From a virus, in IMG/VR virus record IMGVR_UViG_3300028844_005363, positions 1-64,000 of that record: a DNA stretch of 64,000 nucleotides. One strand, given 5' to 3'. Shown here piece after piece: positions 1-64,000 of the stretch. Both the position numbers and the translations under genes were made by a program. How positions within the stretch are numbered: position 1 is the stretch's first letter; every line of letters starts with the position of its first letter. The notes beneath the pieces are model-generated. The model was given only the letters and a program-made list of their open reading frames with translations. It was not told the origin of the DNA and searched no databases.

Positions 1-2
1 TG

Positions 3-476
3 CAAACTTACAATGATTTGCAAAAAGAATACTTTAAATTAGTTGGTGACATAAACACCGCTAATCTCCAAAACACTATCACTTTAAATGGTGAGAAAGT
101 TAGTTTGGTTGTTGCAATTGAAATGCGTAACAATCTCGAATGGCAGAAAGATTTTGTACGAACCATCCATACTCAGGCTGTGAACATGGAGCGCCGTATC
201 TTAGAATCTAACACTGCTTTAGAAGAAGAGATTCAGCACGTTACTTTACGTAACAAAACAGATTCTATGGCTACAGCTGATGTACTAGAATTAGAAGAGC
301 AAACTCGTAACCGTCTGGAAAAAGCTAATAAAGCTATTATCCATGACCCGTTAAGTATTCGTCTAATGCATGAACGTGAAGCTGCGAAGTATACTGAGTT
401 ATGCGATGAATTGGATACTAAACTTAATATTGCTAATGCTACTATCACTATAGGTGTTGCAGCAGAAGCGAGTTAA
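3..476 (+). CDS. 5'-truncated alpha-helical protein, DIP1984/DUF6847-like
   Basis: Frame is open from the window start (QTYNDLQKEYF...). The pattern I-x-x-A-N...SLxxAIxxR...DP...ELDxxLNIANATITI resembles the DIP1984-like family as I remember it. Confidence 0.6.
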   Translation, partial: QTYNDLQKEYFKLVGDINTANLQNTITLNGEKVSLVVAIEMRNNLEWQKDFVRTIHTQAVNMERRILESNTALEEEIQHVTLRNKTDSMATADVLELEEQTRNRLEKANKAIIHDPLSIRLMHEREAAKYTELCDELDTKLNIANATITIGVAAEAS

Positions 477-603
477 TTTTAGTTGGTTTAATGTTGTGAC
501 GAACATTAAGAAAAGCAGTACCACACTTTACTACCTCAAACCATGTGGCTAAATAAAGGTTAGGAGTACTAATCATTCATTCTGATAAATGAAATGCTAG
601 GGA

Positions 604-672
604 ACTTTCGGTTACATGTTCGATTCATGTATGGGGTGCATACCCCATTAGCTCAATTGGTAGAGCAAAAGT
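604..672 (+). ncRNA. Circularly permuted tRNA-like module (T arm, closed acceptor stem, D arm; YrlA-like topology)
   Basis: ACTTT, CGGTT, T arm ACATG-TTCGATT-CATGT, acceptor ATGGGGT-GCAT-ACCCCAT, TA, D arm GCTC-AATTGGTA-GAGC, A, AAAGT. No anticodon loop and no free CCA end. Confidence 0.88.
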
Positions 673-703
673 CACGCATCGCTTTGAGGGAAGCTTAAAT
701 TCC

Positions 704-788
704 TCGTTAGCTGTCAGCATTTAGATTTGAGATGTTAGATTTGAAATATTAGATATTTTTTCTTCAGATATTTTTGAATAGATATGAG
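704..788 (+). repeat. 7-nt periodic NNNNNAG array inside the ncRNA
   Basis: TCGTTAG CTGTCAG CATTTAG ATTTGAG ATGTTAG ATTTGAA ATATTAG ... TGAATAG ATATGAG. Confidence 0.75.
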
Positions 789-930
789 TTGTCACTAAAT
801 CCTAGACTCAAGTTTACAATGGTTTACTACTTACCAGTTAATGTACTCTAGGCTGTCACACCATTAAACAGGTCTAAGCAATAGACTAAAAACAACCGGC
901 TGGTTCACGATACGAACCACTCAAATTTTG

Positions 931-967
931 TAAGCCATTAGATGTAATTATCTAATGGCTTTTTTTA
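931..967 (+). terminator. Rho-independent terminator
   Basis: AAGCCATTAGAT-gtaatt-ATCTAATGGCTT followed by a T run. Confidence 0.85.
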
Positions 968-991
968 TTTAGAACTAAGAGGTAATCACCT

Positions 992-1822
992 ATGTTAAAA
1001 GTAACTACCCAAGAGCATTTAGAAGATTCTCTTGCTAATATCTTCCGTATTTTTAGTGGAAGCCACGGCACTATTCGTCCTCATTTTATTCTTACTGGTG
1101 CTAGTGGCACAGGCAAGACTTACACAGTGCAAACATTCTGTGACAACATGAGCATCCCATTTGTAGAAATCAATGCAGCTACTCTTACTAAAGAAGGTAC
1201 TAGTGGTAACAGCCTGTCTAAATCTATGGCTAAGTTAGCTCAGTACCAGGGTATGCCTGTTGTATGTTTCGTAGATGAGTTCGATAAATTATTCTTAGCC
1301 GCTAACACATTAGCCGGTGGTGCTGCTGAAACTACATTAGGCGTTCAGAATGAGTTTCTAAAGGTTATTGAATCAGGCACGGCAGAAGTTATGGGTGAAT
1401 ATGGTAAATACCCTGAGATCAACGTAGAGAACGTTTTGTTCGTATTCGCAGGTGCATTTAATGGTGAAGCTAATATCACTACTAATCGTTTACATGAGCT
1501 AGGTGTTAAAACCGAGTTCCTTGGTCGTGTTGGTTTACTGTATGAAACTAATCCAGTCACATTAGATATGCTTTTCGAGATCCTTGAAAACTCTGAATTG
1601 CTTGATCAATACATGGAAATGTATGGTGACACAGAAAATCGTGATGATGTTATTAATGCCATTAAACCAGTCATTGCACAGCAGCATGAAAAGAGCACTA
1701 TCGGTGCACGTATGATTGCTACCCTTATTCATAAATACTTTATCCAAAGCGGTGTGGTTGAAGTAGATGTAATTACCACGCCTAAAACCAAAAGTAAGCT
1801 TACATTTAGTAAGCGAAAGTAA
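992..1822 (+). CDS. ClpX/HslU-clade AAA+ ATPase (minimal, no Zn domain)
   Basis: Walker A GASGTGKT, Walker B FVDEFDK, VQNEFLKVIE, FVFAGAF and EFLGRV match ClpX/HslU signatures; SD GAGG. Confidence 0.8.
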   Translation: MLKVTTQEHLEDSLANIFRIFSGSHGTIRPHFILTGASGTGKTYTVQTFCDNMSIPFVEINAATLTKEGTSGNSLSKSMAKLAQYQGMPVVCFVDEFDKLFLAANTLAGGAAETTLGVQNEFLKVIESGTAEVMGEYGKYPEINVENVLFVFAGAFNGEANITTNRLHELGVKTEFLGRVGLLYETNPVTLDMLFEILENSELLDQYMEMYGDTENRDDVINAIKPVIAQQHEKSTIGARMIATLIHKYFIQSGVVEVDVITTPKTKSKLTFSKRK

Positions 1823-1832
1823 AGGGGCGTAA

Positions 1833-2804
1833 ATGCTATACAACGAGAAGGAAGTAGACCTATCTGTTGCATTATGGTTAGCAACAGACACGTACGATCA
1901 TGACGATACTGTCATTAGTGCTACAGGGCTTATCAAACCATTAAAGAAAATCATCCTAGCTGGTCGTGTACCTGACGCTGAACGTATGGGAGATGTAATC
2001 AACAATGTTGCATCATCTATAGGCACAGCGGTTCACGACTCGATAGAGAGTGCTTGGGTTAACAACTACAAAGAATCATTAGCTAACATGGGTTATTCCA
2101 AGGCAGTTATTGATAGTGTATTGGTTAATCCAACTGTTGAAGAACGCAAAGCCAACCCTGATAAAGCGTATGTATTTACAGAGCGTCGTACCAAAAAAGT
2201 AATTGATGGTGTGACTATATCAGGTGAGTATGATTTCTGTGCTGAAGGTCGAGTGGAAGATTTCAAAACCACTGGTACTTACACGTACGAGAAAAATACT
2301 AAGGAAAACGAGTACCGCTTACAAGGTAGTATCTATCGTTGGCTTGACCCAGAAATAATCACTCAGGACGTTATGACTATTCAGTATATCTTTACTGACT
2401 GGAAACGTAACCCGATTATGGCTGGTCCTAACTACCCTAAAGCTGCTGTGGAATCTCAGACAATAGAACTACTGTCTTATGAAGAAACAGAAGCTTGGAT
2501 TAAAAATAAATTAGCTGATATTGAGAAGTATAAAGATTTACCTGAATCTGAAATACCTCGATGCACTCAGGAAGATTTATGGCAGGATGACGCTAAGTAT
2601 AAATACTATGCTGACCCTCTTAAGGTAGGTGGGCGTTCAACTAAAAACTTTAATTCTGGTGTAGAAGCCGAACAATGGAAGAACGATAAAGGCAAAGGTA
2701 TCGTCGTAGAAGAGTTAGGTAAAGTGAGAGCTTGCGCCTATTGTGATGGTTTCTCTGCTTGTAAACAAAAAGATGAATACATGACCTTAGGTATTCTAGT
2801 TTAA
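1833..2804 (+). CDS. PD-(D/E)xK-type nuclease, N4 gp42-like
   Basis: GTAVHDSIE, ISGEYDF, EDFKTT, YRLQGSIY and a C-terminal CxxC...C cluster; syntenic before the primase. Confidence 0.75.
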   Translation: MLYNEKEVDLSVALWLATDTYDHDDTVISATGLIKPLKKIILAGRVPDAERMGDVINNVASSIGTAVHDSIESAWVNNYKESLANMGYSKAVIDSVLVNPTVEERKANPDKAYVFTERRTKKVIDGVTISGEYDFCAEGRVEDFKTTGTYTYEKNTKENEYRLQGSIYRWLDPEIITQDVMTIQYIFTDWKRNPIMAGPNYPKAAVESQTIELLSYEETEAWIKNKLADIEKYKDLPESEIPRCTQEDLWQDDAKYKYYADPLKVGGRSTKNFNSGVEAEQWKNDKGKGIVVEELGKVRACAYCDGFSACKQKDEYMTLGILV

Positions 2805-2811
2805 TTTAATT

Positions 2812-2843
2812 AAAGACCAGCAGTTTTGTTGGTCTTTTTATTT
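2812..2843 (+). terminator. Rho-independent terminator
   Basis: AAAGACCAGCA/TGTTGGTCTTT stem followed by T-rich tail. Confidence 0.6.
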
Positions 2844-2852
2844 GGAAAAATT

Positions 2853-3185
2853 ATGAACATTTTAAATATTATTTTATTCGTATGCAGTGTTGCACTGGTT
2901 TACGTTCTGTTCTTTTTTAAAAGAAAAAAGCATCCTGTTACCGAAGTACTGGTTACACGATCAGTAAAACCAAGCAAAAGAAAAGTGTATGATACGACTC
3001 CTTTTACAGATTCCCAAGTAGAGTACATAAAAAGAAGATTTGCTTTAAACAAAGTTTGTCTCCCAAAGCATAGAGTTACGCAGCTAGAATTAACAATCTA
3101 CTTAAATGCCACGTTTGGTTTAAATAAATCTGTAACTGCGTACCGCCGTGTTTGGAAAAATGAAACTAATAAACAGGAGAACTAA
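2853..3185 (+). CDS. Membrane-anchored hypothetical protein with HTH-like C-terminus
   Basis: N-terminal hydrophobic helix, basic linker, TQLELTIYLNATFGLNKSVTAYRRVW. Confidence 0.55.
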   Translation: MNILNIILFVCSVALVYVLFFFKRKKHPVTEVLVTRSVKPSKRKVYDTTPFTDSQVEYIKRRFALNKVCLPKHRVTQLELTIYLNATFGLNKSVTAYRRVWKNETNKQEN

Positions 3186-5335
3186 TGTTAGATTTAGAAA
3201 CGGTTGAGCATAATTCCATATCAGAGGGATTAGTAGACATCATGTGTGAAAAGACACAAAGTGAATGTCCGCAATTCTTCCGTGTTTTGGTAGCTTATTA
3301 CTTTGGTAAGGTGGCTTCTTCAATGCGAGCCACGGTTAAAACTATTGATAGAGGTGTACTACCTATTAATATTTATGCCATTAACCTAGCACCGTCAGGT
3401 ACAGGTAAAGGCTTATCTACAAATATTATGGAAGAGTCAGTTCTAAAAGGTTTCCGTGATAAATTCATGGAAGAAACCTTTCCTGTATTAGCTGAGAAAA
3501 ATCTAATCCATTTAGCTAACAAGCGTGCCTTGAAAGATGACTTGGATACTGATACGGCTCTTGCGCGTGTTCAGGAAGAGTTTTACACAGCAGGTGAACT
3601 CGCATTCTCATTTGATAGTGCAACGACCGCAGCAGTTAAACAGATGCGCCACAAACTACTAATGGCTAATGCTGGTTCTGTGAACATGGAGATTGATGAA
3701 ATTGGTTCAAATCTTCTAGGTAACGTAGATGTACTTACCGCATTCCTTGAATTATACGATGTAGGTAAAATCAAACAGAAGCTAACCAAGAATACTAAAG
3801 AAAATATTCGTGGTGCTGAAATTGATGGTCGTACACCTACTAACATGATGTTGTTTGGTACTGCATCTAAGTTGCTTAATGGTGGTAAGACAGAAGAAGA
3901 ATTTTATTCTATGTTAGACACCGGGTACGCTAGACGTTGTATTTTTGGTTATGTTAAAGATAATCCAAAGAACCTAGAATTAACGCCTATGCAGTTATTG
4001 AAGCAGATGCGTAACAACACCAGTACAGCATTCTTAGAAGAGCTTAACGAACAGTTCACTAACCTAGCTGACATCATAAACTTTAATCGTGAGATAGAAG
4101 TAAGTGAAGCTGTAACACTAATCTACTTAGAATATAAAATAGATTGTGAGCGCCGTGCACATGAGCTGTTAGAGCATGATGAAATTCGTAAGGCTGAGTT
4201 ATCTCACCGTTACTTTAAAGCCATAAAAGTAGCAGCTACTTATGCTTTCATTGAAGATACTTATGAGATTACCGAAGCTCAAATGTACAGTGCAATTAAG
4301 TTGGTTGAAGAAGCTGGTGAGTCTTTCAAAGGGTTATTAACCCGTGATAGAAACTATGTGAAATTAGCTAAGTATGTTGCTGCTGTTCGTGGCGAAGTAT
4401 CACATGTTGACCTAGTGGAAGATTTACCATTCTACAAAGGCAGCGAGTCAGCTAAACGTGAATTACTAAACCTAGCTATAGCTTATGGTTACAAGAATAA
4501 TATTATCATCAAGAAAATGTTCAATGATGGTATTGAGTTCTTGCGTGGTGAAACACTTCAAGAAGCTGATAATGAAAATCTATGGTTATCACATAGTGAT
4601 GATCAAGCCTATCGTTATGAGTTTGACGATGAAGTGCCTTTTAGTAGTATATCAGAGTTGACCCAATTGGATGATCACCATTGGATTACTCACAAAGTAC
4701 TCGAAGGTCATCGTTGTGAAGAAAAGTGTGTTCCTGGTTTCAATATGATTGTTATTGATATAGATGATGGTTTCCCTATCGAAGCGGCAGTTAAACTAAT
4801 GGAAAATTATACCTTCCATTTATATACCACTAAACGCCACACCGCTAAAGTAAACCGTTATCGTATGGTATTCCCACTTAACTACATATTGAAGTTAGAT
4901 GCAGCAGACTTCAAAGAGTTCATGAATAATTTTTATGAGTGGCTACCATTTGATGTAGATACTGAGACAAACCAACGTTCTCGTAAGTGGTTAACTCATA
5001 ATGGTTCATTCATTGATAACGAAGGTGAGTCAATAGACGCGCTACCATTCATACCTAAAACCAGTAAGAATGAGGAACGTAAGAAGCAGTTACTCGATAC
5101 CGGTTCATTAACTAACTTGGAACGTTGGTTTGTGGATAATACTGGTAATGGTAATCGCAGCAATCAAATGATCAAGTACGCATTGATGCTGGTCGAGAAT
5201 GGTCTTGATTTAGTTGATGTACGACAGTACGTATTAGACTTTAACGAGAAGCTACCTGATAAGATGACCGAGAAGGAAATCAGTAGAACTATTTTGGTTA
5301 GCGCAGCAAAAGCTATTGCCGCTAGAGATGCTTAA
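3185..5335 (+). CDS. DNA primase, N4 gp43-like
   Basis: APSGTGKG P-loop, DEIGSNLL, C-terminal AEP-like DIDDG and YTTKRH, PriCT-like GNRSNQMIKYALML; N4 synteny. Confidence 0.85.
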   Translation: MLDLETVEHNSISEGLVDIMCEKTQSECPQFFRVLVAYYFGKVASSMRATVKTIDRGVLPINIYAINLAPSGTGKGLSTNIMEESVLKGFRDKFMEETFPVLAEKNLIHLANKRALKDDLDTDTALARVQEEFYTAGELAFSFDSATTAAVKQMRHKLLMANAGSVNMEIDEIGSNLLGNVDVLTAFLELYDVGKIKQKLTKNTKENIRGAEIDGRTPTNMMLFGTASKLLNGGKTEEEFYSMLDTGYARRCIFGYVKDNPKNLELTPMQLLKQMRNNTSTAFLEELNEQFTNLADIINFNREIEVSEAVTLIYLEYKIDCERRAHELLEHDEIRKAELSHRYFKAIKVAATYAFIEDTYEITEAQMYSAIKLVEEAGESFKGLLTRDRNYVKLAKYVAAVRGEVSHVDLVEDLPFYKGSESAKRELLNLAIAYGYKNNIIIKKMFNDGIEFLRGETLQEADNENLWLSHSDDQAYRYEFDDEVPFSSISELTQLDDHHWITHKVLEGHRCEEKCVPGFNMIVIDIDDGFPIEAAVKLMENYTFHLYTTKRHTAKVNRYRMVFPLNYILKLDAADFKEFMNNFYEWLPFDVDTETNQRSRKWLTHNGSFIDNEGESIDALPFIPKTSKNEERKKQLLDTGSLTNLERWFVDNTGNGNRSNQMIKYALMLVENGLDLVDVRQYVLDFNEKLPDKMTEKEISRTILVSAAKAIAARDA

Positions 5336-5340
5336 TTTAT

Positions 5341-5361
5341 GGGGCATACGCCCCTTTATTT
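5341..5361 (+). terminator. Short terminator
   Basis: GGGGC-atac-GCCCC followed by TTTATTT. Confidence 0.55.
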
Positions 5362-5382
5362 GATAATCCAATAGGAGCATTT

Positions 5383-6150
5383 ATGCTAGATAAATCACAA
5401 CCTGACGAGGTTGAAGAAGAAGAGTACGAGAATGACAACTTAGTACTTATTTGTGGTAAAGCATCTACAGGTAAATCGCGAAGCTTGAAACACCTTAAGA
5501 ACCCAGAAGGTGTTATTTATTTAAACTGTGAACATAAGAAATTACCTTATCGTTCAGATTTTTTACAAGCCAAAATTACCGACCCATACCAAGTGTATGA
5601 TGCGTTTGAAGAAGCTGAAAATGACCCAGAAATTCATACAATAGTTATTGATACTCTTACATTCCTTATGGATATGTTCGAGACAAAGCATATTGTTGGT
5701 TCTGCTAATACTCAGCAAGGTTGGGGCGATTACTTCCAATTTGCTAAGAAATTATTTTCACACTACATTGCTACGTCTAGTAAGAATGTTATTATTCTTG
5801 CTCATACTTCTGATACTGAAGTGACTGAAGGTAATGCTGTTAGTTTTGAAACTTTAGTGAAAGTTAAAGGTTCATTGATGAACGTAGGTATTGAATCATT
5901 TTTCAGTACTATTGTTCTTACTAAGCGTATGCCTGTTAAGAAACTTAAGAAGTACGAAAATTCTTTACTTTCTTACAGTGAGAAAGAAGAACGTCTTGGC
6001 TTCAAGTACGTGTTCCAAACCATGCAGACTAAAGAAACTGTCAATGAGCGTATGCGCGCATCAGATGATATGTGGGATGATTCTGAAACCTTTATTGATA
6101 ACGATGCTCAATTAGTAATGAGTCGTCTTCATGAATACTACGCCGATTAA
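5383..6150 (+). CDS. Sak4-like AAA_24 ssDNA-annealing ATPase, N4 gp44-like
   Basis: GKASTGKS, IVIDTLTFLMD, ILAH, VKGSLM..GIES. Confidence 0.85.
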   Translation: MLDKSQPDEVEEEEYENDNLVLICGKASTGKSRSLKHLKNPEGVIYLNCEHKKLPYRSDFLQAKITDPYQVYDAFEEAENDPEIHTIVIDTLTFLMDMFETKHIVGSANTQQGWGDYFQFAKKLFSHYIATSSKNVIILAHTSDTEVTEGNAVSFETLVKVKGSLMNVGIESFFSTIVLTKRMPVKKLKKYENSLLSYSEKEERLGFKYVFQTMQTKETVNERMRASDDMWDDSETFIDNDAQLVMSRLHEYYAD

Positions 6151-6163
6151 TTAGAGAGATATT

Positions 6164-6913
6164 ATGTCATTTTTAAAAGCACTAAAAACGAAAGAAAAAG
6201 TAGAAGCACCGATTGACCGTCTTGGTGGATCAACAGTTCGCCCATCAGGTGTTGAACTTTTCAAAATTAAAAACATTTACTTCTTAGCTGCAGATTCTGG
6301 CGCAATGATGTGTTACTTAACTGCTACCGATTCTAAAGGTTTAGATTACCGTGAATCGTTATGTGTTGCTTCAGGTGATGCTAAAGGTAATTCACCTACT
6401 TACAAAGATAAAAACACTGGCGCATTAAACTTCCTGCCTGGTTATAACATCGTTAATGCTCTTGCGATGCTTACTATCGAAACTGATATTACTGACCTTG
6501 AAACTGAAACCATCACAGTTAAGCATTACTCTAAAGCTGCAAGTAAAGAAATTCCTACAGAAGTAGAAGTTGTGACTGACATGATCGGTCAAGAAGTTCA
6601 GCTAGCTATCAAGCATGTTATCAAGAACAAGCAAGAACTTGTTTCTGGTAAGTACGTTGACGTTAATGAAGAGCGCGCATTCAACGAAATTGGTTCAGTA
6701 TTTGAAGCTGATTCAGGTCATACACTACAAGAAGCTTTAGAAGGCGTTGAGCCTGAATTTAAAGACAAGTGGTTAGAAAAGTATGAAGGTAAGCCATTCA
6801 ATACTTACAAAGAAGTAAAAGGCGGTGGTGGTGGTAACTCTGTAACTAGCGGCGGTAACAAAGGTGATGCTGATGCAGGCAAACCTAAAAAATCAATGTT
6901 CAATAAAAAGTAA
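6164..6913 (+). CDS. Single-stranded DNA-binding protein / late transcription activator, N4SSB (gp45)-like
   Basis: DRLGG, SGA, FLPGYN, Gly-rich tail ending SMFNKK; synteny. Confidence 0.8.
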   Translation: MSFLKALKTKEKVEAPIDRLGGSTVRPSGVELFKIKNIYFLAADSGAMMCYLTATDSKGLDYRESLCVASGDAKGNSPTYKDKNTGALNFLPGYNIVNALAMLTIETDITDLETETITVKHYSKAASKEIPTEVEVVTDMIGQEVQLAIKHVIKNKQELVSGKYVDVNEERAFNEIGSVFEADSGHTLQEALEGVEPEFKDKWLEKYEGKPFNTYKEVKGGGGGNSVTSGGNKGDADAGKPKKSMFNKK

Positions 6914-6932
6914 TAATTAAATCTTCTAACAT

Positions 6933-6960
6933 AAGGCTACTTAGGTAGCCTTTTTTATTT
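6933..6960 (+). terminator. Rho-independent terminator
   Basis: AAGGCTAC-ttag-GTAGCCTT followed by TTTTATTT. Confidence 0.85.
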
Positions 6961-6969
6961 GAGGAAATT

Positions 6970-7539
6970 ATGGCTATTTTGAATATTGGGGGTTTCGACC
7001 CTTCCATGAAAAACTTTGGTTTAGTTAAAGCCAAGTTGGATATGGACGAAGGTTATTTGTCTGACCTTGAATTATCATTGGTACAAACCAGTGTTGATAC
7101 TAAAAACAAAAAAGTATTGCGTAAAAATGTGCAAGACTTTGAACGCGCCCAGAAGCTCTTTAAGGAGACATCGGCATTCTTTGAGGGATTGGACGTTATA
7201 TGTGTTGAACTGCCTGTAGGTAGTCAATCAGCAGCAGCCATGAAGAGCTACGGTGTTTGTATTGCACTGACAGCAGCATTGAATATACCGATTATCTATG
7301 TAACAGCTACTGAGGTAAAACTAGCTGGTCACGGAACCAAAAACGCGACTAAGCAACAAATGATTGATTGGGTCGTAAACGAGTACCCAGAGCTTCCATG
7401 GCTCCGTTACAAGAAACATGGGGTAATGGTCTTGAATAGTGCAAATGAACACTTAGCTGACGCTATTGCAGCCCTTCACGCTGGCGTTCAAACCGATCAA
7501 TTTGAAATTTATAAACGTTTATATACAGGAACAAAGTAA
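6970..7539 (+). CDS. RuvC-like Holliday junction resolvase, gp46-like
   Basis: GFDPSMKNFG, VELPVGSQS, ATKQQMI, EHLADAIAA. Confidence 0.85.
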   Translation: MAILNIGGFDPSMKNFGLVKAKLDMDEGYLSDLELSLVQTSVDTKNKKVLRKNVQDFERAQKLFKETSAFFEGLDVICVELPVGSQSAAAMKSYGVCIALTAALNIPIIYVTATEVKLAGHGTKNATKQQMIDWVVNEYPELPWLRYKKHGVMVLNSANEHLADAIAALHAGVQTDQFEIYKRLYTGTK

Positions 7540-7973
7540 TGGCTATTAAAATCCAGTTCGATGAAGCAGAATTAAAAGCAGCAGTTAAAGCACATTTAAA
7601 AGCTAAAATCCCTACAGCAGATGCAAGCACAGTGCAGTTAAACATTGTTGCGGGTCGTCAACCTACGGGTCCATATGCTGAAGTTGATTTTGAGTTTGAA
7701 TGTTTTACTCCTCAGACTGTATCGGATGAAGAAATTAAAGTTGAAGCTCCGGCGAAAACTACTCCATCTAAAAAAACTTTTTCTAAAAAAGTAGTTAAAG
7801 AAGTTGTTGTGACTGACCCAGAAGACACAGTAATTACTGAAGATGATACACCTCCTTTTGATCCAGCAGATGAAATCGAAACCAGCGAAGAAGAAGATGC
7901 TGCGGACGATGCGGAAGAAGAAGATACTCCAACTGAAACAAAACCGCGTAAAAAGTTATTCGGTAAAGCGTAA
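7539..7973 (+). CDS. Hypothetical protein, acidic tail with basic end
   Basis: Overlaps upstream stop (TAATG); ends KPRKKLFGKA. Confidence 0.7.
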   Translation: MAIKIQFDEAELKAAVKAHLKAKIPTADASTVQLNIVAGRQPTGPYAEVDFEFECFTPQTVSDEEIKVEAPAKTTPSKKTFSKKVVKEVVVTDPEDTVITEDDTPPFDPADEIETSEEEDAADDAEEEDTPTETKPRKKLFGKA

Positions 7974-8189
7974 TTGAAAAAAGGTTTCCGCAAAACATTT
8001 TCGGACTTCCGTGAAATTGTAGCAGGGCTAGCTTGTCTAGCTTTGTTACTTGGTTTCATAGCTTCTATTTCTTATATAGCAGTAGCACTAGTAGTATTAT
8101 TCTGCGTATTTGGTGTTATCTATGTAATTAAAGAGGCGGGGAAAGACCCATCCGAAGATGAGTCTACTGAGGATAAAGCTGAAAGGTAG
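7974..8189 (+). CDS. Small membrane protein
   Basis: Long hydrophobic stretch; last + gene before convergence with vRNAP. Confidence 0.55.
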   Translation: MKKGFRKTFSDFREIVAGLACLALLLGFIASISYIAVALVVLFCVFGVIYVIKEAGKDPSEDESTEDKAER

Positions 8190-8193
8190 CTAC

Positions 8194-11100
8194 TTATTCA
8201 GTAGCTGCTATCAACGGTAGGGCGGTTAGACCATCTATTGCTTCACCTACTGGATTCAAATTAATCTTACCTATTACATCAGTGAATGGTATGAATGAAT
8301 CCAGTACATCAGGCATATCGACTAACGCAGCTTGGAGGGTAGCTATCTGTAATACTTTGCCTGGATGGTTCAGTATTAAATCAGCTATTACACGTTGTAT
8401 TCTTAGGAAAAACTTAGTAAACATAACCATACCCATATCATTGGCATACTGTAAAGCTACGTGAGTAGGATTATCGTAATCAATGAATGTCTGTACTATA
8501 TCTTGTATAGACTCTTTAGGGTCCATTCCTTTCTTTAGGTTATGCTCATGTAAACTATAACGTGCTACGAAGTCACTCATTTGAGTGGTGTCTCGTAGGA
8601 ATTTATACACACTAGTATCTTGCGCTATAGTGGCAACTTTTAAACCAGTCTTCAAAGAATTAGGTAGTTTATCAGTAACAGGACTTGCCCACTTTTGTAA
8701 CTGATTTTTATATGTGTACGTATCATCCACAGAAGCTAAATCTTCTACGATACTTTGGTACACACCTGCATTAATTAAGTCATTAACTGGATTTACAGCA
8801 ATGCTGTTTTTCAGTCGTGCAATCCTCAATTTAGTCTCCGCAGTACCCTGACCAATCCGAGTTAATCGGTTTAATCGGTCTAACTCTTTAGTATCTCTTT
8901 GATGTTTGTTAGCAGCTCGAACCGCGACAGTATGTGCGTTTACAGCGTCTTTAGGATTAACACCCTTAGCCATAAGCAACAATACATTACTCGCAATATT
9001 ACCCGCTAGTACAACACCACTCCTTACAACAATTACATCTTTAACCAGTTTCATTATTTCTTGCCATACATTTTCAGTCTTTTTAACCCATGGCTTATTG
9101 AGTACACCACCGGCACTGATTAACATATTTCTTAACGCATCGTTAGATACACCTTCAAGAGTTAAGTCTTTACCAATATTCGACACACTCCATTTTCGTT
9201 GACCAAAAATTAGTGGCACTAACGTAGCTGGTACATACATGTTATCGCTTCGCCATACTCTTTTAATTTCCATACGCATCTCTTTAGGAAGCATTTGGTA
9301 TATCTCTTTATAAGCTGGGTCGTGCGAATCAATACCTATTTTAACAAAGTCACTTGGGTCTTTTTGGTATTCAGTTCTGAACTGTTTATAAGCCAGTGAA
9401 ACCACTTCTTTATTAATTTCAGCAGAGTTTTTCTTATCAACAATACTCGCATCCATTACACCCATGTTAGTAACAAAGTCATTGTTCTTATCTAATAGCT
9501 GTTCCTTGGTTTGTTCGTTCATCAAGTAACGGTAAGCGCGCGTTTTACCAGTCTTACCAAGTATAGGAACCAATGGGCTACTACCTGCTTCAACATATGA
9601 AGGAGCATCACTGAATAAAGCTTCAATCATTGCACCTTGTTGGTTTTGGTATCCATCAAAATCTTCACCAGCAATTGCGGCTGCATCATCAATATCTTCA
9701 TACTCAGCAGCACGTATTTGAAACTGCGTTTTACCTTTAGCTTTTTTACTAGTTAATGATGTTGCGCCAGCTTGCCATGTAGTAACCAAACCATCTCTAT
9801 TAACAAACAAGTATCTATCTTCTTGGTTCGGGTCAAGAGGGTCTTTAGGTAATGGATTGTTACCTACACGGAAAAAGTTAGCGTTCTGCATTTCAATAAC
9901 ATCTTCTAAGCTACCAACCTCATAAGTTACATTAGGGTCATAAATTTCTTTAGTGTAGCCCTTTTGCACATTGATAGGATCACCATCAAATAACTCGTTA
10001 AATGCACGTTCGCGGAAATCTTTATTAACAGCAATGGTGAATGTAATACCATTGTTGATTGGATCTCTTGCAAACTCACTAGCTACCAAACTTCTAAGCT
10101 CTTTTATCTGAGTAGGATTGGTTTTCTGTAAAGCAATCAATGATGCTAAGTAATCTATCGTTGTTTCTGCAGCTTCAACATTACCTTCAATAGTTACTTC
10201 GGCGTTATCTAAACCATATAGATTAGCTATTACGTGAGCATTCATTTTACCTAAGTTTTCTGTATGCACACCGGTAGCCATATAACTTCCTAAACTAGTA
10301 GCCATTTTACGGTAGTAGTTTTTATTGCCTGGATAATCATTTTCAAGCTTTCTGGTTAAACGACCTATCTCTTTACTTAACTTTTCAGATGACTCTATGA
10401 AACCACGTATTTGATTCATTGAATAATCACCATCATCAAGTAAAGATGAAATTTCTGTTTTCAATAAACCCTTTAGTACAGCCGTTCGTTTTTCAGCAGT
10501 AAGAACACCTTCCTCAAAGTTATCTACTAGATGCCCCTCAACAGCCTTTGCAGCAGCCAAACGTGTTTGGTCTACCATTTTATTAGCTATTCGATTCATC
10601 ACTTCCCAAGGACGTGACAGCTTATCAGAACCAGCAATCTCCCTAGCAATACTACCTAATAGATTTTTTTCAGTCATACCCATACGCTTACTCATATCAC
10701 GTAATGCAACTGCGTAGGCAGGAGCTTTAGTATGTAAGGCACTCTTAGCGGCATTCGCTAAATTAGCTACCGGTTTTATAGCCTGAGCTGGTTTGCTCTT
10801 TAGAATGGCTGTCAGTGGCGCTACTGCCCATAATGCAGTTGCTTTAACCTTTGCATCCAATGCTGTGGTAGCTCTATCGTAAGTAGCTGCAATAGTACCT
10901 TTCTTGGTATTATCCACACTTGCTAACGCATGAGCCATCTGCATCATAGCTTCACTGCCATTCAGATTTTTAGTACCAGTAATGCGTTGCCCTAGTTGAT
11001 CAGCTAGTCTTTCCACAATTTTCAAGAATGTAGAAGTAATGTCACCTGCCCAGATATTTTTCCATAAGCTATTTGCAGGTGCTACGGTCATATCCACTTT

Positions 11101-14100
11101 ATCTAAGGCATTCATGAATGCACGGTTAGTTGTACCAAATACCAAAAATTCATGTAGGTATGAGTTTCTACCAACACTGTCATTATTAGTATTGTTATAA
11201 ATATAATCATAACGTAACTGTGCCGCTGCTAATTCAGTAGGGTAACTTAATGACTGTTCGGTAATTACCACACCATCTCTGTCAACCATTTGGTTAGCAG
11301 AATTAATGTTTATGAAGTCTTTAGCTGTAATCTCCTTACGACTAATTTCCCACATCTTTTCTAACTGACGCGAAACCAAACTATTAGCATTAATACCTAT
11401 CTGTGTAACGTGATGCAGTAATTCATGTAAGTAAGTTTCTTGTGCACTCATTTGAGTACCGTTGGCTAACATACCACGTCCAATGTTTAAGAATACTTTA
11501 TCGTTTTGGATAGCACCTACAGTAGTGTTACCACCTGAACGAACATGCAGCTTAATCGGGTCCATTACTTTATTAACTAACGTACCAAGTAATTTCTCTA
11601 AATGCTTAGTGTGAGTAATAGGGTCACTTACATTACCTACTTTACCTAGCACATTGAATATCTGTTCAGAGTTCATGGCATCTACTTCGCGAGTACTTGA
11701 AGCCACAAAGTTCTCTATATCAATACTAGATACACCGTCAGAAAATAATGTACCTTGGTTTTCATCTACAGGTCGTCTTAAAACAACAGTTGTTACATCC
11801 GTGTCTGTAGAGAACAAATCAACTACCGTATACTCACTAGTCGCATTAACAGCATCGGTGATGTACTCGTAGTTAACTTCTTTTAGAAAGTTTTCCCCAA
11901 TCGTTACATTAGTGTCGTTGGCTATAGCACCATCAGGCATAGATATTTGCACATCAACTGGTACTACTTGCAAGTCATCCAATACTAAAGCTAACTGGTT
12001 CGCTCGCTCTGCTTCATACACTTCTAAGTTATTAAAGTTAATCTCAAACTCATTGCGTAATGTCCCAAGAAGTCTACGCCCTTTTCTAGTGTCCAAAGAC
12101 TCAACAGCCTTATCTACTTCGTCCAAAAACTCTTTAGCAGTTTCTTTAGAGTAAATACTTTTAGCAGTACGTTTAGGTGCGCGCTCTCCCGGTTTAGGTA
12201 TGTTGAACGTTTCAAGAAATTCAGCTTCCACTTCTTGAAAACCTAATTCAGTTAACGAAGGTAAGTTAGTTTTATATGCACCACCTTCCCCTTTATTGTA
12301 CTGCTGTACTACTGCAATTTTGTTTTTAATAACTGCGCGGTACTGCTGCGTTTCTTGCTGCATTACTTTAAGAGCAACTGACATATTAGGCAGTTCTTCA
12401 AAATCTGCAGGGAACATAGAAGCATACGCGTCAAGTACTCTTGAATGCATCTCTGCTATGTTGTCTACGATACTAAAATCACTCATGGCAACATCAGTCA
12501 TAGCCTTATTAAAAGTCTCAGTGCCTTTTTCTACATCATTAAGTGAGAATATTAAGGCATCATGTACGTTAACCGCAGCGTACTCAGCCATGGTTAAATA
12601 CATAGTAGCAGCATCCATACCATGTACTTGACCAACTACAGCATTAGGACCAGCATCTTCAAATGTTTGGTTATAAGACATAGAGTTTAATGAACCAACT
12701 GGCTTAGTAGGTTTATTTGTTTGGTGCGTACCTGTGTGACCACGTTCATTGTATGAATGAGGTTTGCTGTACTTATACTCGATACGAGATGTAGCATCCT
12801 TGGTTACAATGTTTTCTTTGCCTACAGGCATGAAACCATCTTCAACACTTTCAGAAAAATAGTTAGCCATTATAGGCATTACATTTTTAAGGTCGCGCTC
12901 TATTTCTAAATAATCTTCTTGGCTCAAGTCTACAAAGTTAGGGTCTAGTGCTTTACGTTCAGCCTTCTCTGACTCTATGCGCGCATGGTACATTTTCTTA
13001 AACATAGTGGTTGCTTCGCTAACGGCATTCACCAACAATTTACGCGACTCTACGAATGTACCAAACTTCTCATCCATTGCTGTTTCTAGCGGTGCGCCAA
13101 AGTAGTCGCTTACCGTATCTACAAAATTAGCAACGTCTACTTCATCAGTTAAGCCAACTTTCTTATCTAATTTAACTCGTTTACCTACAACGGTGTTTAC
13201 TGCATTACGAAGTTCTTCAACACGTGCACGTGCCTTTGCACCTTCTGCTTTGGCTTCTGCTCGTTTGTCGAAGTTTTTAAGTGCTAGTACGCCTTTGTTA
13301 GAAGCTATGAACTTATCAGTTACTTCTATAGTAGCTAGGTTCTTAGCAATCTCTTCATGCAGCTTATCCAGTACAGTCATAGAGAAGTTGGCTATAATTT
13401 TCTTAATAGCAGCACCGTAGTTAGAAGTCATTAGTGGGTCTTTAGCCAATTGACGACCTAACTTAGTTACTACATCTAAAGCAGAAGAAGACTCTTTATC
13501 TTCTATAAACGAACCTACTATAGTTTCTAAAGCATTAAGCTTGTTAAGATTTACCTTGTTCTTTTTAAGGCGTTGCACAGCGCGCTGCTCACCTTTTGTA
13601 AGGTTATCGTAACCAACACCTGTAGTGATCACCTTTTTTAATTCTTTAAACGCATTAGTCCAGCCTAGTGAAATATCTTCATAGCTATCATAGTTGCCTG
13701 GTTGTTCACGCCATTTAGCATATGTCATATCTGGATCAGTAAACATACCAGTACGTGCAAGCATGGTTTCAAGTTGTGACCATGTAGATGCACCTACTAT
13801 TTGAAGTAAGCTCAGTGCTACACCATTCGTTAAACCATCAACCTCACGACCGATGTCAGTAACAAACGATGTCTCGCCATTAGCATAGGCACGTTTCTGT
13901 GAAGCCAATGCAGATATACCATCTAGGCTAAACATGTTGTTACCACCTGCTTGGATACCAGCAAGTAAGGCTGCTTGGTTCTCAGGAGTATGCCCCCAAT
14001 CTTCAATAGCGATATATGCATCAACAGCTTCTTGTATTACTGGCTTATCAATAGTGCTTCTCGCAGATGCAACACCAGCAGCAATTGATTCTTTATCTGG

Positions 14101-17100
14101 TGATGTGCCTAATGCTTCACCTACGGCGATATAGAAGTTATCCATCAGTTGTAGGTCTGACTTACCAATCTTCACTGTGAATGACTCAGGCGCTATTACA
14201 TGCCTATGGTTCTTATCTGTTTGAATATTGATAGTGTTTGATGCAATACCCATTCGGAAGTTTTTCCATACCACATGCATGAAGTAGAACGGTGATGTTT
14301 TATCCGCACTACCATCCCAGAAATCACGCATATGCTGTAAGCCACGAATCTTAGCTTCGTTGTTACGTAGTATAGAATTATGGTTTAGTGCATGCTCACC
14401 TGATAGGTCATGTTGTACCCCGCCGATCACTTCTTGAGCTTCTTCATCAAGTGACAGCAATACACCCATTAAACCAGTCTTCCAAGTATGCTTAGTGTGT
14501 GACGATTTCTCAGCAATCTTTTTAATTTTGCTTGGGATATTCTGATCACTAGCTAAAAGCTTCTCCTGCACAAACTCAGGAGGAGTATCATGTGGTGCTG
14601 TTACAGTTGACTCAACATCAAATAGTTTCTCCATTAGCTTACGTCCTGATGTCATATCAGTAGTAAAGCGAGTTAGTGAAGCTGCCGGTGTAAATTTATT
14701 TACACTAGACTCAGCAACGTTAATAAACTTAGTGTTTTCAACTGAACCAGTTACAGTAGGTAAGCCTTGCACAAAGTTTAGTGTGTTGTTATTTACCTGA
14801 GTAATTTTTACTAAGCCTTGAGCTTCAAGCACATCAATAATTTGGAAACCAATTGATATTTCCATTTTACCTTTTAGAATAGCTTCGGTAGTTTTAGGTG
14901 CATTGATACCTAACGAGCGTAAATAAGTTTTACCTAGTTGTTCAGCTACAGTACGTAAGTTGTTACCTACATCAGCAAGCAAGTCTTCTTCTAAACGACT
15001 TACTATGTCATCTTGTTTCTTGTCTTTAAGTAGCGCATTAATAGCTGCATCATCATTAACGAAACCATCAAACGCTTTATCACCTAAGTAGTTGTAGGCA
15101 ACGATAGCCATACCAGCAACAATATTACCGTCAGTATTATGACCAGTAATTGTATTAAACAATTCCTGTGATGGATTTCTGCCTGTGTATCGTGGGTCTG
15201 CTTTATTGAATGTAGCTTCAAAGTTCTCACGGAAGTCTTGTGTAAATTCCTGAATATCAAGCAGCTTAGTACGCTCTTCTTCATTAAGGTCTTTAGCTAC
15301 AGCCATATCGCTAATATCTAAATCAAAGAAGTTCTTTTCATTGGCTAAAACACTTTCAGTTTTACGTACTTTAAACTTACTCTTTAGGAATGCATTCTCT
15401 TCCAAAGCACGTTTAATTGTATAAGTAGGGCGCTCCAAAAAGTTCTTAGCTACGCGTAAACCAAAACGCTTAAACGGTGTATTGGCTCGCGCTTCGCTTT
15501 GCCCATTAGCGTAAACTTTAAGACCTGCTGTTACATCACGTAATGCTTGCTCACGGTTCTCAAAAGGTACTTTCTCAACAAACTTTTTAATAGAGTCTAA
15601 AATCTTATCTACTCGTTGTTTGCCGTCAGCTTTTTTAACCTTATTCAATCCAGTAGACAGTGTTTTACGTAGGTTAGCTGTGTTCACATACTGACCAACA
15701 TACTCACGAACAGTATCCAAGGCATCACGTTTGCCTATAGTTTCGTTCTGAATAGCATCTACTTTTGCGTAAAGCTCTTTAGATAATTCTGTATCACCTA
15801 TTTTTTCAGCGAATGCAGCTTGTTCAATAAGAGTAAATAATTCAGGGTTAGCTGATTTAGATGCACGGTTCTTAAGGTCTATGCTAGCAACGCGTCTAAG
15901 CGATTTTAAGGCACGTAATTGTTGTGCTGCCGTAAGTGCTTCACCACTATCTAATATGCCTTGTACAGTCTTAGCTGCTTTGCTCTTAGGGAACTGTGAA
16001 ACCAACTCATTAGTCTCAGTAGTCTGTATTGCTTGAGTTGCTTCATAAGCATCTTTTGCTTTTGTTGAGCCAGATTCTAAATCAGTCAATACATTAAGTG
16101 CTGTAGCTAATGAACCATAACGCTTAACTAACTCACGGTTAGCTAATTCAGTTTGTTTAAATGCATTCTTACTTTCAGATGCAAAGCGTACTGATGTATC
16201 AAAAGCTTCCTTTAATTCAAGGTCAGGCATTACAGCGAAGTCAGTAGCAATATTACTTGGTACGTCAGCGGCAGTAATCTCAGGTGTTGAGTCATTGTTG
16301 ATAGTGATACCAGCTTCGGCTACAGCAGCTTCCCATTCAGCAGTAACCGCAGCATCACTTTCTGATATTGGCGTACTATCAATCGCAGCTTCTACAGATT
16401 TAGTTGTAGCTTCTGATGTTGTAACCACCGGCACTACTTCACCATTAGGTGTGATAGGTGCAGCTTCTGTTACTTTTGGTTTATTACCAAATTTTTTCTG
16501 CATCATTAATGACGCTTCTGATAGTGCATGTTTAAGTGCAAAAGCTTCTGCTTTCGTAGCAGCTACTAATTTACCAGTAGTATTATCAATAGTGATACCG
16601 GTCTTCTCAGCTATACGTGCAACTTCTGGGTCATTAGGATTTTTCTTATAAGCAGCAAAACCTTGTTTAAGTGCCAGGTACTTTGCCATGTGACCTTTAG
16701 CAAATGATGCAAAATTATTTATGGCAGATGTTGCACCGGCAGTGTCATTATTATCAGTGGCTAATTGGATCACGTTCATGTGATCAACTAAACCCATATT
16801 AGTCTCACTACCCTCAAACACTTCACGATTTACTTCTTCAAGTGTTTTGGCTTGCTCTACTGCTTGTTGAGTAGATACATATGATTTAATACGCGAGGTA
16901 GTTTCAGCAGTTAAACCATCTGCTTTAAGTAAGTCACTTGCTTGCTCTGATGAAGGAGCTGAGTTTAATACTTGGTTCGCAGTACTGTTAGCATCCGTTG
17001 GGTTACTAATTTCAGCAATAGAAGTAATTGCAGCAGCCAAGTCTTCTGAGCTTAATTCATCAAAGCGTTTCATCTGACCAACAGCTTTAATGTACTGAAC

Positions 17101-19263
17101 CATCTTGGCTTGCTTTGCGGCTACAGCTTGTTGGTCTTCAGGGGTTGCTATTGCATCTGTCTCAGCAGTAACTTCTTTATACAAGTTAGTTATGTGAGTA
17201 CCTACTTCCTGAATTTTTTCAGCAAGTGGTTTGTCTGGATTACTTTCCAATACTTTACGTGACAACAATACAGCCAATGCATCTTCTGCTTTGTACGTAT
17301 CTTTAGTGCTATCTAAAATAGCCGCCGTGTTACCTGATGCAATTGCTGATTCAACGCGCGCAGTACGTTTGATTGATTCAGGAACCAAAGTAGATGCATT
17401 AGGTACGTCTATTTTATCTAGCACCTTTTTAACCGCAGTGCCTACTTTAACTAGGTCTTGTGTACCACCAGATACTACGCCCGCACCAGCACCAGTAAGT
17501 CCACCAGCTAAGCTACCCGCAGCAATACCAGCACCAGTACCTTTAGTAATACCAACATCTTTATCAGCAAATACTTTTACAGCAGTGTTAGCTGTAGTTT
17601 GACCTAGACCAGACTGACCAGCTTCCTCAAGCGTTTCGCGTATAGCACCTGCCGCAGGTTGGGTTAGTATTTTAGGTATCGCTTTATCTAAACCACCAAG
17701 TCCTGTAAGTAAATTACCTTCAAATTTTGAAGCACCTGTTGCCTTAGAAATTAAACCAGCACCTAAACCTACCATTACTAATGTAGTGTCAAAGGTTCTT
17801 TTTGATAGTTCCATACGAGCATCTTCAAAGCTCATACCTTCTTTACGTAAATCTTGGTACTGAATATTAGATGATAGTGTTTCTTCTGATTTACCAAGTA
17901 CTCTCGCCTTAGCATCTACCGCATTAGACAAACCTTCTGATGCACTTACATAAGCCAAGTTGGCTCTTGATGCAGCTTTACTTAACGCAGCCTTACCCAC
18001 ATCACTAGCTTTATAAGCAGTAATTTCAGCAGCAGATAAACCACTAAGTTTAGATGCTTGAGCAGCTTTACCTACAGCACCACCAGCAAATAGTTGAAGT
18101 GAGCTTTCTAAAGCCACATCGTATAAAGCTAGCTTATTGGTTTTGTAGCTCTCGAGTGCCGCCCCAATATCACCACCAAGGTCAACAACACTAGCGCCAA
18201 GTTCTGAGTAACCTTGATTAAGCATTTTCTCAATACGAACTTCGCGACCTTCGTCACGTATTTGACCAGAGCGAGCCACTTCTTCTAATTCAGATTTAAC
18301 CTGATCACTATTAAAGTTATCGGTAATAAATTCACGCGCTTGGTTAAAATTTTGTGATAGCGCTTGGTCATTACCAGTAAGCTTTTTATTAATACGACTA
18401 GATATAGCATCTAAACTATCTGGTTTTAAATCAGTACCGGCTAATTGGTCTACAGCACCTAATGCTTCGCTTACTGGATTCTTTCTTGATAACAGATCAA
18501 GTGCACCGTAAGCCATCTGTCCTAAACCTAAAGCACCTTTAGCACCTACAGCAGTAGCAATATCCTGATTTACTTCTAAGTCTGTTCTAGGCTCGCGTAG
18601 GTCTTTACCTTTGATAACAGCATCACGATGTTTAGAAACAGCGGCATCTAGTTCACGGATACGCTTTTCACTAGGTGTTAAGCCACGTGTCTCATCATAG
18701 TCAGGTGACACTTCTTGAGTAGGTTTGTACTTACTAATATTTTCAGGCGTAGCTGGGGCTACTCTTGTTAGTGTAGTTGGTGTACCTTCATGCGTATTCT
18801 GCTGATAAATATCAAGACCTTTAGTTACATACTGAGGTGTTTTCTCAAAAGGTGCCGTGACAGTATCAAATGCTGCTTTAGCATAAGCAAAACCATTATT
18901 GGTAGTTGGTTCATTTGTTGGTTCAGGTGCTTGTGCAACTACAGGGCGCTCAATATTTGGAGGTGTGAATGTAGGTATGCGTTGCACGTTCGGTGCAATA
19001 TCAGTTTGTGCAAACAATTGTTGCTCACCTTCTGCATAAGGTCTTGATTCAGGCACTACGTCTACAGGACGTTCAATAGCAGGTGCATTAGCTTCAGGGT
19101 TCATGTGATTTACAATGTCAGCAAGCATATCTGCATTTACATTTAGTGTACCGCGCTCGCCAGCACCCTGAATATTACTTGCAGTTTTTATTACATCTTC
19201 GGGTGACATACCACGGGCAATTAGTGTTTGTGCAATATCTCTGGTGCTTGGGGTGTTCGCCAT
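8194..19263 (-). CDS. Virion-encapsidated RNA polymerase (N4 gp50-like vRNAP)
   Basis: 3689 aa, no Cys seen. Motif A EVDGLTNG, motif B RQLAKDPLMTSNYG, motif C NVHDA; C-terminal HELLH; ending QMSDFVARY...FIDYD; SD AGGAG. Confidence 0.97.
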   Translation of the reverse strand: MANTPSTRDIAQTLIARGMSPEDVIKTASNIQGAGERGTLNVNADMLADIVNHMNPEANAPAIERPVDVVPESRPYAEGEQQLFAQTDIAPNVQRIPTFTPPNIERPVVAQAPEPTNEPTTNNGFAYAKAAFDTVTAPFEKTPQYVTKGLDIYQQNTHEGTPTTLTRVAPATPENISKYKPTQEVSPDYDETRGLTPSEKRIRELDAAVSKHRDAVIKGKDLREPRTDLEVNQDIATAVGAKGALGLGQMAYGALDLLSRKNPVSEALGAVDQLAGTDLKPDSLDAISSRINKKLTGNDQALSQNFNQAREFITDNFNSDQVKSELEEVARSGQIRDEGREVRIEKMLNQGYSELGASVVDLGGDIGAALESYKTNKLALYDVALESSLQLFAGGAVGKAAQASKLSGLSAAEITAYKASDVGKAALSKAASRANLAYVSASEGLSNAVDAKARVLGKSEETLSSNIQYQDLRKEGMSFEDARMELSKRTFDTTLVMVGLGAGLISKATGASKFEGNLLTGLGGLDKAIPKILTQPAAGAIRETLEEAGQSGLGQTTANTAVKVFADKDVGITKGTGAGIAAGSLAGGLTGAGAGVVSGGTQDLVKVGTAVKKVLDKIDVPNASTLVPESIKRTARVESAIASGNTAAILDSTKDTYKAEDALAVLLSRKVLESNPDKPLAEKIQEVGTHITNLYKEVTAETDAIATPEDQQAVAAKQAKMVQYIKAVGQMKRFDELSSEDLAAAITSIAEISNPTDANSTANQVLNSAPSSEQASDLLKADGLTAETTSRIKSYVSTQQAVEQAKTLEEVNREVFEGSETNMGLVDHMNVIQLATDNNDTAGATSAINNFASFAKGHMAKYLALKQGFAAYKKNPNDPEVARIAEKTGITIDNTTGKLVAATKAEAFALKHALSEASLMMQKKFGNKPKVTEAAPITPNGEVVPVVTTSEATTKSVEAAIDSTPISESDAAVTAEWEAAVAEAGITINNDSTPEITAADVPSNIATDFAVMPDLELKEAFDTSVRFASESKNAFKQTELANRELVKRYGSLATALNVLTDLESGSTKAKDAYEATQAIQTTETNELVSQFPKSKAAKTVQGILDSGEALTAAQQLRALKSLRRVASIDLKNRASKSANPELFTLIEQAAFAEKIGDTELSKELYAKVDAIQNETIGKRDALDTVREYVGQYVNTANLRKTLSTGLNKVKKADGKQRVDKILDSIKKFVEKVPFENREQALRDVTAGLKVYANGQSEARANTPFKRFGLRVAKNFLERPTYTIKRALEENAFLKSKFKVRKTESVLANEKNFFDLDISDMAVAKDLNEEERTKLLDIQEFTQDFRENFEATFNKADPRYTGRNPSQELFNTITGHNTDGNIVAGMAIVAYNYLGDKAFDGFVNDDAAINALLKDKKQDDIVSRLEEDLLADVGNNLRTVAEQLGKTYLRSLGINAPKTTEAILKGKMEISIGFQIIDVLEAQGLVKITQVNNNTLNFVQGLPTVTGSVENTKFINVAESSVNKFTPAASLTRFTTDMTSGRKLMEKLFDVESTVTAPHDTPPEFVQEKLLASDQNIPSKIKKIAEKSSHTKHTWKTGLMGVLLSLDEEAQEVIGGVQHDLSGEHALNHNSILRNNEAKIRGLQHMRDFWDGSADKTSPFYFMHVVWKNFRMGIASNTINIQTDKNHRHVIAPESFTVKIGKSDLQLMDNFYIAVGEALGTSPDKESIAAGVASARSTIDKPVIQEAVDAYIAIEDWGHTPENQAALLAGIQAGGNNMFSLDGISALASQKRAYANGETSFVTDIGREVDGLTNGVALSLLQIVGASTWSQLETMLARTGMFTDPDMTYAKWREQPGNYDSYEDISLGWTNAFKELKKVITTGVGYDNLTKGEQRAVQRLKKNKVNLNKLNALETIVGSFIEDKESSSALDVVTKLGRQLAKDPLMTSNYGAAIKKIIANFSMTVLDKLHEEIAKNLATIEVTDKFIASNKGVLALKNFDKRAEAKAEGAKARARVEELRNAVNTVVGKRVKLDKKVGLTDEVDVANFVDTVSDYFGAPLETAMDEKFGTFVESRKLLVNAVSEATTMFKKMYHARIESEKAERKALDPNFVDLSQEDYLEIERDLKNVMPIMANYFSESVEDGFMPVGKENIVTKDATSRIEYKYSKPHSYNERGHTGTHQTNKPTKPVGSLNSMSYNQTFEDAGPNAVVGQVHGMDAATMYLTMAEYAAVNVHDALIFSLNDVEKGTETFNKAMTDVAMSDFSIVDNIAEMHSRVLDAYASMFPADFEELPNMSVALKVMQQETQQYRAVIKNKIAVVQQYNKGEGGAYKTNLPSLTELGFQEVEAEFLETFNIPKPGERAPKRTAKSIYSKETAKEFLDEVDKAVESLDTRKGRRLLGTLRNEFEINFNNLEVYEAERANQLALVLDDLQVVPVDVQISMPDGAIANDTNVTIGENFLKEVNYEYITDAVNATSEYTVVDLFSTDTDVTTVVLRRPVDENQGTLFSDGVSSIDIENFVASSTREVDAMNSEQIFNVLGKVGNVSDPITHTKHLEKLLGTLVNKVMDPIKLHVRSGGNTTVGAIQNDKVFLNIGRGMLANGTQMSAQETYLHELLHHVTQIGINANSLVSRQLEKMWEISRKEITAKDFININSANQMVDRDGVVITEQSLSYPTELAAAQLRYDYIYNNTNNDSVGRNSYLHEFLVFGTTNRAFMNALDKVDMTVAPANSLWKNIWAGDITSTFLKIVERLADQLGQRITGTKNLNGSEAMMQMAHALASVDNTKKGTIAATYDRATTALDAKVKATALWAVAPLTAILKSKPAQAIKPVANLANAAKSALHTKAPAYAVALRDMSKRMGMTEKNLLGSIAREIAGSDKLSRPWEVMNRIANKMVDQTRLAAAKAVEGHLVDNFEEGVLTAEKRTAVLKGLLKTEISSLLDDGDYSMNQIRGFIESSEKLSKEIGRLTRKLENDYPGNKNYYRKMATSLGSYMATGVHTENLGKMNAHVIANLYGLDNAEVTIEGNVEAAETTIDYLASLIALQKTNPTQIKELRSLVASEFARDPINNGITFTIAVNKDFRERAFNELFDGDPINVQKGYTKEIYDPNVTYEVGSLEDVIEMQNANFFRVGNNPLPKDPLDPNQEDRYLFVNRDGLVTTWQAGATSLTSKKAKGKTQFQIRAAEYEDIDDAAAIAGEDFDGYQNQQGAMIEALFSDAPSYVEAGSSPLVPILGKTGKTRAYRYLMNEQTKEQLLDKNNDFVTNMGVMDASIVDKKNSAEINKEVVSLAYKQFRTEYQKDPSDFVKIGIDSHDPAYKEIYQMLPKEMRMEIKRVWRSDNMYVPATLVPLIFGQRKWSVSNIGKDLTLEGVSNDALRNMLISAGGVLNKPWVKKTENVWQEIMKLVKDVIVVRSGVVLAGNIASNVLLLMAKGVNPKDAVNAHTVAVRAANKHQRDTKELDRLNRLTRIGQGTAETKLRIARLKNSIAVNPVNDLINAGVYQSIVEDLASVDDTYTYKNQLQKWASPVTDKLPNSLKTGLKVATIAQDTSVYKFLRDTTQMSDFVARYSLHEHNLKKGMDPKESIQDIVQTFIDYDNPTHVALQYANDMGMVMFTKFFLRIQRVIADLILNHPGKVLQIATLQAALVDMPDVLDSFIPFTDVIGKINLNPVGEAIDGLTALPLIAATE

Positions 19264-19324
19264 AACCGCTCCTAAATAGAGTAGTTAAGCTAACTACCCT
19301 GAAAATAAAATATAGATTCGGGGT

Positions 19325-19330
19325 AGTGTA
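19325..19330 (-). promoter_or_regulatory. Putative late -10 box (TACACT) upstream of vRNAP
   Basis: Resembles the TATACT boxes upstream of other late units. Confidence 0.35.
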
Positions 19331-19356
19331 TTACTATTAACTAAATTTTGTTAGTC

Positions 19357-20790
19357 CTAGCGACTCTGTTGTTGAAATCTATCTGAAATACGTTTGATTG
19401 CATCAGTGTCCTCAGCTTTCAATGCAACACGTAATTGTCCTCGTAACTCATTCAACACTTTCTGGCTCAGTACATCACGCTCACCGTTGGCTTGTGTGCT
19501 TGTATTGATAAGAGCATTGTATAATGTGTCACGGTCTGTTTTACCAGTCTCAGGGTCTTTAGCACCCGTTGCTGCACGCTGTAATTGAGCTGCTGTAAGT
19601 TTAACAATATTGGCTGGGTCATCAGTATTAGGATCATAATCTTTAATACCGATAATCTTGTCACCGCTAGGGTTATACTCATATGCTTTATTGCCCTGGC
19701 TAATACCTTCAAATAAATCTTTAGTAGCACTTTTTGTAAGGTCAGGTGAACCAAAAGCACCAGAGTCATACAGGTTAGTTACACCCGAACCAATTAAACC
19801 TAATGGACTAAAGCCTGTAGCTGCTCTACGTAGAAAACTTTCTTCAGGAGCAGCAGTGACAATTTCATCAATTGCAGCGCTATCTTCAGTTAGTTTCTGT
19901 TCAGCAGACTTCGGAGCATTAAGCTTAGTACGACTTTCTTCAAAAGCAATCTGCTCATTAGCGTTATCATACAAAGCTTGGATACCCGCTTTACGTCTAT
20001 CCTCTGCTTTCGTTTCTTTTTCGGTTTTCTTATTACCTGCATCAACGCCAGTAATAAAATCACTATTAGCTTTATTGACTAAAGATACTGGTAAATTCAG
20101 TTGACCCAAAGCATCTGCTAAAACACTACGTCCTGTAGCAGTATCACTAGAATTTGCAGCTTGTACTGCACTACCTACTAAGTTATCAACAAGGCGTGAT
20201 TGTTCCTCTTCTCCTCTTTTAATATCACGTTGACCTATATTGTACTCATTAGTCGCATCACCACGTTGTTGCTCAATTATACTGTTACGTAGTTGACCTG
20301 AATTAGATAGCGTAGGGTTATCCTCTAATAGCTTTTCTAAACCAGTATAGTCACGACCAGCAAGCAATGACTGAGCAGCTATATTAATTGGCTTCTCTGC
20401 TTGAGTTGCTACTTGATCATTAAAGGCATTCTCTGATGTTTGGTCGGTACGTAATACATTATCACGACCTTGAAACTGAGTGAGTGCCTTACCAATATTT
20501 TGTTGGTTCAAACCAGCAGCGGCTAATTGCTCTGCTGAGAAATTACCTCCGGCATTAAGTTTGTTGTATTGCTCAAGTGACCCGATACCTTGAATCTGGT
20601 TCAACACTCCTTGCGTTAAGTTATCTTGTTCTGTCGCTGCCGCAGCTTCACGACCACGTACGGTATTAGCAGCTAGTGCTTGTAATCCGTTGATGCTGTT
20701 TTGTACCCCAGCTATCGAAGCTGCGCGTAGGTTGTTAGAGTCGCTGAAATTAGGTCCACCTACTGAGCGCCATGTAATAGGCTGCGCCAT
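19357..20790 (-). CDS. Internal virion/ejection protein, N4 gp51-like
   Basis: Likely start MAQPITWRSV; Ala/Gln-rich, Cys-free; synteny. Confidence 0.75.
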   Translation of the reverse strand: MAQPITWRSVGGPNFSDSNNLRAASIAGVQNSINGLQALAANTVRGREAAAATEQDNLTQGVLNQIQGIGSLEQYNKLNAGGNFSAEQLAAAGLNQQNIGKALTQFQGRDNVLRTDQTSENAFNDQVATQAEKPINIAAQSLLAGRDYTGLEKLLEDNPTLSNSGQLRNSIIEQQRGDATNEYNIGQRDIKRGEEEQSRLVDNLVGSAVQAANSSDTATGRSVLADALGQLNLPVSLVNKANSDFITGVDAGNKKTEKETKAEDRRKAGIQALYDNANEQIAFEESRTKLNAPKSAEQKLTEDSAAIDEIVTAAPEESFLRRAATGFSPLGLIGSGVTNLYDSGAFGSPDLTKSATKDLFEGISQGNKAYEYNPSGDKIIGIKDYDPNTDDPANIVKLTAAQLQRAATGAKDPETGKTDRDTLYNALINTSTQANGERDVLSQKVLNELRGQLRVALKAEDTDAIKRISDRFQQQSR

Positions 20791-20791
20791 A

Positions 20792-21355
20792 TTAACCCCC
20801 TGCCTTAGTATTAGCGCCATACTTCTGTATGTAATCACTAACAGCACTATCAATAACTGATTGGTCTGTCTCACCAGCACTACGCAAACGTGTTGCTTGT
20901 CGAGTAGCTAAACGCTCATTCGTTAAGTTAGCACTATTTTCCAAATTAGTATTGGATAAGTCTTTCTGGTAATTGAACTGATCCTTTGCTAACCCCAAAC
21001 CTTTAATACCAGTGTAAGCACTTAGAAGACCATTAAGTGCACTTAAGCCAGTAGCCGCAGTGTTGAGGTTTCCATTACTAAAGAATGAACTATCCGCACC
21101 TTGTGTTAGACCACCAGTAGAAATTTGCCCACCTAAACCATTTTGTAACTGACCAGCTTGGTTTATACCTGTCTGGTCTGCTAGTAAGTTTGAAAAATCC
21201 ATCTCACCTAAAGAAGTAAAATTACCAAAACCACTAGTATCTGTAGGTACACCTGTACCTCCAAAAACAGTAGTAGCATTCCCTAATGGGCTTGTTGACT
21301 GTTTTTTTAGTAAGTCACTGAACCCATCGATATTGCCTGTGTAGCCGTTAGCCAT
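20792..21355 (-). CDS. Internal virion protein, N4 gp52-like
   Basis: Gly-rich; hydrophobic helix then GLAKDQFNYQK; synteny. Confidence 0.7.
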   Translation of the reverse strand: MANGYTGNIDGFSDLLKKQSTSPLGNATTVFGGTGVPTDTSGFGNFTSLGEMDFSNLLADQTGINQAGQLQNGLGGQISTGGLTQGADSSFFSNGNLNTAATGLSALNGLLSAYTGIKGLGLAKDQFNYQKDLSNTNLENSANLTNERLATRQATRLRSAGETDQSVIDSAVSDYIQKYGANTKAGG

Positions 21356-21391
21356 CGTATTAACCCTTAAAATTAATTGAACCACCTCACT

Positions 21392-21397
21392 AGTATA
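21392..21397 (-). promoter_or_regulatory. Putative late -10 box (TATACT) inside an inverted repeat
   Basis: AACCACCT...TAGTATACTA...AGGTGGTT upstream of the gp52-like gene. Confidence 0.4.
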
Positions 21398-21426
21398 CTA
21401 AGGTGGTTGTGTTCTGCACAGAAGCT

Positions 21427-23622
21427 TTATAAACTTAAACCAGAAGTATTAACACTAGGTAATTCTAATTGCCCTTCGTAAAAATTCGTTAGTGCATCTA
21501 AAGCGTACACACCGGGATTAGGTGAACCTACTGTTCTACCGAAAAAATTATCAGGTGTTTCATTTGCTAAGAAACCAGTGTTACGTACTATCCAAGCTGG
21601 GTCTACCCCGACATCTAATAAGCCGTCACTCGCTTCTTCTAAAGCATCCATTGCTTCATTGTATTCTGTTAAAAACTCTGCGTATTCTTCTTCGAGGTCT
21701 TTAAACTCTTCCTCTGTAAACTCATTAATATTTTGAGCCACTAAGGTTACGATTTTAAGCATATCCTCTGCATTAGGTAAGTAAGCAAAAGTCTCACCAG
21801 TAAATCCGTAATAAGCTGAAACTGCTGCTGCTATTATAGCTAGTACAAGTGCTACTTCCCCACCAAATTGGTTAGCTAGGAATGTAGTTACTACACCCAC
21901 TGCTTCAGAAACAGCAGCACCTATAATAATGGCTTCAAGAATATAGGCAACTACTTCACTAATACCTTGTTGAACAGCAACACCTATTTGAGGTGACATA
22001 TATATAACAGACACAACAAAAACAATAACTTTAACTGCTGCCCAAAAGTCTTCTCGCTCATACCATTTAAGTTTTATCTGCTTAGATGATTGAGTAACTA
22101 GAACCATACTTGATAGCATTGCTGCTGTAGCTTTAGATTTTGACATACTACTAACTACTGTATGGTTCATAGGTATAACAATGCCTGATAAAACATCTTC
22201 ACTATCTAAAGGGAAAGCATTTCTAAGTGTATATATCGGTGTCTGAGTACTATCCAGATAATTAGTAACCAGCTTATTAGCTAAGTTACCTACTCGCATT
22301 CTTCTGCCTGTTCGTGCTACAGCATCATAGTAATCAACATAGATATAACTAACTTCCCCTGTTTGTTCTTCTATCTCCCAAGTATCGTTGTAGCCTTGGT
22401 CATAGTTAATATACTTACCGAACTTATAACCAGACTCGCCATTAATATAAGGTATTGTTTGGCTATCCATGTAGCCCCATGAAAGCTGTACTTTGAAACT
22501 AGAAGGTATCTGCTCATAGAACCATAAGTAAGAGGTGTCACCTCTGTATATGTTTCCAGACTCTTCCCATTCAAGTTTGGTTTTAGGACCATAGTTTTCA
22601 ATTATGTATTCCATAAACTTATACAAGTATTCTAAGAGTATTTCATCTAGCTCAAGTATATCGGAAATAACTAAAGCAGGTGCGATATACGCTCTGTTTA
22701 CTTCAGCAATATCAGGGTTAGACTCAAGATTTTCTTTTATAGTATCTAAGTCCATACCGTAATATTCTAGTAAACGTTCTGTCTGTTTAAGACGTTCAGC
22801 GTTTTCCTCAGCATCTTCAGTAGACTCTTCACCTATCCATTCTGGACTTGATTCAAGAGAACCTAATCTTATTAAAGCCAGTGGGTAGTACTGGCTTTGG
22901 ATACCACCTAATATAATTTCTGTTAGGTCAGGGTAAGTCCATTTCTGTGGGTCATAAGTAAAATAGAAATCTGAGGTAGCACCATAACTAAAACGTATAC
23001 GCACCACTTTATTTAGTGTGCTACCTGGGTCTCTGAAGTCACTCCAAGTCTTATAAATTTTGCCTGTTTCTAAAGTAGCTGCTTTATTATCTGGGTCAAA
23101 CATATCGTAAGTAACAACCAAATCATATTCAGGTGGTGCTTGTGGGTCATCATCTGGGTTACTTCTTTCGTACTCAACATCTGTTACTTCTGCCGCATAA
23201 CCAGTAGGCATATTAAACATGTTAATATAATAGCCACTACGTTTATCTACTTTACCGTTAAAAACATTAGCTATATTAGCCAGTTCATATATTGCCGTAA
23301 TAACTTTATCATACTCATTAGTTACGTAAGTAATATCAGAAGACGAAGTACTTAGTTCACCAGCTAGCCAAGATTTTACTGCATCCCAATCTATAAGCTC
23401 ATCTTCATTATTTGCTTGCCATATGCCACGGTAGTAGTCATTCAATCCATAGCTATATGCTTTACGGAAATCTACGTTGTAACCACTGACAAGCCCGTCA
23501 AGAATAGTAGGTACTTTTTCCCAATCATTTATGACAGCACGCAAAATAGATGACCTAATTATATTAGGACGTTCTGTGAATATTGGTGTAGCTGATGCAC
23601 CTACTACCGTATAAGTTGCCAT
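21427..23622 (-). CDS. Structural protein, N4 gp53-like
   Basis: KLKWYE followed by several TM-like helices; ETPDNFFGRT near C-terminus; synteny. Confidence 0.75.
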   Translation of the reverse strand: MATYTVVGASATPIFTERPNIIRSSILRAVINDWEKVPTILDGLVSGYNVDFRKAYSYGLNDYYRGIWQANNEDELIDWDAVKSWLAGELSTSSSDITYVTNEYDKVITAIYELANIANVFNGKVDKRSGYYINMFNMPTGYAAEVTDVEYERSNPDDDPQAPPEYDLVVTYDMFDPDNKAATLETGKIYKTWSDFRDPGSTLNKVVRIRFSYGATSDFYFTYDPQKWTYPDLTEIILGGIQSQYYPLALIRLGSLESSPEWIGEESTEDAEENAERLKQTERLLEYYGMDLDTIKENLESNPDIAEVNRAYIAPALVISDILELDEILLEYLYKFMEYIIENYGPKTKLEWEESGNIYRGDTSYLWFYEQIPSSFKVQLSWGYMDSQTIPYINGESGYKFGKYINYDQGYNDTWEIEEQTGEVSYIYVDYYDAVARTGRRMRVGNLANKLVTNYLDSTQTPIYTLRNAFPLDSEDVLSGIVIPMNHTVVSSMSKSKATAAMLSSMVLVTQSSKQIKLKWYEREDFWAAVKVIVFVVSVIYMSPQIGVAVQQGISEVVAYILEAIIIGAAVSEAVGVVTTFLANQFGGEVALVLAIIAAAVSAYYGFTGETFAYLPNAEDMLKIVTLVAQNINEFTEEEFKDLEEEYAEFLTEYNEAMDALEEASDGLLDVGVDPAWIVRNTGFLANETPDNFFGRTVGSPNPGVYALDALTNFYEGQLELPSVNTSGLSL

Positions 23623-23644
23623 ATTTAAAAACCTTAATTAAAAG

Positions 23645-23668
23645 AAAAGGACTCAAATGAGTCCTTTA
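23645..23668 (-). terminator. Terminator
   Basis: AAAGGACTCA-aa-TGAGTCCTTT inverted repeat with a T tail on the - strand. Confidence 0.7.
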
Positions 23669-23695
23669 TAATTTACACCAAAATGCTTCTGAATG

Positions 23696-24916
23696 TTACC
23701 TGCCTAAATCACTTAGCATTGTTTGTAACACTGAAATCATATTGTTAGGGTCAGACACTGCATCAGGGTCATTTGACTTAGCTATAGCGTACACATCGTT
23801 AGCTGCTTTAACTCGCTTAACTTGTGCATCCCATTCAAAGCCTTCTGTCTGACGAGCATACAGAGCTTTCTGTTTACCGATAACACCAGCAACAGTTACA
23901 CCGCTTGCTGTATCTTTGATTTGTGCTTCTTCGGTTGCTTTCTTCTGGTCGAGTAATGATTTCTCAGAATCGATTTTACTCTTCTGTGAAGTAAGCACAG
24001 TGTTCTGTGTAACTGCGTTGGTTTTGTTCTGACCTATTAATGCTGTTTCCGCATCTATTTTAAGTTCTTCTGAAACCAAGTTTGTTTTCTGTTGTGTTGA
24101 TAAAGTAGTGTCAGCAACAATCTTAGCAGCTTGGTTTGTAAGTACAGTACCTTGTTTTGGTATGTTCAAAGCTTCTGCTTGTAGATTGGTTCTTTGTTGC
24201 GTAAACATAGCCTTTTGTTCAGTAATGAGTGTTTGGTTTATTTCTTCACTCGTTACTTTCTCATCAGTCAAGTTACGTTCAGAAGCCAAGTTAAGTACTT
24301 GCTGTCCTTTAAGCTCTATACCTGCCGATACATCAAGCACCTGCTTATCAAGTAATAAACCTTGTTTAGGAATATTCAAACCATCAGCAATTAAGTTAGA
24401 TTTCTGTGCTACAGATACTGCAATATCAGCAGTAAGTTTTTCTGCTTGCTTATCTAACAACAAACCTTGTTTAGGTATGTTAAGTGTATCTGCTAATACT
24501 TGAGTATTTTGGCTTTCTTTAAGAACTGTACCAGCTTCAATATCTAATTGCTGTACGCCCTGTGTAACGACCTGTGCGTCAACTAATTTCTTATTACTAC
24601 CTTCGGTAGCTGTCTTCGCTACAACAAGCTTAGTGCTCTCTACAGTGCCTAAACCTTCTAGTACTGCATTAGCTTCTTGTTGCTTAATTAGGTTAGCTTG
24701 TGCGCTTTGTAATTCACGCTGCAGCTCAAACTGAATAGATTGAGCCATGGCAGATTGCACAATACCTAAATAGACAGTGGAATAATCTTCACCATCTATA
24801 CGACCGCTAGTGTACTCATTCTTTAAATGAGCAGCAGCTACACGCATCAACTTATCAAAACTACCGTTACCTGTTAAGGAACCTTCGGTGACTGTATCTA
24901 TTGTTATATCTACCAT
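23696..24916 (-). CDS. Coiled-coil structural protein, N4 gp54-like
   Basis: GNGSFDKLM..HLKNEY..GRI at N-terminus; GVIGKQKALY..Q..GF at C-terminus; heptad repeats. Confidence 0.8.
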   Translation of the reverse strand: MVDITIDTVTEGSLTGNGSFDKLMRVAAAHLKNEYTSGRIDGEDYSTVYLGIVQSAMAQSIQFELQRELQSAQANLIKQQEANAVLEGLGTVESTKLVVAKTATEGSNKKLVDAQVVTQGVQQLDIEAGTVLKESQNTQVLADTLNIPKQGLLLDKQAEKLTADIAVSVAQKSNLIADGLNIPKQGLLLDKQVLDVSAGIELKGQQVLNLASERNLTDEKVTSEEINQTLITEQKAMFTQQRTNLQAEALNIPKQGTVLTNQAAKIVADTTLSTQQKTNLVSEELKIDAETALIGQNKTNAVTQNTVLTSQKSKIDSEKSLLDQKKATEEAQIKDTASGVTVAGVIGKQKALYARQTEGFEWDAQVKRVKAANDVYAIAKSNDPDAVSDPNNMISVLQTMLSDLGR

Positions 24917-24929
24917 GACTATTTACCTA

Positions 24930-25511
24930 TTAATCGTTTGATGCGCCATCACGTAAAGCTTGTGCTTTAGCTAATTTTTCAAGTTCTTTAGGTGTAAGAG
25001 CTGGTAAGTAATCAATACCAAATTCTTGAACCAACTTAGCTTTACGCACTTTTTTACCATTAACAGTAGTTGTATAAAATTGCTGGTATTTACGCTCTTC
25101 AATCATGTTAAGTAGAATTTTTTCTACATGCCATGGTTCATTAAATTGGATGAAACGTGAGTGTGTACCTACCACTGAATTAGACGCTTTAAAGAACTCA
25201 CCTTCATGTTCATTCTTTTTAGGGTTAAGACACGTAATACGTACGCGATATAGTTTAGAAGCTGCTTTACGTAAGCGAGCATTGCGCTGGTGCTTAGTTT
25301 CAACAACATGCACATTTTTATCTGTACTAGTAACTTCGCTGTCTTCATCATCAGCAACAGGATTCATGGCTTTACTTACGCGGTCACGTAAAGTAGTAAG
25401 ACCAATGTTAGGACTGAATGGTAAACCTAGTGACGTAGCACGTCGCTTTAGTAGTACCATTTCTTCTTGTTCTAATTCTTCAGGTGTTTTCTCTTTTTCA
25501 AGTAATGTCAT
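24930..25511 (-). CDS. N4 gp55-like protein
   Basis: LKRRATSLG..FSPNIG, RVRITCLNPKK, LPALTPKELEKLA. Confidence 0.8.
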   Translation of the reverse strand: MTLLEKEKTPEELEQEEMVLLKRRATSLGLPFSPNIGLTTLRDRVSKAMNPVADDEDSEVTSTDKNVHVVETKHQRNARLRKAASKLYRVRITCLNPKKNEHEGEFFKASNSVVGTHSRFIQFNEPWHVEKILLNMIEERKYQQFYTTTVNGKKVRKAKLVQEFGIDYLPALTPKELEKLAKAQALRDGASND

Positions 25512-25560
25512 TGCCTAGCTCTCTTTTTTGGATTGGGGTGATACCCAGAAGTTTACACCT

Positions 25561-25583
25561 AAAAAGCCCCAATTAAGGGGCTT
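25561..25583 (-). terminator. Terminator after major capsid gene
   Basis: AAGCCCC-ttaatt-GGGGCTT followed by TTT on the - strand. Confidence 0.8.
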
Positions 25584-25604
25584 AGTAGAGGTTACGTTAC
25601 TGGA

Positions 25605-27035
25605 TTACCAGCTAGCAACACATTTCAGTAATGCGATACGTTCAGGACGTAAAATCATCATACCGTAGTACCACTTGATTGACATAAAGCCAAGCTCGCC
25701 GTACGGGTCATGTGCACCGTAAGATGCTTCTGATTCAGGAGCAACATGCTTGATTTTAAACTTAACTGTTTTACCAGCAGTTTGGAAACCAATAGTTACG
25801 AAAGATTCAGAACCTACAACAAGTGCAGGGAATACATCGTAGTTACCACCAGTTTCACGGAAACCAGCATTATCAGTAACAGGTGCACCTTCGCCAGCCC
25901 AATGAGCCATCTCAGGAACAACGATGATACGGAACTCATCAACAGAACCGATTTCACCTTCTGCAATTGAACCAGCACCAGCAGCATATTTTTCTACTGA
26001 GATGAAAGCTTGGTTGCCGAATGTATCAGCCATACGCTTAAACATTGGTTTAAGTTCTGAACCGATGTATAGGTAACGAGCGCCATTAATAACGCGAGTA
26101 TCAACCATACGAGTACCAGTAATAAGCTTAGTATTCTTAGGACAACGGTTGTTGTCTAAGTCGATACCAAGACGCATAAGGTCTTCATAAGTGATCTCAG
26201 AAGCTAAACCACCAACTTCACCAGTTACTTCGTTAGTTGCCATTGCTTCACCACCGAAACGCACAACGCCAGCACCATTGATCAAATCAATTTGGATAGC
26301 ATCTTCGGTAATTTCTAAAGCACCGTTAAGCATTTCACGGTTAATGTGCATTTGCTTTTCAGAATCAGAATCGAAATCCATAGACTCTTTAGTGTATTCG
26401 TCAAAGAAACCCATTTTTTCAATAGAGCCTTTGATTTGCACACGCTTGAAGCCAACGCGGTTAACACGACCACCGTTTTCAGATAACAATGGCATCTTAG
26501 AAACCATCTTACCCATATCTTTACTTGAACCATAAAGATTACCAGATGCAGCAACTGCGCCTAGTGTATCAACAATAGTCCAACCAGCAGTTACAGCAGC
26601 AGCTTTAGACGTATTGTAGTCGGTGTCAAAAATACCGTACTCTTTGAAGTAATCAAGCGCACGTGTTTTAGCAGCAGCCAATGCATTAGCAGCAGAGCTA
26701 CCTTCACCTACAGCATACAAAGTAACGTAACCATTACCAGTAGAAGTATTTTCAGGTGGTAGTAATTCAATAGTAACTTCTTGAGTTACTGTCGCGCCAT
26801 TTGCATCAATACCCTGGTCATTGATATTCGCGTCATCAAGTAAAGGTAAGTAAACGTAACGCTTAATTTCTTTACCCATGTGCTTAGGCATACCAAAAGT
26901 ATCTGATAGCTGTGTGAACACTTGCTTTTTACGAGTTTCTGTTAACGCTTTACGTTGGTACAGAAACGTATTCATTTGTTCGCCGCCGATCGTAGAGTCT
27001 ACGCCACCCGCCGGATTATTATATTGCATAGTCAT
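25605..27035 (-). CDS. Major capsid protein, N4 gp56-like
   Basis: YLPLLDDANINDQGIDA, GNLYGSSKD, ENGGRVNRVGF, DPYGELGFMSIKWYYG. Confidence 0.95.
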   Translation of the reverse strand: MTMQYNNPAGGVDSTIGGEQMNTFLYQRKALTETRKKQVFTQLSDTFGMPKHMGKEIKRYVYLPLLDDANINDQGIDANGATVTQEVTIELLPPENTSTGNGYVTLYAVGEGSSAANALAAAKTRALDYFKEYGIFDTDYNTSKAAAVTAGWTIVDTLGAVAASGNLYGSSKDMGKMVSKMPLLSENGGRVNRVGFKRVQIKGSIEKMGFFDEYTKESMDFDSDSEKQMHINREMLNGALEITEDAIQIDLINGAGVVRFGGEAMATNEVTGEVGGLASEITYEDLMRLGIDLDNNRCPKNTKLITGTRMVDTRVINGARYLYIGSELKPMFKRMADTFGNQAFISVEKYAAGAGSIAEGEIGSVDEFRIIVVPEMAHWAGEGAPVTDNAGFRETGGNYDVFPALVVGSESFVTIGFQTAGKTVKFKIKHVAPESEASYGAHDPYGELGFMSIKWYYGMMILRPERIALLKCVASW

Positions 27036-27055
27036 AAGAGTACTTCCTAATTAAG

Positions 27056-28126
27056 TTATCTAAACTTTTTATCAAATTGTTTATCAAATTCTTCATCAGA
27101 CAAGTTGCTTAAAGCATCTAGTTCTAAGAGGTCATTTGATGTGTGTGTAGTGGTTCTCTTTTTAGGGATAGCTACACGTTTTTTATTTACAGGCTTAGAC
27201 TTAGATTGAGTACTCTCAGATTTAGGAGCGGCTTGCTGTTGACCAGCATTGGCACGTTCTAATAATTCTGCACCGACTTTCTTGTATGCCTCAAAATCAC
27301 TTAAACCAACTAAACCATTAAAGGTACGTTGGCGGTCTACTTCACCAGAGATTAAATCAAATACGCCGTTACCCATTTGCTCATTCAAGTGAATGAGTTC
27401 TTGTGGGGCAGCTACAATTGATGCACTTGATGCTTTGTCCCATGATTTAGTTACTGTATCAATAGTTTTGGTGAATGAGTCAGTGCCTTCAATTTCACGG
27501 ATGACATCATCTAAAACCATCTCACTATCACTAGGTGCATAAGACTTTGGTTTGTATTCTGCGCTATCTTCAGTGTTTACGTCAAGTGGGTCTATACCAC
27601 TATCTGCAATCATTTTATTAATAGCTTGTGGATTTTTGTTGTGTAAGTCGATTAAGTAACTAAGCTTCTCTTCATCCATTAAGCCATGCTTCTCAAGCAT
27701 ATGACCTACACGGGTAAGAGGTTTAATAGCAGCCATCTTCTTACTGTAGTTAGCACCCATCTTCATTAGGGTACGAGCTTCTTCAATAGAAGTAACTGCC
27801 ATTTCACGCTTGTTAGCTTTGAATGGTTTATATAGCTCTGCTAGTGGATCTTCGGCTTCCGATTCTTCCGCAGGATTTTCTGCAGTTTCTTCTTCTTCTT
27901 CCGTAGCATCATCTTCTTCCGCATCATCAGTTTCATCGGTTTCTTCTTGTTCATCAAGTTCATCCGTTTCGACTTCATCCGATTCAGGTGCTAAAGCACC
28001 TTCCTCGTCTTCGTCTTCAACTGATTCCGCAGCTTCGCTTGAAACATCATAGTCTGGTAGTTCCATATTCATGAAATCTTCATCAGACATATTTTCAATA
28101 TCATCGAAACTTGGATCACTCATCAC
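27056..28126 (-). CDS. N4 gp57-like protein (often annotated tape measure; may be scaffold-like)
   Basis: MSDEDFMNM, acidic linker, PFKANK, LMKMGANYSKKM. Confidence 0.8.
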   Translation of the reverse strand: MMSDPSFDDIENMSDEDFMNMELPDYDVSSEAAESVEDEDEEGALAPESDEVETDELDEQEETDETDDAEEDDATEEEEETAENPAEESEAEDPLAELYKPFKANKREMAVTSIEEARTLMKMGANYSKKMAAIKPLTRVGHMLEKHGLMDEEKLSYLIDLHNKNPQAINKMIADSGIDPLDVNTEDSAEYKPKSYAPSDSEMVLDDVIREIEGTDSFTKTIDTVTKSWDKASSASIVAAPQELIHLNEQMGNGVFDLISGEVDRQRTFNGLVGLSDFEAYKKVGAELLERANAGQQQAAPKSESTQSKSKPVNKKRVAIPKKRTTTHTSNDLLELDALSNLSDEEFDKQFDKKFR

Positions 28127-28139
28127 ATAGCTCCTTTAA

Positions 28140-28469
28140 TTATTCTTCGTCTGAGTCAGCAGGACCATCAGAAACATCTTCATTGTGGTCTTCAATAGCT
28201 TTTTCAGCTAGGTTTGCTTCGTGTTCGATTACTTGTAAGTAACCTTTGAATGAGCTAATAGAATCAATGTCACGGATTACAGCAGCTTGAGCTTCAGGTG
28301 AATCCATAGAAGGAGTGCCTTTAGCCATAACAAGACGAACACATTCATCTTTAAAATAACCATCAAGAACCACTGCTTTGAAATCTGGGTTTTGTAGTAA
28401 GCGACCTAGTGCTTGTTTTTTGCTGATCAGTTTATTCGCGGCTTCTAACGTAAGATGTGCATTTGACAT
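28140..28469 (-). CDS. N4 gp58-like protein
   Basis: ALGRLLQNPDFKAVVLDGYFKDECVRLV. Confidence 0.75.
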   Translation of the reverse strand: MSNAHLTLEAANKLISKKQALGRLLQNPDFKAVVLDGYFKDECVRLVMAKGTPSMDSPEAQAAVIRDIDSISSFKGYLQVIEHEANLAEKAIEDHNEDVSDGPADSDEE

Positions 28470-28529
28470 TTGTATTACCTTTTTTTGTGTCCTCACCTCA
28501 TTGGCGAGATTGCTTATTAAACATGAAAG

Positions 28530-28555
28530 TAAGCCATAGATGTACTATGGCTTTA
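28530..28555 (-). terminator. Hairpin, probable terminator after portal
   Basis: AAGCCATAG-atgta-CTATGGCTT. Confidence 0.55.
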
Positions 28556-28574
28556 GGGTTTTCATATCAGGAAC

Positions 28575-30725
28575 TTAGTTATTCTGGGACTTATCTCCCG
28601 AATTTTCAAGTTGTTTCTTTATAATCTCAAGTTCCATGTTTCCTTGGGCTTGGGCTTTTTGTTTCTGCAAGTCACGCTCTTGAGTTGTACCAGACTCTTT
28701 CTCTACGAAATCCAGAGAGTTTATATCAGCTTCCGAATCCAACTTACGAGCCTTACTAGCTTCGGTTACTGCTTTAGCTCTATCCAGTACAGCCTTAGCT
28801 TGTTCTGACATAGGTTCGATAGTTTTCTTCTGTAACTCAGCTTCAAGAACAGCAATACGTAATTCTTGTTCACGTTGTGCTAATGGGTCAGGAGTCGGTT
28901 TGAACTCTTCTAACTCTTTAGCCAATGCAGGCATTTTACGTAGACGAGCAATGTTAGCTAAAATCTTCTGCGACAGTTCAGGCATCATATTGTTACCCAT
29001 AGTCTGTAGCATGAAAGCCAACTCTTGCGCTTTAGCGTTATCAACTTCAGCAGAACTAATATCAACTACTAGGTCAAAATTACCTGCTAAGTCATCTCGT
29101 CTAATGTCAGCAAATACATCGTCAGTAACACGCACGTATTCTTGCTCAGAAAGATAAACACCATTCATTGCAATTATTCTACGAGCCACACGTTTAAGAC
29201 CGTCTGACATTCTTCGTAGGATACCAAGCTCACGTTTACTTGCAGCATCTAAAGCGCCACGGATACCAGTAGCTACATCACCTAAACCATCACCACTAAT
29301 GCCACCGGCAAATGCACGAACACCTGTTAGTGATTCAGCTTCTTGGTTTTGCATCTGTAACATCAAGGGTGCTGATTGTGGAATTTCTTCCATCTTATTC
29401 ATGTAGAATAATTTGCTAGGATCAGTTTGCCCTTGGAACTCAAAATCATCACCGTCTTTAAACTTACGGCGGTTAGTAATATTAAGAGCATCGTTACGTA
29501 CGCCACGTTGACCATTTGCAGAACGAGCCACAATATCAATCATAGCGCGAGTTAGTGCACCTGCAATTTTTTGGTTGTCTTCTAAAAGTACACCATCTGG
29601 CTCACCATAAATTGCTTTACGTACTGGCAAATATTGAACTATTTCAAAAGGTGGTTTTCTATCAGGGAATGGATTTTCTTCCATACGTATAAGTATATTA
29701 CCAACCCATGCAGCAACAATTGGTACAGTAGTACCATCATCGTGAATATCCCAATCACCCCAATATTCTGTAACTACTAATTCTTTACGTGCTTTGTCGC
29801 TAAATTCAAAACTCTTTTCATCAGCATCTTCGTAATCAGGGTGAGCCAAAGCTTCATTGCTGCCTGGTCTAATTTTATCTAAATCAAAGTAAATACCTTG
29901 TGCTTTTAAACCAGATAAAGAACTTGTGAAGTTATACCCAACAAATCTAGCATCTTCTATTTTACCTTCACAAGATGGATCAACTACCACATTTTTATAG
30001 TGACAAATTTCTAAAGTAGGTTGGTTTTTAACAGTACGTTCTTCGCTAACTTCTTCCTCATCTTCTAGTATAGCAACGTGAGGAATACCAGTAGCTTGCG
30101 TGTATTGTAGTGCTATTTTGTTATGCTCAGGCACCGAGTCAAAGTCATACTCTTCTGACTGAGAAAGCTCTATAAGCTTCTGTAAGCGCTTCGCTACTGT
30201 AGGGTCATTAGTTGGTGCATAAGAATAGTTTTGTACTGTACGAGTAACTACAGCAATCTCTTCTTCCCAACCAATACGTACAATAATAGTACCTTCATCT
30301 ACAGCAGTACGTACATACTCATCAATGAAAGCCACCTTCTCAATTTGTGTATTAAACTGATTGTTTATAATAAGGTTATTTTGGCGTGCTGCTAGCTTAT
30401 CTGCATGCGTTGTAGGACGTATACTGAACATATTCTCAGTACTTAGAAAAGCTTCTGACAATGCGGCGTACCGCCATTCTGCCTGTTTACGTATAAGCTT
30501 AGTCTGCACAGATGAACGATTAGGACGTTTTTTAACTGCCGCTGAACCACGTACATGCAAGTTATCTAGGTATCGGTCTATCTTCGCTACTTGAGTACTA
30601 TGATCTGATTTGGCACTTGTTAAGTCTTTTTCCAAATCAGATATTGAAGGTACACTAGTCCATTCAGGTAAATTACTAGGTGCACTAGTATCTTCCTCGT
30701 TGTAGTCATCTTCTGCTTCTAACAT
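28575..30725 (-). CDS. Portal protein, N4 gp59-like
   Basis: KLIRKQAEWRYAALSE, FIDEYVRTAVDEGT, EENPFPD, GALDAASKRELGILRR. Confidence 0.93.
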   Translation of the reverse strand: MLEAEDDYNEEDTSAPSNLPEWTSVPSISDLEKDLTSAKSDHSTQVAKIDRYLDNLHVRGSAAVKKRPNRSSVQTKLIRKQAEWRYAALSEAFLSTENMFSIRPTTHADKLAARQNNLIINNQFNTQIEKVAFIDEYVRTAVDEGTIIVRIGWEEEIAVVTRTVQNYSYAPTNDPTVAKRLQKLIELSQSEEYDFDSVPEHNKIALQYTQATGIPHVAILEDEEEVSEERTVKNQPTLEICHYKNVVVDPSCEGKIEDARFVGYNFTSSLSGLKAQGIYFDLDKIRPGSNEALAHPDYEDADEKSFEFSDKARKELVVTEYWGDWDIHDDGTTVPIVAAWVGNILIRMEENPFPDRKPPFEIVQYLPVRKAIYGEPDGVLLEDNQKIAGALTRAMIDIVARSANGQRGVRNDALNITNRRKFKDGDDFEFQGQTDPSKLFYMNKMEEIPQSAPLMLQMQNQEAESLTGVRAFAGGISGDGLGDVATGIRGALDAASKRELGILRRMSDGLKRVARRIIAMNGVYLSEQEYVRVTDDVFADIRRDDLAGNFDLVVDISSAEVDNAKAQELAFMLQTMGNNMMPELSQKILANIARLRKMPALAKELEEFKPTPDPLAQREQELRIAVLEAELQKKTIEPMSEQAKAVLDRAKAVTEASKARKLDSEADINSLDFVEKESGTTQERDLQKQKAQAQGNMELEIIKKQLENSGDKSQNN

Positions 30726-30814
30726 TTATATGCCTTAAAAGTGTTTATATTTGTTTGTATAGTAGCTGCGCTACTGCTCCCGAATCAATCAATAAATCCG
30801 TAGAGAAATATATA

Positions 30815-31399
30815 ATGAATAATGAACCGGTAGATTATAACAAAGGTTGTGACAATACACAGTCTCCTTATTATGTAGGTGAACCAGAACAATGTGATTT
30901 ATGTTCTAGTATGGTTCCAGAAGGTTGTACTACGCAAGTATCAACTACTCAGCATGCTTGTGTAAGTTGCCTTAATGTCATTAACCAGTTTAAACCAGAT
31001 TACCCAACAGTGTTTTCCGACCAGGCAGAGTTTCTTACTGCCGGGGATGTACCATTCCCTCTTACTGACCAAGATGAAATGACTCCAATGCAGTCGGCTG
31101 AACTTCTTGTAGATGAGTATGAAGAGTGGGGTGAGGAATCACACTACTTAAGAACTGGTAACTTGAATGACTTAAAGGAGTGTATTGATATTATTTACAC
31201 TGCTGCTCAATACTTGAATCAGTCCGTTGGTGTTACTGCTGCGGGTAAACTGTGGGATATTGTACACAAGCATAATATGAGTAAGTGTATTGACGGTAAA
31301 CTACGTAAGTTACCTAACGGTAAAATTGATAAACCAGAAGGCTTTGATAAGATGTCATTCATTCCAAAATTTGAAGAGGTTCTTTCAGATGAGTTCTAG
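30815..31399 (+). CDS. MazG/PRA-PH-like all-alpha NTP pyrophosphatase with N-terminal Zn ribbon
   Basis: ELLVDEYEEW, KECIDIIY, VHKHNMSK..DGK..NGKIDKPEGF; CDLC...CVSC. Confidence 0.75.
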   Translation: MNNEPVDYNKGCDNTQSPYYVGEPEQCDLCSSMVPEGCTTQVSTTQHACVSCLNVINQFKPDYPTVFSDQAEFLTAGDVPFPLTDQDEMTPMQSAELLVDEYEEWGEESHYLRTGNLNDLKECIDIIYTAAQYLNQSVGVTAAGKLWDIVHKHNMSKCIDGKLRKLPNGKIDKPEGFDKMSFIPKFEEVLSDEF

Positions 31400-31967
31400 T
31401 AGCGTCTTGGATATAATTTCAAATATCACTGACCCTAAGCAATGCACTGCTGAAAAAATTAGTGGTATGTGCGATATGTCCGTACATCAACTCAGACGCA
31501 AGTACGCTACCGATATTAAGTTACATAAACAATCGCTTAACAATAAACCGCCTACTGTGGCAGTTACCCCTACCGCACCTAATGAATCTAACCAAGAGCT
31601 GTTAAAAATTTTAGTTACCTTGTCGGCAAAAGTAGACAAACTTACTAAAGAAGTAATTAAGCTGCGAGATAAGCGCAGTAAAGACGAGACTAGTGAAGGT
31701 TGGTACTCTACTGGCTATGATATGAATGGTACGATGGCTGGTGATAGAGAAGCCTACGTTGAACTACTTTTTGCTAGTGGCGCTAAGCGCAAAATGACAT
31801 GGGGTGATTACATAGATTCAGGTAGAAGGTTTATAGCTTTTGTTAATACCAATTACGAAGATGCAGGTGATTGCTCAAGTGATGTTTATATGTCTATACG
31901 TCCTTGTGAGACACCTCCGCATACCGCAAGTATCCGTAAAATAATGAAACATTTAGGAATTAAGTAA
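31389..31967 (+). CDS. Hypothetical protein (possible HTH plus coiled coil)
   Basis: TAEKISGMCDMSVHQLRRKY; heptad segment. Confidence 0.6.
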   Translation: MSSSSVLDIISNITDPKQCTAEKISGMCDMSVHQLRRKYATDIKLHKQSLNNKPPTVAVTPTAPNESNQELLKILVTLSAKVDKLTKEVIKLRDKRSKDETSEGWYSTGYDMNGTMAGDREAYVELLFASGAKRKMTWGDYIDSGRRFIAFVNTNYEDAGDCSSDVYMSIRPCETPPHTASIRKIMKHLGIK

Positions 31968-32674
31968 TGAGCTTTAATGTATACAAACAAGGTACCAATG
32001 GTTACGCACTTTACTTCGCTAAAGGCGATTGGCGTGAGTCGGCAAGTGTTCGTAATGATCAACTTAAACCAGTAGCTGAAGCTATGATTGGTATTACAGG
32101 TACTTTGAACCATGGCAAGAATACTTTAGCTGGTCTAATCCAGAGTCATTTAGTAACTACCAAACGTAAAGAGATGGCTTTTGGGGATGCACCTAAAGTA
32201 ATACTACAAAAAGTATTTCCTAAGTGGACTTCAGCACACTTTTATACGCGCGAACTTAAAGAAGCTGTTTGCCCTATATATGGTATTAGTCCTCGTACAG
32301 CTATGACTAAGTTCGGTACTGACTTTATGCGTAACTCACTTGGTTTACCACGTTACTGGATTAACTTATTAGAGGAGGATATGGAAACTCTTGGCCGTAA
32401 ACCAGAAGACGTAATCATTACTGATATACGTTTTAATAATGAAGCTGCTTGGGCTAAGTCTAATGATGGTTTCATTATCCGTATACGTGACCCTCGTAAA
32501 CCTGTACCTACTGAAGAAGAAAGTGAGCAAGGTATCTCTACCATGTTCATTGATTTCGATATAGAAAATGATGGCTCTATTGATGACATCGTAGATAAAC
32601 TCCTTATACTGAAACCTCTTTATTACTTACCAAAGAGTTTTCCAGAAGATGAATCGCGAATATTCCCTCAGTAA
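31967..32674 (+). CDS. Deoxynucleoside monophosphate kinase
   Basis: IGITGTLNHGKNT, AFGDAPK, SPRTAMTKFGTD, ITDIRFNNEA, ESEQG, IENDGS. Confidence 0.85.
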   Translation: MSFNVYKQGTNGYALYFAKGDWRESASVRNDQLKPVAEAMIGITGTLNHGKNTLAGLIQSHLVTTKRKEMAFGDAPKVILQKVFPKWTSAHFYTRELKEAVCPIYGISPRTAMTKFGTDFMRNSLGLPRYWINLLEEDMETLGRKPEDVIITDIRFNNEAAWAKSNDGFIIRIRDPRKPVPTEEESEQGISTMFIDFDIENDGSIDDIVDKLLILKPLYYLPKSFPEDESRIFPQ

Positions 32675-33119
32675 AAACAGTCAAGCAAAGGTAGATACGT
32701 GCGCTCCTATTATTAAATCAGTAGTAGCGCGCGCTATGGAAATTGCTAATACTCGTAAATTACACTGCCCTGATTGGGGTGTTAGTTCAGGTAAACGAAC
32801 CACTGATGAACAATTCAATATGTACCGTAAAGGTCGTTCAATGGTTATCAAAGATAAAGGTTCAAGTGAGTACGCTGTAGTTGACCCATTTAAAGTTATT
32901 ACTAATGCGGATGGTTACGCTAAGAAGTCAGCTCATCAAACTGGTTTAGCTATTGATATTTATTGCTATGTTGATGGTCAAACTAATTACGACTTTGATA
33001 ATTTAGCTGCTGTTGCTACATGCTTATTTGCTGCTGCTTGTGAACTAGGTGTGCATCTAGTTTGGGGTGGTAACTGGAATAGCCTAACGGATGCACCTCA
33101 TTTCGAGGTGAAGCTATGA
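32649..33119 (+). CDS. Endolysin, peptidase M15 (L-Ala-D-Glu type)
   Basis: GKRTTDEQ..MYRKGR, SAHQTGLAID, WGGNW..DAPHFE. Confidence 0.88.
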   Translation: MNREYSLSKNSQAKVDTCAPIIKSVVARAMEIANTRKLHCPDWGVSSGKRTTDEQFNMYRKGRSMVIKDKGSSEYAVVDPFKVITNADGYAKKSAHQTGLAIDIYCYVDGQTNYDFDNLAAVATCLFAAACELGVHLVWGGNWNSLTDAPHFEVKL

Positions 33120-33673
33120 ATATATTAATCCATGGTTACAATGTACGTGACCCAATGACTACTGTAGGGCGTTTACAGAAGCGTTTATCTAATACCTATC
33201 TATTTGTATATGGTTGGTTTGGTTTGACCTCTGTACTGCTATACAACAAACGTGAAGCCATAAAACTTAAAGAGCTTTTAGACCAGCATCCTGAAAGTAC
33301 TGTTTATGCACATTCGAATGGTTGTGCTATTGCTGTATTAGCTGCTGAGTTGGGAGCCAAGATTAAAACATTGGTTTGTATTAACCCTGCGCTGAAGACT
33401 GATTATGTATTCCCAGATACGATTACTAATGTAGGTGTGGTTCATACTAAACATGACGTACCAACTAAGGTAGCTCGTTTCTTGGATTACGTACCGTTTA
33501 TTCAGTTGATTGTACCTAACGCATGGGGAGCCATGGGAAACTATGGTGCAGAAGATAAGCGAGTTAAAAACTTTGATTTCAGTGATTACTTAGATGGGCA
33601 TAGTGCTTTTTTTGAGTATAGAAATATGGATATATGTTTGCCTGTTGTTCGTTCGTGGGTAAAACAATTGTAA
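33116..33673 (+). CDS. Alpha/beta hydrolase (lipase/esterase-like)
   Basis: LIHGY oxyanion motif, AHSNG nucleophile elbow, INPAL, D, GHS. Confidence 0.8.
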   Translation: MNILIHGYNVRDPMTTVGRLQKRLSNTYLFVYGWFGLTSVLLYNKREAIKLKELLDQHPESTVYAHSNGCAIAVLAAELGAKIKTLVCINPALKTDYVFPDTITNVGVVHTKHDVPTKVARFLDYVPFIQLIVPNAWGAMGNYGAEDKRVKNFDFSDYLDGHSAFFEYRNMDICLPVVRSWVKQL

Positions 33674-33677
33674 AATT

Positions 33678-33706
33678 AGCCATCCTTCGGGATGGCTTTT
33701 TTATTT
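33678..33706 (+). terminator. Terminator at convergence point
   Basis: AGCCATCC-TTCG-GGATGGCT followed by TTTTT. Confidence 0.9.
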
Positions 33707-33710
33707 GGAA

Positions 33711-34157
33711 TTAAATGCCGTCCTTATATTTTTCAGTGAATGATCGCATTTCATCTTTCATAGGTTGCATCAACTGTGTAATGCCACTAACTATGTCATG
33801 TTTAATTACCTGAGAAACCAAATAATCTAAAGATACTGGTTTAGGCATATAGTCTACAACACCTAAATGTATCGATTGGCTTAGATTATCAGGGTCATCA
33901 CTACCAGAAACGAATATAACAGGAATGTCCTTAGTTACTTCATTAGACTTCAAGGCTGTGCAAACCTGAAAGCCATCCATGCCTGGCATAACTAAATCCA
34001 ATACTACAAATGAAGGTTTATGTTCTAGGGCATATTCCACTGCTTTTGTGGGATCAGCCAAAGCAATTGCTTTAACTCCCGCACGCTCAAAAGCTTCTAG
34101 GAATACACGCCTATCTAAAGGACTATCATCAATAATAAGTACAGTCGCATTACACAT
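33711..34157 (-). CDS. Stand-alone CheY-like response-regulator receiver protein
   Basis: VLIIDDS, VVLDLVMPGMDGFQVC, IPVIFVSG, GVVDYMPKP. Confidence 0.92.
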   Translation of the reverse strand: MCNATVLIIDDSPLDRRVFLEAFERAGVKAIALADPTKAVEYALEHKPSFVVLDLVMPGMDGFQVCTALKSNEVTKDIPVIFVSGSDDPDNLSQSIHLGVVDYMPKPVSLDYLVSQVIKHDIVSGITQLMQPMKDEMRSFTEKYKDGI

Positions 34158-34160
34158 ATT

Positions 34161-34463
34161 TTATTCCTTGTTGTGATTATGCTGCTGAAGATTAGTTAAA
34201 GTCATGCTGTGCAATCTTTTTTCTAAATCCAGTTCAGCCCGCAAAATCGTGTCGTTAAGTTTTCGAAGGTCAACCCCAAGCGGAACCAGTTTACCATCTA
34301 TGTCGGTTAACTTTGCCTGAATGATTTCAACATCTTTTTTTAAGTTGGCATTATCCAATGCAAGAGCTTCAATCTTTTCTTTCTGCTTACTCCAAGCATT
34401 AGCTAATGCACCAATAGGTACTATTAAAATTGCCCAAATGAAAGACATTAAATTCAAATCCAT
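34161..34463 (-). CDS. Single-TM coiled-coil protein, holin-like
   Basis: N-terminal TM then leucine heptads; sits where N4-like holins lie, after the tail genes. Confidence 0.5.
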   Translation of the reverse strand: MDLNLMSFIWAILIVPIGALANAWSKQKEKIEALALDNANLKKDVEIIQAKLTDIDGKLVPLGVDLRKLNDTILRAELDLEKRLHSMTLTNLQQHNHNKE

Positions 34464-34604
34464 ACTTACCTCTATTTTGATTACCTGCCTCTATCAGATC
34501 AGAGAAATACACCTCTGAGGTGCTATGTTACGCAAGTATTAGATATAAATATAGGAATACCCGACTGTACTTAATCATACAGTCAGGGTGATTACAGAAG
34601 CTTT

Positions 34605-35903
34605 CTACATAGCATCCAATTCTTCTAAGTAAATACGATCAGACATAACAGCTCTATCAAATACTATTTCCTTATTATATAGCTTGTTGTTTATCATAAC
34701 GTTCTTCAAAGTGATAATGTCGCCTGTAGCATAAAAACGCATAATAGGCGTAATACTAGCATCATCCAGCAAAATCTTACCGCCGATAACATCAATACGT
34801 GAATTATCAGAAGAGTAAGCTATGTTGGTTCGTAGCACTGAACCTCTATCCAAGCTAAGCTCATCAAACGATTGCGCGTCACCATATATGTTACAACCAA
34901 TTACTTTTACATAGCCCTGTGATTGCACACAAGCACCTTCATCACGAAAAGCTCTTGTATTTTTAATAGTACAACCAATCAGCTTATTGGTTAACGAGTA
35001 TGACCATACACCAACACCGTATTTACAGGTGTTCATTGTAGAGTCTACTACGCGCATATCCCCACCTTTACAATCAATACCTCGGTCGCCACAATTTAGA
35101 AAGTGACTATCATAGATACGCTGCTTAGTACCCGCATTAATAGTAATACCATCACCTTGAATATAACTGTCGATAATCTCCCCTGTATTATTTTGAGTGA
35201 AACCACAGTTTTTAACATACAGACTTCTTATGTATAAGTTATCTGCAATGTTACAAGTGATTGCATTAGGGTACGCCGCGCCTTGCACCGAAGCCATATC
35301 AATCTTAGCATCAGTAATTGTAACGTCCTTAACATTGTCGTATAGACGAATACCAGCTTTCTTCAAGTACTTCGCTCTAAAATTATCCACAACTACAGGA
35401 CCATTAGTAGAAGCTATATATATACCGGTAGATGCGTTAAACACTTTAATATCAGAAAGTCTATTACTGCCTGAATTAGAGTGCATATACAGTGCGCTGT
35501 TAAAGTGAAAGAAAGTCATGCACGTTATATCGGTATGCTTAGATTCAACAAAAAAAGCCAAAGCACCATCACTATCTGTATTTTCCCAAGGATACTGTGT
35601 AACCCCTAAAAAGTAAGGAGCCGTATCTCTCGTAGGTAGTACCGCATTACGTGAAGGGGCGCTACCACCTATAATACGTAACTTACCTTCGCTGCTTCCG
35701 CTATTGGCTTGATATGTATGAATACTGTCATCTATATCTATGTTACTTTTTTCGCCTTTTATTTTACTTATAAGCAAAACATCATCTTTACCTAACTTGT
35801 CGGTGCTGTCTAAAATTTTAGATTTAATTTCAGCCAATCCCATTGAGTTAGCCCAAGAACCACCAGTGTTTGAACCACTAGGACTTGCTCTGTATATACC
35901 CAT
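34605..35903 (-). CDS. Parallel beta-helix tail spike / polysaccharide depolymerase
   Basis: Repeating beta-helix rungs (GDGITIN, CGDRGIDCKG, GVGVW). Confidence 0.7.
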   Translation of the reverse strand: MGIYRASPSGSNTGGSWANSMGLAEIKSKILDSTDKLGKDDVLLISKIKGEKSNIDIDDSIHTYQANSGSSEGKLRIIGGSAPSRNAVLPTRDTAPYFLGVTQYPWENTDSDGALAFFVESKHTDITCMTFFHFNSALYMHSNSGSNRLSDIKVFNASTGIYIASTNGPVVVDNFRAKYLKKAGIRLYDNVKDVTITDAKIDMASVQGAAYPNAITCNIADNLYIRSLYVKNCGFTQNNTGEIIDSYIQGDGITINAGTKQRIYDSHFLNCGDRGIDCKGGDMRVVDSTMNTCKYGVGVWSYSLTNKLIGCTIKNTRAFRDEGACVQSQGYVKVIGCNIYGDAQSFDELSLDRGSVLRTNIAYSSDNSRIDVIGGKILLDDASITPIMRFYATGDIITLKNVMINNKLYNKEIVFDRAVMSDRIYLEELDAM

Positions 35904-35967
35904 TTTATTACCTCAATTACAGCCAGTAATACTACTCACTGGCTGGTTTATTTATTTTAATAACTAC

Positions 35968-37995
35968 TTAAGCCCATAACCAAGTACCGTCGCCTTGACC
36001 TACAGGTGACTCACCAACTTTTGGTAATGAACCATTAGCATCAATAACTGTACTTACTTCATAAGGGAGCGCAATGAAGTTACCTTTATTAATGTCTTTC
36101 TGGTTTAAATAATCAGTGTCTACAATCAAGTAATCTATAATTGGTAGTTTACCTGATGCATCCCAAGCAACACCATCTACGGCAAAATCAAATGCAAATT
36201 TAGTCGCACCTTCAGGCACTACTACAGAACGGTATGCACCATTAACGCCATCGTGATAGCTAGCGCTACCCTTAGCTACAATGATGTCATTGTCGTCAGC
36301 AAACCAATAACTGCTATTATCACCACCGGTGTCTAGCTTAATAGTATAACCAGCTTCTAGCCCTGTGATAATAGTAGTGGTTCTACGTTCTGGTGTCGTA
36401 GTACTCAGGCGCAATATATTACTAGCTGCACCTCCGTTATACCAAGAACCTGCTTGCACACTAAAAGTTAAAGGTGATGGCGCATAAAGCTTAGCTTCGT
36501 CTTCCATAGTCATAAGCATACGAGATTCTTCAGGTAACACATTACTAAAAATATAATTAACTAATCTTCGTAAACCATTATAATTTGGATGCGTGAAATC
36601 CAAGTAATACTCGTCCATTAAATGTACGGCTTTGGTTGCTGCCTTGCCACTAACATAAACACTATCTTCAAATTCTAAAGGTAATGTTTTGTACATAGCA
36701 TCAAGCTCATCATTGTCCGATGCACCTGTTTCGTTAGGTGATACAAATACAATTAAAGTATTAGGTCTTGAAGCTAGATAGGTATTGAGTCCATTTACAA
36801 TATCCTGTTTCACTTCATCTACCGTCTGTCCGCTGTGGTTAATACCTAACGACATTTCTAATATCGTTGTACTGCCTGTTCCGGGGGTACGTGTTATTGC
36901 TTCAGTCAGGGTAGAGTTACCGGTATTACTTCTCCAATTACCTGCTGTTTGACCACCACTAGAATTTTCTAAAGCTTGAAAGTTTATCTTAGCTAACTGT
37001 GGTTCATAGTAATCTAAGGAATCAACCTCACCACTTAATCGTGTACTGTCACCAGTAACTACATAGGTGTAAGGTGTCTCAGACTTTAAGGCATCAAGGA
37101 AACGTTGTTTGATAGCAGTGGTTACTATTTCTGTACCGCCACCAACATCACCGTCATCTACAGCACCGCTTATTACTTTCCAGTCTTTTGCTGTAGAAGT
37201 ACCCAGGGCAACAAAGTACTCACCAGTGTTAGGGTTAATTAGTCGCTCACCTTCGTACAATGGTGCATGAATAGGTGTGCTTCTAACTGGTATAACTTCA
37301 TTTTCTAAACCAGTGTAAAAATCAGCTTCTGTTGGTTCTGGGTAGTCAGAGTAAGTAAGGTACTTATCTTTAACATACTCATCACCATTTTTGTTGTAAC
37401 GAACATCGAGGTCATACTCACCTTCAGCATCAAAAGCACCTAAACCCTCCTGACCTTCCATGTTCTCTGAAATCATAGTCCAACGTTCTTTACTATTATT
37501 TATTGTATAAATAATATAAGAAGGTACTTTTAATACACACTCGCCTACGTCTTCTTCCCTGATATGCAATTCACCAGCAGCAAACAACCACTCTGAACCA
37601 TACTTTATAAGCACATTAGCAAGACCATCATCGTCTTTAAAATTACCTAGCGTAACCACACTAATATCTTTTAAAGCTTCTTCGTCCATAAGTAAGAAGT
37701 CCGCATAAGTAGGCACTAAAACACTACCACCCGAACCACCAATAACAACACCTCCGGGTGTCACTCCATCATGTAAGTGGATCTCCCACTTTTCAACATC
37801 AAGAGTAAGTTCCCCTTCCATACCTATAAAATTTTTATTTTCTTCTGTAGTTCCCTTTTTTGGTCGCAGTACTCGGCTGCCTTCTGTTTCTGTAACGAAA
37901 CCGCCAATGAAATCACTATTCATTCTTTCAAGTGATTCCGCTATCTTACTACCACACTCTTTGTCGTCATCACAACTAATTGCAATAATACCCAT
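35968..37995 (-). CDS. Tail fibre / receptor-binding protein: Mtd_N-like region plus SGNH esterase
   Basis: GTTEENKNFIGMEGELTLDVEKWEIHLHDGVTPGG; SGNH blocks GDST, GG, LGIN, DFTHPN; TAATG coupling to the upstream gene. Confidence 0.75.
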   Translation of the reverse strand: MGIIAISCDDDKECGSKIAESLERMNSDFIGGFVTETEGSRVLRPKKGTTEENKNFIGMEGELTLDVEKWEIHLHDGVTPGGVVIGGSGGSVLVPTYADFLLMDEEALKDISVVTLGNFKDDDGLANVLIKYGSEWLFAAGELHIREEDVGECVLKVPSYIIYTINNSKERWTMISENMEGQEGLGAFDAEGEYDLDVRYNKNGDEYVKDKYLTYSDYPEPTEADFYTGLENEVIPVRSTPIHAPLYEGERLINPNTGEYFVALGTSTAKDWKVISGAVDDGDVGGGTEIVTTAIKQRFLDALKSETPYTYVVTGDSTRLSGEVDSLDYYEPQLAKINFQALENSSGGQTAGNWRSNTGNSTLTEAITRTPGTGSTTILEMSLGINHSGQTVDEVKQDIVNGLNTYLASRPNTLIVFVSPNETGASDNDELDAMYKTLPLEFEDSVYVSGKAATKAVHLMDEYYLDFTHPNYNGLRRLVNYIFSNVLPEESRMLMTMEDEAKLYAPSPLTFSVQAGSWYNGGAASNILRLSTTTPERRTTTIITGLEAGYTIKLDTGGDNSSYWFADDNDIIVAKGSASYHDGVNGAYRSVVVPEGATKFAFDFAVDGVAWDASGKLPIIDYLIVDTDYLNQKDINKGNFIALPYEVSTVIDANGSLPKVGESPVGQGDGTWLWA

Positions 37996-38699
37996 TAGCA
38001 CCAACCCTCATCAGTATTTTTCATTTCTTTAGATATTAGATTAATAGTATCTTTACTTTCTAATCTAGCGCATTCATTTTGGTATATAGAGTAGTAATTA
38101 TTACTCTGGGATTCCCCAGCCAATGATTTACGATTCTTGTAAATACGATGACCTATGTAAGCCAATAAAGCTTCCGTGAATTGTATAGGTAAATTTATTT
38201 CTTGCCCTTCAATGTCATCACCTTCAAGTCTAATTTTCGGGTGTTTAGCCTGATAAATTACATTGTACATTGTGTCCTGAATAGTCTCAGGAAACTCAAT
38301 AGTATTGAAGCTTGGTAACATTACTGACGAACAAAATGATTCGTTATTAATGAATACTGGTTTATTACACGCGTCCACCACTCTATCTATACGAATAATG
38401 TCATCGGTAAAAGGTGCGCTTGAAGAATCTATAATGTACTTATTTGGTTTAGTACTTATAGTACTTAAAGCATAATCACTTTTTAAGTGGTAAGTGGTAA
38501 CACCTGATACCTGCTTTAATAGCACATTACTAAATCGCAATTCAAAGCGTGCATGCAAAGCATCTAAGGCTGCATTAATAGCAGGTATAACTTGTACGTA
38601 CTGGTCTGGCTGAGTAACTGTTTGGGTGTCATCACCACCTATAGATAAGTGCGCTAACTCCCCATAAGCCAAGTGTTCTAATATGTCACTAACTAACAT
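37995..38699 (-). CDS. Head-tail adaptor/tail protein, N4 gp67-like
   Basis: LAYGELAHL, INAALDALHARF, FTDDIIRI, YQAKHP, EALLAYIG. Confidence 0.8.
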   Translation of the reverse strand: MLVSDILEHLAYGELAHLSIGGDDTQTVTQPDQYVQVIPAINAALDALHARFELRFSNVLLKQVSGVTTYHLKSDYALSTISTKPNKYIIDSSSAPFTDDIIRIDRVVDACNKPVFINNESFCSSVMLPSFNTIEFPETIQDTMYNVIYQAKHPKIRLEGDDIEGQEINLPIQFTEALLAYIGHRIYKNRKSLAGESQSNNYYSIYQNECARLESKDTINLISKEMKNTDEGWC

Positions 38700-38729
38700 T
38701 TTAATTACCTTGTTTTATTAATAATCTTT

Positions 38730-38735
38730 AGTATA
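38730..38735 (-). promoter_or_regulatory. Putative late -10 box TATACT
   Basis: Upstream of the gp67-like gene. Confidence 0.4.
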
Positions 38736-38748
38736 ACTTAATGGCTTG

Positions 38749-40365
38749 TTACACAGCATAACTATCGTAAGCACCAACCTCTGGTTCTTCCTCTTCTTCC
38801 CAAATTTGTGAATCTTCATTAAAAGAAAGAGGGGTTTCTTCACTAGGCATAAATGAGTTGATCAGCGGCAACATTGATATTGTATCCGCAAAGTCATCAT
38901 GCTTAGATTTAAAGCCTTTACGTGATACTAGTTGCATTTCTTCCTGCATTTCTAGCATCTCTGGTGACTTATTAAGTTCCTCAGGAAACAATATTTTATG
39001 GTTCTTGAATAACGGAACCACTACATTAAATCGCGTAATTTTATCAGTGCTAGGTCTAATGCCTGGATTACCTTCATTGTTCTCAGAAGTTAGATTAAAG
39101 TAACAACGCTTAGTACCCATCTCTCTTCTAACCCAAGAAACAAAACCTTTCTGTTGTCCGCTTATTTCAATACCTACTTCTAGTGGTTTATAAATTTGAA
39201 CCAGTCTAAATAAGTCATCGACAGTCACAGCCATATCTTGCTGCTTACAAACACCGTCTACCCAAAACCAAGTACCATCAGAACTTAATGCCCACACAGA
39301 AATAACACTGAAATCACTAGCTTCCTTTTCAGAAGTTGCAAAATCCGTAGTGATATAAAAGTTATAACCATCTTTATGTTTAAGTAATGTGTTTCGTGAA
39401 TACCAGTTAATTTCGCTGTCTTTAATTAATCTATCTTCTTCTGACATAATTCGTAGCATTAGCTCCTGATTGAATGAATCCACCTTACCCGCTTTGAAAG
39501 CTTTGGTGTACTGTTTAAGTACATAATCATAAGTAAATCTATCAGGCCATGAGCCTTTAAACTCACTACGCTTGCATGGAAATTTTTCACATACAGGGTA
39601 AACGTTTACGTACCATGCACCAGACTCAACCGCTTTGTACAATGGGTCACGGGCGTTAAAGGGTGTACCTGACCATATGATTTTAGACTTAGTAGGATGC
39701 AGAGCGTAATCCACAGCTTTATACACTGTGTCATCTACGCTCGCTATAACCGTTTCTGAGCGTGCATCTTCATCAGATATTAAATCGTCCAGCACAGCAA
39801 GCACAGGACGCTTACCCATCTCCTTGGCTCCACGTACGCCGGTCTTAGCACCATAACCTTTTATAATAAAACGATTGCCGTCAGTGTTTCTAAATTCCCA
39901 ACGTATATCAGTAAACTTAGCCACAGGCACATATTCTTGTAAAAATTCAGAGTTCTCCCAACGGAACTCCAAGTTTTTACGCATATTTTTTACACCATTC
40001 TCTATACTATCAGAAACATAGATAGCCAAAGGCACTCTACCAAAGCCAGGAATTGAACCATAAACAGCAATGTATAAAAATAAGTACTCACCTAACAATG
40101 TTGTTTTCGCTATGCCACGGTGACATAGGTTGATTGTGTTTTGGCGCTTACCACTTATTTGATCAAGCATACGTAAATGAACTACAGGTGTTTTATTCTC
40201 CTCACCCTCATGACCATTAACCATCTTAATGAATGTCACAAATTCAACGGCAAAAGTACTTGGTACATAGCAATCATCTATTGAATAATTTACTTCATTA
40301 ATCCAAGCTTCTACTGTCTTTTCTGTTGGTTCCTCTAAAGGCACTTCCTCATCAAAATCATACAT
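38749..40365 (-). CDS. terL: Terminase large subunit, N4 gp68-like
   Basis: CHRGIAKTT, VLDDL, WSGTPF, TTDFATS, KHDDFADTISML. Confidence 0.95.
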   Translation of the reverse strand: MYDFDEEVPLEEPTEKTVEAWINEVNYSIDDCYVPSTFAVEFVTFIKMVNGHEGEENKTPVVHLRMLDQISGKRQNTINLCHRGIAKTTLLGEYLFLYIAVYGSIPGFGRVPLAIYVSDSIENGVKNMRKNLEFRWENSEFLQEYVPVAKFTDIRWEFRNTDGNRFIIKGYGAKTGVRGAKEMGKRPVLAVLDDLISDEDARSETVIASVDDTVYKAVDYALHPTKSKIIWSGTPFNARDPLYKAVESGAWYVNVYPVCEKFPCKRSEFKGSWPDRFTYDYVLKQYTKAFKAGKVDSFNQELMLRIMSEEDRLIKDSEINWYSRNTLLKHKDGYNFYITTDFATSEKEASDFSVISVWALSSDGTWFWVDGVCKQQDMAVTVDDLFRLVQIYKPLEVGIEISGQQKGFVSWVRREMGTKRCYFNLTSENNEGNPGIRPSTDKITRFNVVVPLFKNHKILFPEELNKSPEMLEMQEEMQLVSRKGFKSKHDDFADTISMLPLINSFMPSEETPLSFNEDSQIWEEEEEPEVGAYDSYAV

Positions 40366-41059
40366 CTTCTATGTCCTGTATTGGTTTATGGAATAGAGAA
40401 GACTGAGCCACCTCATGAGCGTTGTTGTTACCTTGCTTGATACTATTCACCTGTTTCTCAGCAAACTCGTTCATAGCTGTGCGTAGAGCGTCTATTGCAC
40501 TATCTTCTTTGTGCGTTATTTCTAATTCCATTTTAGACACTTCAGGCTGTTTAAGATGGGTCATAAGACTGTTTGCAGCATCCGATCGGACTTTAGGACT
40601 TACATCAAGATTGGTAGCTATACTGTGCTGTACGTTAATAGCATCCTGAAATTTATCCGAGTTAAGTATGTACGATGGAATTAGAGTTTGTTCTCTAATT
40701 TTATTAACCAAAATACTTTTGTTATATGCAGCTACATGGCTACTAATATCTTTATCAGTTACGCCATTATCTAAATGTGTTTGGTAGCGATCAGGAAAAG
40801 TTTTTATGTAAGCAGATTTATTAGTATCACCGCGCACCTTGAAACCCATGTAACGAACAGCATCAATATAGCTATCCATTTTAAAGCGACCATCGTTAAG
40901 TACACTAGTAAAACCCAATAAATTATCGCGATAAACTTCGCGCTCATAAGGGTCATCAAATAGTGAATTAACGGTATCAACTAAACTTTGTGTTGCTCGT
41001 TCTTTTATATGTTTAGGCAGGACAGCCTTGAATGTATCTAGTGTTAAACCATTACTCAT
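40358..41059 (-). CDS. N4 gp69-like protein (probable terminase small subunit)
   Basis: YIDAVRY, AYIKTFPDRY, VSPKVRSDAANSLMTHLK. Confidence 0.8.
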   Translation of the reverse strand: MSNGLTLDTFKAVLPKHIKERATQSLVDTVNSLFDDPYEREVYRDNLLGFTSVLNDGRFKMDSYIDAVRYMGFKVRGDTNKSAYIKTFPDRYQTHLDNGVTDKDISSHVAAYNKSILVNKIREQTLIPSYILNSDKFQDAINVQHSIATNLDVSPKVRSDAANSLMTHLKQPEVSKMELEITHKEDSAIDALRTAMNEFAEKQVNSIKQGNNNAHEVAQSSLFHKPIQDIEDV

Positions 41060-41088
41060 TGTGAATGCTCGAAGTTAAATAATGATTT

Positions 41089-41118
41089 AGTATATAGGTG
41101 CTTGGTAGGTATAAGCAA
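41089..41118 (-). promoter_or_regulatory. Putative sigma70-like late promoter
   Basis: TTGCTT-18 nt-TATACT on the - strand. Confidence 0.45.
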
Positions 41119-41185
41119 ACAATGTTACAAACCTCTCGTCTGCGACTTCGGTTTGTAGCATTGTTTGTTTGAGGGTTTTTCTATT

Positions 41186-42433
41186 TTACAAAGTACCCCA
41201 CAACCAAGTGCCGTCACTTTGCCCTATTTGTATCTCACCTTCTTTTGGTACGTTTCCTTGTGCATCAATAGATAAAGGTGTCATTGCATAAGGTAAAGAT
41301 ACAGGTAAACCTTCATTTACTTGTACTTGTGTTTTGTAAACCAAAGGCGTTACTAAGTACTCTATAACAGGTACTTTGCCACTAGCGTCCCAATCATCAC
41401 CAGTATTTGAAAATGAGTAACCCATCTTAGTTGCACCTAATGGAACGGTTACAGATCTAAAAGCCCCATCAGCGCCGTCATGATACGAAGCAAAACCAGA
41501 AGAGATAAAATTGTTATCGTCATCAGCAAAGTAATAACTTGAGTTATCCCCGCCAGTATCTAACTTGATCACAAAATTTGGCTCAACATCAATTAGCGTT
41601 GTGGCTCGTCTATCAGCCTTGCTTGAGTCAAAGCGCAGTATAGGAGTTTCTGTAGTACCGCCCTTATACCAGTTACCATTTTGTACTGTAAAAGGTAAAG
41701 AACCCGTAGGTAACAAAATAGGTTGATCTTCCATAGTCATAGTCATGGCTGCTTTTAAAGGCAACACTTGACTAAAAATGTAATTAACTAAACGACGCAA
41801 ACCATTAAAATTTGGGTGCGTAAAGTCAAGGTAGAAGTCATCATTAAGGTGCACATCTGTAGTAGCATACTTACCACTGACGTATACAGAATCAGCAAAC
41901 TCAGCAGGAAGCGTTTTATACATAGCATCCATTTCATCATTAATATCTGTACCAGTCTCATTAGGTGATACAAAGATTATTAGTGTGTCTGGCTTTGCTG
42001 TTAAGTATGTCGTAAGTCCTGCAATAATATCAGCCTTAACTTCTGCAACTGTTCTACTAGATTTATTAATACCTAAAGACATTTCAAGAATAGTTGTACT
42101 TCCTGTGCCTGGGGTATTATCTATAGCTTCTTGTACTGTAGAGTTACCAGTATTACTTGCCCACCATAAAGCTGTTTGTCCGCCGCTAGCATTGTTATAT
42201 GGTTCAAAGTTTATCTTCGCTAATTGTGGTTCGTAGTAGATAGTTGAATCTAGCTCACCACTACTACGAGTACTATCTCCTGTAACGATGTAAGTGTACT
42301 TTTCATCGGCAGCTAAAGCTTCAGTAAAGCGTTGTTTGATTGGCGTGTTATCTTGCGCAATAAGCGCATTGATATTCTCTTTAATAAGTTCGGTAGTGTA
42401 GTTCACACCACAAACCATATTTACTAGATACAT
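41186..42433 (-). CDS. Second SGNH esterase tail-associated protein (paralogue of 35968-37995 C-terminus)
   Basis: GDSTRSSGE, LGINK, DFTHPN; extensive identity to the tail fibre; SD GAGGA. Confidence 0.8.
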   Translation of the reverse strand: MYLVNMVCGVNYTTELIKENINALIAQDNTPIKQRFTEALAADEKYTYIVTGDSTRSSGELDSTIYYEPQLAKINFEPYNNASGGQTALWWASNTGNSTVQEAIDNTPGTGSTTILEMSLGINKSSRTVAEVKADIIAGLTTYLTAKPDTLIIFVSPNETGTDINDEMDAMYKTLPAEFADSVYVSGKYATTDVHLNDDFYLDFTHPNFNGLRRLVNYIFSQVLPLKAAMTMTMEDQPILLPTGSLPFTVQNGNWYKGGTTETPILRFDSSKADRRATTLIDVEPNFVIKLDTGGDNSSYYFADDDNNFISSGFASYHDGADGAFRSVTVPLGATKMGYSFSNTGDDWDASGKVPVIEYLVTPLVYKTQVQVNEGLPVSLPYAMTPLSIDAQGNVPKEGEIQIGQSDGTWLWGTL

Positions 42434-42589
42434 AGTATTAAGTCCTCGTTGCACTGTATTAATTTATCACTACAGCTAACTAGTTTTGTGACAGAATCGT
42501 ACCACTTAAATTCTGTAGTTTTATTTACAATTAGTGATGCCAGTAAGTTTACCTTAATGGGTTTACTAATTAAATTACGAGAAATCATA

Positions 42590-42850
42590 TTAACCGCCGT
42601 AGCTTTGCACTATTAGATTGGTAACATTAGTAGCAACTAACACAGGGAAGTTGCCTTGCCCATGCACTAAAGATAACGTACTAGGTACTGTTATAGCACC
42701 TTCGGGAATATCAACATATTGACCGTTAGAGTCTGAGAAAGCTAACTTTGCAGAACCCGCACCCAAGTCGCCAGAGAATACGAATACTGTAGTGGTTTGA
42801 TTGTGGTTCGCTACTACAGTGTTAGTAGTACCGGTGATTACTTTTTTCAT
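42590..42850 (-). CDS. Small beta-rich hypothetical protein (possible virion accessory)
   Basis: ORF with SD AGGA. Confidence 0.6.
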   Translation of the reverse strand: MKKVITGTTNTVVANHNQTTTVFVFSGDLGAGSAKLAFSDSNGQYVDIPEGAITVPSTLSLVHGQGNFPVLVATNVTNLIVQSYGG

Positions 42851-42912
42851 TGTCTATCCTAATGGTTAAAAACAGGACTGATATTAACAGACCTGTTTTT
42901 AACAAGGTAGAA

Positions 42913-43401
42913 CTACTTAACCAGTACCCAATCCTCTGCTAGTAAATCTGACTGTGACGCGACCCAAGGTACAACATCACCATCCACAGATTTTATTGCT
43001 ATGTAGGCACGATAAGAAACATATGGTCCAAACGCAGCTTTAGCCACTTCTGTTTGTGCAGGGTAAATATTTTCAGGTACGTAGTACAGAAACATACCTT
43101 TACCATTCCAGCCCTTACGAGCAACCTTGTGACCTTCTTTAAGCAACACAATAGCATCACCCATAGAAACGCCATACTCAACACCACGATACGCATTATG
43201 GAACACTTCACTAGGCGACCATGAGATATAACCTTTATGGTTTGGGTGATTACTTTCACCGCCATCAACATACTCAACTAAGTAACCTGCATCATCAGTC
43301 TCATCTTCTGGCATAACCCAACCACGATAATCATTATATTGTTGGCGAGTCATTGCAGTACATAGTACTTGTTTGGTTCCAATACACAGCTCATTATTCA
43401 T
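42913..43401 (-). CDS. DUF2829 (Tad2-like) domain fused to GTK..SWSP domain; candidate anti-defence sponge
   Basis: GHKVARKGWNGKGMF, VPWVASQSDLLAEDW; N-terminal IGTK..GYLVEY..YISWSP..F..AY. Confidence 0.75.
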   Translation of the reverse strand: MNNELCIGTKQVLCTAMTRQQYNDYRGWVMPEDETDDAGYLVEYVDGGESNHPNHKGYISWSPSEVFHNAYRGVEYGVSMGDAIVLLKEGHKVARKGWNGKGMFLYYVPENIYPAQTEVAKAAFGPYVSYRAYIAIKSVDGDVVPWVASQSDLLAEDWVLVK

Positions 43402-43405
43402 GTGA

Positions 43406-43945
43406 CTATTCCCCTTCTTCTATTTTTTTAATGCGAGTAGTTAGAATACTTTCGTAGTCTTTCATTATGTCAAACTGGTTACTTAAATCATTTTGTGATT
43501 CTAAAGTTAAACCCTTGAACATAGGTGTATAAAAGAAATCACCTAATGCTTTAACTTTCACAGACAACTCAGCTAGTTCAATACGCATGCGCTCAATAAA
43601 AGTAGTCTCAACTTTTGGGGCTGCTAAAGTCTTAGCTAGGTGGTAGCCTTCAAGCTCCCATAACTTTTCGCGTGATTCTTTTACGCACTTTTCAGTACAG
43701 TATTTAACACCAAGCTCAGCATTGAAATTACGTTTATCTACACAAGCCATCTCAGAAACAGCTAATGTGAAGTCAACAGCTCCCATTGGTAACACGCCCA
43801 CAACAAGAGTAGTAGTCGTACCTTCTACAAGTGATGGTTTATAAATCACTTGCTCCATCAGCTCAGCTATATATTCAGGCAATACTTTAGGAAATATTGC
43901 ACCATTGTCTTCAAAGTCTTTACACATATCTTTATCGTCAGTCAT
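43406..43945 (-). CDS. Phage gp49/66-family domain fused to crAss001_48-like helical domain
   Basis: ACVDKRNFNAELG...KLWELEGY; C-terminal ERMRIELAEL..K..AL..F...Q...M..Y..IL..RI. Confidence 0.7.
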   Translation of the reverse strand: MTDDKDMCKDFEDNGAIFPKVLPEYIAELMEQVIYKPSLVEGTTTTLVVGVLPMGAVDFTLAVSEMACVDKRNFNAELGVKYCTEKCVKESREKLWELEGYHLAKTLAAPKVETTFIERMRIELAELSVKVKALGDFFYTPMFKGLTLESQNDLSNQFDIMKDYESILTTRIKKIEEGE

Positions 43946-44310
43946 TACTTTCCCTCAACATTAAAAATTCTACCATCTATAAATCTATGGGTTGATTCTG
44001 CTTCCCACATCTCTTTAACTTTATCAGCCTTACAACTACTATGACCGATATAAATTACATACTGTCTAGGTCTTAATTGATCAACTAATATCAAACCTAA
44101 CTTAGTAAGTTCACGCTTACGTTTAGCTAAAGTATTTTTGGTAATACCTAAACCAAGCATAATATAACTATCATTAAAGTCAGCACCATTACGTAGCCCC
44201 GACAAGTAACCATAAAGCCTATAAGCGCCATCACTTAAAGAACTATCAATAGCTAAAGACTTGTCCATCTTTACCCAATTCTCTTTAGGGAATATATGCC
44301 TAACTATCAC
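43945..44310 (-). CDS. Helix-turn-helix DNA-binding protein
   Basis: LSDGAYRLYGYL, LGITKNTLAKRKRELTKLGLI. Confidence 0.7.
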   Translation of the reverse strand: MIVRHIFPKENWVKMDKSLAIDSSLSDGAYRLYGYLSGLRNGADFNDSYIMLGLGITKNTLAKRKRELTKLGLILVDQLRPRQYVIYIGHSSCKADKVKEMWEAESTHRFIDGRIFNVEGK

Positions 44311-44537
44311 AAAGTAACTCCTGCCTTGATAGCATGATGCCCAACCATGTAAACCAATTCTACATAAGCTTCAACAAACGTAGTTTCTTCCTCACCATAA
44401 GGGTCTTCTCTACGAGGATAAGCAACACCAGTATCTGAAACTACATGCCCTACCTTTTCATAAACTTCTTTAGCGGGTGATTTAGATATGGCTGACAAGT
44501 AAGCTTCTTTAGCCTTAGCTTCTCTAGTTAAACACAT
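44307..44537 (-). CDS. Hypothetical protein
   Basis: ORF track; first gene of the - strand block. Confidence 0.55.
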   Translation of the reverse strand: MCLTREAKAKEAYLSAISKSPAKEVYEKVGHVVSDTGVAYPRREDPYGEEETTFVEAYVELVYMVGHHAIKAGVTL

Positions 44538-45007
44538 AACAATCTCTTCTGACTTAATTGGTTCTACACACTAGCAGTATTGACATAATCAATCAATATA
44601 ACCAACTACTGTTAATTTATACAGTGGGTATCTTTTATTGGGTAGCGTACAAGGTATCTTTATTTGGGGGTACTATACAAGAATACGTTCGTTCGCTTCG
44701 CTCTCTCTCTGAATGGCTCCGCAAACTTTAAAGATAGTAGCGGGATTTTTCAAAAATTTTTTGTGAGAAAAGTTGGGGGGAATTTTCTAATCTGGGTATC
44801 AAGGTAGTACTGTGTGTATTTACTCCAAAAGCTGAGACTACCCCCCCTACCTAATTACTTCTGTGGTTCGCAGACTACCTACCCACCTTCTTGCTTCTAC
44901 TATCACCACGCTCATACTCTCAACTCCTCAGGCATGTTGACCTCATACATATTCTCAGCAGTGCTACGCACCAGTGATGAACAATACCGTTCAATCAATC
45001 ATAGGAT
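44538..45007. other. Probable genome end / terminal-repeat junction
   Basis: Divergence point between the late block and the early block; short repeats and a G-to-C skew flip; N4-like genomes start just before the first vRNAP promoter. Confidence 0.6.
44961..44971 (+). promoter_or_regulatory. vRNAP hairpin promoter 1
   Basis: GTGC-TAC-GCAC; template strand GTGC-GTA-GCAC (GNA triloop). Confidence 0.8.
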
Positions 45008-45295
45008 ATGACAATGAAAATCTTTAAAGCTATCGGTACAGTAGTAGACGCAATGACATCAGCAGCAGTAAAAGGCTGTAAAACTGTAGAGAATGTATTT
45101 AGTTATACTGAATCAGTAAGTGGTTCTATGCTACTAGAACAACAGTTAGATGCTCATAAAGCTAACCAACTAATCATGCAGGATATGGCAGACCAAGGCA
45201 TAGATATTAGTGAGTTCAGCACTACTATCAAACCTAAGGCAAAGGCTCAAACCAAAGAGCCTAAACCTAAAGCCAAGTCTAAAGGTAAGGCATAA
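45008..45295 (+). CDS. Early protein (gp1 position)
   Basis: First ORF after promoter 1; SD AGGA; Lys-rich tail. Confidence 0.75.
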   Translation: MTMKIFKAIGTVVDAMTSAAVKGCKTVENVFSYTESVSGSMLLEQQLDAHKANQLIMQDMADQGIDISEFSTTIKPKAKAQTKEPKPKAKSKGKA

Positions 45296-45302
45296 CATCA
45301 AC

Positions 45303-45320
45303 GCTAGTCTTCGGACTAGC
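45303..45320 (+). terminator. UUCG hairpin
   Basis: GCTAGTC-TTCG-GACTAGC; no T run. Confidence 0.5.
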
Positions 45321-45348
45321 AACCCTCATTATCAATAAGGACATAACC

Positions 45349-45600
45349 ATGTTTACTCTAATCAAACTAACATTCAAACTACTCTTTATCTCTTTAACCA
45401 AACAGAATAAAGAAGCCATCACAGCAATCCAAACAGAGGTAGCCATAGCTTACCTCAAGCGTGAAACTAGACCACTAGACCAGTTAGGTGTAGAAGAGCT
45501 ACGTTACCTACGTACTCAAGTACAACGTGGTGCACCAGCATCAAGCAACAAGACAAACCAACTTCATCGTATAGATTATCGTATAGCTAATCTGTCGTAA
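45349..45600 (+). CDS. Early hypothetical protein
   Basis: SD AAGGA. Confidence 0.7.
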   Translation: MFTLIKLTFKLLFISLTKQNKEAITAIQTEVAIAYLKRETRPLDQLGVEELRYLRTQVQRGAPASSNKTNQLHRIDYRIANLS

Positions 45601-45942
45601 CAAATTCCCTAGTCACTAGTAATAGTGATTAGGGATTAAAACCTAAGCCACTTAGCCCACACAACACAACACCATTAGAGATAGGGAGATAGGGAAATTC
45701 CTCCTAATATTAATATCTAAATAGTTCCATCACAAGCTCCTCTAAGCCATCCTAAGCACACATAGAATTAAGCCATGCCATTGTATTCCTATAGGGGAGA
45801 AATGCTCTGAGGATTGACTAGGGTAGTAATAATAGTCTCCACTCCATCCCAATATCTACTCACTCCATTAAACTATATCTACCCTATAAACCAACAAATA
45901 AATACAGGGATTTTAATTGGTAAGAAATAGTTAACTTTAAGA

Positions 45943-45953
45943 GTGCTTCGCAC
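45943..45953 (+). promoter_or_regulatory. vRNAP hairpin promoter 2
   Basis: GTGC-TTC-GCAC. Confidence 0.85.
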
Positions 45954-45990
45954 AAGAGGTGAAATTCATTTAATTAAAAGGAATACAAAT

Positions 45991-46332
45991 ATGACAGTTG
46001 TACCAGAGACTTTAGTTATCGCCTTTACTCATAAAAGTGTGTGTTTAGGTATATGTGCTGTGTTACAGGATGCATATCTTAAAGGTGACATATCATCAAA
46101 TACTGAGTCTTTATTAAAAGCCAGAATGTATAGCTTCTTAATAGATAAAGGTTGGTACTCAGGACTACCTTTGTATCCTATATCTGATGTGCCTAGTAGC
46201 GGTTTAAGTGCCTTACATGCATTCCATAGCAACGATAACTTATGGAATATAAACACTCCATATGGTCGTAGAAGAATTCTTGTTTATAAAGAACTTTGTG
46301 AATACCTTGAACAACTAAATGCAGGTATCTAA
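45991..46332 (+). CDS. Early protein, paralogue family A
   Basis: GIC...YPI...NLWN..TPYGRRR. Confidence 0.75.
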   Translation: MTVVPETLVIAFTHKSVCLGICAVLQDAYLKGDISSNTESLLKARMYSFLIDKGWYSGLPLYPISDVPSSGLSALHAFHSNDNLWNINTPYGRRRILVYKELCEYLEQLNAGI

Positions 46333-46356
46333 TCCAACCCTTTGTGTAATCAAACA

Positions 46357-46367
46357 GTGCTGCGCAC
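46357..46367 (+). promoter_or_regulatory. vRNAP hairpin promoter 3
   Basis: (A)GTGC-TGC-GCAC(T). Confidence 0.8.
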
Positions 46368-46412
46368 TTAGCGTGGTATTTGTTTGACACTATTTTTATT
46401 AAGGAATAAACC

Positions 46413-46667
46413 ATGAATATAAATTCACTTAATCAGATGATTAAAGTTATTACTAACAGACCTGTAATTATAGAAGTTAGTGATGCTAATGGAACTGTGT
46501 ATCGTCTAGTAAGTAAAGTTACTAATTATGACCCAATTACTAAAGAGAGTGTGCCTTGTATTCTTTTACAAGAAGGTACAAATGGTAAGTATTTAGAGGG
46601 TGAAGGGTACATAGCTGTTAGCTATGAATACTTGTTTTTATACAGTGAAGTTGATGCATTAGCTTAA
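46413..46667 (+). CDS. Early hypothetical protein
   Basis: SD AAGGA. Confidence 0.7.
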   Translation: MNINSLNQMIKVITNRPVIIEVSDANGTVYRLVSKVTNYDPITKESVPCILLQEGTNGKYLEGEGYIAVSYEYLFLYSEVDALA

Positions 46668-46770
46668 AGGGAAAGTTATGGAATTTAATAGTGATTTATA
46701 TAAGCAAGCAATGGCAACTTACGTTGTGAAGTCTATGAGCATCTTAATGATTATTTAATGGAGTTACGTA

Positions 46771-47133
46771 ATGCTGAGTAAAGAAATAAAAGCAGATATA
46801 GCCGAACGGTTTGTAGATGTACCTTTAAATAAAGATTGTGGTATTTGTCACCATATAGGTGAAGTACATCAGGACGATGATGAGTACGTGTATTTGCATA
46901 CTCATTTACGCAATGCCATTAAGCAATCAGGTTACGGATACGATGAACCATCATGCGATACATTCCCCATTAAACCTTGGGATGGTGCTGGTGGTGATGA
47001 TGGGCATACAGCCTATATCACCGCTGTTAATAGTAACAATTTATGGAACCGTACTACTGAATATGGGCGTAGAAGACATGCCGTGTATAACATTATGTTA
47101 GATAACTTACGTGAAGACGTGAGCCAGTCTTAG
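46771..47133 (+). CDS. Early protein, paralogue family A
   Basis: GIC...FPI...NLWN..TEYGRRR; SD GGAG. Confidence 0.75.
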   Translation: MLSKEIKADIAERFVDVPLNKDCGICHHIGEVHQDDDEYVYLHTHLRNAIKQSGYGYDEPSCDTFPIKPWDGAGGDDGHTAYITAVNSNNLWNRTTEYGRRRHAVYNIMLDNLREDVSQS

Positions 47134-47135
47134 CA

Positions 47136-47146
47136 GTGCTTCGCAC
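47136..47146 (+). promoter_or_regulatory. vRNAP hairpin promoter 4
   Basis: GTGC-TTC-GCAC. Confidence 0.85.
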
Positions 47147-47178
47147 GGGTTATAGTATTTAACTTTAAGGAAATATTT

Positions 47179-47541
47179 ATGAAGATTCAAGAATTGTTAA
47201 ACCTGTATAAATCTAACTGTAACACTATCGAAAATGGTGTTGCTGCTTTAGGCAATGCACAGGTAGCAATAGTCAGTAAGATTTATGACTTGACTGAACA
47301 AACCAAAGCATCGGTTTTACTCACTCTTGAGCAAACCAATCTGCTTACTGAGGTTGATGCTATTCGTGACCTTAGTGATGATGATTTCTTATTACTACAG
47401 GATTTAGTAATGGAAAGTGATGAAGCATCTCGTTGGCATAACAGCAATGTAGATGTCATCGTAGATGTGTATTCCACTTGGCATCCTTGTGATGTATGTA
47501 GTGGTGCTTACACATTCGATGAACCTTGTGTGTTTCATTAA
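47179..47541 (+). CDS. Early hypothetical protein with C-terminal CxxC
   Basis: SD AAGGA; HPCDVC. Confidence 0.7.
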   Translation: MKIQELLNLYKSNCNTIENGVAALGNAQVAIVSKIYDLTEQTKASVLLTLEQTNLLTEVDAIRDLSDDDFLLLQDLVMESDEASRWHNSNVDVIVDVYSTWHPCDVCSGAYTFDEPCVFH

Positions 47542-47738
47542 TGAGTAAGGTAAGTTCATTAATTACGGCACTATCTACAACGATAGTGCTGCTCCTCATT
47601 CTTAGTGTTACACCACTAGAATTATATAGTAGTCAGCCAATCAAGTTAGCTAAATACTTCTTGGTTGCTTACTCAATTACAACAGTCTATTACATGATAG
47701 CTGTGTTCATTGAAAAGGTTACACCTCATGAAAAATAA
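47541..47738 (+). CDS. Small two-TM membrane protein
   Basis: TAATG coupling; two hydrophobic helices. Confidence 0.6.
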   Translation: MSKVSSLITALSTTIVLLLILSVTPLELYSSQPIKLAKYFLVAYSITTVYYMIAVFIEKVTPHEK

Positions 47739-48138
47739 ATATGAGCGCATGGCGTATGAATTAGAACACAACTTAGATACTCGTAATTCGTTGTGTTCTA
47801 ACATGTCTAAGATTTGCAACCAGTATAACTTAGGTGATAAAGCAGTGTTTACAGACTTAGCAAAAGAGGAAGCAGGTAAGTTATTACTGCTCTCACTTGA
47901 TTCATTATTCTTTATCAAGTCACCCGGTGAGCATCCTGCAGATGCATTTATGAAGTCGTATAAGGCACGTGATTTCTATGACTTGTCTTTAGAGTCATGC
48001 AGGAATAGACATAAGGTTACGCAGTCTTTAATACTTACTTTGTATAAGAAGTCAGATGAGTATGTGCGTACTATCTCAACCATCAAAACAGTCGGTTTAG
48101 TTGGTCTGTTAATGATAACAGCAATATTTGTAATTTAA
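47728..48138 (+). CDS. Family A paralogue with C-terminal TM
   Basis: Starts MKNKYE; similar to 48148-48555. Confidence 0.7.
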   Translation: MKNKYERMAYELEHNLDTRNSLCSNMSKICNQYNLGDKAVFTDLAKEEAGKLLLLSLDSLFFIKSPGEHPADAFMKSYKARDFYDLSLESCRNRHKVTQSLILTLYKKSDEYVRTISTIKTVGLVGLLMITAIFVI

Positions 48139-48147
48139 GGAACACCA

Positions 48148-48555
48148 ATGAAAAATAAATACGAAGCACTAGCAAACCATCTAGCAAATAACTTAGATAA
48201 TAAAGTAGGTATTTGTCAAAATATCCATAAACATACTAGTGATGTTGAGTTACACAATAGATTTAAACTTTCAGCTCAGCTTGTAGGTAAACCACACTTC
48301 TCAGGTGATTATGCATATCCAGTTGCTTCACCTGATGGTGAACACAGGGTAGCGTTTTATACAACACTATGTAAGGAAGAAGGTATGTATAGTAATGAAG
48401 ATAGCTATGGTATTAGTCGTAATATTATACTTAATAAATTCATTACAGATTTACTTGTTACCTCTGTTGATTATGAAGCAAGAAAATTCAGAAAACGTAT
48501 TGTATTAGGACTAACCGCAATTGTGGTAGCCACAGTAATCTCATATTTAATTTAG
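48148..48555 (+). CDS. Family A paralogue with C-terminal TM
   Basis: MKNKYE, GICQ, YPV, YGISR. Confidence 0.75.
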   Translation: MKNKYEALANHLANNLDNKVGICQNIHKHTSDVELHNRFKLSAQLVGKPHFSGDYAYPVASPDGEHRVAFYTTLCKEEGMYSNEDSYGISRNIILNKFITDLLVTSVDYEARKFRKRIVLGLTAIVVATVISYLI

Positions 48556-48563
48556 GGATATTT

Positions 48564-48827
48564 ATGGAACAGTTTATAGCACTATTGGTTAGCCTACATA
48601 ACCAAGCAAAGAAGCAAGATTTACCGGTATATGCACAGAATCGTAATATTAAGAATCTTGTTCATTACATGTATATTCAGGGTGTTATCCCTATGGCTGT
48701 GCACAAGAAATGTATTGCTTACCTTAAACCATTTGATGAAGTCATTGAAGTTAATGACCCTTGGGCATACCGTGAGTATGAAGCTAACCGTAAGCTTGCT
48801 TATGAACTACTAATCGTGGTGCATTGA
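48564..48827 (+). CDS. Hypothetical protein
   Basis: ORF track, operon spacing. Confidence 0.65.
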   Translation: MEQFIALLVSLHNQAKKQDLPVYAQNRNIKNLVHYMYIQGVIPMAVHKKCIAYLKPFDEVIEVNDPWAYREYEANRKLAYELLIVVH

Positions 48828-48828
48828 T

Positions 48829-49035
48829 ATGAGATATTCGTTACTACTATCAGCATTATCATTAAGCCTGCGCTCAGTAAGCTCACCACCTACATTTGTA
48901 GAACCCTATGCTGCGATAAACGTTAAAGCTGCTCGTAATCATAGTGATGCACTAAAACCTACTAAAGCAGGTACTTCTGCGGCTACACAAAAGCGTGCTA
49001 AAAAGAAGCGTAAGAACAAACGTAAGCGACGCTAA
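48829..49035 (+). CDS. Small protein with highly basic tail
   Basis: AATQKRAKKKRKNKRKRR. Confidence 0.6.
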   Translation: MRYSLLLSALSLSLRSVSSPPTFVEPYAAINVKAARNHSDALKPTKAGTSAATQKRAKKKRKNKRKRR

Positions 49036-49117
49036 TCCTTTAATGCTGTAATGCCATGACTTTACATAGTTATGCTTACAGCATCCCTTACACAAGCAAT
49101 TTGAGGTGACTAAGTAA

Positions 49118-49402
49118 ATGACCCAAGCAATAAAGAATATTCTGCGCAGCAGAACAGTTGGTGAGTATGGCACTAATAAATTAGGTGACCTGATGAGAAC
49201 TTTAGATACTCATTTTAAAGAACATATATTTATAGATATTGAGCATGATGAGTTTGTTAAAGATAACCCAGATGTGACTATTAAAGACTTATTAGTAGCA
49301 GCTACTTTACGTGGGCATCACGTAGTTCACTACGCTACCAAGTCTCGTATTTGGTTAACTAAAGCCGTGTCTGAACTAGTCATGGATATGACAAGCATCT
49401 AA
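49118..49402 (+). CDS. Hypothetical protein
   Basis: SD GAGG. Confidence 0.65.
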   Translation: MTQAIKNILRSRTVGEYGTNKLGDLMRTLDTHFKEHIFIDIEHDEFVKDNPDVTIKDLLVAATLRGHHVVHYATKSRIWLTKAVSELVMDMTSI

Positions 49403-49466
49403 TCATCATGAGGTGACTGCATTGCAAGCAAACGCAGTGCAGCGCCAGCAATAAGCAGGAACCGAA

Positions 49467-49676
49467 ATGAATAAACTCAAAACAGTATGTGGCTTACTAG
49501 TACCAGTGCTAATAACCCTAGTTTTAGGGTTCTTCGCGCTAGGCAGTACAGTAGCAATGATTTATACAGGTGAAATTATACCTGTGTATATTCCATTAAA
49601 TATATTGATGGCAATCGTCATATGGATGATTTGGCACTCATATATTCAACTTAAAAAATCAACAGGAAGTAAGTAA
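49467..49676 (+). CDS. Two-TM membrane protein
   Basis: Hydrophobic helices; SD AGGA. Confidence 0.65.
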   Translation: MNKLKTVCGLLVPVLITLVLGFFALGSTVAMIYTGEIIPVYIPLNILMAIVIWMIWHSYIQLKKSTGSK

Positions 49677-49879
49677 TGAGAATAAAATCAGATATATGTC
49701 TAGGCATGATTGTAGGTGCACTAATGGTTATATTGTTAGGTGCTGTTGTGCAGACAGTTCAGCAACAAAATGAGTATGCTGAAGCAGCGGATGAGTGCGT
49801 ACAAAAGTTAATTAGTGATGGTGTTCCTCGTAATAACATCATGACATTGAAAGGCAAATGCTACTTGGGAGCAGAGTAA
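49676..49879 (+). CDS. Membrane-anchored small protein
   Basis: N-terminal TM; CVQKLISDGVPRNNI...GKC. Confidence 0.65.
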   Translation: MRIKSDICLGMIVGALMVILLGAVVQTVQQQNEYAEAADECVQKLISDGVPRNNIMTLKGKCYLGAE

Positions 49880-49880
49880 T

Positions 49881-50051
49881 ATGTATACGATAGCAATTAA
49901 AAAACATAGTGATGGTTCAGTACTTAAAACAATCGGTAGTTCAGCAACACAACGTGGTCTTCAACGTACCGAGAATGGTGTGAACATTAATTTAAACCAT
50001 GAGGAATACTACACTGAGATTGTAGATAAGGATGATATTGAAAGTGAATAA
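49881..50051 (+). CDS. 56-aa hypothetical protein (not in ORF track)
   Basis: Translated by hand: MYTIAIKKHSDGSVLKTIG...RTENGVNINLNHEEYYTEIVDKDDIESE*; fills the operon gap. Confidence 0.6.
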   Translation: MYTIAIKKHSDGSVLKTIGSSATQRGLQRTENGVNINLNHEEYYTEIVDKDDIESE

Positions 50052-50388
50052 TTGGAACCAACGTATTCTGATAGGTAAAGTCGGTAAAGAACTTACTGGC
50101 TTTAAGAATATCAGAATTGATAGAGCTACAGCATTGGGTAATCCTTATGTGCTGTACCGTCCAGAGGACAGAGAGGGTGTATGTGAATCTTACAAACACT
50201 TCTTAGACCATGAGCTTGATAAGCAAGAGAATCAGCCTCTATTGGAACTGTTCGAGCATATCTTTGATTTGGTATGTGATGGTCACGTAGTTAACCTACA
50301 GTGCCATTGTACGCCGTTACAGTGCCACGGTGAGGTTATAAGAGATAAGTTAATTCATTATCTTGAGCTTCATGAAGTAGAATTTTAA
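50032..50388 (+). CDS. DUF4326-like protein
   Basis: IDRATALGNPY, REGVCESY, LQCHCTPLQCHGEVI. Confidence 0.8.
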   Translation: MILKVNNWNQRILIGKVGKELTGFKNIRIDRATALGNPYVLYRPEDREGVCESYKHFLDHELDKQENQPLLELFEHIFDLVCDGHVVNLQCHCTPLQCHGEVIRDKLIHYLELHEVEF

Positions 50389-50389
50389 G

Positions 50390-50415
50390 CACCCTTCGGG
50401 GTGTTTTATTTTTTT
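50390..50415 (+). terminator. Terminator
   Basis: CACCC-TTCG-GGGTG followed by T run. Confidence 0.85.
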
Positions 50416-50480
50416 AAGCCAAATAAAACACACGAGAACTGTATCACCTCCGCTAATCATCTTCTGCGCGCGCTGATTAA

Positions 50481-50491
50481 GTGCTTCGCAC
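50481..50491 (+). promoter_or_regulatory. vRNAP hairpin promoter 5 (gp2 / RNAP II operon)
   Basis: GTGC-TTC-GCAC. Confidence 0.85.
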
Positions 50492-50545
50492 ATGTGGTGG
50501 GAATAATCCCTTTATTTAAAAACCAACCACCATTGGAGATATATC

Positions 50546-50806
50546 ATGGCTTTAACAAAGACTAAGAAAACTGCTGCTAAAAACGATAACTTTGAACAGG
50601 CTGATGCGTTCATGAATTTAGAGTTAGTCGATAAGCACAACAAACGTCACAGCATTTCTAAAGGCTTACCACTTCATATTAAGAATTGGTTAATGGCTCA
50701 AATGATTACTGCTGCTGGCGAAGACCCAGATTTAGAGTTCAACCTTGTAGGTAAAATTACAATTGTTGTTCCTGATGCTGAGCGTGAGCAAATTGCTTTC
50801 ACGTAA
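50546..50806 (+). CDS. N4 gp2-like ssDNA-binding activator of RNAP II
   Basis: QADAFMNL...ISKGLPL; directly before the RNAP II genes. Confidence 0.65.
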   Translation: MALTKTKKTAAKNDNFEQADAFMNLELVDKHNKRHSISKGLPLHIKNWLMAQMITAAGEDPDLEFNLVGKITIVVPDAEREQIAFT

Positions 50807-50826
50807 TTTGTTAGATTGTTAAATTT

Positions 50827-50859
50827 GGGTAAGCATTCGTGCTTACCCTTAATTTTTTT
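50827..50859 (+). terminator. Terminator
   Basis: GGGTAAGCA-TTCG-TGCTTACCC followed by a T-rich tail. Confidence 0.75.
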
Positions 50860-50879
50860 GGTACATAGAGGATACCCGA

Positions 50880-51806
50880 ATGTCAGATGAATTAATGTTA
50901 CAACAGGTGATGATAGAGCGTACTCACAACCGCCGTGAGATAGGTAATATCATTCGTAATGAGATTATTGGCTCATACAATGAAGGTGACTTCACACCAC
51001 TGGATACAGCCATAGAATTGTTAGAGGAATGGTTGTGGTTAGATGACCATGGTTACAAATCTAAGAATGATAGAGTTAGGGCTTTAAGAGCTGATCCAGA
51101 TTTCAGTGCTGAAGAAGTAATACTTAATATTCTTACATGTTTATTGAGTTCACCAACAGCATCTACCATTCAAAATGTAGCTGCTTATGCTGCGTCAACA
51201 TTCGACCTTGGTGATATTTATAATAACATTAAGACTGCTTCAGAAATGATAGCTGTGATGGTTGATGCAGACCTGTATGACATTATTCTACCTAAGAATA
51301 GTGAGACTGGTTCATTGATGGTAGAAGCTAACTTTCAGCTAACTGAAGATGTCATTAGTGATATTGCTATGCGTCATTATTTACCACCAATGTTAGTTAA
51401 ACCAAACAGAGTAACTAACAATTTTGATTGTGGTTACATGACTGTTCGAGAGCATTTAGTTCTTAAAGCGCATAACTCAGATAACGTAGCACCGTTAAAT
51501 TATGAAGCCATAAACATTACTAATGCTATCCCTTTAAGCCTTGATACTCATATGCTTCAGTGGAAAGAAGAGATTACCGAGAAGCACGATACGATGGCTA
51601 AGATACTTAACTTCGAGCGTATGGCTAAAGCTTCAAGAAGAGTATATGACCTGATGCTTCGTAACGGTAATAAGTTCTACGCGCCTAATAGATATTGCGC
51701 TCGCGGACGTATGCACATGCAGGGATACCACATCAATCTGCAGAGTAATAAATACAAGCGCTCGTTAATTAATCTTAATAAAAAAGTCTTAATTGGAGGT
51801 ATCTAG
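50880..51806 (+). CDS. RNA polymerase II subunit 1, N4 gp15-like
   Basis: YLPPMLVKP, GYMT, RGRMHMQGYHINLQSNKYKRS. Confidence 0.88.
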   Translation: MSDELMLQQVMIERTHNRREIGNIIRNEIIGSYNEGDFTPLDTAIELLEEWLWLDDHGYKSKNDRVRALRADPDFSAEEVILNILTCLLSSPTASTIQNVAAYAASTFDLGDIYNNIKTASEMIAVMVDADLYDIILPKNSETGSLMVEANFQLTEDVISDIAMRHYLPPMLVKPNRVTNNFDCGYMTVREHLVLKAHNSDNVAPLNYEAINITNAIPLSLDTHMLQWKEEITEKHDTMAKILNFERMAKASRRVYDLMLRNGNKFYAPNRYCARGRMHMQGYHINLQSNKYKRSLINLNKKVLIGGI

Positions 51807-52267
51807 TGCAAAGTCGTATGCATACTAAGAATCACCCGCATCCTACAGTGTTAGAGGTGATCCGTATTCGTAAGAATAAGCAAGCTATTTGGGATAGCTT
51901 GTTAGGTGATAAGTCTCCCACCACCTTTGGTGACTTGGTTGAGAGAAATGGTTGGAACCAACTAACGGCTATGAGAGGTGGTGGTAAGTCAGTATTTGCT
52001 GGTTTGTATGGTAAAGCCTTAAACAATGACTTCTCTCCGGACTTCGCAAAATTAGAAGCTATGGCAGCAGCCCATCAAGTCAAAATGCTTGATACATTTG
52101 GTTTGCTTAGTGATAACCATATTTATAATCCTAGTGAAGATTATAAAAATCCAGCACATCAATGGGGTATCCATGATGAGTACCATCCAAAGAAGATTAG
52201 AACCCTTGGGCATCAAGGGATACTACATAACTATGACTTCCCCGTAATTACAGTGAGAAACCCATGA
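51806..52267 (+). CDS. Hypothetical protein between RNAP II subunits
   Basis: GTG start with SD GGAGG; contains RGGGKS. Confidence 0.6.
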   Translation: MQSRMHTKNHPHPTVLEVIRIRKNKQAIWDSLLGDKSPTTFGDLVERNGWNQLTAMRGGGKSVFAGLYGKALNNDFSPDFAKLEAMAAAHQVKMLDTFGLLSDNHIYNPSEDYKNPAHQWGIHDEYHPKKIRTLGHQGILHNYDFPVITVRNP

Positions 52268-52494
52268 GCAGAGCAGAAAAGCGTAGATACGAGCGTCAAC
52301 GTAAACTTGAAGTAGCTAGGAACGAAAAGCTTATTATGGAAAGTTTAACGGGTGAAGATTCGGATGATCATAGAAATATTGGTTGGGATATGCCATTCAC
52401 ATTCGATGAAACTCCGCGACGTAACATTACTAAAGCCAGAGGTGGTATTACCAAACAAGGTAAAACTAAATACCCAATTCGTAAGAAACTTTAA
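52264..52494 (+). CDS. Basic hypothetical protein
   Basis: ATGA overlap; MSRAEKRR. Confidence 0.6.
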   Translation: MSRAEKRRYERQRKLEVARNEKLIMESLTGEDSDDHRNIGWDMPFTFDETPRRNITKARGGITKQGKTKYPIRKKL

Positions 52495-52521
52495 TTAACT
52501 TCAATGTAGAGGATTGAACTA

Positions 52522-53508
52522 ATGGAACAATACACGCCGTACGAGTACCTGAAAATAGATGTTTGTAACAACTTCGGCTTGGATAAATTGTTATGGAGCC
52601 AGCGCATACAATGGTTCAATGATAATGAAGCCAACTTATATGACTTGGTAGAACAGTCTGATAATAGTTGGGGTTTCATCAAAGCATTGAACGCGGTTGA
52701 AGATGCTAAAGCACATAAACCTACCGGTCATATTATGGGGCTAGATGCCACAGCGTCAGGACCACAAATCATAGCGTGTCTTACTGGCTGCATAACATCA
52801 GCTAGACAGGTGAACTTAGTCAATACAGGTAAGCGTGAAGATGCATACCTAAACATGACTACTCACATGGATGATAAGTTTGGTTTGCAAATAGAACGGG
52901 ATGATATTAAGCCAGCACTAATGACTACATTCTACGCGTCTACAGCTAAGCCAAAGGAAATATTCGGTAAAGATACACCTGAGCTAGCAGCATTCTATGA
53001 TGCATTAGAAGCTAAGTTTCCGGGCTGTGTAGAGTACCTGAGTGACGTTCAAAGCTTATGGAACCCAGAAGCCTTAGAATACAGTTTCACGTTACCTGAT
53101 GGTCATGTGGCGCGCTTCAAGGTCATGGAAACCATGGAAGCTAGAATTGAAGTAGGTGAGATTAAATCATCATTTACGTACCAAACCAAAGTTAATGCAG
53201 CTATGGATTTTGGCTTATCGTTACAAGCTAATATCGTACAAGCTATTGATGGTTGGATTGACCGTGAAATGAAGATACGTGCATACAAGCAAGGTTGGGA
53301 AGTCATATCAATATTTGATGATTGGCGAGCCAGTCCTAATAATATGCAACAGCTTCGTCAGAACTATGTAGACATACTTTGTGAGCTTGCTGATATGGAT
53401 ATACTTTCAAGTATATTAAGTGAGATTGCAGGTGAAGATATAGTGTTCGAAAAGCTAAGTGATAATCTATCAGATTACATTAAAGATGCTGAATATCCAT
53501 TGAGTTAA
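52522..53508 (+). CDS. RNA polymerase II subunit 2, N4 gp16-like
   Basis: YLKIDVCNNFGLDK, motif A GLDATASG, motif B RDDIKPALMTTFY, ANIVQAIDG, motif C SIFDD. Confidence 0.92.
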   Translation: MEQYTPYEYLKIDVCNNFGLDKLLWSQRIQWFNDNEANLYDLVEQSDNSWGFIKALNAVEDAKAHKPTGHIMGLDATASGPQIIACLTGCITSARQVNLVNTGKREDAYLNMTTHMDDKFGLQIERDDIKPALMTTFYASTAKPKEIFGKDTPELAAFYDALEAKFPGCVEYLSDVQSLWNPEALEYSFTLPDGHVARFKVMETMEARIEVGEIKSSFTYQTKVNAAMDFGLSLQANIVQAIDGWIDREMKIRAYKQGWEVISIFDDWRASPNNMQQLRQNYVDILCELADMDILSSILSEIAGEDIVFEKLSDNLSDYIKDAEYPLS

Positions 53509-53680
53509 AAGATACTAACCTAGGGGAGGTGCACTACGTGCACTTTGCTTGGGTTAGTTAACTTTTTTTCTACTAGAACTCACCGATTAAATTGGTAAGA
53601 ATTTTAGGGAAAAAGATAGTAAATTGAAAATCTAACTATCTATAAACTAACTTTTAAAATCATACCCTTTTTGACTGTTC

Positions 53681-53723
53681 ATACCCTATAAGATGCCTCT
53701 ATCATTTTATAGGGTATTTTTTT
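53681..53723 (+). terminator. Terminator-like hairpin
   Basis: ATACCCTATAAGATG/CATTTTATAGGGTAT followed by T run. Confidence 0.65.
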
Positions 53724-53736
53724 ATTAGGAATACAA

Positions 53737-54555
53737 ATGAAATCAGTATTAGATACACAATTTAAGATAGTACCGGAAGCAGGCGAACCAACTAAGTTAA
53801 AGTTTGACCCAATTCAGTTATATCATATGTGTGAATTACAGGATGAAGCTAATACAGCTATGTCATCTTCAGCGTGGCGTGATAGTACAGATGATTCTTT
53901 ATGGTATTACCGTGCGATCAACAATGAGCTAGCAGAGCTTGCTACTCACATTGGTATCAAATGGTGGAAGAACGAGCATCCTACAGATGAAATCGAAAAA
54001 GCAGCTTTTGCCCAGGCACGTATGGAAGTAGTAGATATTCTGCACTTTGCTTTGTCTTACGTAATTCGTGATATTCATAAGAAAGTACAAGAACCATTGT
54101 ACGACACGATTGTACAAATGCCAGCATTACAGTACCCAGTCCTCATTCCATTAGGTCGCTTTGCAGGTAACGATGCAGCAATGCTAAATACTACTTATGA
54201 CACGGTTACTATCAACGATTTTGTTGAACAGTGCCAATTCGTAACGCTAGCGAATGCAGGCTTACCACTAAACTACCTGCTTGTATTGGCTGAGATGCTT
54301 GGTTTCACAGCACAAGAACTCTACGTGACTTATATAGGTAAGAATATACTTAACAAGTTCCGTACTGCTAACGGTCAGCGTGATGGTTCATACTTGAAAA
54401 TTTGGAACGGTATTGAAGATAACGAATACTTATCATCATTCCTGAATAACCATTTTGAAACTAATGATCAACCAACAGGTATTGATGATGTTATGGATTA
54501 CCTAACAGGTGTTTATGCAAACCATGTAGACCAAGGTACCGCTACTCGCGGTTAA
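53737..54555 (+). CDS. Dimeric (all-alpha) dUTPase
   Basis: ELAE..KWWK, EVVDILHFALS, YIGKNILNKFR..GSYLKIWNGIEDNE. Confidence 0.85.
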   Translation: MKSVLDTQFKIVPEAGEPTKLKFDPIQLYHMCELQDEANTAMSSSAWRDSTDDSLWYYRAINNELAELATHIGIKWWKNEHPTDEIEKAAFAQARMEVVDILHFALSYVIRDIHKKVQEPLYDTIVQMPALQYPVLIPLGRFAGNDAAMLNTTYDTVTINDFVEQCQFVTLANAGLPLNYLLVLAEMLGFTAQELYVTYIGKNILNKFRTANGQRDGSYLKIWNGIEDNEYLSSFLNNHFETNDQPTGIDDVMDYLTGVYANHVDQGTATRG

Positions 54556-54563
54556 GGAAGTAT

Positions 54564-55034
54564 ATGTTTAAGTTTATTAGAAAGCTGTTCAGAAAGAAGC
54601 ATAAATTTACAGGTACTCGTTTTACAAAGCGCCGTGTTGTATGCCCTTCAAAAGGTGATGCGTATTTGTTGTACTACAACAGAAATCTGGATTTATGGTT
54701 CACTTACGCAGAACTTTCAGATTACTACACCGCAGCGCAGTTGACTAAGTACACGGTACTTTCCCCTAGTGAAGATACAGAAACATCAGATGATGCTGCA
54801 TGGTTTAAGCATGGTTGGCAAGATAACCACGAAGTGACTGACCCTGCTCTTAGATCTGAAGGATACACTCACGATGTAAGTCCTACTAGAAGGTTCAATA
54901 GAGATCAGTACCACAGCAGCCATGATAATAGCAGTAATGTTGGTATCTCTGATAGCGGTAGTTACAGTTCGTCTAGTGACAGCAGTAGTAGTAGTTGTTC
55001 TGGTGGTGGATTTTCAGGAGGTGGTTGCGATTAA
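54564..55034 (+). CDS. Hypothetical protein with Ser/Gly-rich tail
   Basis: Ends SDSSSSSCSGGGFSGGGCD. Confidence 0.7.
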   Translation: MFKFIRKLFRKKHKFTGTRFTKRRVVCPSKGDAYLLYYNRNLDLWFTYAELSDYYTAAQLTKYTVLSPSEDTETSDDAAWFKHGWQDNHEVTDPALRSEGYTHDVSPTRRFNRDQYHSSHDNSSNVGISDSGSYSSSSDSSSSSCSGGGFSGGGCD

Positions 55035-55098
55035 GTAATAATAGTAGGGCGCGGTTCCGCGCTCTATTCCCAATTTTTTATTCACCATAGGAATAAAT

Positions 55099-55341
55099 AT
55101 GAGCCAAATTTCATATACTCAATGGCTTGCAGAGAACTCTTATCGTGCAGACGAGATGGTCTCTGAAGCTCAAGTTATTTCAACAGGCACAGTTAAAGAA
55201 AAAATCGAAGAAATTATCAGCTATGAAGAAAAATCTGAAATTCTCTTTGAGATAGTAAAACCTCAAACTAGTAAAACGTTGCGTGAAATCACAGCTGCTG
55301 AATTACGTGAACTTGCCCTTAATTTTAAGGATGGTTTGTAA
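55099..55341 (+). CDS. Hypothetical protein
   Basis: SD AGGA. Confidence 0.7.
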   Translation: MSQISYTQWLAENSYRADEMVSEAQVISTGTVKEKIEEIISYEEKSEILFEIVKPQTSKTLREITAAELRELALNFKDGL

Positions 55342-55688
55342 TGATAGCGGTACACAGGCAAAAATTAATTCCTGGGCTTGCAATACCTTTAACTGGTGCT
55401 TTAGTTGCAGCTAGTGTTGCTTTTCGTACTCGCGACCCAATCAAGTTTGTCCTCCCAATTTTTGGTAACACAGTAGAAAAAGCAAACCAAAAGCGTATCG
55501 CTGAGAGTAATGAAGCTTGGACTGAAATATTCAAGTTCATTAATGAAAATTACTATCACGATAAGGAACATACTTACGTGATGCTGACAACCAAAATTTA
55601 TGGTAATCGTTCTGTAATTTTCGTAGAAATAGAAGACCCTCAAGAGGTGAGTAAAGATGAAAAGCTTAGAATACAAACAAAAGTATAA
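55341..55688 (+). CDS. Hypothetical protein
   Basis: TAATG coupling. Confidence 0.6.
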   Translation: MIAVHRQKLIPGLAIPLTGALVAASVAFRTRDPIKFVLPIFGNTVEKANQKRIAESNEAWTEIFKFINENYYHDKEHTYVMLTTKIYGNRSVIFVEIEDPQEVSKDEKLRIQTKV

Positions 55689-55745
55689 TGCTTTGATTGA
55701 TGAATTACATGGCGCACTTGTCATTAATTCTAAGGGTGGTTTGTA

Positions 55746-56129
55746 ATGAGAGTACAAAACCACTTAGCACAGTTAGCTGGTAAGCAGATAAACCAACTGT
55801 GCAAAAACACTGATGAAGCTAAGGCACTCGCTGTTACAGTCCTTATGGATTTGATGAACCTATCAAATCAAGAAGAGCTTCATTTGTCAGTTGGTCCACT
55901 AAAATTTTCAATCATTGTTGAAGAGTCAGACGTCGGACTTGATTTAAAAGAACGTGACCTCCAAGGCGACACTACTTACGTAGATAAAGTCACTGAAGGG
56001 ATGCAAAAATTTGGCATGCCGGTAACGTTTCATGAGCCACCAGCACCTACAGTAGATTTCAAACAAAAGTACTCTGCCTTAGTTGCTGAGTTACGTGGCG
56101 CACTTGCAGAGCTTGCAGCGAAGATTTAG
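55746..56129 (+). CDS. Hypothetical protein
   Basis: ORF track. Confidence 0.65.
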   Translation: MRVQNHLAQLAGKQINQLCKNTDEAKALAVTVLMDLMNLSNQEELHLSVGPLKFSIIVEESDVGLDLKERDLQGDTTYVDKVTEGMQKFGMPVTFHEPPAPTVDFKQKYSALVAELRGALAELAAKI

Positions 56130-56162
56130 CTTTTGAAATCACGCAAATATTGGAGAACCAAA

Positions 56163-56501
56163 ATGACTAAAAAAGTGTTAGTAGAAATGCTTGCTTCAGA
56201 CCTGCATTTACTAGGCGAGCATCGTGTTGTTAGTACTGATGTATGTTTACTTGAAGTACTTAACCAAAACATAACTCACTTTGATGAGTTGTCTGATTAT
56301 GAGCAATCACAAGTAGTTGAAGATTGTGCCGAATCAATTAAAGAAGATGCTTCAGGTATTTTCACAGAAATTTACTTAGGGCGTTGTCCTCAAAAAGATA
56401 CCCGTACATACACTCTTTTAGACCATGGAGTGTACTACGAAGGTAACTACATTGAAGACGGTGATGTACTTACAATTGATGTTTATAAGGACTCCGTGTA
56501 A
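56163..56501 (+). CDS. Hypothetical protein
   Basis: SD GGAG before ATG 56163. Confidence 0.65.
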   Translation: MTKKVLVEMLASDLHLLGEHRVVSTDVCLLEVLNQNITHFDELSDYEQSQVVEDCAESIKEDASGIFTEIYLGRCPQKDTRTYTLLDHGVYYEGNYIEDGDVLTIDVYKDSV

Positions 56502-56944
56502 TGAATAATGTAAATTTTAGTGAATTGACTGATGCACAACTAGCTGTTGTGTTGGAAGCCATACGCCGCACTATAAAGCAAGGTAAACCAGCTTTCTCTA
56601 CTGTTGTAGGTGATTGTGTATACCGCACTCCTGAAGGCTTACGTTGTGCTGTAGGCTCTATTATTGAAAACAAACTCTGCACTCCTGCTATAGAGAAAAG
56701 AAGTATCAATGTAGGGGTAGTACAAAGAGCAGTATTCGCTAGCTTCCCTGGTGTTGATTTAGATAATCCAGCGTTTATTAGTATCATGGCAACTGTTCAG
56801 ACCGCGCATGATCAGGTAGCGACAGCAGATGATGATGAAACAGATTTTCGAGAAGCTTTTGTTACTCGATTGAGCGCCACATTCCCCTCAGTGGTTATGT
56901 CAATAATCCGTGGATATGTGGATTTTTATAAATCAAAAGACTAA
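56501..56944 (+). CDS. Conserved-type phage protein (CxYR...CAVG motif)
   Basis: CVYRTPEGLRCAVGSII, QTAHD. Confidence 0.7.
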   Translation: MNNVNFSELTDAQLAVVLEAIRRTIKQGKPAFSTVVGDCVYRTPEGLRCAVGSIIENKLCTPAIEKRSINVGVVQRAVFASFPGVDLDNPAFISIMATVQTAHDQVATADDDETDFREAFVTRLSATFPSVVMSIIRGYVDFYKSKD

Positions 56945-56952
56945 GGAAAATA

Positions 56953-57759
56953 ATGTCTATACATGCAGACTATTTCTTTAAAGATTCAGAGCAAATGGTA
57001 TTAGCTGTTGATGTAGTAATTCGCCGACAGAATCTCACTAGTTTTTGGTGTGATACTACCTTAAACTCTATAACAGGTTTAGAGTTTAAGATAGACGCTT
57101 CAGATGTTTACACTAAAGAGTTGCTTAAATCTACAGGCGCTTGGCTAGATGTACGTAAGAGTCCATGGGCAGTTTTAGATGGACCAATGCATTTGAAGAA
57201 TCTTGTAAGTAATGACCCAAAATCAAGTTACAAAACAATCTATTTACGTGATAGTGACCTTCACTATTTACATGCAAATGGTTTGGTAGAATCAGACACC
57301 ATAGCAGCACCTACTCTACCCCCAGAACCTTTACCGTCTACTACTACTACACCAGTAAAATTAACAGGAAATAAAATGACTACATCACTTAAGCAAACAG
57401 CAGCAGCAACACTTGAATCAAACAAAGCAGGCGGCATCCTTGCCCTTAAAGTTGCGGTAGGTAAAGCAGCAAATCGTACAGCAGTTCGTGCAATCAAAGG
57501 TAAGCTACCAATGATGGCTCGCGGTTATGCTGACACTCCATTAGGCGCACTAGTTGTAGCTAACTTGGCTCAGGTAGCAGTACACCAGTTTGCAAGTACC
57601 AATCTTAAAGCAGCTACGGTTGCTGATGCAATGGTACAGGCAGCAATGCTTGACGTAGTAAACATGATTGATATTGATACTCTTATGGATGGTATTCTCG
57701 ATAAAGTTAGCGATACTAAAATCGACGACTTAATCAAGGCTACTGAAGAGTCTAAGTAA
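56953..57759 (+). CDS. Two-domain hypothetical protein, possible internal start at 57376
   Basis: Pro/Thr linker; Ala-rich C-domain KLPMMARGYADTPLG. Confidence 0.7.
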   Translation: MSIHADYFFKDSEQMVLAVDVVIRRQNLTSFWCDTTLNSITGLEFKIDASDVYTKELLKSTGAWLDVRKSPWAVLDGPMHLKNLVSNDPKSSYKTIYLRDSDLHYLHANGLVESDTIAAPTLPPEPLPSTTTTPVKLTGNKMTTSLKQTAAATLESNKAGGILALKVAVGKAANRTAVRAIKGKLPMMARGYADTPLGALVVANLAQVAVHQFASTNLKAATVADAMVQAAMLDVVNMIDIDTLMDGILDKVSDTKIDDLIKATEESK

Positions 57760-57833
57760 TCAAAGTACTTTTACTAGGGGCGTACTCCGTACGCTCTTAT
57801 TCCCCTGTAATCTCAAATATAAGTAGATACATA

Positions 57834-58268
57834 ATGGATACATTAACTAAATTACAAGCAACCGCTAAGCGTATATTAGATTTTCCTGAAGACCTAAATT
57901 TGCACATGGCATCTTATGCATCAAAGCCTGTAAGTCAACTGGTAGATAACAAGCATGTTTGTGGTACTACATTTTGTGCTGTAGGGTTTTTAGCTCATTT
58001 AGATAGTTACCCTAAAGAGTACCGCACGGCTTGTACTGAGTTCAAATACGCTGCGTACTCTGAGGACTTAATCGGTGATCCACAAAATGCTTTTGATTTT
58101 TCAAACAACTGGCAATTTCTATTTTCTGAAAATTGGACAGACGACTTAGTTTTATTAAAGAAGCGAGCGGCATACGTACTTGAACATGATGACATACCTG
58201 ATACTGATGATTGGTATAAGTTCGATAACTTAAATGAGCAATCATTTCTTAATAAATGGAATACCTAA
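57834..58268 (+). CDS. Hypothetical protein, paralogue family B
   Basis: HVCGTTFCAVGFLA, WQFLF. Confidence 0.75.
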   Translation: MDTLTKLQATAKRILDFPEDLNLHMASYASKPVSQLVDNKHVCGTTFCAVGFLAHLDSYPKEYRTACTEFKYAAYSEDLIGDPQNAFDFSNNWQFLFSENWTDDLVLLKKRAAYVLEHDDIPDTDDWYKFDNLNEQSFLNKWNT

Positions 58269-58744
58269 CAATGGTTGCATTATCTAAATTTCAAGAAACA
58301 GCACAGCGCATACTTAATTTCCCAGAAACCTTCATACTTGATATGGGTACTTACTCATCTAGCCAAGACGATGACGTTACTAAAAGACGCGCTCATAATT
58401 GCGGTACGTCTTATTGTGCTGCCGGTTGGTTAGCTTATCAAGATGAATATCCTGAGCAATATCGTGAAGACGTTGCATGGTATCCACTAATTTTGTTTAG
58501 GCATGCTGAGTACTCTGCCGCCCTTATAGGTCATGAACAATTTGGCTTAGAGTGGACTTTCTTGTTTGGTGATTTCTGGTCAGATACATTTGAATCTCTT
58601 AAAAAGAGAGCGCATTACGTATTAAACCATAATGCTGTACCACCTAAAAACCAATGGTATCAGTACATGCGTACTCAAAATAAAGAAGTTTTTGAGTTTA
58701 ATTATATGAGTCAAATTAATCGCCTTTATTTAGGTAGTGAATAA
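58256..58744 (+). CDS. Hypothetical protein, paralogue family B
   Basis: HNCGTSYCAAGWLA, WTFLF. Confidence 0.75.
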   Translation: MEYLTMVALSKFQETAQRILNFPETFILDMGTYSSSQDDDVTKRRAHNCGTSYCAAGWLAYQDEYPEQYREDVAWYPLILFRHAEYSAALIGHEQFGLEWTFLFGDFWSDTFESLKKRAHYVLNHNAVPPKNQWYQYMRTQNKEVFEFNYMSQINRLYLGSE

Positions 58745-58757
58745 TTAAGGTAATTTT

Positions 58758-59003
58758 ATGTCAGTAACTATACAAAAAGTACCAAACAAAGTTCGTGTAG
58801 ATGCAGTAGACGCAGGTGAGGTTGTTATCTTTAACGAGCAAGCTTGGATTATTACTGAGGGTCATGGCGTAGGTCGTCACGAAGATTTAGTTTATGCAGT
58901 TAATTTGGATAACTTAAACAGCGCTTTACTTGAACCATTTGATTTAGTTCAACTAGCTTACTTTATTAAAAAAGAGTTAGTAGTAGCACCAAAAGGTATT
59001 TAA
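58758..59003 (+). CDS. Hypothetical protein
   Basis: SD AAGG. Confidence 0.65.
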   Translation: MSVTIQKVPNKVRVDAVDAGEVVIFNEQAWIITEGHGVGRHEDLVYAVNLDNLNSALLEPFDLVQLAYFIKKELVVAPKGI

Positions 59004-59164
59004 TTTGTGTTGTCCGTTGGAAATAAACCAAGCTGATAAAGACTTGGCTATTGTAAAGTATGGCTGTAACCAAGACGAGCTGTTTGAAGCTGAGAAGCTT
59101 TATTACCGCTCGTCTTATTCATGGCTTACATGCGCAAAAATTATCACTAAAAAGAGAGTACAGA

Positions 59165-59707
59165 ATGGCTAGCGCTAGTACTGAATGGCAAGTTCGTTTT
59201 GATAAGCTCACCCCTGAAAAGAAAGCCATAGTAGCTCAACAGAAGTTACGTAATATAGGCTGTCTGTATATCCATAATATTGATGATGTAATCAATAAGC
59301 AGACCTTCTTTTTTAATATCAAAACCAAGCAAAGAATAAATGGCACTCCTGAGTTAGTACACCTAGTAACTAAATACCGCTTGTTGTGGGACATTGAATT
59401 AGTTGCCGTAGGTCGTGACAACAACAAGGAGACTTACATAAAGCATACAGGGTACGCATTTAAGACCCATGTGCTTCAATCAGAAATAGCAGAAGCATTA
59501 GGCAAGATACACTACAAATATTTCTTCACGCAGATACCAGCAAACCATAGAGTTAATATGGCTTGGATTGGTGCACCTAAGAACAACGTAGCGGCTATCA
59601 ACGATGATGCGTACATACGTGACCTTTTGTATAACTTCGGAGCTTTACGCTCTACAGGGCAATTAGATGAATCAAGAGACTACAGTAACCCACCAAGTGA
59701 TATGTGA
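59165..59707 (+). CDS. Hypothetical protein (start uncertain; 59060 possible)
   Basis: ORF track. Confidence 0.6.
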   Translation: MASASTEWQVRFDKLTPEKKAIVAQQKLRNIGCLYIHNIDDVINKQTFFFNIKTKQRINGTPELVHLVTKYRLLWDIELVAVGRDNNKETYIKHTGYAFKTHVLQSEIAEALGKIHYKYFFTQIPANHRVNMAWIGAPKNNVAAINDDAYIRDLLYNFGALRSTGQLDESRDYSNPPSDM

Positions 59708-60080
59708 TTACTGTGGTGAATTAGCTGAGGTAACTTCAGGTAAAGTTATTTACCCTAAGTTACCAAAACTATCTCACTTGGTTATCTACGCCTGTTTCCC
59801 TTGTGATGCTTATGTAGGTACTCACAAAAATAGTGGTACTCCACTAGGTAGACTGGCTGATAAGAAGCTCAGAACACTTAAAATGAAAACGCATGCTGCG
59901 TTTGATCCGCTGTGGAAAAGCGGCTATATGCACCGTACAGAAGCCTACAATTGGCTTGCTAAACGGATGGGTATTAAAAAGCACTGTTGCCACATAGGTA
60001 TGTTTAATGAGAGCCAATGCACTCAAGCAATATCTATGTCTAAGGCGATGGTCAAACAAATTAATTTGGATACAAAATGA
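59667..60080 (+). CDS. DUF3268-like zinc-finger protein
   Basis: CDYCG, CFPCDAYVGTH, PLGRLAD, HAAFDPLWKSG, AYNWLA, HIGMF. Confidence 0.85.
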   Translation: MNQETTVTHQVICDYCGELAEVTSGKVIYPKLPKLSHLVIYACFPCDAYVGTHKNSGTPLGRLADKKLRTLKMKTHAAFDPLWKSGYMHRTEAYNWLAKRMGIKKHCCHIGMFNESQCTQAISMSKAMVKQINLDTK

Positions 60081-60880
60081 AAAACACTCCAATTTCTAAA
60101 GTAGAACAAAGCCAAGATTTAACCTCTAAGTCGCTTAAAATAAGCAAACAGGTAATTCTTGAGCAGTACCATAAAGACACTATGGCTACTTACACTTCTC
60201 AGAATGAGGCAATGGCAAAGCTCAGTGCTTGCTTAGAAGCTCATAACTACGAAGACTTGCAGCAATTTAGTAATACACTTGATAAGTACATTACTGACCG
60301 TGCAAAGTTACTGGTATGTGATACGTCTGAAATGACTCGTCTGCGTAATTTACTAAATAAATTACTTGATTGTTCTCTGTTAAAAAATACAGACATGTTC
60401 GAGTTTCCTACACCAAGAACAGGTTTACCAACCAACCTTGTGCGTACGATAAACGATTCTAGCTATACAAATTTGATTAAAGAGTTTGTGTTAGTGGAAG
60501 GTACGGGTGCTTGTTACGTATACACGTACACTTATGAAGAACGTATTATTGTAGCTGCTGAACTGGAAGAGCGACAACTTGGTAACGATTATGTAGAAGA
60601 TTGTTTTAGTTCTTTTGAGTTGGAAGTAGCAATCCCTTCTTCATATGGTGCGGTAATTGCTAGCATTATTGAGTACTCAAAAATCTGTAAAGAACTTATT
60701 TACAAGCGCGAAACCATCACAACTAAAGTATCTAATATTGATACTCACCTTGAGAAACTTGAAGCGCAACTACTCGTTAAAGAACTTCAAGATGCTGGTA
60801 ACACAGAAGCTCTTGACACTATTCAAAGCATCATCCAATCAGCCACTGGCAACAATGAATTACTATTAGGAACTAAGTAA
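60077..60880 (+). CDS. Hypothetical coiled-coil protein
   Basis: ATGA overlap. Confidence 0.65.
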   Translation: MKNTPISKVEQSQDLTSKSLKISKQVILEQYHKDTMATYTSQNEAMAKLSACLEAHNYEDLQQFSNTLDKYITDRAKLLVCDTSEMTRLRNLLNKLLDCSLLKNTDMFEFPTPRTGLPTNLVRTINDSSYTNLIKEFVLVEGTGACYVYTYTYEERIIVAAELEERQLGNDYVEDCFSSFELEVAIPSSYGAVIASIIEYSKICKELIYKRETITTKVSNIDTHLEKLEAQLLVKELQDAGNTEALDTIQSIIQSATGNNELLLGTK

Positions 60881-61914
60881 TGGATTTAACATTTACACAA
60901 TTAACCAAAGTAGTCGGCGCAGTTATTGAAGGTCGTCGTGTACCAATGATCACCTCTAAACCAGGTGTAGGTAAGAGCGCAGTATTTCAATATCTTGCAA
61001 AGCTTTACAATTTATTCCCTATCGACATTCGTTTAACCACTTACGACACAGTTTCGTTAAATGGTTTTCCTTCTGTTGATGAATTAGCTAATCGTTCTAC
61101 ATTCGTGCCTATGGGTATCATTCCTATTGCTGGTCGTGATGCAATCCCTAAAGGTTACGATGGTTGGTTAGTCAACTTTGATGAATTACCTGACTGTACT
61201 CCTACCATGCAATCAGCAGCGTATAAGATAATCTTAGACCGCTTTGTTGGTGATCATAAAATACATGACAATGTGTTAATGATGGCTTGTGGTAATGGCG
61301 TAAACCATGGTGGTGCAGCACATCGTGTTACTGCTCCAATGAAGTCTCGTTTAGTACATTTCGGTATGGCAAGTCATGTTGTTGGTTGGATCAATTGGGC
61401 AATCCCTGCTGGTATTGATTACCGCATAGTTTCATTCTTACGTGAGCGCCCAGAGCTATTAAATAACTTTGACCCAGCGACAGTGAGTGGTGTTATTACA
61501 TTTGCTTGTGAGCGTACATACGAAATCCTGAGTGATGTTGCTGGTCCAATTGATGTATGGGATTCAGAAGTATTCCCTATCCTTGCCGGTGCTATTGGTG
61601 ACGCTGCAGCTACAGAGCTTTACAATTATGTGAATGTCTTTGCTCATTTACCGTCTATTGATGATGTTATTAAAAGTCCAACAAGTGCTGATATACCTAA
61701 TGAACCATCATCTAAATATGCAATGGTTGGTAAGCTAGTTGGCTTCATGGATAAAAATAACTTTAGCCAGTTCATGACTTACATAAATCGTTACCCTTCA
61801 GAGTACGCAATGAACTTTGCACGTAATGCTTTGCGTAAAGACCGTACTCTTAAGAATCATCCACAAATACAAAAGCTAGTATCACAATCTGCTATTAATT
61901 TTGACGTTATCTAG
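60880..61914 (+). CDS. MoxR-like AAA ATPase, N4 gp24-like
   Basis: SKPGVGKS, IDIRL, NFDEL, QSAAYKIILDR, SRLVH. Confidence 0.88.
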   Translation: MDLTFTQLTKVVGAVIEGRRVPMITSKPGVGKSAVFQYLAKLYNLFPIDIRLTTYDTVSLNGFPSVDELANRSTFVPMGIIPIAGRDAIPKGYDGWLVNFDELPDCTPTMQSAAYKIILDRFVGDHKIHDNVLMMACGNGVNHGGAAHRVTAPMKSRLVHFGMASHVVGWINWAIPAGIDYRIVSFLRERPELLNNFDPATVSGVITFACERTYEILSDVAGPIDVWDSEVFPILAGAIGDAAATELYNYVNVFAHLPSIDDVIKSPTSADIPNEPSSKYAMVGKLVGFMDKNNFSQFMTYINRYPSEYAMNFARNALRKDRTLKNHPQIQKLVSQSAINFDVI

Positions 61915-61925
61915 GTAGGTAATAT

Positions 61926-63029
61926 ATGAGTGATTTCGATAGAATGTTTGGTTCAGCTAAGTTAAATCTTGGTATGGATAAAAGAACAATGTTTTATTCA
62001 GCACTGCTACTTGGCATGAATCATATCTTTGATGTTCCTCATGTTTCCCGTGCTGCTACAGATGGTCCTAATCTTTATTTAAACAAAGAGTGGTTCGCAG
62101 GTATAACCCTACCAGAAGCCATTGGTGTAATAGCTCATGAAGTGAACCATGTACTTCAAGAACATTGCACCCGTGGTCTTGATTTGAATGATAAAATATT
62201 CAACTATGCTTGTGATTATCTAATTAATAATGAGTTAGACGATGCAGGTATTGAATTACCTGACCCTAAACTTATGGATCATAAGTATGATGGCTGGGAG
62301 TTACTAGCTATCTATGATGATCTCTTAAAAGACGAAGCTGATTTCCCTGAGATTACTTTGGACATATTGCCACCGGCATCAGGTACAGAGACTCAGATAA
62401 AGACTCAGATAGACATGATTATCTCACAAGCAGTTACCATTACAAAAATGGGTGGCGGCACAGTACCAGCAGTTGCAGAACGTTACATCGAAGAGCTAGC
62501 ACATCCTAAGATACAATGGGATCAAGCGCTAGCTGAGTTTGCTCAAGAGCTTGCTGCTAAAGATTACACTTGGGAAAGATTTAATCGCTCTTACTTTCCT
62601 AAATTTATATTACCTGGTATGGGTGGTAATAATATGGATGAGATTGCGTTTGCTTTGGACTCTAGTGGTTCAGTAAGTAACACAGAATTTAATTCATTCA
62701 GAGCAGCCATACAAAACTGTCGTGAAATAATGGAACCAACTAAGACAACTATAGTTGATTTCACCACGCAGATTAATAATGTATACGAATTGGATCAATT
62801 CGAAGAAATGCGTGATTTAACCTTTGATGGTTGGGGTGGTACTGACTTACACCCTGTAATCGAATTTTTTAAAGATAGAAATCCCACGGTATTAGTAGTG
62901 TTTAGTGATTTAGATTGCTGCCCTATAGAAATACCACCTGATTATCCTATAGTATGGGTCTGCATCAATGCACCGTATCAAACAGTTAATTTCGGTAAAC
63001 TAATACATTACTCTACACATGATTTGTAG
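61926..63029 (+). CDS. DUF2201-like metallopeptidase-vWA protein, N4 gp25-like
   Basis: AATDG, AHEVNH, NYACDYLIN, LDSSGS MIDAS motif, GGTD. Confidence 0.88.
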   Translation: MSDFDRMFGSAKLNLGMDKRTMFYSALLLGMNHIFDVPHVSRAATDGPNLYLNKEWFAGITLPEAIGVIAHEVNHVLQEHCTRGLDLNDKIFNYACDYLINNELDDAGIELPDPKLMDHKYDGWELLAIYDDLLKDEADFPEITLDILPPASGTETQIKTQIDMIISQAVTITKMGGGTVPAVAERYIEELAHPKIQWDQALAEFAQELAAKDYTWERFNRSYFPKFILPGMGGNNMDEIAFALDSSGSVSNTEFNSFRAAIQNCREIMEPTKTTIVDFTTQINNVYELDQFEEMRDLTFDGWGGTDLHPVIEFFKDRNPTVLVVFSDLDCCPIEIPPDYPIVWVCINAPYQTVNFGKLIHYSTHDL

Positions 63030-63061
63030 GGTAATCCCCTAACAAAGTACATGAGTAGTAA

Positions 63062-63283
63062 ATGAATATTGTAGACTTTAATAAAATATATGACGCAGAG
63101 TTTCTATGTGAAGCTCTGTTTAGTAATGCTTCAGACAAAACAGTAACAGGTATTGTATTAGCCGCGCCGGTCAAAGGCGTTAATGGTCGCTATACAGTGC
63201 ACATTGATTCTGTATCTCTAAGAATACCTTTAAACCGTATTCTAAAATTAACCAAATCATCTCGTAAATGGGATGACCTTTAA
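63062..63283 (+). CDS. Hypothetical protein
   Basis: ORF track. Confidence 0.55.
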   Translation: MNIVDFNKIYDAEFLCEALFSNASDKTVTGIVLAAPVKGVNGRYTVHIDSVSLRIPLNRILKLTKSSRKWDDL

Positions 63284-63295
63284 ATAGGAATTACT

Positions 63296-63709
63296 ATGAA
63301 AATTGGTCAAAAAGTAAAATTTAAAATAAGCACTAAAGTAGTACTTACAAAAATGGGTAGTGGGCTTAGTGAAGATGTCTTAGATGCTGACTATTTTGTA
63401 GTAGCATTTACACCAAACAATTTACTTGTTCTTTCAAAAGAACCATGTGATCAAGCAATTGATGTAAACACAGTACGTCTTGTACCTGACGGAGTTGTAG
63501 TTTCAGACTGCGCTGTTGAAATTGTAGAAACCAAGCGTGAAGAGTTCTACCGCATTTTAGGTGTTCAAGTAAACGACTATGATAAGCCTACATTTCTGGC
63601 TGCTGAAAAAACCATAGAGCTAGTTAATGACGTTATGTGTCGTGACCCTGGTCTTGGTATGCGCGTACTTCAGTTAGGTCGTGAGCTTGCTGCGGAGAGT
63701 GCCGAATAA
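63296..63709 (+). CDS. Hypothetical protein
   Basis: SD AGGA. Confidence 0.65.
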   Translation: MKIGQKVKFKISTKVVLTKMGSGLSEDVLDADYFVVAFTPNNLLVLSKEPCDQAIDVNTVRLVPDGVVVSDCAVEIVETKREEFYRILGVQVNDYDKPTFLAAEKTIELVNDVMCRDPGLGMRVLQLGRELAAESAE

Positions 63710-64000
63710 TGACTATTCGTGTAGAGATGATTCAAGCTAGTAAATGTGCTGTAACTGGTAAAGAAATCTTCACTTTAGCTCTTGAGTACCCTCGTCAAAT
63801 ACATGCACAACTACTGACACATGGTGTCTTTAGTAAAAATGGTAGTAGTTCACGCGCAGTACCAATTGGTGCAGCTATTGATCAAGTTCGTGATAACCCA
63901 TCTAAAGTAATTTGGACAGGTAAGCAATCAGGTATGCAAGGTCTTGACCTTCAAGGTGATTCTAAGTTACTTGATATGGCTGACTTGGTTCATGCATTGG
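63709..64000 (+). CDS. thyX: Flavin-dependent thymidylate synthase (3'-truncated by window)
   Basis: Translated by hand: MTIRVEMIQASK...LEYPRQIHAQLLTHGVFSKNGSSSRAVP...WTGKQSGMQG. Confidence 0.8.
   Translation, partial: MTIRVEMIQASKCAVTGKEIFTLALEYPRQIHAQLLTHGVFSKNGSSSRAVPIGAAIDQVRDNPSKVIWTGKQSGMQGLDLQGDSKLLDMADLVHAL

What the first reader, a model, noticed from the sequence alone, without database searches (positions are those of the whole stretch)
3..967. Candidate new phage ribonucleoprotein system: DIP1984-like helical protein followed by a ~385-nt ornate ncRNA
Seen in sequence: about 10 nt after the protein's stop codon begins a region whose ends pair. 486-501 GTTTAATGTTGTGACG pairs with 854-869 TGTCACACCATTAAAC (15 of 16 pairs counting G-U). 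It encloses a multibranch 5' domain (512-516/681-685 closing hairpins at 521-548, 558-574 and 576-593, plus the tRNA-like arm), a hairpin at 686-705, a periodic tract and a 3' domain (801-806/847-852). A strong terminator follows at 931-967. Spending ~500 nt on non-coding DNA is unusual in this otherwise tightly packed middle region. Established: N4-like core gene sets, as I know them, do not include such an RNA. Inference: the protein and RNA are co-transcribed and form an RNP, for example an oligomeric protein scaffolded by the RNA, acting as a tRNA-mimic decoy or anti-defence device. I cannot match it to an RNA family I know.
Basis: partly seen in the sequence, partly recalled or inferred. 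Interest (0 to 1): 0.93.

Follow-up and report, generated by a model that had tools for sequence, protein, structure and literature searches.

The report
Phage RNA with built-in tRNA mimic
Right behind a small helical-protein gene, this marine N4-like phage encodes a real, knotted RNA of about 385 bases from an uncatalogued family that follows the same gene in many unrelated phages; this copy alone carries a complete, circularly rearranged tRNA look-alike, which points to an undescribed protein-RNA particle linked to the cell's tRNA machinery.

Summary
Window 486-869 (+) is a structured ncRNA. It starts 10 nt after the stop of a 216-aa gene that is cut by the contig start (phrog_1491, DIP1984-like fold) and is followed by a terminator at 932-961.

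It belongs to a family. Homologues of the protein at only 22-31% identity occur in Pseudomonas, Bacillus, Aeromonas and Xanthomonas phages and in uncultured phages. They are followed by an ORF-free RNA with the same core:
- P1/P1b, GA, P2
- a run of N5AG heptads
- an AAAUC-Px pseudoknot
- a 10-nt strand ending GCU

The composite signature hits 19 of 21 downstream regions and 0 places in 3.3 Mb of control DNA. In one clade 19 pairs show compensatory changes (0 of 500 shuffles).

No Rfam family matches, and no paper on this gene-RNA pair turned up. The scan has noted the pair before on other DNA, in at least 14 AI notes.

New here are the N4-like host genome and a complete circularly permuted tRNA (604-672, YrlA-type). 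It sits in the RNA's variable region. The phage has no Ro60 gene and the RNA has no Ro-binding stem.

Protein-RNA binding and function are inferred, not shown. Two tools (look-up of encoding contigs, complex prediction) were closed.

The parts
3..476 (+). 3' part (157 codons) of a 216-aa helical-protein gene; the contig start cuts off the first 59 codons
   Evidence: ORF. The window is the contig start. Full-length identical protein P0001. phrog_1491 over its full length, E 2.8e-24. Pfam DUF6847 and NCBIfam DIP1984 score below their cut-offs. AF2 model pLDDT 96.7; best PDB fold match 3KDQ.
486..869 (+). Structured ncRNA, from the first to the last base of the terminal stem
   Evidence: Sequence, fold z-score, family signature.
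486..493 (+). P1 5' strand, pairs with 862-869
   Evidence: 8 bp, read. Every lineage has a terminal stem at this place.
496..500 (+). P1b 5' strand GUGAC, pairs with 855-859, followed by the invariant GA at 501-502
   Evidence: Signature scan. Five different covarying sequences across lineages.
503..509 (+). P2 5' strand ACAUUAA, pairs with 838-844
513..523 (+). Probable P3 5' strand, pairing with 820-832; rests on this sequence alone
   Evidence: Constrained fold. The position matches P3 of the Pseudomonas-phage clade, which covaries.
558..593 (+). Two predicted hairpins (558-574, 576-593) in the variable region
   Evidence: Read from the sequence. No comparative support.
604..672 (+). Circularly permuted tRNA-like domain. 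Anticodon-stem equivalent 604-608/668-672; variable loop 609-613; T arm 614-630; 7-bp acceptor stem 631-637/642-648 capped by GCAU; U8 A9 at 649-650; D arm 651-666
   Evidence: Rfam YrlA local match 606-670, 35.6 bits, model positions 23-85. ARAGORN finds no tRNA as encoded. After in-silico un-permutation ARAGORN calls a canonical 76-nt cloverleaf at default threshold.
686..705 (+). Predicted hairpin before the heptad tract
   Evidence: MFE and constrained folds. Single sequence only.
704..752 (+). Strict N5AG heptad array: 7 units, 6 ending in AG and 1 in AA. A looser continuation with one register slip runs to 788
   Evidence: Six in-phase AG in 56 nt, reached by 0 of 300 shuffles. Comparable AG-ending heptads occur in other lineages.
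797..806 (+). AAAU motif (797-800) followed by the Px 5' strand CCUAGA (801-806)
   Evidence: Pairs with 847-852. The same motif and pairing lie 38-41 nt before P2' in 8 of the 9 tabulated sequences (59 nt in L208, which has an insertion), with covariation.
838..844 (+). P2 3' strand UUAAUGU
845..854 (+). 10-nt strand ACUCUAGGCU ending in the conserved GCU. Its positions 3-8 (847-852) are the Px 3' strand; Px crosses P2 and P3, so it is a pseudoknot
855..869 (+). P1b 3' strand (855-859) and P1 3' strand (862-869)
870..930 (+). Tail with two predicted hairpins (871-888, 905-922) between the RNA core and the terminator
   Evidence: MFE fold. No comparative support; in other lineages the terminator follows P1 more closely.
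932..971 (+). Intrinsic terminator: 13-bp stem at 932-961, then a T run
992..1822 (+). Next gene, an AAA+ ATPase conserved in N4-like phages; it marks the end of the insert
   Evidence: Pfam AAA. 117 relatives confirmed by tblastn in IMG/VR, the best 80 fetched as loci.

Best explanation
Window 486-869 encodes a non-coding RNA of about 385 nt. It is probably transcribed together with the upstream 216-aa gene and ended at the 932-961 terminator.

The RNA belongs to an uncatalogued family that lies immediately downstream of phrog_1491 / DIP1984-like genes. The family core is a terminal stem (P1, P1b), an invariant GA, two long-range helices (P2, P3), and a pseudoknot (Px) made by a 10-nt strand ending in GCU. 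This core holds out a largely unpaired run of 7-nt units ending in AG.

Most likely several copies of the helical protein bind that heptad track, one per unit or per few units, and form a ribonucleoprotein. A variable region between the 5' domain and the track carries lineage-specific hairpins.

In this N4-like phage that region holds a complete circularly permuted tRNA: T arm, sealed 7-bp acceptor stem and D arm, with all elbow-forming bases. The particle would therefore present a tRNA elbow that cannot be charged or decoded. It would serve to bind, recruit or sequester a host or phage factor that recognises tRNA shape.

Shown: the RNA structure, family membership, the gene-RNA linkage and the tRNA geometry. 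Inferred: co-transcription, protein binding and the tRNA-related function.
For: Family membership:
- The signature is a 5-bp P1b, GA, a 6-bp P2, then P2', a 10-nt strand ending GCU, and P1b'. It is found in 19 of 21 regions of 750 nt behind homologous genes, against 51 hits in 3.34 Mb of control DNA.
- With the added requirement of an RAWYC motif plus at least 5 bp of Px, the control count is 0.
- The helices covary between lineages: five different P1b sequences and six different P2 sequences, and 2 to 4 pair types at Px positions 2-5.

Structure:
- In the Pseudomonas-phage clade 97.6% of cells are paired.
- 19 of 37 pairs show compensatory changes; 0 of 500 shuffles reach this.
- Slid controls pair only 35-50% (RNAalifold).

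Linkage:
- The protein is only 22-31% identical between lineages, yet an ORF-free stretch ending in a terminator follows it in Aeromonas LAh_9 (605 nt), Pseudomonas KIL1 (465 nt) and Bacillus Bcp1 (478 nt).
- The same holds in most of the 21 IMG/VR loci and in XaC1 and Milchi.

Heptads.

tRNA mimic:
- YrlA local hit with E 2e-5 for the 3-kb scan and 1.3e-7 per genome.
- ARAGORN calls a canonical tRNA after un-permutation.
- U8, A14, A15-U48, G18 G19, the T-loop UUCGAUU and the C13-G22-G46 positions are all present (read, using standard tRNA numbering).

tRNA context: tRNA genes or tRNA enzymes flank the pair in Bcp1, L208, L205, XaC1, Milchi and KLEB27-3. In related N4-like phages tRNA-Met and tRNA-Gln occupy this same slot.

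Protein: a confident helical model with the DIP1984 fold, and uncharacterised look-alikes in many phages.
Against: - No transcript data: only DNA metagenome runs hold this sequence.
- No binding evidence of any kind.
- WIN is tied to the family by structure and synteny only. nhmmer from the Pseudomonas clade does not reach it and a full-length covariance model could not be built with the tools.
- The interior of the WIN RNA, including the junction that carries the tRNA-like domain, rests on one sequence. The closest relatives (P0002, P0152 and P0003, the latter two on 68-74 kb contigs) could not be fetched.
- One homologue, Bacillus phage KLEB27-3, lacks the RNA directly downstream. In Aeromonas phages the RNA lies about 470 nt after the gene. 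The linkage is therefore strong but not absolute.
- tRNA-gene neighbourhood is absent in the KIL, L210 and LAh lineages.
- Strict 7-nt phasing is statistically clear only in WIN and L208.
Confidence: 0.6

Rival explanations
1. The RNA works on its own, as an RNA-only machine or scaffold like ROOL or GOLLD, which also sit in phages near tRNA islands. The upstream gene would be linked only because both share a transcript, or because the protein is a transient folding or processing helper rather than a stable partner.
For: ROOL and GOLLD are phage RNAs near tRNA islands with no known protein partner, and tRNAs sometimes lie in the GOLLD linker. In Aeromonas phages about 470 nt separate gene and RNA. 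KLEB27-3 keeps the gene without the RNA directly behind it.
Against: The gene-RNA order, strand and short spacing are kept across 9 lineages while the protein drifts to 22-31% identity. A regular single-stranded heptad track is the typical look of a multi-copy protein-binding site. No Rfam large-RNA family matches.
Confidence: 0.17
2. The structured region is a cis-acting 3' UTR of the protein's own mRNA. The protein binds the heptads to regulate its own stability or translation, and there is no separate RNA function.
For: The RNA begins 10 nt after the stop codon with no terminator in between. Periodic NAG-type sites are used by HutP and TRAP for cis regulation (general knowledge).
Against: A 300-400 nt pseudoknotted fold with a closed terminal stem, kept over very large distances, is far more than autoregulation needs. 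A complete tRNA mimic has no obvious role in a UTR. In LAh phages the RNA lies far from the gene.
Confidence: 0.08
3. The element is a Y RNA of the YrlA type. Its tRNA-like domain and flanking helices bind the host's Ro60/Rsr ring and tether it to an exonuclease, as in bacterial Rsr-Y RNA-PNPase machines. The upstream protein would be incidental.
For: The only Rfam signal is YrlA. Phages are known to carry YrlA beside Ro60 genes (PMC4201824). 4 of 13 phage records with stand-alone permuted modules have a TROVE gene next to them.
Against: The score of 35.6 bits is far below the cut-off of 69. The match is local, to model positions 23-85, and the Ro-binding terminal stem is not matched. The phage has no TROVE gene. 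The other eight lineages of the RNA family show no tRNA-like module: no T-loop/D-arm pair in the LAh_9, KIL1 and Bcp1 gaps, nothing in or beside those gaps at E<=1 in Rfam, and no Rfam match above cut-off in the L205, L208, L210, XaC1 and Milchi RNAs. The core function therefore cannot depend on it.
Confidence: 0.1
4. It is not a functional RNA. Alternatives are a decayed tRNA gene with chance hairpins, or a DNA-level element (replication origin or iterons, protein-binding repeats) in an intergenic gap.
For: Related N4-like phages carry tRNA genes at this slot. The 7-nt repeats could in principle be DNA-binding sites.
Against: Decay cannot yield a permuted tRNA with a perfect sealed 7-bp acceptor stem and all tertiary bases intact. 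Long-range compensatory changes over about 300 nt, strand-specific and spanning the repeats, argue for RNA pairing. The composite signature has 0 hits in 3.34 Mb of controls.
Confidence: 0.03

Closest known systems
Bacterial and phage Y RNAs of the YrlA type with Ro60/Rsr (Rfam RF02553; PMC4201824)
   Same: Both contain a circularly permuted tRNA-like domain in the same order: T arm, capped acceptor-like stem, D arm, with the anticodon-stem position opening into the rest of the RNA. Both are ncRNAs encoded next to a presumed protein partner, and both occur in phages.
   Different: There is no Ro60/TROVE gene in the phage and no match to the Ro-binding terminal stem. The score is half the gathering cut-off. 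The RNA is 3-4 times longer, with a pseudoknotted core and a heptad tract that YrlA lacks. The neighbouring protein is a helical DIP1984-like protein, not a TROVE ring. The tRNA-like domain is an add-on seen only in this member.
ROOL and GOLLD large ornate phage RNAs (Rfam; bioRxiv 10.1101/2024.12.08.627333)
   Same: All are large, pseudoknotted, phage-borne RNAs of unknown function that often sit at tRNA islands. GOLLD sometimes has tRNAs in a linker region.
   Different: There is no sequence or structure match in Rfam. This RNA is shorter and has a dedicated upstream protein gene and a heptad tract. The embedded tRNA is permuted and sealed, not a normal tRNA.
HutP-hut mRNA and TRAP-trp leader (Bacillus)
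   Same: Both have regularly spaced NAG-type triplets on a single strand, read by many identical protein subunits. HutP sites have a 7-nt period.
   Different: Those are leader elements that control termination, bound by alpha/beta proteins. Here the tract sits inside a stand-alone structured RNA, and the candidate binder is an all-helical protein with a small sheet. Binding is untested.
DIP1984 family / Pfam DUF6847 / PDB 3KDQ (Corynebacterium diphtheriae protein of unknown function)
   Same: It is the best fold match (Foldseek probability 1.0, TM 0.61 on the target) and there are weak profile matches. It is a long helical hairpin with a small beta sheet.
   Different: The phage protein is about 60 residues longer, scores below both curated cut-offs, and forms its own phage family (phrog_1491, mis-named 'tail fiber protein'). 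No function is known for either.
Permuted tRNA genes (Cyanidioschyzon merolae) and two-piece, permuted tmRNA
   Same: The order of the tRNA halves in the gene is circularly permuted.
   Different: Those are processed into normal, chargeable tRNA or tmRNA ends. Here the acceptor stem is sealed by a 4-nt loop and there is no anticodon loop, so charging or decoding is impossible.

Membership tests
Uncatalogued heptad-tract RNA downstream of phrog_1491 / DIP1984-like genes (defined here from 9 lineages) | Lies downstream of, and on the same strand as, a phrog_1491 homologue | tested here: met
   The RNA starts 10 nt after the stop codon. The protein matches phrog_1491 with E 2.8e-24.
Uncatalogued heptad-tract RNA downstream of phrog_1491 / DIP1984-like genes (defined here from 9 lineages) | P1b (5 bp), GA, P2 (6 bp or more), then P2', a 10-nt strand ending GCU, and P1b' | tested here: met
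   Window 496-509 with 838-859. The background rate is 51 hits in 3.34 Mb.
Uncatalogued heptad-tract RNA downstream of phrog_1491 / DIP1984-like genes (defined here from 9 lineages) | Px pseudoknot: an RAWYC motif followed by 5-6 nt that pair with positions 3-8 of the 10-nt strand, about 38-41 nt before P2' | tested here: met
   801-806 with 847-852, 6 bp, at a distance of 38 nt. No control hit has this feature.
Uncatalogued heptad-tract RNA downstream of phrog_1491 / DIP1984-like genes (defined here from 9 lineages) | Run of 7-nt units ending in AG between the 5' domain and Px | tested here: met
   704-752, with 6 in-phase AG, reached by 0 of 300 shuffles.
Uncatalogued heptad-tract RNA downstream of phrog_1491 / DIP1984-like genes (defined here from 9 lineages) | Detectable sequence homology to other members | tested here: not met
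   blastn and nhmmer from the Pseudomonas clade do not reach WIN. Membership rests on structure and synteny.
YrlA (Rfam RF02553) | Score at or above the gathering cut-off of 69 bits | tested here: not met
   35.6 bits. Nothing at gathering threshold.
YrlA (Rfam RF02553) | tRNA-like module: T arm, capped acceptor-like stem, D arm | tested here: met
   Aligned to model positions 23-85. The un-permuted form is called a tRNA.
YrlA (Rfam RF02553) | Terminal 5'/3' stem with the Ro60-binding site directly flanking the module | tested here: not met
   Model positions 1-22 and 86-114 are not matched.
YrlA (Rfam RF02553) | Encoded next to a Ro60/Rsr (TROVE) gene | tested here: not met
   No TROVE match in the 74.8-kb record. 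The host genome is unknown.
tRNA (RF00005 / ARAGORN) | Contiguous cloverleaf with anticodon loop and free acceptor end | tested here: not met
   No tRNA is called in the window or the rest of the contig. One is called only after artificial un-permutation.
DIP1984 family (NCBIfam NF038048) / DUF6847 (PF20935) | Profile score above the curated cut-off | tested here: not met
   23.6 bits against 70, and 24.1 bits against 27.
DIP1984 family (NCBIfam NF038048) / DUF6847 (PF20935) | Same fold as the solved member 3KDQ | tested here: met
   Foldseek top hit, probability 1.00, TM 0.61 on the target. Profile hit to 3KDQ with E 6e-4.
ROOL / GOLLD / OLE / raiA large RNAs | Match to the Rfam covariance model | tested here: not met
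   No such match even at E<=10. None appears in 7 other member loci at gathering threshold.
HutP / TRAP type periodic-triplet RNA-protein systems | Partner protein of the HutP or TRAP family | tested here: not met
   Pfam gives only weak DUF6847 and DUF7628. The fold search gives 3KDQ.

The most novel reading that the evidence does not exclude
The family is a modular phage ribonucleoprotein. A conserved pseudoknotted core and a protein-coated heptad track act as a chassis, and the variable region displays interchangeable RNA 'cargo'. In this N4-like phage the cargo is an unchargeable tRNA elbow. It would act as a decoy or recruiter for host tRNA-recognising factors, for example tRNA-targeting defence nucleases, modification enzymes or the ribosome. 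That would make it a new class of RNA-based counter-defence or translation-hijacking device.
Probability: 0.2. Interest if true: 0.92.

Novelty: categorically new. Interest (0 to 1): 0.82.

Why it matters
If the inference holds, a small helical protein of unknown function and a dedicated knotted RNA form a particle that no catalogue lists. The protein family has 190 clusters at 50% identity and occurs in podo-, myo- and jumbo phages of Gram-negative and Gram-positive hosts.

The pair often sits among tRNA genes and tRNA enzymes. This window gives the first concrete functional hint: evolution has grafted a complete but sealed tRNA shape onto the RNA.

That makes a long-standing question testable, namely what the large orphan RNAs at phage tRNA islands do. 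Cultured members exist (Pseudomonas KIL1-5, Bacillus Bcp1, Aeromonas LAh phages, Xanthomonas XaC1), so knock-outs, pull-downs and cryo-EM are feasible.

It also shows that YrlA-type tRNA mimicry is a portable RNA module used outside Ro60 systems.

Tried and rejected
The contigs of the closest relatives could not be read: P0002 (53% identity, ENA 4.7 kb), P0152 (Logan 68.5 kb) and P0003 (40% identity, Logan 73.6 kb).

Searches for closer relatives that found nothing:
- The search for related loci with the protein or small alignments: nothing close in IMG/VR and nothing in JGI metagenomes.
- blastn of 1-1000 against 50,697 phage records: no match.

Expression and variation:
- Sequencing runs: no RNA holder listed, only marine DNA metagenomes.
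- Laying contigs gave an identical copy over 1-585 in a second study and no variants, so no covariation data.

Other tests:
- nhmmer from the Pseudomonas-clade alignment reaches L210 and L208 but not WIN, Bcp1, LAh or L205.
- A full-length covariance model was not attempted. The RNA has about 300 or more positions, well beyond the calibration limit.
- Strict AG phasing is not significant in several lineages because of register slips.
- Staphylococcus phage K lnc001 and lnc002 (PMC9241854) were checked as possible expressed members. They have no signature, and gp233 is not a homologue.
- Stand-alone permuted tRNA-like modules in other phages are not embedded in this RNA family and have no phrog_1491 gene nearby.
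- PADLOC gives no hit for the protein.
- Literature searches for DIP1984, DUF6847, RAGATH-27 and heptad ncRNA found nothing relevant.
Full report
**What is in the window**

The window is the first 64 kb of a 74,757-bp linear IMG/VR virus record. The phage is N4-like. It has a 3,689-aa virion RNA polymerase ORF. Its capsid protein is 55-61% identical to those of Alteromonas, Vibrio and Pseudoalteromonas N4-like phages. The runs that hold it are marine metagenomes.

ORF 3-476 is cut by the contig start. The identical full-length protein is P0001, 216 aa, recorded on a 75,149-bp contig.

Between its stop codon (474-476) and the next gene, an AAA+ ATPase at 992, lie 515 nt with no ORF above 34 aa. 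A 13-bp terminator sits at 932-961.

The stretch folds better than all 100 shuffles, z -3.46.

**The tRNA-like domain**

Rfam gives one meaningful signal. It is a local match of 606-670 to positions 23-85 of YrlA, 35.6 bits against a cut-off of 69, with E 2e-5 and 1.3e-7 per genome.

Read against standard tRNA numbering, 604-672 has these parts in order:
- an anticodon-stem equivalent
- a 5-nt variable loop
- a T arm with the loop UUCGAUU
- a perfect 7-bp acceptor stem closed by GCAU
- U8 A9
- a D arm with G18 G19

The partners for the usual tertiary pairs are present (A15-U48, C13-G22-G46).

ARAGORN sees no tRNA as encoded. I re-joined the two halves in the normal order in a script, with an arbitrary anticodon loop and ACCA. 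ARAGORN then called a canonical 76-nt cloverleaf at default settings.

So this is a complete circularly permuted tRNA that can be neither charged nor decoded. It is not a pair of tandem tRNAs, which can also give partial YrlA hits, as PMC4201824 warns. The phage has no TROVE/Ro60 gene.

**The upstream protein**

P0001 matches phrog_1491 over its whole length, E 2.8e-24. It scores below the cut-offs of Pfam DUF6847 and NCBIfam DIP1984.

A 126-sequence alignment gives an AlphaFold model with pLDDT 96.7: long helices plus a small sheet. The best solved fold is 3KDQ, the DIP1984 protein. The best viral look-alikes are all uncharacterised phage proteins.

HMMER over 1.84 billion representatives finds 190 clusters, nearly all 200-225 aa long. 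The RefSeq name 'tail fiber protein' has no support here.

**The gene-RNA pair recurs in unrelated phages**

tblastn finds homologues in 25 phage records. In Aeromonas LAh_9, Pseudomonas KIL1 and Bacillus Bcp1 the gene is followed by 605, 465 and 478 nt with no annotated gene. The KIL1 and Bcp1 gaps end in a terminator hairpin. Twenty-one IMG/VR loci behave alike.

Within the Pseudomonas-phage clade the downstream region shows invariant blocks interrupted by variable hairpins. RNAalifold predicts 58 pairs, 21 of them with compensatory changes.

I wrote out a structure with P1, P1b, P2, P3, P4 and a pseudoknot Px, and counted it formally:
- 97.6% of cells are paired.
- 19 of 37 pairs have changes on both sides, against a shuffled mean of 6.2; 0 of 500 shuffles reach this.
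- Slid controls pair only 35-50%.

**Tying the window's RNA to that family**

Sequence searches do not reach it. The architecture does:

| Lineage | 5' side (P1b, GA, P2) | 3' side (P2', 10-nt strand, P1b') |
|---|---|---|
| WIN | GUGAC-GA-ACAUUAA | UUAAUGU-ACUCUAGGCU-GUCAC |
| KIL | GCGAC-GA-AUUGCC | GGCAAU-GCACCGAGCU-GUCGU |
| Bcp1 | ACACC-GA-CACUUA | UAGGUG-CCUGGUGGCU-GGUGU |

L205, L208, L210, XaC1, Milchi and, further downstream, the LAh phages follow the same pattern.

A scan for this signature hits 19 of 21 downstream regions, mostly 15-45 nt after the stop codon. It makes 51 hits in 3.34 Mb of control DNA.

A feature not used in that scan adds independent support. An RAWYC motif is followed by 5-6 nt that pair with the middle of the 10-nt strand. 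It lies 38-41 nt before P2' in 8 of the 9 tabulated sequences (59 nt in L208, which carries an insertion). With this added, the control count falls to 0.

It crosses P2 and P3, so the RNA is pseudoknotted.

WIN also has the family's heptad tract. It is the cleanest copy seen: 704-752, with six in-phase AG, reached by 0 of 300 shuffles.

The tRNA-like domain sits in the stretch between the 5' domain and the heptads. In the other lineages that stretch is hypervariable and holds unrelated hairpins. No other member examined shows a tRNA-like module.

**Context**

None of 80 N4-like loci around the AAA ATPase gene has the protein or the RNA. In two of them, tRNA-Met and tRNA-Gln occupy this slot.

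In six other lineages the pair lies next to tRNA genes or tRNA enzymes:
- Bcp1: directly after an array of about 18-20 tRNA genes
- L208: tRNA genes on both sides
- L205: a tRNA gene right after the RNA
- XaC1: tRNA genes and a peptidyl-tRNA hydrolase
- Milchi: tRNA genes, a tRNA amidotransferase and an RNA ligase
- KLEB27-3: tRNA genes immediately upstream

KIL, L210 and LAh have no tRNA genes nearby. KLEB27-3 has the gene but not the RNA directly behind it.

**Known or new**

No Rfam family covers the RNA in this phage or in seven other member loci. Full-text searches found no paper on the pair.

ROOL and GOLLD share the habitat, phages near tRNA islands, and GOLLD sometimes has linker tRNAs. 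They do not share the structure.

The scan's own earlier AI notes describe the same DIP1984-like gene plus heptad RNA in at least 14 other genomes. I read them after finding the synteny and the signature independently, and I do not count them as evidence.

What this window adds is an N4-like member and the grafted tRNA mimic.

**Mechanism**

The structure, the family membership, the gene linkage and the tRNA geometry are shown. Three steps are inferred:
- gene and RNA share a transcript;
- several copies of the protein coat the heptad track;
- the particle uses the sealed tRNA elbow to engage a tRNA-recognising factor.

I put about 0.6 on the RNP reading as a whole, above 0.9 on 'real RNA of this family', and about 0.2 on a decoy or recruiter role.

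**Limits**

There are no RNA reads. The interior helices of the WIN RNA rest on one sequence.

Noticed in passing
L002 10240-10362 (contig 74240-74362), near the contig's far end: Odd tRNA-like element. It has a 6-bp acceptor stem, a canonical T arm followed by an encoded CCA, and a 53-nt insert that carries a second T-arm-like hairpin. ARAGORN calls it only at a lowered threshold with an 'intron', and Rfam gives an 18-bit cyano_tmRNA fragment. If the genome is circularly permuted, this lies just upstream of the P0001 gene (about 392 bp are missing).
   Followed up: partly
L096, L110, L115, L123, L149, L159, L183, L185, L186, L189, L199 and others (IMG/VR loci): Stand-alone circularly permuted tRNA-like (YrlA-like) modules are common in phage contigs, often inside tRNA gene arrays and sometimes in several copies. 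All score below the Rfam YrlA cut-off (best 58 bits). Only 4 of 13 records have a TROVE gene beside them, and three complete genomes (G002, G007, G010) have none.
   Followed up: partly
L201 3643-4110 (Aeromonas phage LAh_9) and the same place in L204: About 470 nt of further ORF-free, repeat-bearing sequence lies between the phrog_1491 gene and the family RNA. It gives a weak STnc100 hit (36.9 bits) and may be a second RNA. The annotated 38-aa ORF gp026 overlaps the family RNA and is probably spurious.
   Followed up: partly
L006 2602-2974 and L009 2610-2981 (related N4-like phages): tRNA-Met and tRNA-Gln genes sit directly upstream of the AAA ATPase gene. This is the slot that holds the protein-RNA pair in this phage.
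   Followed up: no
window 790-794 versus 855-859: GUCAC occurs twice, so 496-500 (GUGAC) has two possible partners. Likewise 488-494 can pair locally with 503-509 instead of P2. This could be a conformational switch or chance.
   Followed up: no
RefSeq records NC_048776, NC_030934, NC_024137 and others: phrog_1491 proteins are named 'tail fiber protein' in RefSeq and PHROGs. Nothing seen here supports that: the fold is DIP1984-like and the genes lie in early or tRNA regions.
   Followed up: partly
window 1-585: An identical copy of this stretch occurs in a 2023 marine metagenome from a different study than the likely source sample (2017).
   Followed up: no
L227 (Bacillus phage KLEB27-3) 1992-2700: This homologue sits right after two tRNA genes but is followed by a terminator-like hairpin and annotated ORFs instead of the family RNA.
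   Followed up: no

What the first reader, a model, noticed from the sequence alone, without database searches (positions are those of the whole stretch)
604..672. Complete circularly permuted tRNA mimic embedded in the ncRNA
Seen: all elbow elements are present with canonical geometry but in the order T, acceptor, D. ACTTT (604-608) pairs with AAAGT (668-672) as the anticodon-stem equivalent. Variable loop CGGTT is 5 nt. T arm is ACATG-TTCGATT-CATGT. A perfect 7-bp acceptor stem ATGGGGT/ACCCCAT is sealed by a GCAT loop. U8-A9 is followed by D arm GCTC-AATTGGTA-GAGC with the invariant GG. The anticodon loop is replaced by the rest of the RNA. Established: bacterial YrlA Y RNAs use this topology and partner with Ro60/Rsr, but no Ro60 gene is visible in this window. 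Inference: it cannot be charged or decode unless the GCAT loop is opened, so it probably presents a tRNA elbow to host factors (modifying enzymes, RNase P, tRNA-targeting defence nucleases, ribosome).
Basis: partly seen in the sequence, partly recalled or inferred. Interest (0 to 1): 0.88.

Follow-up and report, generated by a model that had tools for sequence, protein, structure and literature searches.

The report
Sealed tRNA look-alike inside phage RNA
A marine N4-like phage that has no tRNA genes carries a perfect tRNA shape with its halves in swapped order, a sealed acceptor end and no anticodon loop, built into a long non-coding RNA that follows a gene of unknown function. It belongs to the Y-RNA-like (YrlA) kind of tRNA mimic, but here it has no Ro60 partner.

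Summary
Window 604-672 reads T arm, 7-bp acceptor hairpin closed by GCAU, U8-A9, D arm, all on a 5-bp anticodon-stem equivalent. All 21 pairs are Watson-Crick and every classical tertiary nucleotide is present. Re-permuted, ARAGORN calls it a 76-nt tRNA. A covariance model built only from other phages' modules scores it 75 bits (E 2.8e-21); tandem-tRNA junctions reach 50.6 at most.

It belongs to the YrlA structural class. Its closest relatives are stand-alone phage RNAs (L178, Xanthomonas phage XaC1, L190) that share the 5' junction and differ by compensatory stem changes.

The whole 74.8-kb genome has no tRNA gene and no TROVE/Ro60 gene.

The module lies in a terminator-ended structured RNA directly behind a DUF6847/DIP1984-family gene. 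That gene is followed by a comparable non-coding tract in 38 other phage loci. One of them carries a normal tRNA-Thr at the equivalent place.

My reading: a selected, non-decoding tRNA-shaped handle, an optional insert in this RNA, probably recognised by host tRNA enzymes (RNase P nick predicted at 641/642). Function is inferred; no expression data exist.

Earlier notes of this scan report the same combination on other DNA. I found no paper describing it.

The parts
3..476 (+). C-terminal 157 codons of a 216-aa DUF6847/DIP1984-family gene; the N-terminus is cut off by the contig start
   Evidence: The full-length protein P0001 is 100% identical and carries a precomputed PF20935 hit. My hmmscan of the fragment gives DUF6847 E 4.8e-5 and DIP1984_fam E 1.2e-4, both below the curated cut-offs. 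A family profile hits PDB 3KDQ with E 5.7e-4.
486..500 (+). 5' arm of the long-range closing helix of the RNA
   Evidence: It is a 15-nt inverted repeat, 93% complementary to 855-869, and it is kept in both the MFE and the centroid fold. Comparable end pairing is seen by eye in L302, L306 and L319.
591..603 (+). Conserved 5' junction (…AAUGCUAGGGA) leading into the module
   Evidence: It aligns with the junctions of the stand-alone mimics L178, XaC1 and L190. It holds a GCUA like the YUAY motif that starts the V loop of YrlA (PMC4201824).
604..608 (+). 3' strand of the anticodon-stem equivalent (ACUUU)
   Evidence: L178 and XaC1 have the identical stem.
609..613 (+). 5-nt variable loop (CGGUU) with G45, G46 and U48
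614..630 (+). T arm: 5-bp stem and UUCGAUU loop
   Evidence: The stem is 100% paired with covariation across 21 modules.
631..648 (+). 7-bp acceptor stem sealed by a GCAU loop; RNase P cut predicted between 641 and 642
   Evidence: The cut site is inferred from M. smegmatis YrlA, whose 7-bp stem is cleaved by RNase P (PMC4201824).
649..667 (+). U8-A9, the D arm (GCUC-AAUUGGUA-GAGC) and A26
668..672 (+). 5' strand of the anticodon-stem equivalent (AAAGU)
686..705 (+). 6-bp hairpin between the module and the repeat tract
704..788 (+). Tract of about 7-nt-periodic units ending in AG
   Evidence: TRF reports periods 7, 14 and 15. Six in-phase AG occur within 56 nt. Similar CAAAG/NNNNNAG tracts lie in the RNAs behind DUF6847 genes of other phages.
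796..805 (+). UAAAUCCUAG motif just after the repeat tract
   Evidence: AAAUCCUUGG-like words lie at the same relative place in L299, L301, L302, L303, L306 and L313. This was seen by eye and not tested statistically.
855..869 (+). 3' arm of the closing helix
932..968 (+). Intrinsic terminator: 13-bp stem plus a U run, ending the gene-plus-RNA unit
   Evidence: The RNAs of the other DUF6847 loci also end in terminators.

Best explanation
Window 604-672 is a real, selectively maintained, YrlA-type circularly permuted tRNA mimic. It has a full tRNA elbow (D and T arms with all tertiary contacts), a 7-bp acceptor stem sealed by a tetraloop, and a 5-bp stem in place of the anticodon arm through which it is grafted onto a larger RNA. 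That larger RNA runs from about 486-869 plus a tail to the terminator at 932-968. It is co-transcribed behind a DUF6847/DIP1984-family gene and belongs, by architecture, to the non-coding tract that follows this gene family in many phages. The tRNA-shaped unit is an optional insert in the 5' domain, just upstream of the heptamer-repeat tract. Most relatives have nothing there and one has a genuine tRNA-Thr. Inferred mechanism: the module cannot decode. It acts as a tRNA-shaped handle for host enzymes that read the elbow and acceptor stem. RNase P may nick at 641/642, followed by trimming and CCA addition; TruB-, Dus-, TrmA- and TrmB-type modifiers may also act. This would process and/or stabilise the RNA, or tether its protein complex to the tRNA machinery, independently of Ro60. 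Shown: the anatomy, the class membership, homologues with covariation, the absence of tRNA and Ro60 genes, and the gene-RNA synteny. Inferred: transcription, processing, protein binding and purpose.
For: Anatomy and statistics. Class: Rfam YrlA aligns to 606-670 at 35.6 bits, E 3.9e-6. TROVE-linked phage YrlAs score 47.7-52.2 bits and TROVE-less stand-alone ones 32.9-44.5 bits, all below the gathering score of 69. Enrichment: of 116 viral hits to a T-loop…D-arm pattern, 15 have a 7/7-paired closed acceptor stem, against 0.12 expected by chance. Nineteen of the hits with at least 6/7 pairs overlap no predicted tRNA. Covariation over 21 modules: 92.9% of cells paired against 62.5% in shuffles, and covariation score 0.77 against 0.19 (0 of 500 shuffles reach it). 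The acceptor helix was selected for pairing; the T and anticodon-equivalent helices were not. Nearest homologues: L178, XaC1 and L190 share the junction and, in the first two, the ACUUU/AAAGU stem, while their T and acceptor stems differ compensatorily. Selection on the permuted unit: the flanks carry no similarity to the missing halves (p = 0.99 and 0.89). Context: P0001 is DUF6847. In 9 of 9 cultured-phage loci and in most of 29 IMG/VR loci, the gene is followed by 385-790 nt without a sizeable ORF; the nine cultured-phage tracts read in full carry periodic AG/AAAG units and most end in a terminator. L319 has tRNA-Thr(UGU) between the 5' domain and the repeat tract. No TROVE and no tRNA in the complete genome. 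Precedent for processing: M. smegmatis YrlA, with a 7-bp acceptor stem, is cut by RNase P and receives CCA, and S. Typhimurium YrlA is modified by TruB and DusA (PMC4201824).
Against: There is no expression, end-mapping or modification data. No near relative of this phage could be fetched, so the module and the rest of the RNA have no lineage-specific covariation test. A sequence profile of the other DUF6847-linked tracts does not hit this RNA, so its family membership rests on synteny and architecture alone. None of 38 other DUF6847 loci has a permuted module in the downstream tract, so the insert is not needed for the core function. A 4-nt loop may be too tight for RNase P. The fold of 484-871 is only marginally more stable than shuffles (z = -1.78), although 477-975 gives z = -4.08.
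Confidence: 0.55

Rival explanations
1. It is a true Y RNA that works with the host's Ro60/Rsr. The phage supplies only the RNA and hijacks the host Rsr (and PNPase) for RNA degradation or quality control.
For: The module is of the YrlA type. A GACGAA word (498-503) lies near the 5' end of the RNA, and a GCUA lies before the module; both resemble the GNCGAAN0-1G and YUAY motifs of YrlA. Five of 22 viral records with such modules do encode TROVE proteins.
Against: The complete genome has no TROVE gene. YrlA genes lie within 4 kb of Ro60 on the same strand (PMC4201824). About 5% of sequenced bacterial genomes have a recognisable Ro60 (same paper), and the host is unknown. The Rfam model aligns only positions 23-85, so the Ro60-binding stem is not matched. 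GNCGAA is expected about 0.5 times by chance in 500 nt, and the trailing G is missing. The complete phages XaC1 and G066 carry mimics without TROVE.
Confidence: 0.13
2. It is a neutral relic: the junction of a duplicated tRNA gene, or a stand-alone mimic picked up by recombination, that rides in a variable region of the RNA without a function of its own.
For: A permuted tRNA is formally a window on a tandem duplication. L043, an N4-like relative, holds a half-way form in which the 5' half still has a full anticodon arm. The insert is absent from 38 other DUF6847 loci. DUF6847 loci usually sit beside tRNA arrays.
Against: All 21 pairs and all tertiary nucleotides are intact, while the presumed outer halves are indistinguishable from random sequence. 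The genome has no other tRNA sequence to recombine with. Homologues in unrelated phages keep the same permuted unit through compensatory changes.
Confidence: 0.12
3. It is a decoy or sponge. The sealed tRNA body titrates a host tRNA-binding factor, such as a tRNA-targeting defence nuclease or a modification enzyme, to protect or re-tune translation during infection.
For: The elbow and acceptor stem are perfect mimics. The phage has no tRNAs of its own to replace cleaved ones. DUF6847 loci in other phages lie beside RNA ligase, peptidyl-tRNA hydrolase and tRNA arrays.
Against: The known anticodon nucleases read the anticodon loop, which is absent, and toxins that act on the acceptor end need a free 3' end, which is sealed (established knowledge). 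Nothing in the window links it to a defence system.
Confidence: 0.1
4. It is a permuted tRNA gene in the strict sense. The RNA is circularised or spliced so that a working anticodon loop forms, and is then opened at the acceptor end to give a functional tRNA, as in the red alga Cyanidioschyzon merolae.
For: The 7 nt before the module (CUAGGGA) have the form of an anticodon loop (C32, U33, A/G37, A38). The order 3' half, then 5' half, is that of permuted tRNA genes.
Against: Bacteria have no bulge-helix-bulge splicing enzyme (established knowledge). The flanks match no group I intron model (E up to 10). The same GGGA junction is a family motif in stand-alone mimics that have closing stems. The loop has no encoded CCA. 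The leader and trailer are about 120 and 200 nt of structured RNA.
Confidence: 0.03

Closest known systems
YrlA, the Y RNA-like tRNA mimic of bacteria and mycobacteriophages (Rfam RF02553; Chen et al. 2014, PMC4201824)
   Same: The order is T arm, closed acceptor-like stem-loop, D arm. The D and T arms are nearly invariant, with the tRNA tertiary nucleotides. The RNA's own ends leave through the anticodon-stem position. There is a YUAY-like word before the module. The 7-bp acceptor stem matches the M. smegmatis form, which RNase P cleaves.
   Different: There is no Ro60/TROVE gene in the genome. The Ro60-binding stem of the model is not matched. The score is below Rfam's threshold. The module is a side-domain of an RNA of about 385-490 nt rather than most of an RNA of about 100-130 nt. 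The neighbouring gene is DUF6847.
Stand-alone permuted tRNA mimics of about 115-135 nt in phage tRNA arrays and intergenic regions (L178, L116/L156/L180, L177, L186, L190, L198, Xanthomonas phage XaC1 328921-328989). They are unannotated, and I found no paper on them.
   Same: They have the same module. L178 and XaC1 have the same ACUUU/AAAGU stem and the same …GGGA junction. No TROVE gene was found in 17 of the 22 records searched, most of them incomplete; the complete records G066 and XaC1 also lack one.
   Different: They have a short basal stem closed by their own 5' and 3' ends, with an ACAGCAA word after the 5' strand. They are usually flanked by tRNAs at about -40 and +22 nt. None of the 22 records searched holds a DUF6847 gene, but XaC1 has one 18 kb away.
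The non-coding tract behind DUF6847/DIP1984-family genes in phages (Aeromonas LAh_6/8/9, Pseudomonas KIL1-5, 254 and Milchi, Xanthomonas XaC1, Bacillus Bcp1, and IMG/VR loci L308-L336). Uncatalogued.
   Same: A gene of about 205-218 aa is followed directly by 385-790 nt without a sizeable ORF, with periodic units ending in AG, an AAAUCC word after them, paired ends and a terminator. L319 carries a tRNA at the slot where the window carries the mimic.
   Different: No significant sequence similarity to the window's RNA. No permuted module in any of them.
Large ornate phage-associated RNAs GOLLD and ROOL (own knowledge: Weinberg et al. 2009 and 2017; some GOLLD RNAs hold a tRNA in a variable region)
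   Same: They are large structured phage RNAs found near tRNAs, sometimes with a tRNA embedded.
   Different: No Rfam match at any threshold used. They have no dedicated protein gene, and any embedded tRNA is a normal one.
VIPR systems (Vipr protein plus vrRNA; bioRxiv 10.64898/2026.04.26.720920)
   Same: A phage-encoded protein is paired with an RNA that carries short tandem repeat units.
   Different: Vipr is a RAMP protein and the units are 5-nt GGY/NN. The paper mentions no tRNA, DUF or helical protein. This is an analogy only.

Membership tests
YrlA (RF02553) | tRNA-like domain in the order T stem-loop, acceptor-like stem-loop, D stem-loop, with the tRNA tertiary nucleotides | tested here: met
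YrlA (RF02553) | Encoded within about 4 kb of a Ro60/TROVE gene on the same strand | tested here: not met
   PF05731 finds nothing in the complete 74,757-bp genome, while the controls ring.
YrlA (RF02553) | GNCGAAN0-1G motif near the 5' end (the presumed Ro60 contact) and a basal stem | tested here: inconclusive
   GACGAA lies at 498-503 but lacks the trailing G. About 0.5 such words are expected by chance. The Rfam alignment covers only model positions 23-85.
YrlA (RF02553) | Score at or above Rfam's gathering threshold (69 bits) | tested here: not met
   The score is 35.6 bits. TROVE-linked phage YrlAs also fail, at 47.7-52.2 bits, so this test is weak.
YrlA (RF02553) | Bound by Ro60/Rsr; modified by TruB and DusA; cleaved by RNase P when the stem has 7 bp | not testable with these tools
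   This needs immunoprecipitation, modification mapping and cleavage assays.
Phage permuted tRNA mimics (model R2, built here) | A full-length match well above the scores of tandem-tRNA junctions | tested here: met
   75 bits with the leave-one-out model. Junctions score 50.6 bits or less.
Phage permuted tRNA mimics (model R2, built here) | Short basal stem made by the RNA's own ends, with an ACAGCAA word after its 5' strand | tested here: not met
   There is no ACAGCAA, and the module is 118 nt and 183 nt from the closing-helix arms.
DUF6847-linked phage RNA (uncatalogued) | Lies directly behind a DUF6847/DIP1984-family gene on the same strand and ends at a terminator | tested here: met
DUF6847-linked phage RNA (uncatalogued) | Periodic (about 7 nt) units ending in AG, and paired 5' and 3' ends | tested here: met
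DUF6847-linked phage RNA (uncatalogued) | Detectable sequence or profile similarity to other members | tested here: not met
   nhmmer profiles of three member sets give no significant hit in 477-991.
tRNA gene | Contiguous cloverleaf with an anticodon loop and a free acceptor end | tested here: not met
   ARAGORN and Rfam tRNA find nothing in the window or the genome.

The most novel reading that the evidence does not exclude
The DUF6847 protein and its downstream RNA form a Ro60-independent, Y-RNA-like ribonucleoprotein. In this phage the grafted tRNA mimic is the adaptor that couples the particle to the host tRNA-processing or RNA-repair machinery, just as Y RNA couples Ro60 to PNPase. tRNA-shaped adaptors would then be a modular, exchangeable part used by at least two unrelated protein scaffolds.
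Probability: 0.22. Interest if true: 0.8.

Novelty: new variant of a known kind. Interest (0 to 1): 0.62.

Why it matters
tRNA-mimicking Y RNAs are known only as partners of Ro60. Here the same mimic is fully intact in a phage with neither Ro60 nor any tRNA gene. It is built into the RNA that accompanies a different and wholly uncharacterised protein family, DUF6847/DIP1984, found in many phages including cultured ones (Aeromonas LAh phages, Pseudomonas KIL phages, Xanthomonas XaC1, Bacillus Bcp1). A real tRNA sits at the same slot in a relative. This suggests that what matters is the tRNA shape itself, and it makes the question of what the tRNA module of a Y RNA is for testable in a second, Ro60-free system. 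It also flags unannotated RNA genes and a mis-named 'tail fiber' gene in public phage records.

Tried and rejected
- **Close relatives.** blastn and nhmmer of the intergenic region against 80 viral relatives found nothing beyond tRNA-arm words. Rfam YrlA on 49 records of relatives of the neighbouring ATPase gene (N4-like and other phages), and R1 on 160 loci, returned only tandem-tRNA junctions plus the L043 half-way form. No record is closer than 57% amino-acid identity on the neighbouring ATPase in viral or metagenome contigs.
- **Pattern and protein searches.** An exact-pattern search for the module in viral contigs gave 0 hits. A junction pattern in viral contigs found only L178/L297. In GTDB genomes it gave 24 hits, none of them a permuted module by R2. 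Searches with the DUF6847 fragment, with P0002 and with alignment A5 in viral contigs found nothing, two partial loci and LAh_8 only.
- **The closest protein relative.** The 4.7-kb contig of P0002, the 53%-identical protein relative, could therefore not be read. This was the most wanted comparison.
- **Sequencing runs.** No RNA holder was listed. Laid contigs of two DNA runs were identical to the window or did not cover the RNA.
- **Profile of the DUF6847-linked tracts.** It gave no significant hit in the window.
- **Other Rfam families.** No RAGATH-27, GOLLD, ROOL or group I intron hit at E up to 10 in 450-1000.
- **Natural permuted intron-exon idea.** I considered a tRNA re-joined by flanking group I intron halves. 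I dropped it: there is no intron signature and no U at a plausible 5' splice site.
- **VIPR.** I read the preprint and rejected VIPR as a relative.
- **DUF7873 and the 'unrecognised Ro60-like protein'.** These leads from earlier notes were not reproduced. Two upstream ORFs that I scanned had no such hit.
- **Structure prediction.** AlphaFold on P0001 alone gave an all-helical model with one small hairpin, at mean pLDDT 66.5. That is too weak for a fold search, so I ran none.
- **Papers.** The Burroughs-Aravind 2016 paper and the Sim et al. 2020 review are not held.

Full report
**What is there.** The window is the first 64 kb of a 74,757-bp IMG/VR virus record that CheckV rates complete. It is an N4-like phage. 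It has a 3,689-aa virion RNA polymerase-sized ORF, portal, major capsid, primase and exonuclease genes. The runs that hold it are marine metagenomes. Between a + strand ORF ending at 476 and an AAA+ ATPase gene starting at 992 lie 515 nt with no + strand ORF of 40 aa or more. The tract ends in a strong intrinsic terminator at 932-961 plus a U run.

**The observation.**
- All 21 base pairs are Watson-Crick, and all the classical tertiary partners of a class I tRNA are present.
- ARAGORN and Rfam find no tRNA in the window or the genome.
- When the two halves are put back in tRNA order with any of four 7-nt loops, ARAGORN returns a textbook 76-nt tRNA.
- On its own the segment folds into the permuted cloverleaf.

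**Is it more than chance, or a tandem-tRNA junction?**
- Rfam's YrlA model aligns to 606-670 (positions 23-85 of 114) with 35.6 bits, E 3.9e-6. This is below the gathering score of 69.
- That model also lights up on ordinary tandem-tRNA junctions at 22-29 bits in other phages, so I built a stricter test.
- The pattern TTCGA-N(23-30)-TAGCTCAATTGGTAGAGC hit 116 places in viral contigs. Fifteen have a 7/7-paired closed acceptor stem where 0.12 are expected. Nineteen of the hits with at least 6/7 pairs overlap no predicted tRNA.
- On an alignment of 21 such modules, 92.9% of cells are paired against 62.5% in shuffles, and the covariation score is 0.77 against 0.19. Slid registers fall to 34-43% paired. 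The acceptor helix was chosen for pairing; the T helix (100% paired) and the anticodon-equivalent helix (74%) were not.
- A model built from the 20 other sequences alone scores the window's module at 75 bits, E 2.8e-21, over its full length. The best tandem-tRNA junctions reach 50.6 bits.
- The sequence where the missing halves of two tandem tRNAs would lie is no more similar to them than shuffled sequence (p = 0.99 and 0.89). If the unit arose from a duplication, only the permuted unit has been kept.

**Relatives of the module.**
- Five of 22 viral records with such modules encode a TROVE (Ro60) protein. Their RNAs align to the whole YrlA model at 47.7-52.2 bits. These are phage YrlAs of the published kind (PMC4201824).
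- The others are RNAs of about 115-135 nt, usually wedged between tRNA genes at about -40 and +22 nt. They have a basal stem made by their own ends and an ACAGCAA word. They score 32.9-44.5 bits on YrlA.
- The closest to the window are L178, an unannotated RNA of the cultured Xanthomonas phage XaC1 (328921-328989, 58 bits with R2), and L190. All share the junction …GCUA/GGGA. L178 and XaC1 also share the ACUUU/AAAGU stem, while the T and acceptor stems differ by compensatory changes.
- XaC1 and the 364-kb record G066 are complete and lack TROVE.
- None of the relatives of the neighbouring ATPase gene that I could fetch (at most 57% amino-acid identity, from N4-like and other phages) has the module or the intergenic sequence.

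**The context changes the reading.**
- The ORF ending at 476 is cut by the contig start. The full protein (P0001, 216 aa, 100% identical, from a 75,149-bp contig) carries Pfam DUF6847.
- My scans of the fragment give DUF6847 E 4.8e-5 and NCBIfam DIP1984_fam E 1.2e-4, both below the curated cut-offs. A family profile hits PDB 3KDQ at E 5.7e-4.
- tblastn finds homologues in 25 cultured-phage records: Aeromonas LAh_6/8/9 and 4_4572, Pseudomonas KIL1-5, 254 and Milchi, Xanthomonas XaC1, Bacillus Bcp1 and others. They are often named 'tail fiber protein' after PHROG 1491.
- In all nine loci I fetched, and in most of 29 IMG/VR loci, the gene is followed on the same strand by 385-790 nt without a sizeable ORF.
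- The nine cultured-phage tracts, read in full, hold runs of roughly 7-nt units ending in AG/AAAG and an AAAUCCUUGG-like word after the run. Most end in a terminator, and where I looked the 5' and 3' ends pair.
- The window has the same layout: closing helix 486-500/855-869, periodic tract 704-788, UAAAUCCUAG at 796-805, and the terminator.
- These tracts are linked to each other by sequence. A profile of them does not reach the window's RNA, so its membership rests on synteny with a homologous gene and on architecture.
- No other DUF6847 locus has a permuted module in its tract. L319, a complete 69.7-kb phage, has an ordinary tRNA-Thr(UGU) exactly between the 5' domain and the repeat tract. 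That is the slot the mimic occupies here.
- The 22 records with stand-alone mimics hold no DUF6847 gene. XaC1 has both, 18 kb apart.

**How it most likely works.**
- *Shown:* a perfectly preserved tRNA body without an anticodon loop or a free end, homologous to YrlA-type mimics, sitting as an optional insert in a DUF6847-linked RNA, in a genome with no tRNA and no Ro60 gene.
- *Inferred:* the feature shared by the mimic here and the tRNA in L319 is the L-shape read by tRNA enzymes.
- *Precedent:* in M. smegmatis a YrlA with a 7-bp acceptor stem is cut by RNase P and given CCA, and in Salmonella TruB and DusA modify YrlA (PMC4201824).
- *Prediction:* I therefore expect recognition by host RNase P, with a nick between 641 and 642 that leaves a two-piece RNA held by three helices, and by elbow-reading modifiers. 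The result would be to process or stabilise the RNA, or to tether its protein complex to the tRNA machinery.
- *Confidence:* I put this at about 0.55. The identity claim alone is about 0.9.

**Rivals.** Use of a host Ro60 (0.13), a neutral relic (0.12), a decoy (0.10) and a true permuted tRNA gene (0.03). They are weighed in their own sections.

**Novelty.** YrlA-type mimics are published only beside Ro60 (PMC4201824; also noted for jumbo phages in PMC7824862). I found no paper that mentions DUF6847, and the only hit for DIP1984 is an unrelated hospital-genomics paper. Earlier notes of this scan describe DUF6847-linked RNAs on other DNA, with a tRNA or a back-to-front tRNA inside, and stand-alone phage mimics. 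I used them as leads and re-derived the points I rely on. I class this as a new variant of a known kind.

**Limits.** There are no RNA data. The host is unknown.

Noticed in passing
L043:4531-4597 (IMG/VR 3300003691_000053, an N4-like relative): T arm, a 7-bp acceptor hairpin closed by a GCAA tetraloop, and a D arm, followed by a complete anticodon arm (UAA) but no second T arm. This is a half-way form between a tandem-tRNA junction and a permuted mimic. Each neighbouring tRNA is preceded by the same GTTACTTCGTA leader.
   Followed up: partly
Xanthomonas phage XaC1, OR258281.1:328921-328989 (L364:1501-1569): An unannotated stand-alone permuted tRNA mimic in a cultured jumbo phage. It has a basal stem GGAAUCAA/UUGAUUCC, an ACAGCAA word and the same ACUUU/AAAGU stem as the window. 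The genome has no TROVE gene.
   Followed up: partly
L177:7022-7304 (- strand): A phage-encoded permuted (two-piece) tmRNA gene (RF04321, 97 bits) in the same tRNA array as a permuted tRNA mimic.
   Followed up: no
L190:1353-1480: A RAGATH-33 RNA (128.6 bits, above threshold) about 220 nt upstream of a stand-alone tRNA mimic in a 149-kb phage contig.
   Followed up: no
window 3-476 and cultured-phage homologues (for example NC_048776.1, NC_030934.1, NC_024137.1): DUF6847/DIP1984-family genes are named 'tail fiber protein' in RefSeq and PHROG 1491. Their neighbours (tRNA arrays, RNA ligase, peptidyl-tRNA hydrolase, a ProQ-like chaperone) and the RNA behind them argue against a tail role.
   Followed up: partly
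window 870-931: Two further hairpins (about 873-889 and 901-917) lie between the closing helix and the terminator. Weak sub-threshold Rfam hits (Qrr, trpB motif) there are driven by the terminator.
   Followed up: no
I did not test whether this means anything.
   Followed up: no
L299/L300:2945-3078 (Aeromonas phages LAh_9 and LAh_8): The tract behind their DUF6847 gene gives a sub-threshold match to the sRNA family STnc100 (about 37 bits, gathering score 47).
   Followed up: no

What the first reader, a model, noticed from the sequence alone, without database searches (positions are those of the whole stretch)
704..788. Heptamer-periodic NNNNNAG array, a possible track for an oligomeric RNA-binding protein
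Seen: seven consecutive in-phase 7-mers end in AG, one in AA (TCGTTAG CTGTCAG CATTTAG ATTTGAG ATGTTAG ATTTGAA ATATTAG). After a 1-nt slip come TTCTTCAG, TGAATAG and ATATGAG. Spacing and the AG are kept while the other positions vary, which fits selection better than simple slippage. Established analogy: TRAP rings bind regularly spaced NAG triplets. Inference: each unit binds one subunit of the upstream protein.
Basis: partly seen in the sequence, partly recalled or inferred. Interest (0 to 1): 0.78.

Follow-up and report, generated by a model that had tools for sequence, protein, structure and literature searches.

The report
Heptad-repeat tract of a phage RNA
The evenly spaced 7-base units are real and form the conserved repeat tract of an uncatalogued folded RNA that follows one small helical-protein gene in very different phages (T5 relatives included), so they probably act as a ruler-like docking track for a multi-copy protein, though no binding has been tested.

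Summary
Positions 704-791 are the most 7/14-periodic stretch of the whole 74.7-kb marine N4-like phage genome. The array is not a local accident. The upstream gene (216 aa, phrog_1491, weakly DUF6847/DIP1984-like) has homologues in at least 729 phage records. In all 15 loci examined the gene is followed by a 339-707 nt unannotated gap. In 12 of the 15, that gap holds the strongest 7-nt periodic tract of the locus.

Without the window, AG-AG spacings of 7, 14 and 21 nt occur four to five times more often than in shuffles. The tract always ends just before a conserved AAAUCC motif and a covarying helix. In a four-member consensus fold it stays unpaired inside a closed RNA.

Binding by the upstream protein remains inference. 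The phage encodes no TRAP, HutP or Ro60, and the protein is near neutral with no known RNA-binding fold. Rfam has no match, RAGATH-27 included. Earlier notes of this scan describe the same gene-plus-heptad-RNA pair on other phage DNA; I read them after my own analysis.

The parts
3..476 (+). 3' two-thirds of the partner protein gene. It is cut by the contig start; the full length is 216 aa (P0121).
   Evidence: phrog_1491 E 2.8e-13 over profile positions 60-209 of 211. Sub-threshold DUF6847 (23.8 bits, cut-off 27) and DIP1984_fam. Full-length identical protein P0121.
486..501 (+). 5' strand of the helix that closes the RNA; it pairs with 854-869.
   Evidence: 14 Watson-Crick pairs, 1 G-U and 1 mismatch (494/861). 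Present in the unconstrained MFE. An analogous 5'-3' closing helix appears in the consensus fold of four other members.
604..672 (+). Circularly permuted tRNA-like module. In order: closing stem 604-608/668-672, T arm 614-630, 7-bp acceptor stem 631-637/642-648 sealed by a GCAT loop, U8-A9, D arm 651-666.
   Evidence: Rfam YrlA RF02553, 35.6 bits (below the gathering score of 69), E 2.1e-5, model positions 23-85 only. ARAGORN finds no tRNA. The same module lies upstream of the heptad tract in Erwinia phage Rebecca.
704..791 (+). Heptad-repeat tract, the finding itself. It has 12-13 slots of 7 nt, about 10 of them N-U-N-A-G-N-N, with one 1-nt register slip near 762.
   Evidence: Homologous tracts in other phages.
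797..856 (+). Conserved 3' element: AAAUCC (797-802), helix 801-806 with 847-852, then CUGU (853-856).
   Evidence: Alignment A3 of 14 loci. 86.9% of cells paired, 4 of 6 pairs with compensatory changes, covariation score 0.474 against 0.227 in shuffles (0 of 500 reach it), slid controls at most 0.205.
854..869 (+). 3' strand of the closing helix.
932..968 (+). Intrinsic terminator (13-bp stem, 4-nt loop, U run), the likely 3' end of the RNA's transcript.
   Evidence: Similar hairpin-plus-U-run ends occur in the Milchi, IW18, QCM8, XD2 and BMBsp2 gaps.

Best explanation
Positions 704-791 are the heptad-repeat tract of a roughly 385-490 nt structured non-coding RNA. The RNA is transcribed from the + strand just after the DIP1984/DUF6847-like (phrog_1491) protein gene and ends at or before the terminator at 932-968. 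The gene-plus-RNA cassette is a mobile module found in very different phage families, usually among tRNA genes. In the RNA a closing helix (486-501/854-869) encloses three parts: a 5' domain with a permuted tRNA mimic, the heptad tract, and a conserved 3' hairpin. The tract is displayed largely unpaired. Its 7-nt repeat (family consensus N-U-N-A-R-N-N, here N-U-N-A-G-A-U) most likely sets the register for side-by-side binding of several copies of one protein, about one protomer per 7 nt. The co-inherited upstream protein is the most plausible partner. Shown: the periodicity, its conservation, its fixed position, the RNA-level covariation of the flanking helix, and the gene-RNA linkage. Inferred: that the tract is single-stranded in vivo, that a protein binds it, which protein, and the stoichiometry.
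For: The periodicity is real and the strongest in the genome. Homologues of the upstream protein occur in 10 records, 729 phage records and 190 representative clusters. All 15 loci inspected have a 339-707 nt unannotated gap right after the gene. In 12 of 15 the gap's best lag-7 window beats every flanking window, about 3,000-5,900 windows each. With the window left out, AG-AG distances of 7, 14 and 21 nt are 20, 19 and 14 against 4.5, 4.1 and 3.9 expected (z 7.2, 7.4, 5.2). The pooled heptad without the window has U at position 2 in 79% and A at position 4 in 85%. The tract always abuts the AAAUCC motif and a covarying helix. The RNAalifold consensus of four members leaves the whole tract unpaired within a closed RNA. 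Between the related phages SPLA5a and KpS11 the U and A positions are kept while other heptad positions vary (sequences).
Against: There is no experimental or transcript evidence. Single-sequence folding does not mark the tract as less paired than the rest: P(unpaired) is 0.28-0.52 against 0.32-0.46. The protein family is near neutral (median pI 6.5), with only a basic N-terminal segment, and has no recognisable RNA-binding fold. Three of 15 loci (LAh_9, Milchi, 7-11) show weak or mixed 7/8 periodicity. The window's copy is partly recent 14/15-nt duplications, so some of its regularity is inheritance rather than selection. The rotation used to pool the heptads was chosen to fit the window's matrix, which inflates the similarity somewhat.
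Confidence: 0.45

Rival explanations
1. The tract is a docking or sponge platform for a host factor rather than for the phage protein. Candidates are a single-strand RNA binder, an RNase, or a tRNA-anticodon-loop-directed enzyme or toxin. Each heptad carries the U-N-A-R signature that also marks anticodon loops (U33, anticodon, purine 37).
For: The module occurs in phages of Gram-negative and Gram-positive hosts and sits in tRNA clusters. The RNA carries a tRNA mimic. The phage protein is not basic. Heptads read like U33 plus NAG or NAA anticodon words.
Against: The strict gene-RNA linkage in 15 of 15 loci is most simply explained by a direct partnership. No host factor with a 7-nt footprint is indicated by any result here. 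The anticodon-loop reading is pattern matching on linear sequence without stems.
Confidence: 0.2
2. The tract has an RNA-only role. It pairs or packs with other parts of the same RNA (pseudoknots, A-minor layers) or with further copies of the RNA, as in the RNA-only assemblies of ROOL and GOLLD. On this reading the 7-nt period reflects RNA geometry rather than protein protomers.
For: The RNA is large, closed, and located near tRNA genes like ROOL and GOLLD (for that literature; for closure). The tract is A-rich in most members, 30-46% A. In the window the MFE can fold the tract on itself through A-U and G-U pairs.
Against: No covarying partner for the tract appeared in the four-member consensus fold. 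Self-pairing in the window depends on G-U pairs created by the direct repeats, and it is not available to the A-rich tracts of other members. Rfam models of ROOL and GOLLD gave no hit.
Confidence: 0.22
3. The array is a functionless slippage or duplication product, or a DNA-level element such as iterons, an origin unwinding element or a promoter cluster.
For: TRF sees 14- and 15-nt units with 78-90% matches, which implies recent duplication. Perfect heptamer microsatellites of similar sequence exist in unrelated viral contigs. The region lies upstream of replication genes.
Against: Periodic tracts recur at the same position in homologous RNAs of phages with no DNA similarity. The flanking helix covaries at the RNA level. 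The motif words are not reused elsewhere in the genome, so they are not a promoter consensus. A 7- or 14-bp spacing does not match helical phasing for iterons. The module occurs in phages with unrelated replication systems.
Confidence: 0.06

Closest known systems
HutP binding sites in the Bacillus subtilis hut mRNA (own knowledge; HutP family PF09021)
   Same: NAG triplets separated by four unconserved bases, giving a 7-nt period, read by a symmetric oligomer. The window's UAG/GAG/CAG-N4 units fit this pattern formally.
   Different: No HutP homologue in the phage. HutP uses two sets of three triplets to control a terminator, whereas here there are 10-12 units inside a closed non-coding RNA. 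Family-wide the conserved letters are U-N-A, and in most members the G sits one to two bases later.
TRAP and the trp leader
   Same: A ring protein reads many regularly spaced (G/U)AG triplets, one per subunit.
   Different: TRAP spacing is 5-6 nt, not 7. There is no TRAP homologue and no attenuator context.
Bacterial Y RNA YrlA with Ro60/Rsr (Rfam RF02553; PMC4201824)
   Same: The adjacent module at 604-672 has the YrlA-type permuted tRNA mimic: T arm, sealed acceptor stem, D arm. A protein-plus-ncRNA pair near tRNA or RNA-repair contexts.
   Different: The score is below gathering (35.6 against 69) and only the tRNA-like part matches. There is no Ro-binding stem and no TROVE/Ro60 gene in the genome. 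YrlA has no heptad tract.
Phage T4 gp32 translational operator (own knowledge)
   Same: An unstructured A/U-rich RNA with repeated UUAAA-like words. It is coated cooperatively by a protein with a site size of about 7 nt, nucleated next to a folded element.
   Different: That operator is an mRNA leader controlling its own gene. Here the tract lies 3' of the gene, inside a closed non-coding RNA, and the candidate partner is not an OB-fold SSB.
RAGATH-27 motif (Rfam RF03100), named as closest known in earlier notes of this scan
   Same: An orphan candidate RNA that other agents reported as overlapping relatives of this RNA family.
   Different: It was tested here. There is no match at E up to 10 in this genome, and none at the gap in five other member records; the weak hits lie elsewhere.

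Membership tests
TRAP-binding RNA (trp leader type) | A TRAP (TrpBP, PF02081) protein is encoded or available. | tested here: not met
   No PF02081 match in the 74.7-kb genome; the control rings in B. subtilis.
TRAP-binding RNA (trp leader type) | 9-11 (G/U)AG triplets separated by 2-3 nt. | tested here: not met
   Spacing here is 7 nt, i.e. 4-nt spacers.
HutP-binding RNA | A HutP (PF09021) protein is encoded or available. | tested here: not met
   No PF09021 match; the control rings in B. subtilis. The host is unknown (marine metagenome).
HutP-binding RNA | NAG triplets with 4-nt spacers. | tested here: met
   UAG, CAG, UAG, GAG, UAG, (GAA), UAG at 7-nt steps.
YrlA / bacterial Y RNA (RF02553) | Reaches Rfam's gathering score and has the Ro-binding stem. 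| tested here: not met
   35.6 bits against 69. Only model positions 23-85 of 114 match.
YrlA / bacterial Y RNA (RF02553) | A Ro60/Rsr (TROVE) partner gene. | tested here: not met
   No PF05731 match in the genome.
Heptad-repeat RNA following phrog_1491/DUF6847-like genes (uncatalogued family defined here and in earlier scan notes) | Lies directly 3' of a phrog_1491 homologue, on the same strand, in an ORF-free gap of several hundred nt. | tested here: met
   Window gap 477-991. The same arrangement holds in 14 of 14 other loci.
Heptad-repeat RNA following phrog_1491/DUF6847-like genes (uncatalogued family defined here and in earlier scan notes) | A 7-nt periodic tract with a U-N-A core. | tested here: met
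Heptad-repeat RNA following phrog_1491/DUF6847-like genes (uncatalogued family defined here and in earlier scan notes) | The tract is followed by AAAUCC, a covarying 5-6 bp helix about 50 nt apart, then CUG(U). | tested here: met
   Window positions 797-856. Alignment A3 and pair counts.
RAGATH-27 (RF03100) | Match to the covariance model. | tested here: not met
   No hit at E up to 10 in the own genome. No hit at the gap in 5 other member records.

The most novel reading that the evidence does not exclude
The heptad tract is the assembly track of a previously undescribed, widespread phage ribonucleoprotein. Several copies of the DIP1984-like helical protein would line up at 7-nt steps on an unpaired tract held between a tRNA mimic and a conserved hairpin. 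The particle would act on tRNA or RNA-damage pathways during infection, for example as a decoy or sensor for anticodon-loop-directed host nucleases, because each heptad carries the U-N-A-R signature of an anticodon loop.
Probability: 0.3. Interest if true: 0.9.

Novelty: new variant of a known kind. Interest (0 to 1): 0.78.

Why it matters
Regularly spaced RNA words read by protein oligomers are known from only a handful of systems, such as TRAP and HutP. Here the same design principle appears in an uncatalogued RNA. That RNA travels with one protein family through hundreds of phages: N4-like, T5-like, rV5-like, Bacillus Herelleviridae, jumbo Erwinia phages and Vibrio and Aeromonas Demerecviridae. 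It nearly always sits among tRNA genes. T5 relatives and other culturable phages carry it, so the hypothesis is directly testable at the bench. If it is confirmed, it defines a new phage RNP and explains a long 'empty' gap in many annotated genomes. It also shows that the conserved letters are U and A two bases apart at a 7-nt period, which gives a concrete mutational target.

Tried and rejected
- DNA similarity of the 515-nt gap to 50,697 phage records: no match. Sensitive blastn against 80 loci syntenic for the downstream ATPase: only chance hits.
- Relatives of the downstream ATPase (at most 56% identity) mostly have a tight gene junction there. The cassette is therefore not part of the N4-like core.
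The 74%, 68% and 53% relatives (P0002, P0003, P0122) could not be fetched.
- Sequencing runs: no RNA holder listed. The only independent DNA holder (X3) has a contig ending at 585, so there is no population variation data for the array.
- Peptide-pattern searches of viral contigs with the upstream protein or its alignment failed.
- A pattern scan for three TNAGAT heptads in viral contigs returned mostly perfect heptamer microsatellites and two degenerate arrays in unrelated 5'-UTR contexts (L299, L302). I judged these uninformative.
- The promoter idea: array words are not reused elsewhere in the genome, and the sigma-70 scan found nothing on the + strand.
- Phage K lnc001 (PMC9241854) was checked as a possible relative. 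The neighbouring protein is unrelated (hhalign probability 0.07) and there is no heptad tract.
- Literature searches for DUF6847/DIP1984, N4 origins, T5 ncRNA and YrlA in phages found no description of this RNA.
- Single-sequence unpaired probabilities did not distinguish the tract from the rest.
- A Foldseek PDB search of the protein model gave only 3KDQ, of unknown function.

Full report
CONTEXT. The window is the first 64 kb of a 74,757-bp IMG/VR virus record rated complete. A 3,689-aa ORF on the minus strand and the overall gene order mark it as an N4-like podophage. It comes from a marine metagenome. The finding lies in a 515-nt ORF-free gap (477-991). The gap separates a 5'-truncated ORF (3-476) from a ClpX-like AAA ATPase gene (992-1822).

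THE OBSERVATION. AG alone would not be convincing. Several other dinucleotide and period combinations reach 6 of 7 in-phase hits somewhere in the window. The units share more than AG, however. In the register GTTAGCT, GTCAGCA, TTTAGAT, TTGAGAT, GTTAGAT, TTGAAAT, ATTAGAT, the U at position 2 and the A at position 4 are invariant. Tandem Repeats Finder reports 14- and 15-nt units. Autocorrelation peaks only at lags 7, 14 and 21 (z 3.5, 4.75, 2.4). This is the most 7/14-periodic stretch of the entire genome: 0.544, against 0.422 for the runner-up, with mean 0.254 and sd 0.038.

SURROUNDINGS.
- About 35 nt upstream lies a complete, circularly permuted tRNA mimic (604-672). It has a T arm, a 7-bp acceptor stem sealed by a tetraloop, U8-A9, a D arm and a 5-bp closing stem. 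Rfam's YrlA model matches it below threshold (35.6 bits, E 2e-5), and only over its tRNA-like part. ARAGORN calls no tRNA.
- A 16-position helix (486-501 with 854-869; 14 Watson-Crick pairs, one G-U, one mismatch) closes the region.
- A strong intrinsic terminator follows at 932-961.
- The genome encodes no Ro60/TROVE, HutP or TRAP protein.
- The array's words are not reused elsewhere in the genome, which argues against a promoter consensus.

THE DECISIVE COMPARISON. The upstream ORF belongs to phrog_1491 and weakly resembles DUF6847 and DIP1984. Its full length is 216 aa (P0121). HMMER finds 190 representative clusters. tblastn with one family member finds 729 phage records. I examined 14 further loci from different phage lineages:
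- Aeromonas LAh_9
- Pseudomonas Milchi, XD2 and phiPsa267
- T5-like TrudiRoth
- Vibrio IW18
- Aeromonas TS3
- Bacillus QCM8 and BMBsp2
- rV5-like SPLA5a, KpS11 and pEa_SNUABM_55
- Salmonella 7-11
- jumbo Erwinia phage Rebecca

In every one of them the homologue is followed by an unannotated gap of 339-707 nt, usually inside or beside a tRNA cluster. None shares detectable DNA similarity with the window.

In 12 of the 15 gaps, the best 63-nt window at lag 7 exceeds every window of the flanking 3-6 kb. In most of them lag 7 is the best of lags 4-15 and beats all shuffles. I then defined the tract by position only, as the 100 nt before the AAAUCC anchor, and left the window out. AG-AG distances of 7, 14 and 21 nt then occur 20, 19 and 14 times against 4.5, 4.1 and 3.9 expected (z 7.2, 7.4, 5.2). 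Stacked in register, the other members give N-U-N-A-R-N-N, with U at position 2 in 79% and A at position 4 in 85%. This pooling has a caveat: the rotation was chosen to fit the window's matrix. The window's UAG/GAG/CAG form is shared by IW18 and TS3. Most other members read UCAAAG or UUAAAG.

IT IS AN RNA.
- In 14 loci the tract ends just before AAAUCC, a 5-6 bp helix whose strands lie about 50 nt apart, and CUG(U). In the window these are 797-802, 801-806/847-852 and 853-856.
- On the MAFFT alignment A3, 86.9% of cells pair and 4 of 6 pairs show compensatory changes. Examples are CCUAGA/UCUAGG, CCUGG/CCAGG, CCUCG/CGAGG and CUUGG/CCAAG.
- The covariation score is 0.474 against 0.227 in shuffles (0 of 500 reach it). 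Sliding the partner strand drops it to 0.205 or less.
- An RNAalifold consensus of four enterobacterial-phage members predicts structured 5' and 3' domains and a long-range closing helix. It leaves the whole heptad tract unpaired.
- Rebecca has the same permuted tRNA mimic upstream of its tract, and XD2 has a T arm there.
- Rfam 15 has no family for this RNA. RAGATH-27, named in earlier scan notes, matches neither this genome nor the gap of five other member records.

MECHANISM. Shown:
- a conserved 7-nt period;
- conserved U and A positions;
- a fixed place between folded domains of a closed RNA;
- strict linkage to one protein gene.

The simplest reading is a register-setting platform on which several copies of one protein bind side by side. 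The co-inherited protein is the prime candidate. This works like the TRAP and HutP tracks (HutP shares the NAG-N4 spacing) or like cooperative coating of the T4 gene 32 operator. It is not a member of any of these systems.

Against over-confidence:
- The protein model (pLDDT 94) is a long helical bundle with small sheets that resembles only 3KDQ, of unknown function.
- The family is near neutral apart from a basic N-terminal segment.
- Single-sequence folding does not single out the tract as unpaired.
- Three loci have weak periodicity.
- No transcript or binding data exist.

Rivals are a host-factor platform or decoy, an RNA-only structural or multimerisation role, and, now unlikely, neutral slippage or a DNA-level element.

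RELATION TO EARLIER SCAN NOTES. After my own analysis I queried the scan's notes. Several earlier reports on other phage genomes describe the same pairing: a DIP1984/DUF6847-like gene followed by a closed RNA with 7-nt periodic repeats. They agree with what I found independently. Their RAGATH-27 link does not hold for this window.

VERDICT. The array is the local member of a widespread, uncatalogued phage RNA feature.

Noticed in passing
L203:10230-10375 (contig 74,230-74,375, beyond the window): A second tRNA-like element about 500 nt before the partner gene. It has two T-arm hairpins (loops TTCGATT and TTCGAGT). A GGGCGT...ACGCCC acceptor-like pairing is followed by CCCA. There is a weak hit to the permuted cyano_tmRNA model (18.3 bits), and ARAGORN calls nothing.
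   Followed up: partly
L203:7888-8011 (contig 71,888-72,011): The Rfam tRNA model matches above gathering (34.7 bits), with about 50 nt inserted in the variable region. The match overlaps an ORF (71,927-72,472), and ARAGORN does not call it.
   Followed up: no
window 1-476 and the contig ends: The record starts inside the partner gene: 157 of 216 codons are present. The contig's last roughly 840 nt are ORF-poor and look structured. An identical protein is on record from a 75,149-nt contig, so the record is a slightly short, arbitrarily opened assembly.
   Followed up: partly
window 939-956: The terminator stem is built from TTAGAT and its complement ATCTAA, the same hexamer as the heptad units. 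This may be coincidence or a shared recognition word.
   Followed up: no
L111, L122/L125/L144, L143, L153 (two copies), L165, L166, L168, L171, L184 (viral contigs): Many unrelated viral contigs carry permuted tRNA-like modules: a T arm, then a sealed 6-7 bp acceptor hairpin, then a D arm. The acceptor stems covary. Several keep an anticodon-like hairpin upstream, which is a different opening point from YrlA.
   Followed up: partly
L328:2104-2810 (Pseudomonas phage phiPsa267): The gap after the homologue contains a perfect inverted repeat of about 100 nt. A heptad tract reads on the opposite strand, in addition to a + strand AAACC-helix-CUGU element. This looks like an inverted partial duplication of the RNA gene.
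   Followed up: no
L208:3555-3690, L304, L259, L296, L309, L312, L318 (viral contigs): Perfect heptamer microsatellites (TGAGATA, TTAGATA, TAAGATT, TCAGATT; 7-15 copies) occur in unrelated viral contigs. Their context was not examined.
   Followed up: no
L321:2423-2719 (Aeromonas phage LAh_9): A gene annotated as a ProQ-like RNA chaperone lies directly upstream of the phrog_1491 homologue. This phage's 605-nt gap lacks the heptad tract and the AAAUCC motif. It gives a sub-threshold STnc100 hit (36.9 bits) and has internal duplicated motifs.
   Followed up: no
L323, L327, L329, L333 (T5-like and rV5-like phages): The 3' hairpin of the RNA carries an almost invariant loop, UCAYAAGAUAUG. The closing helix's 3' strand carries a conserved AUCGG word. 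Both are shared between otherwise unrelated enterobacterial phage families.
   Followed up: partly
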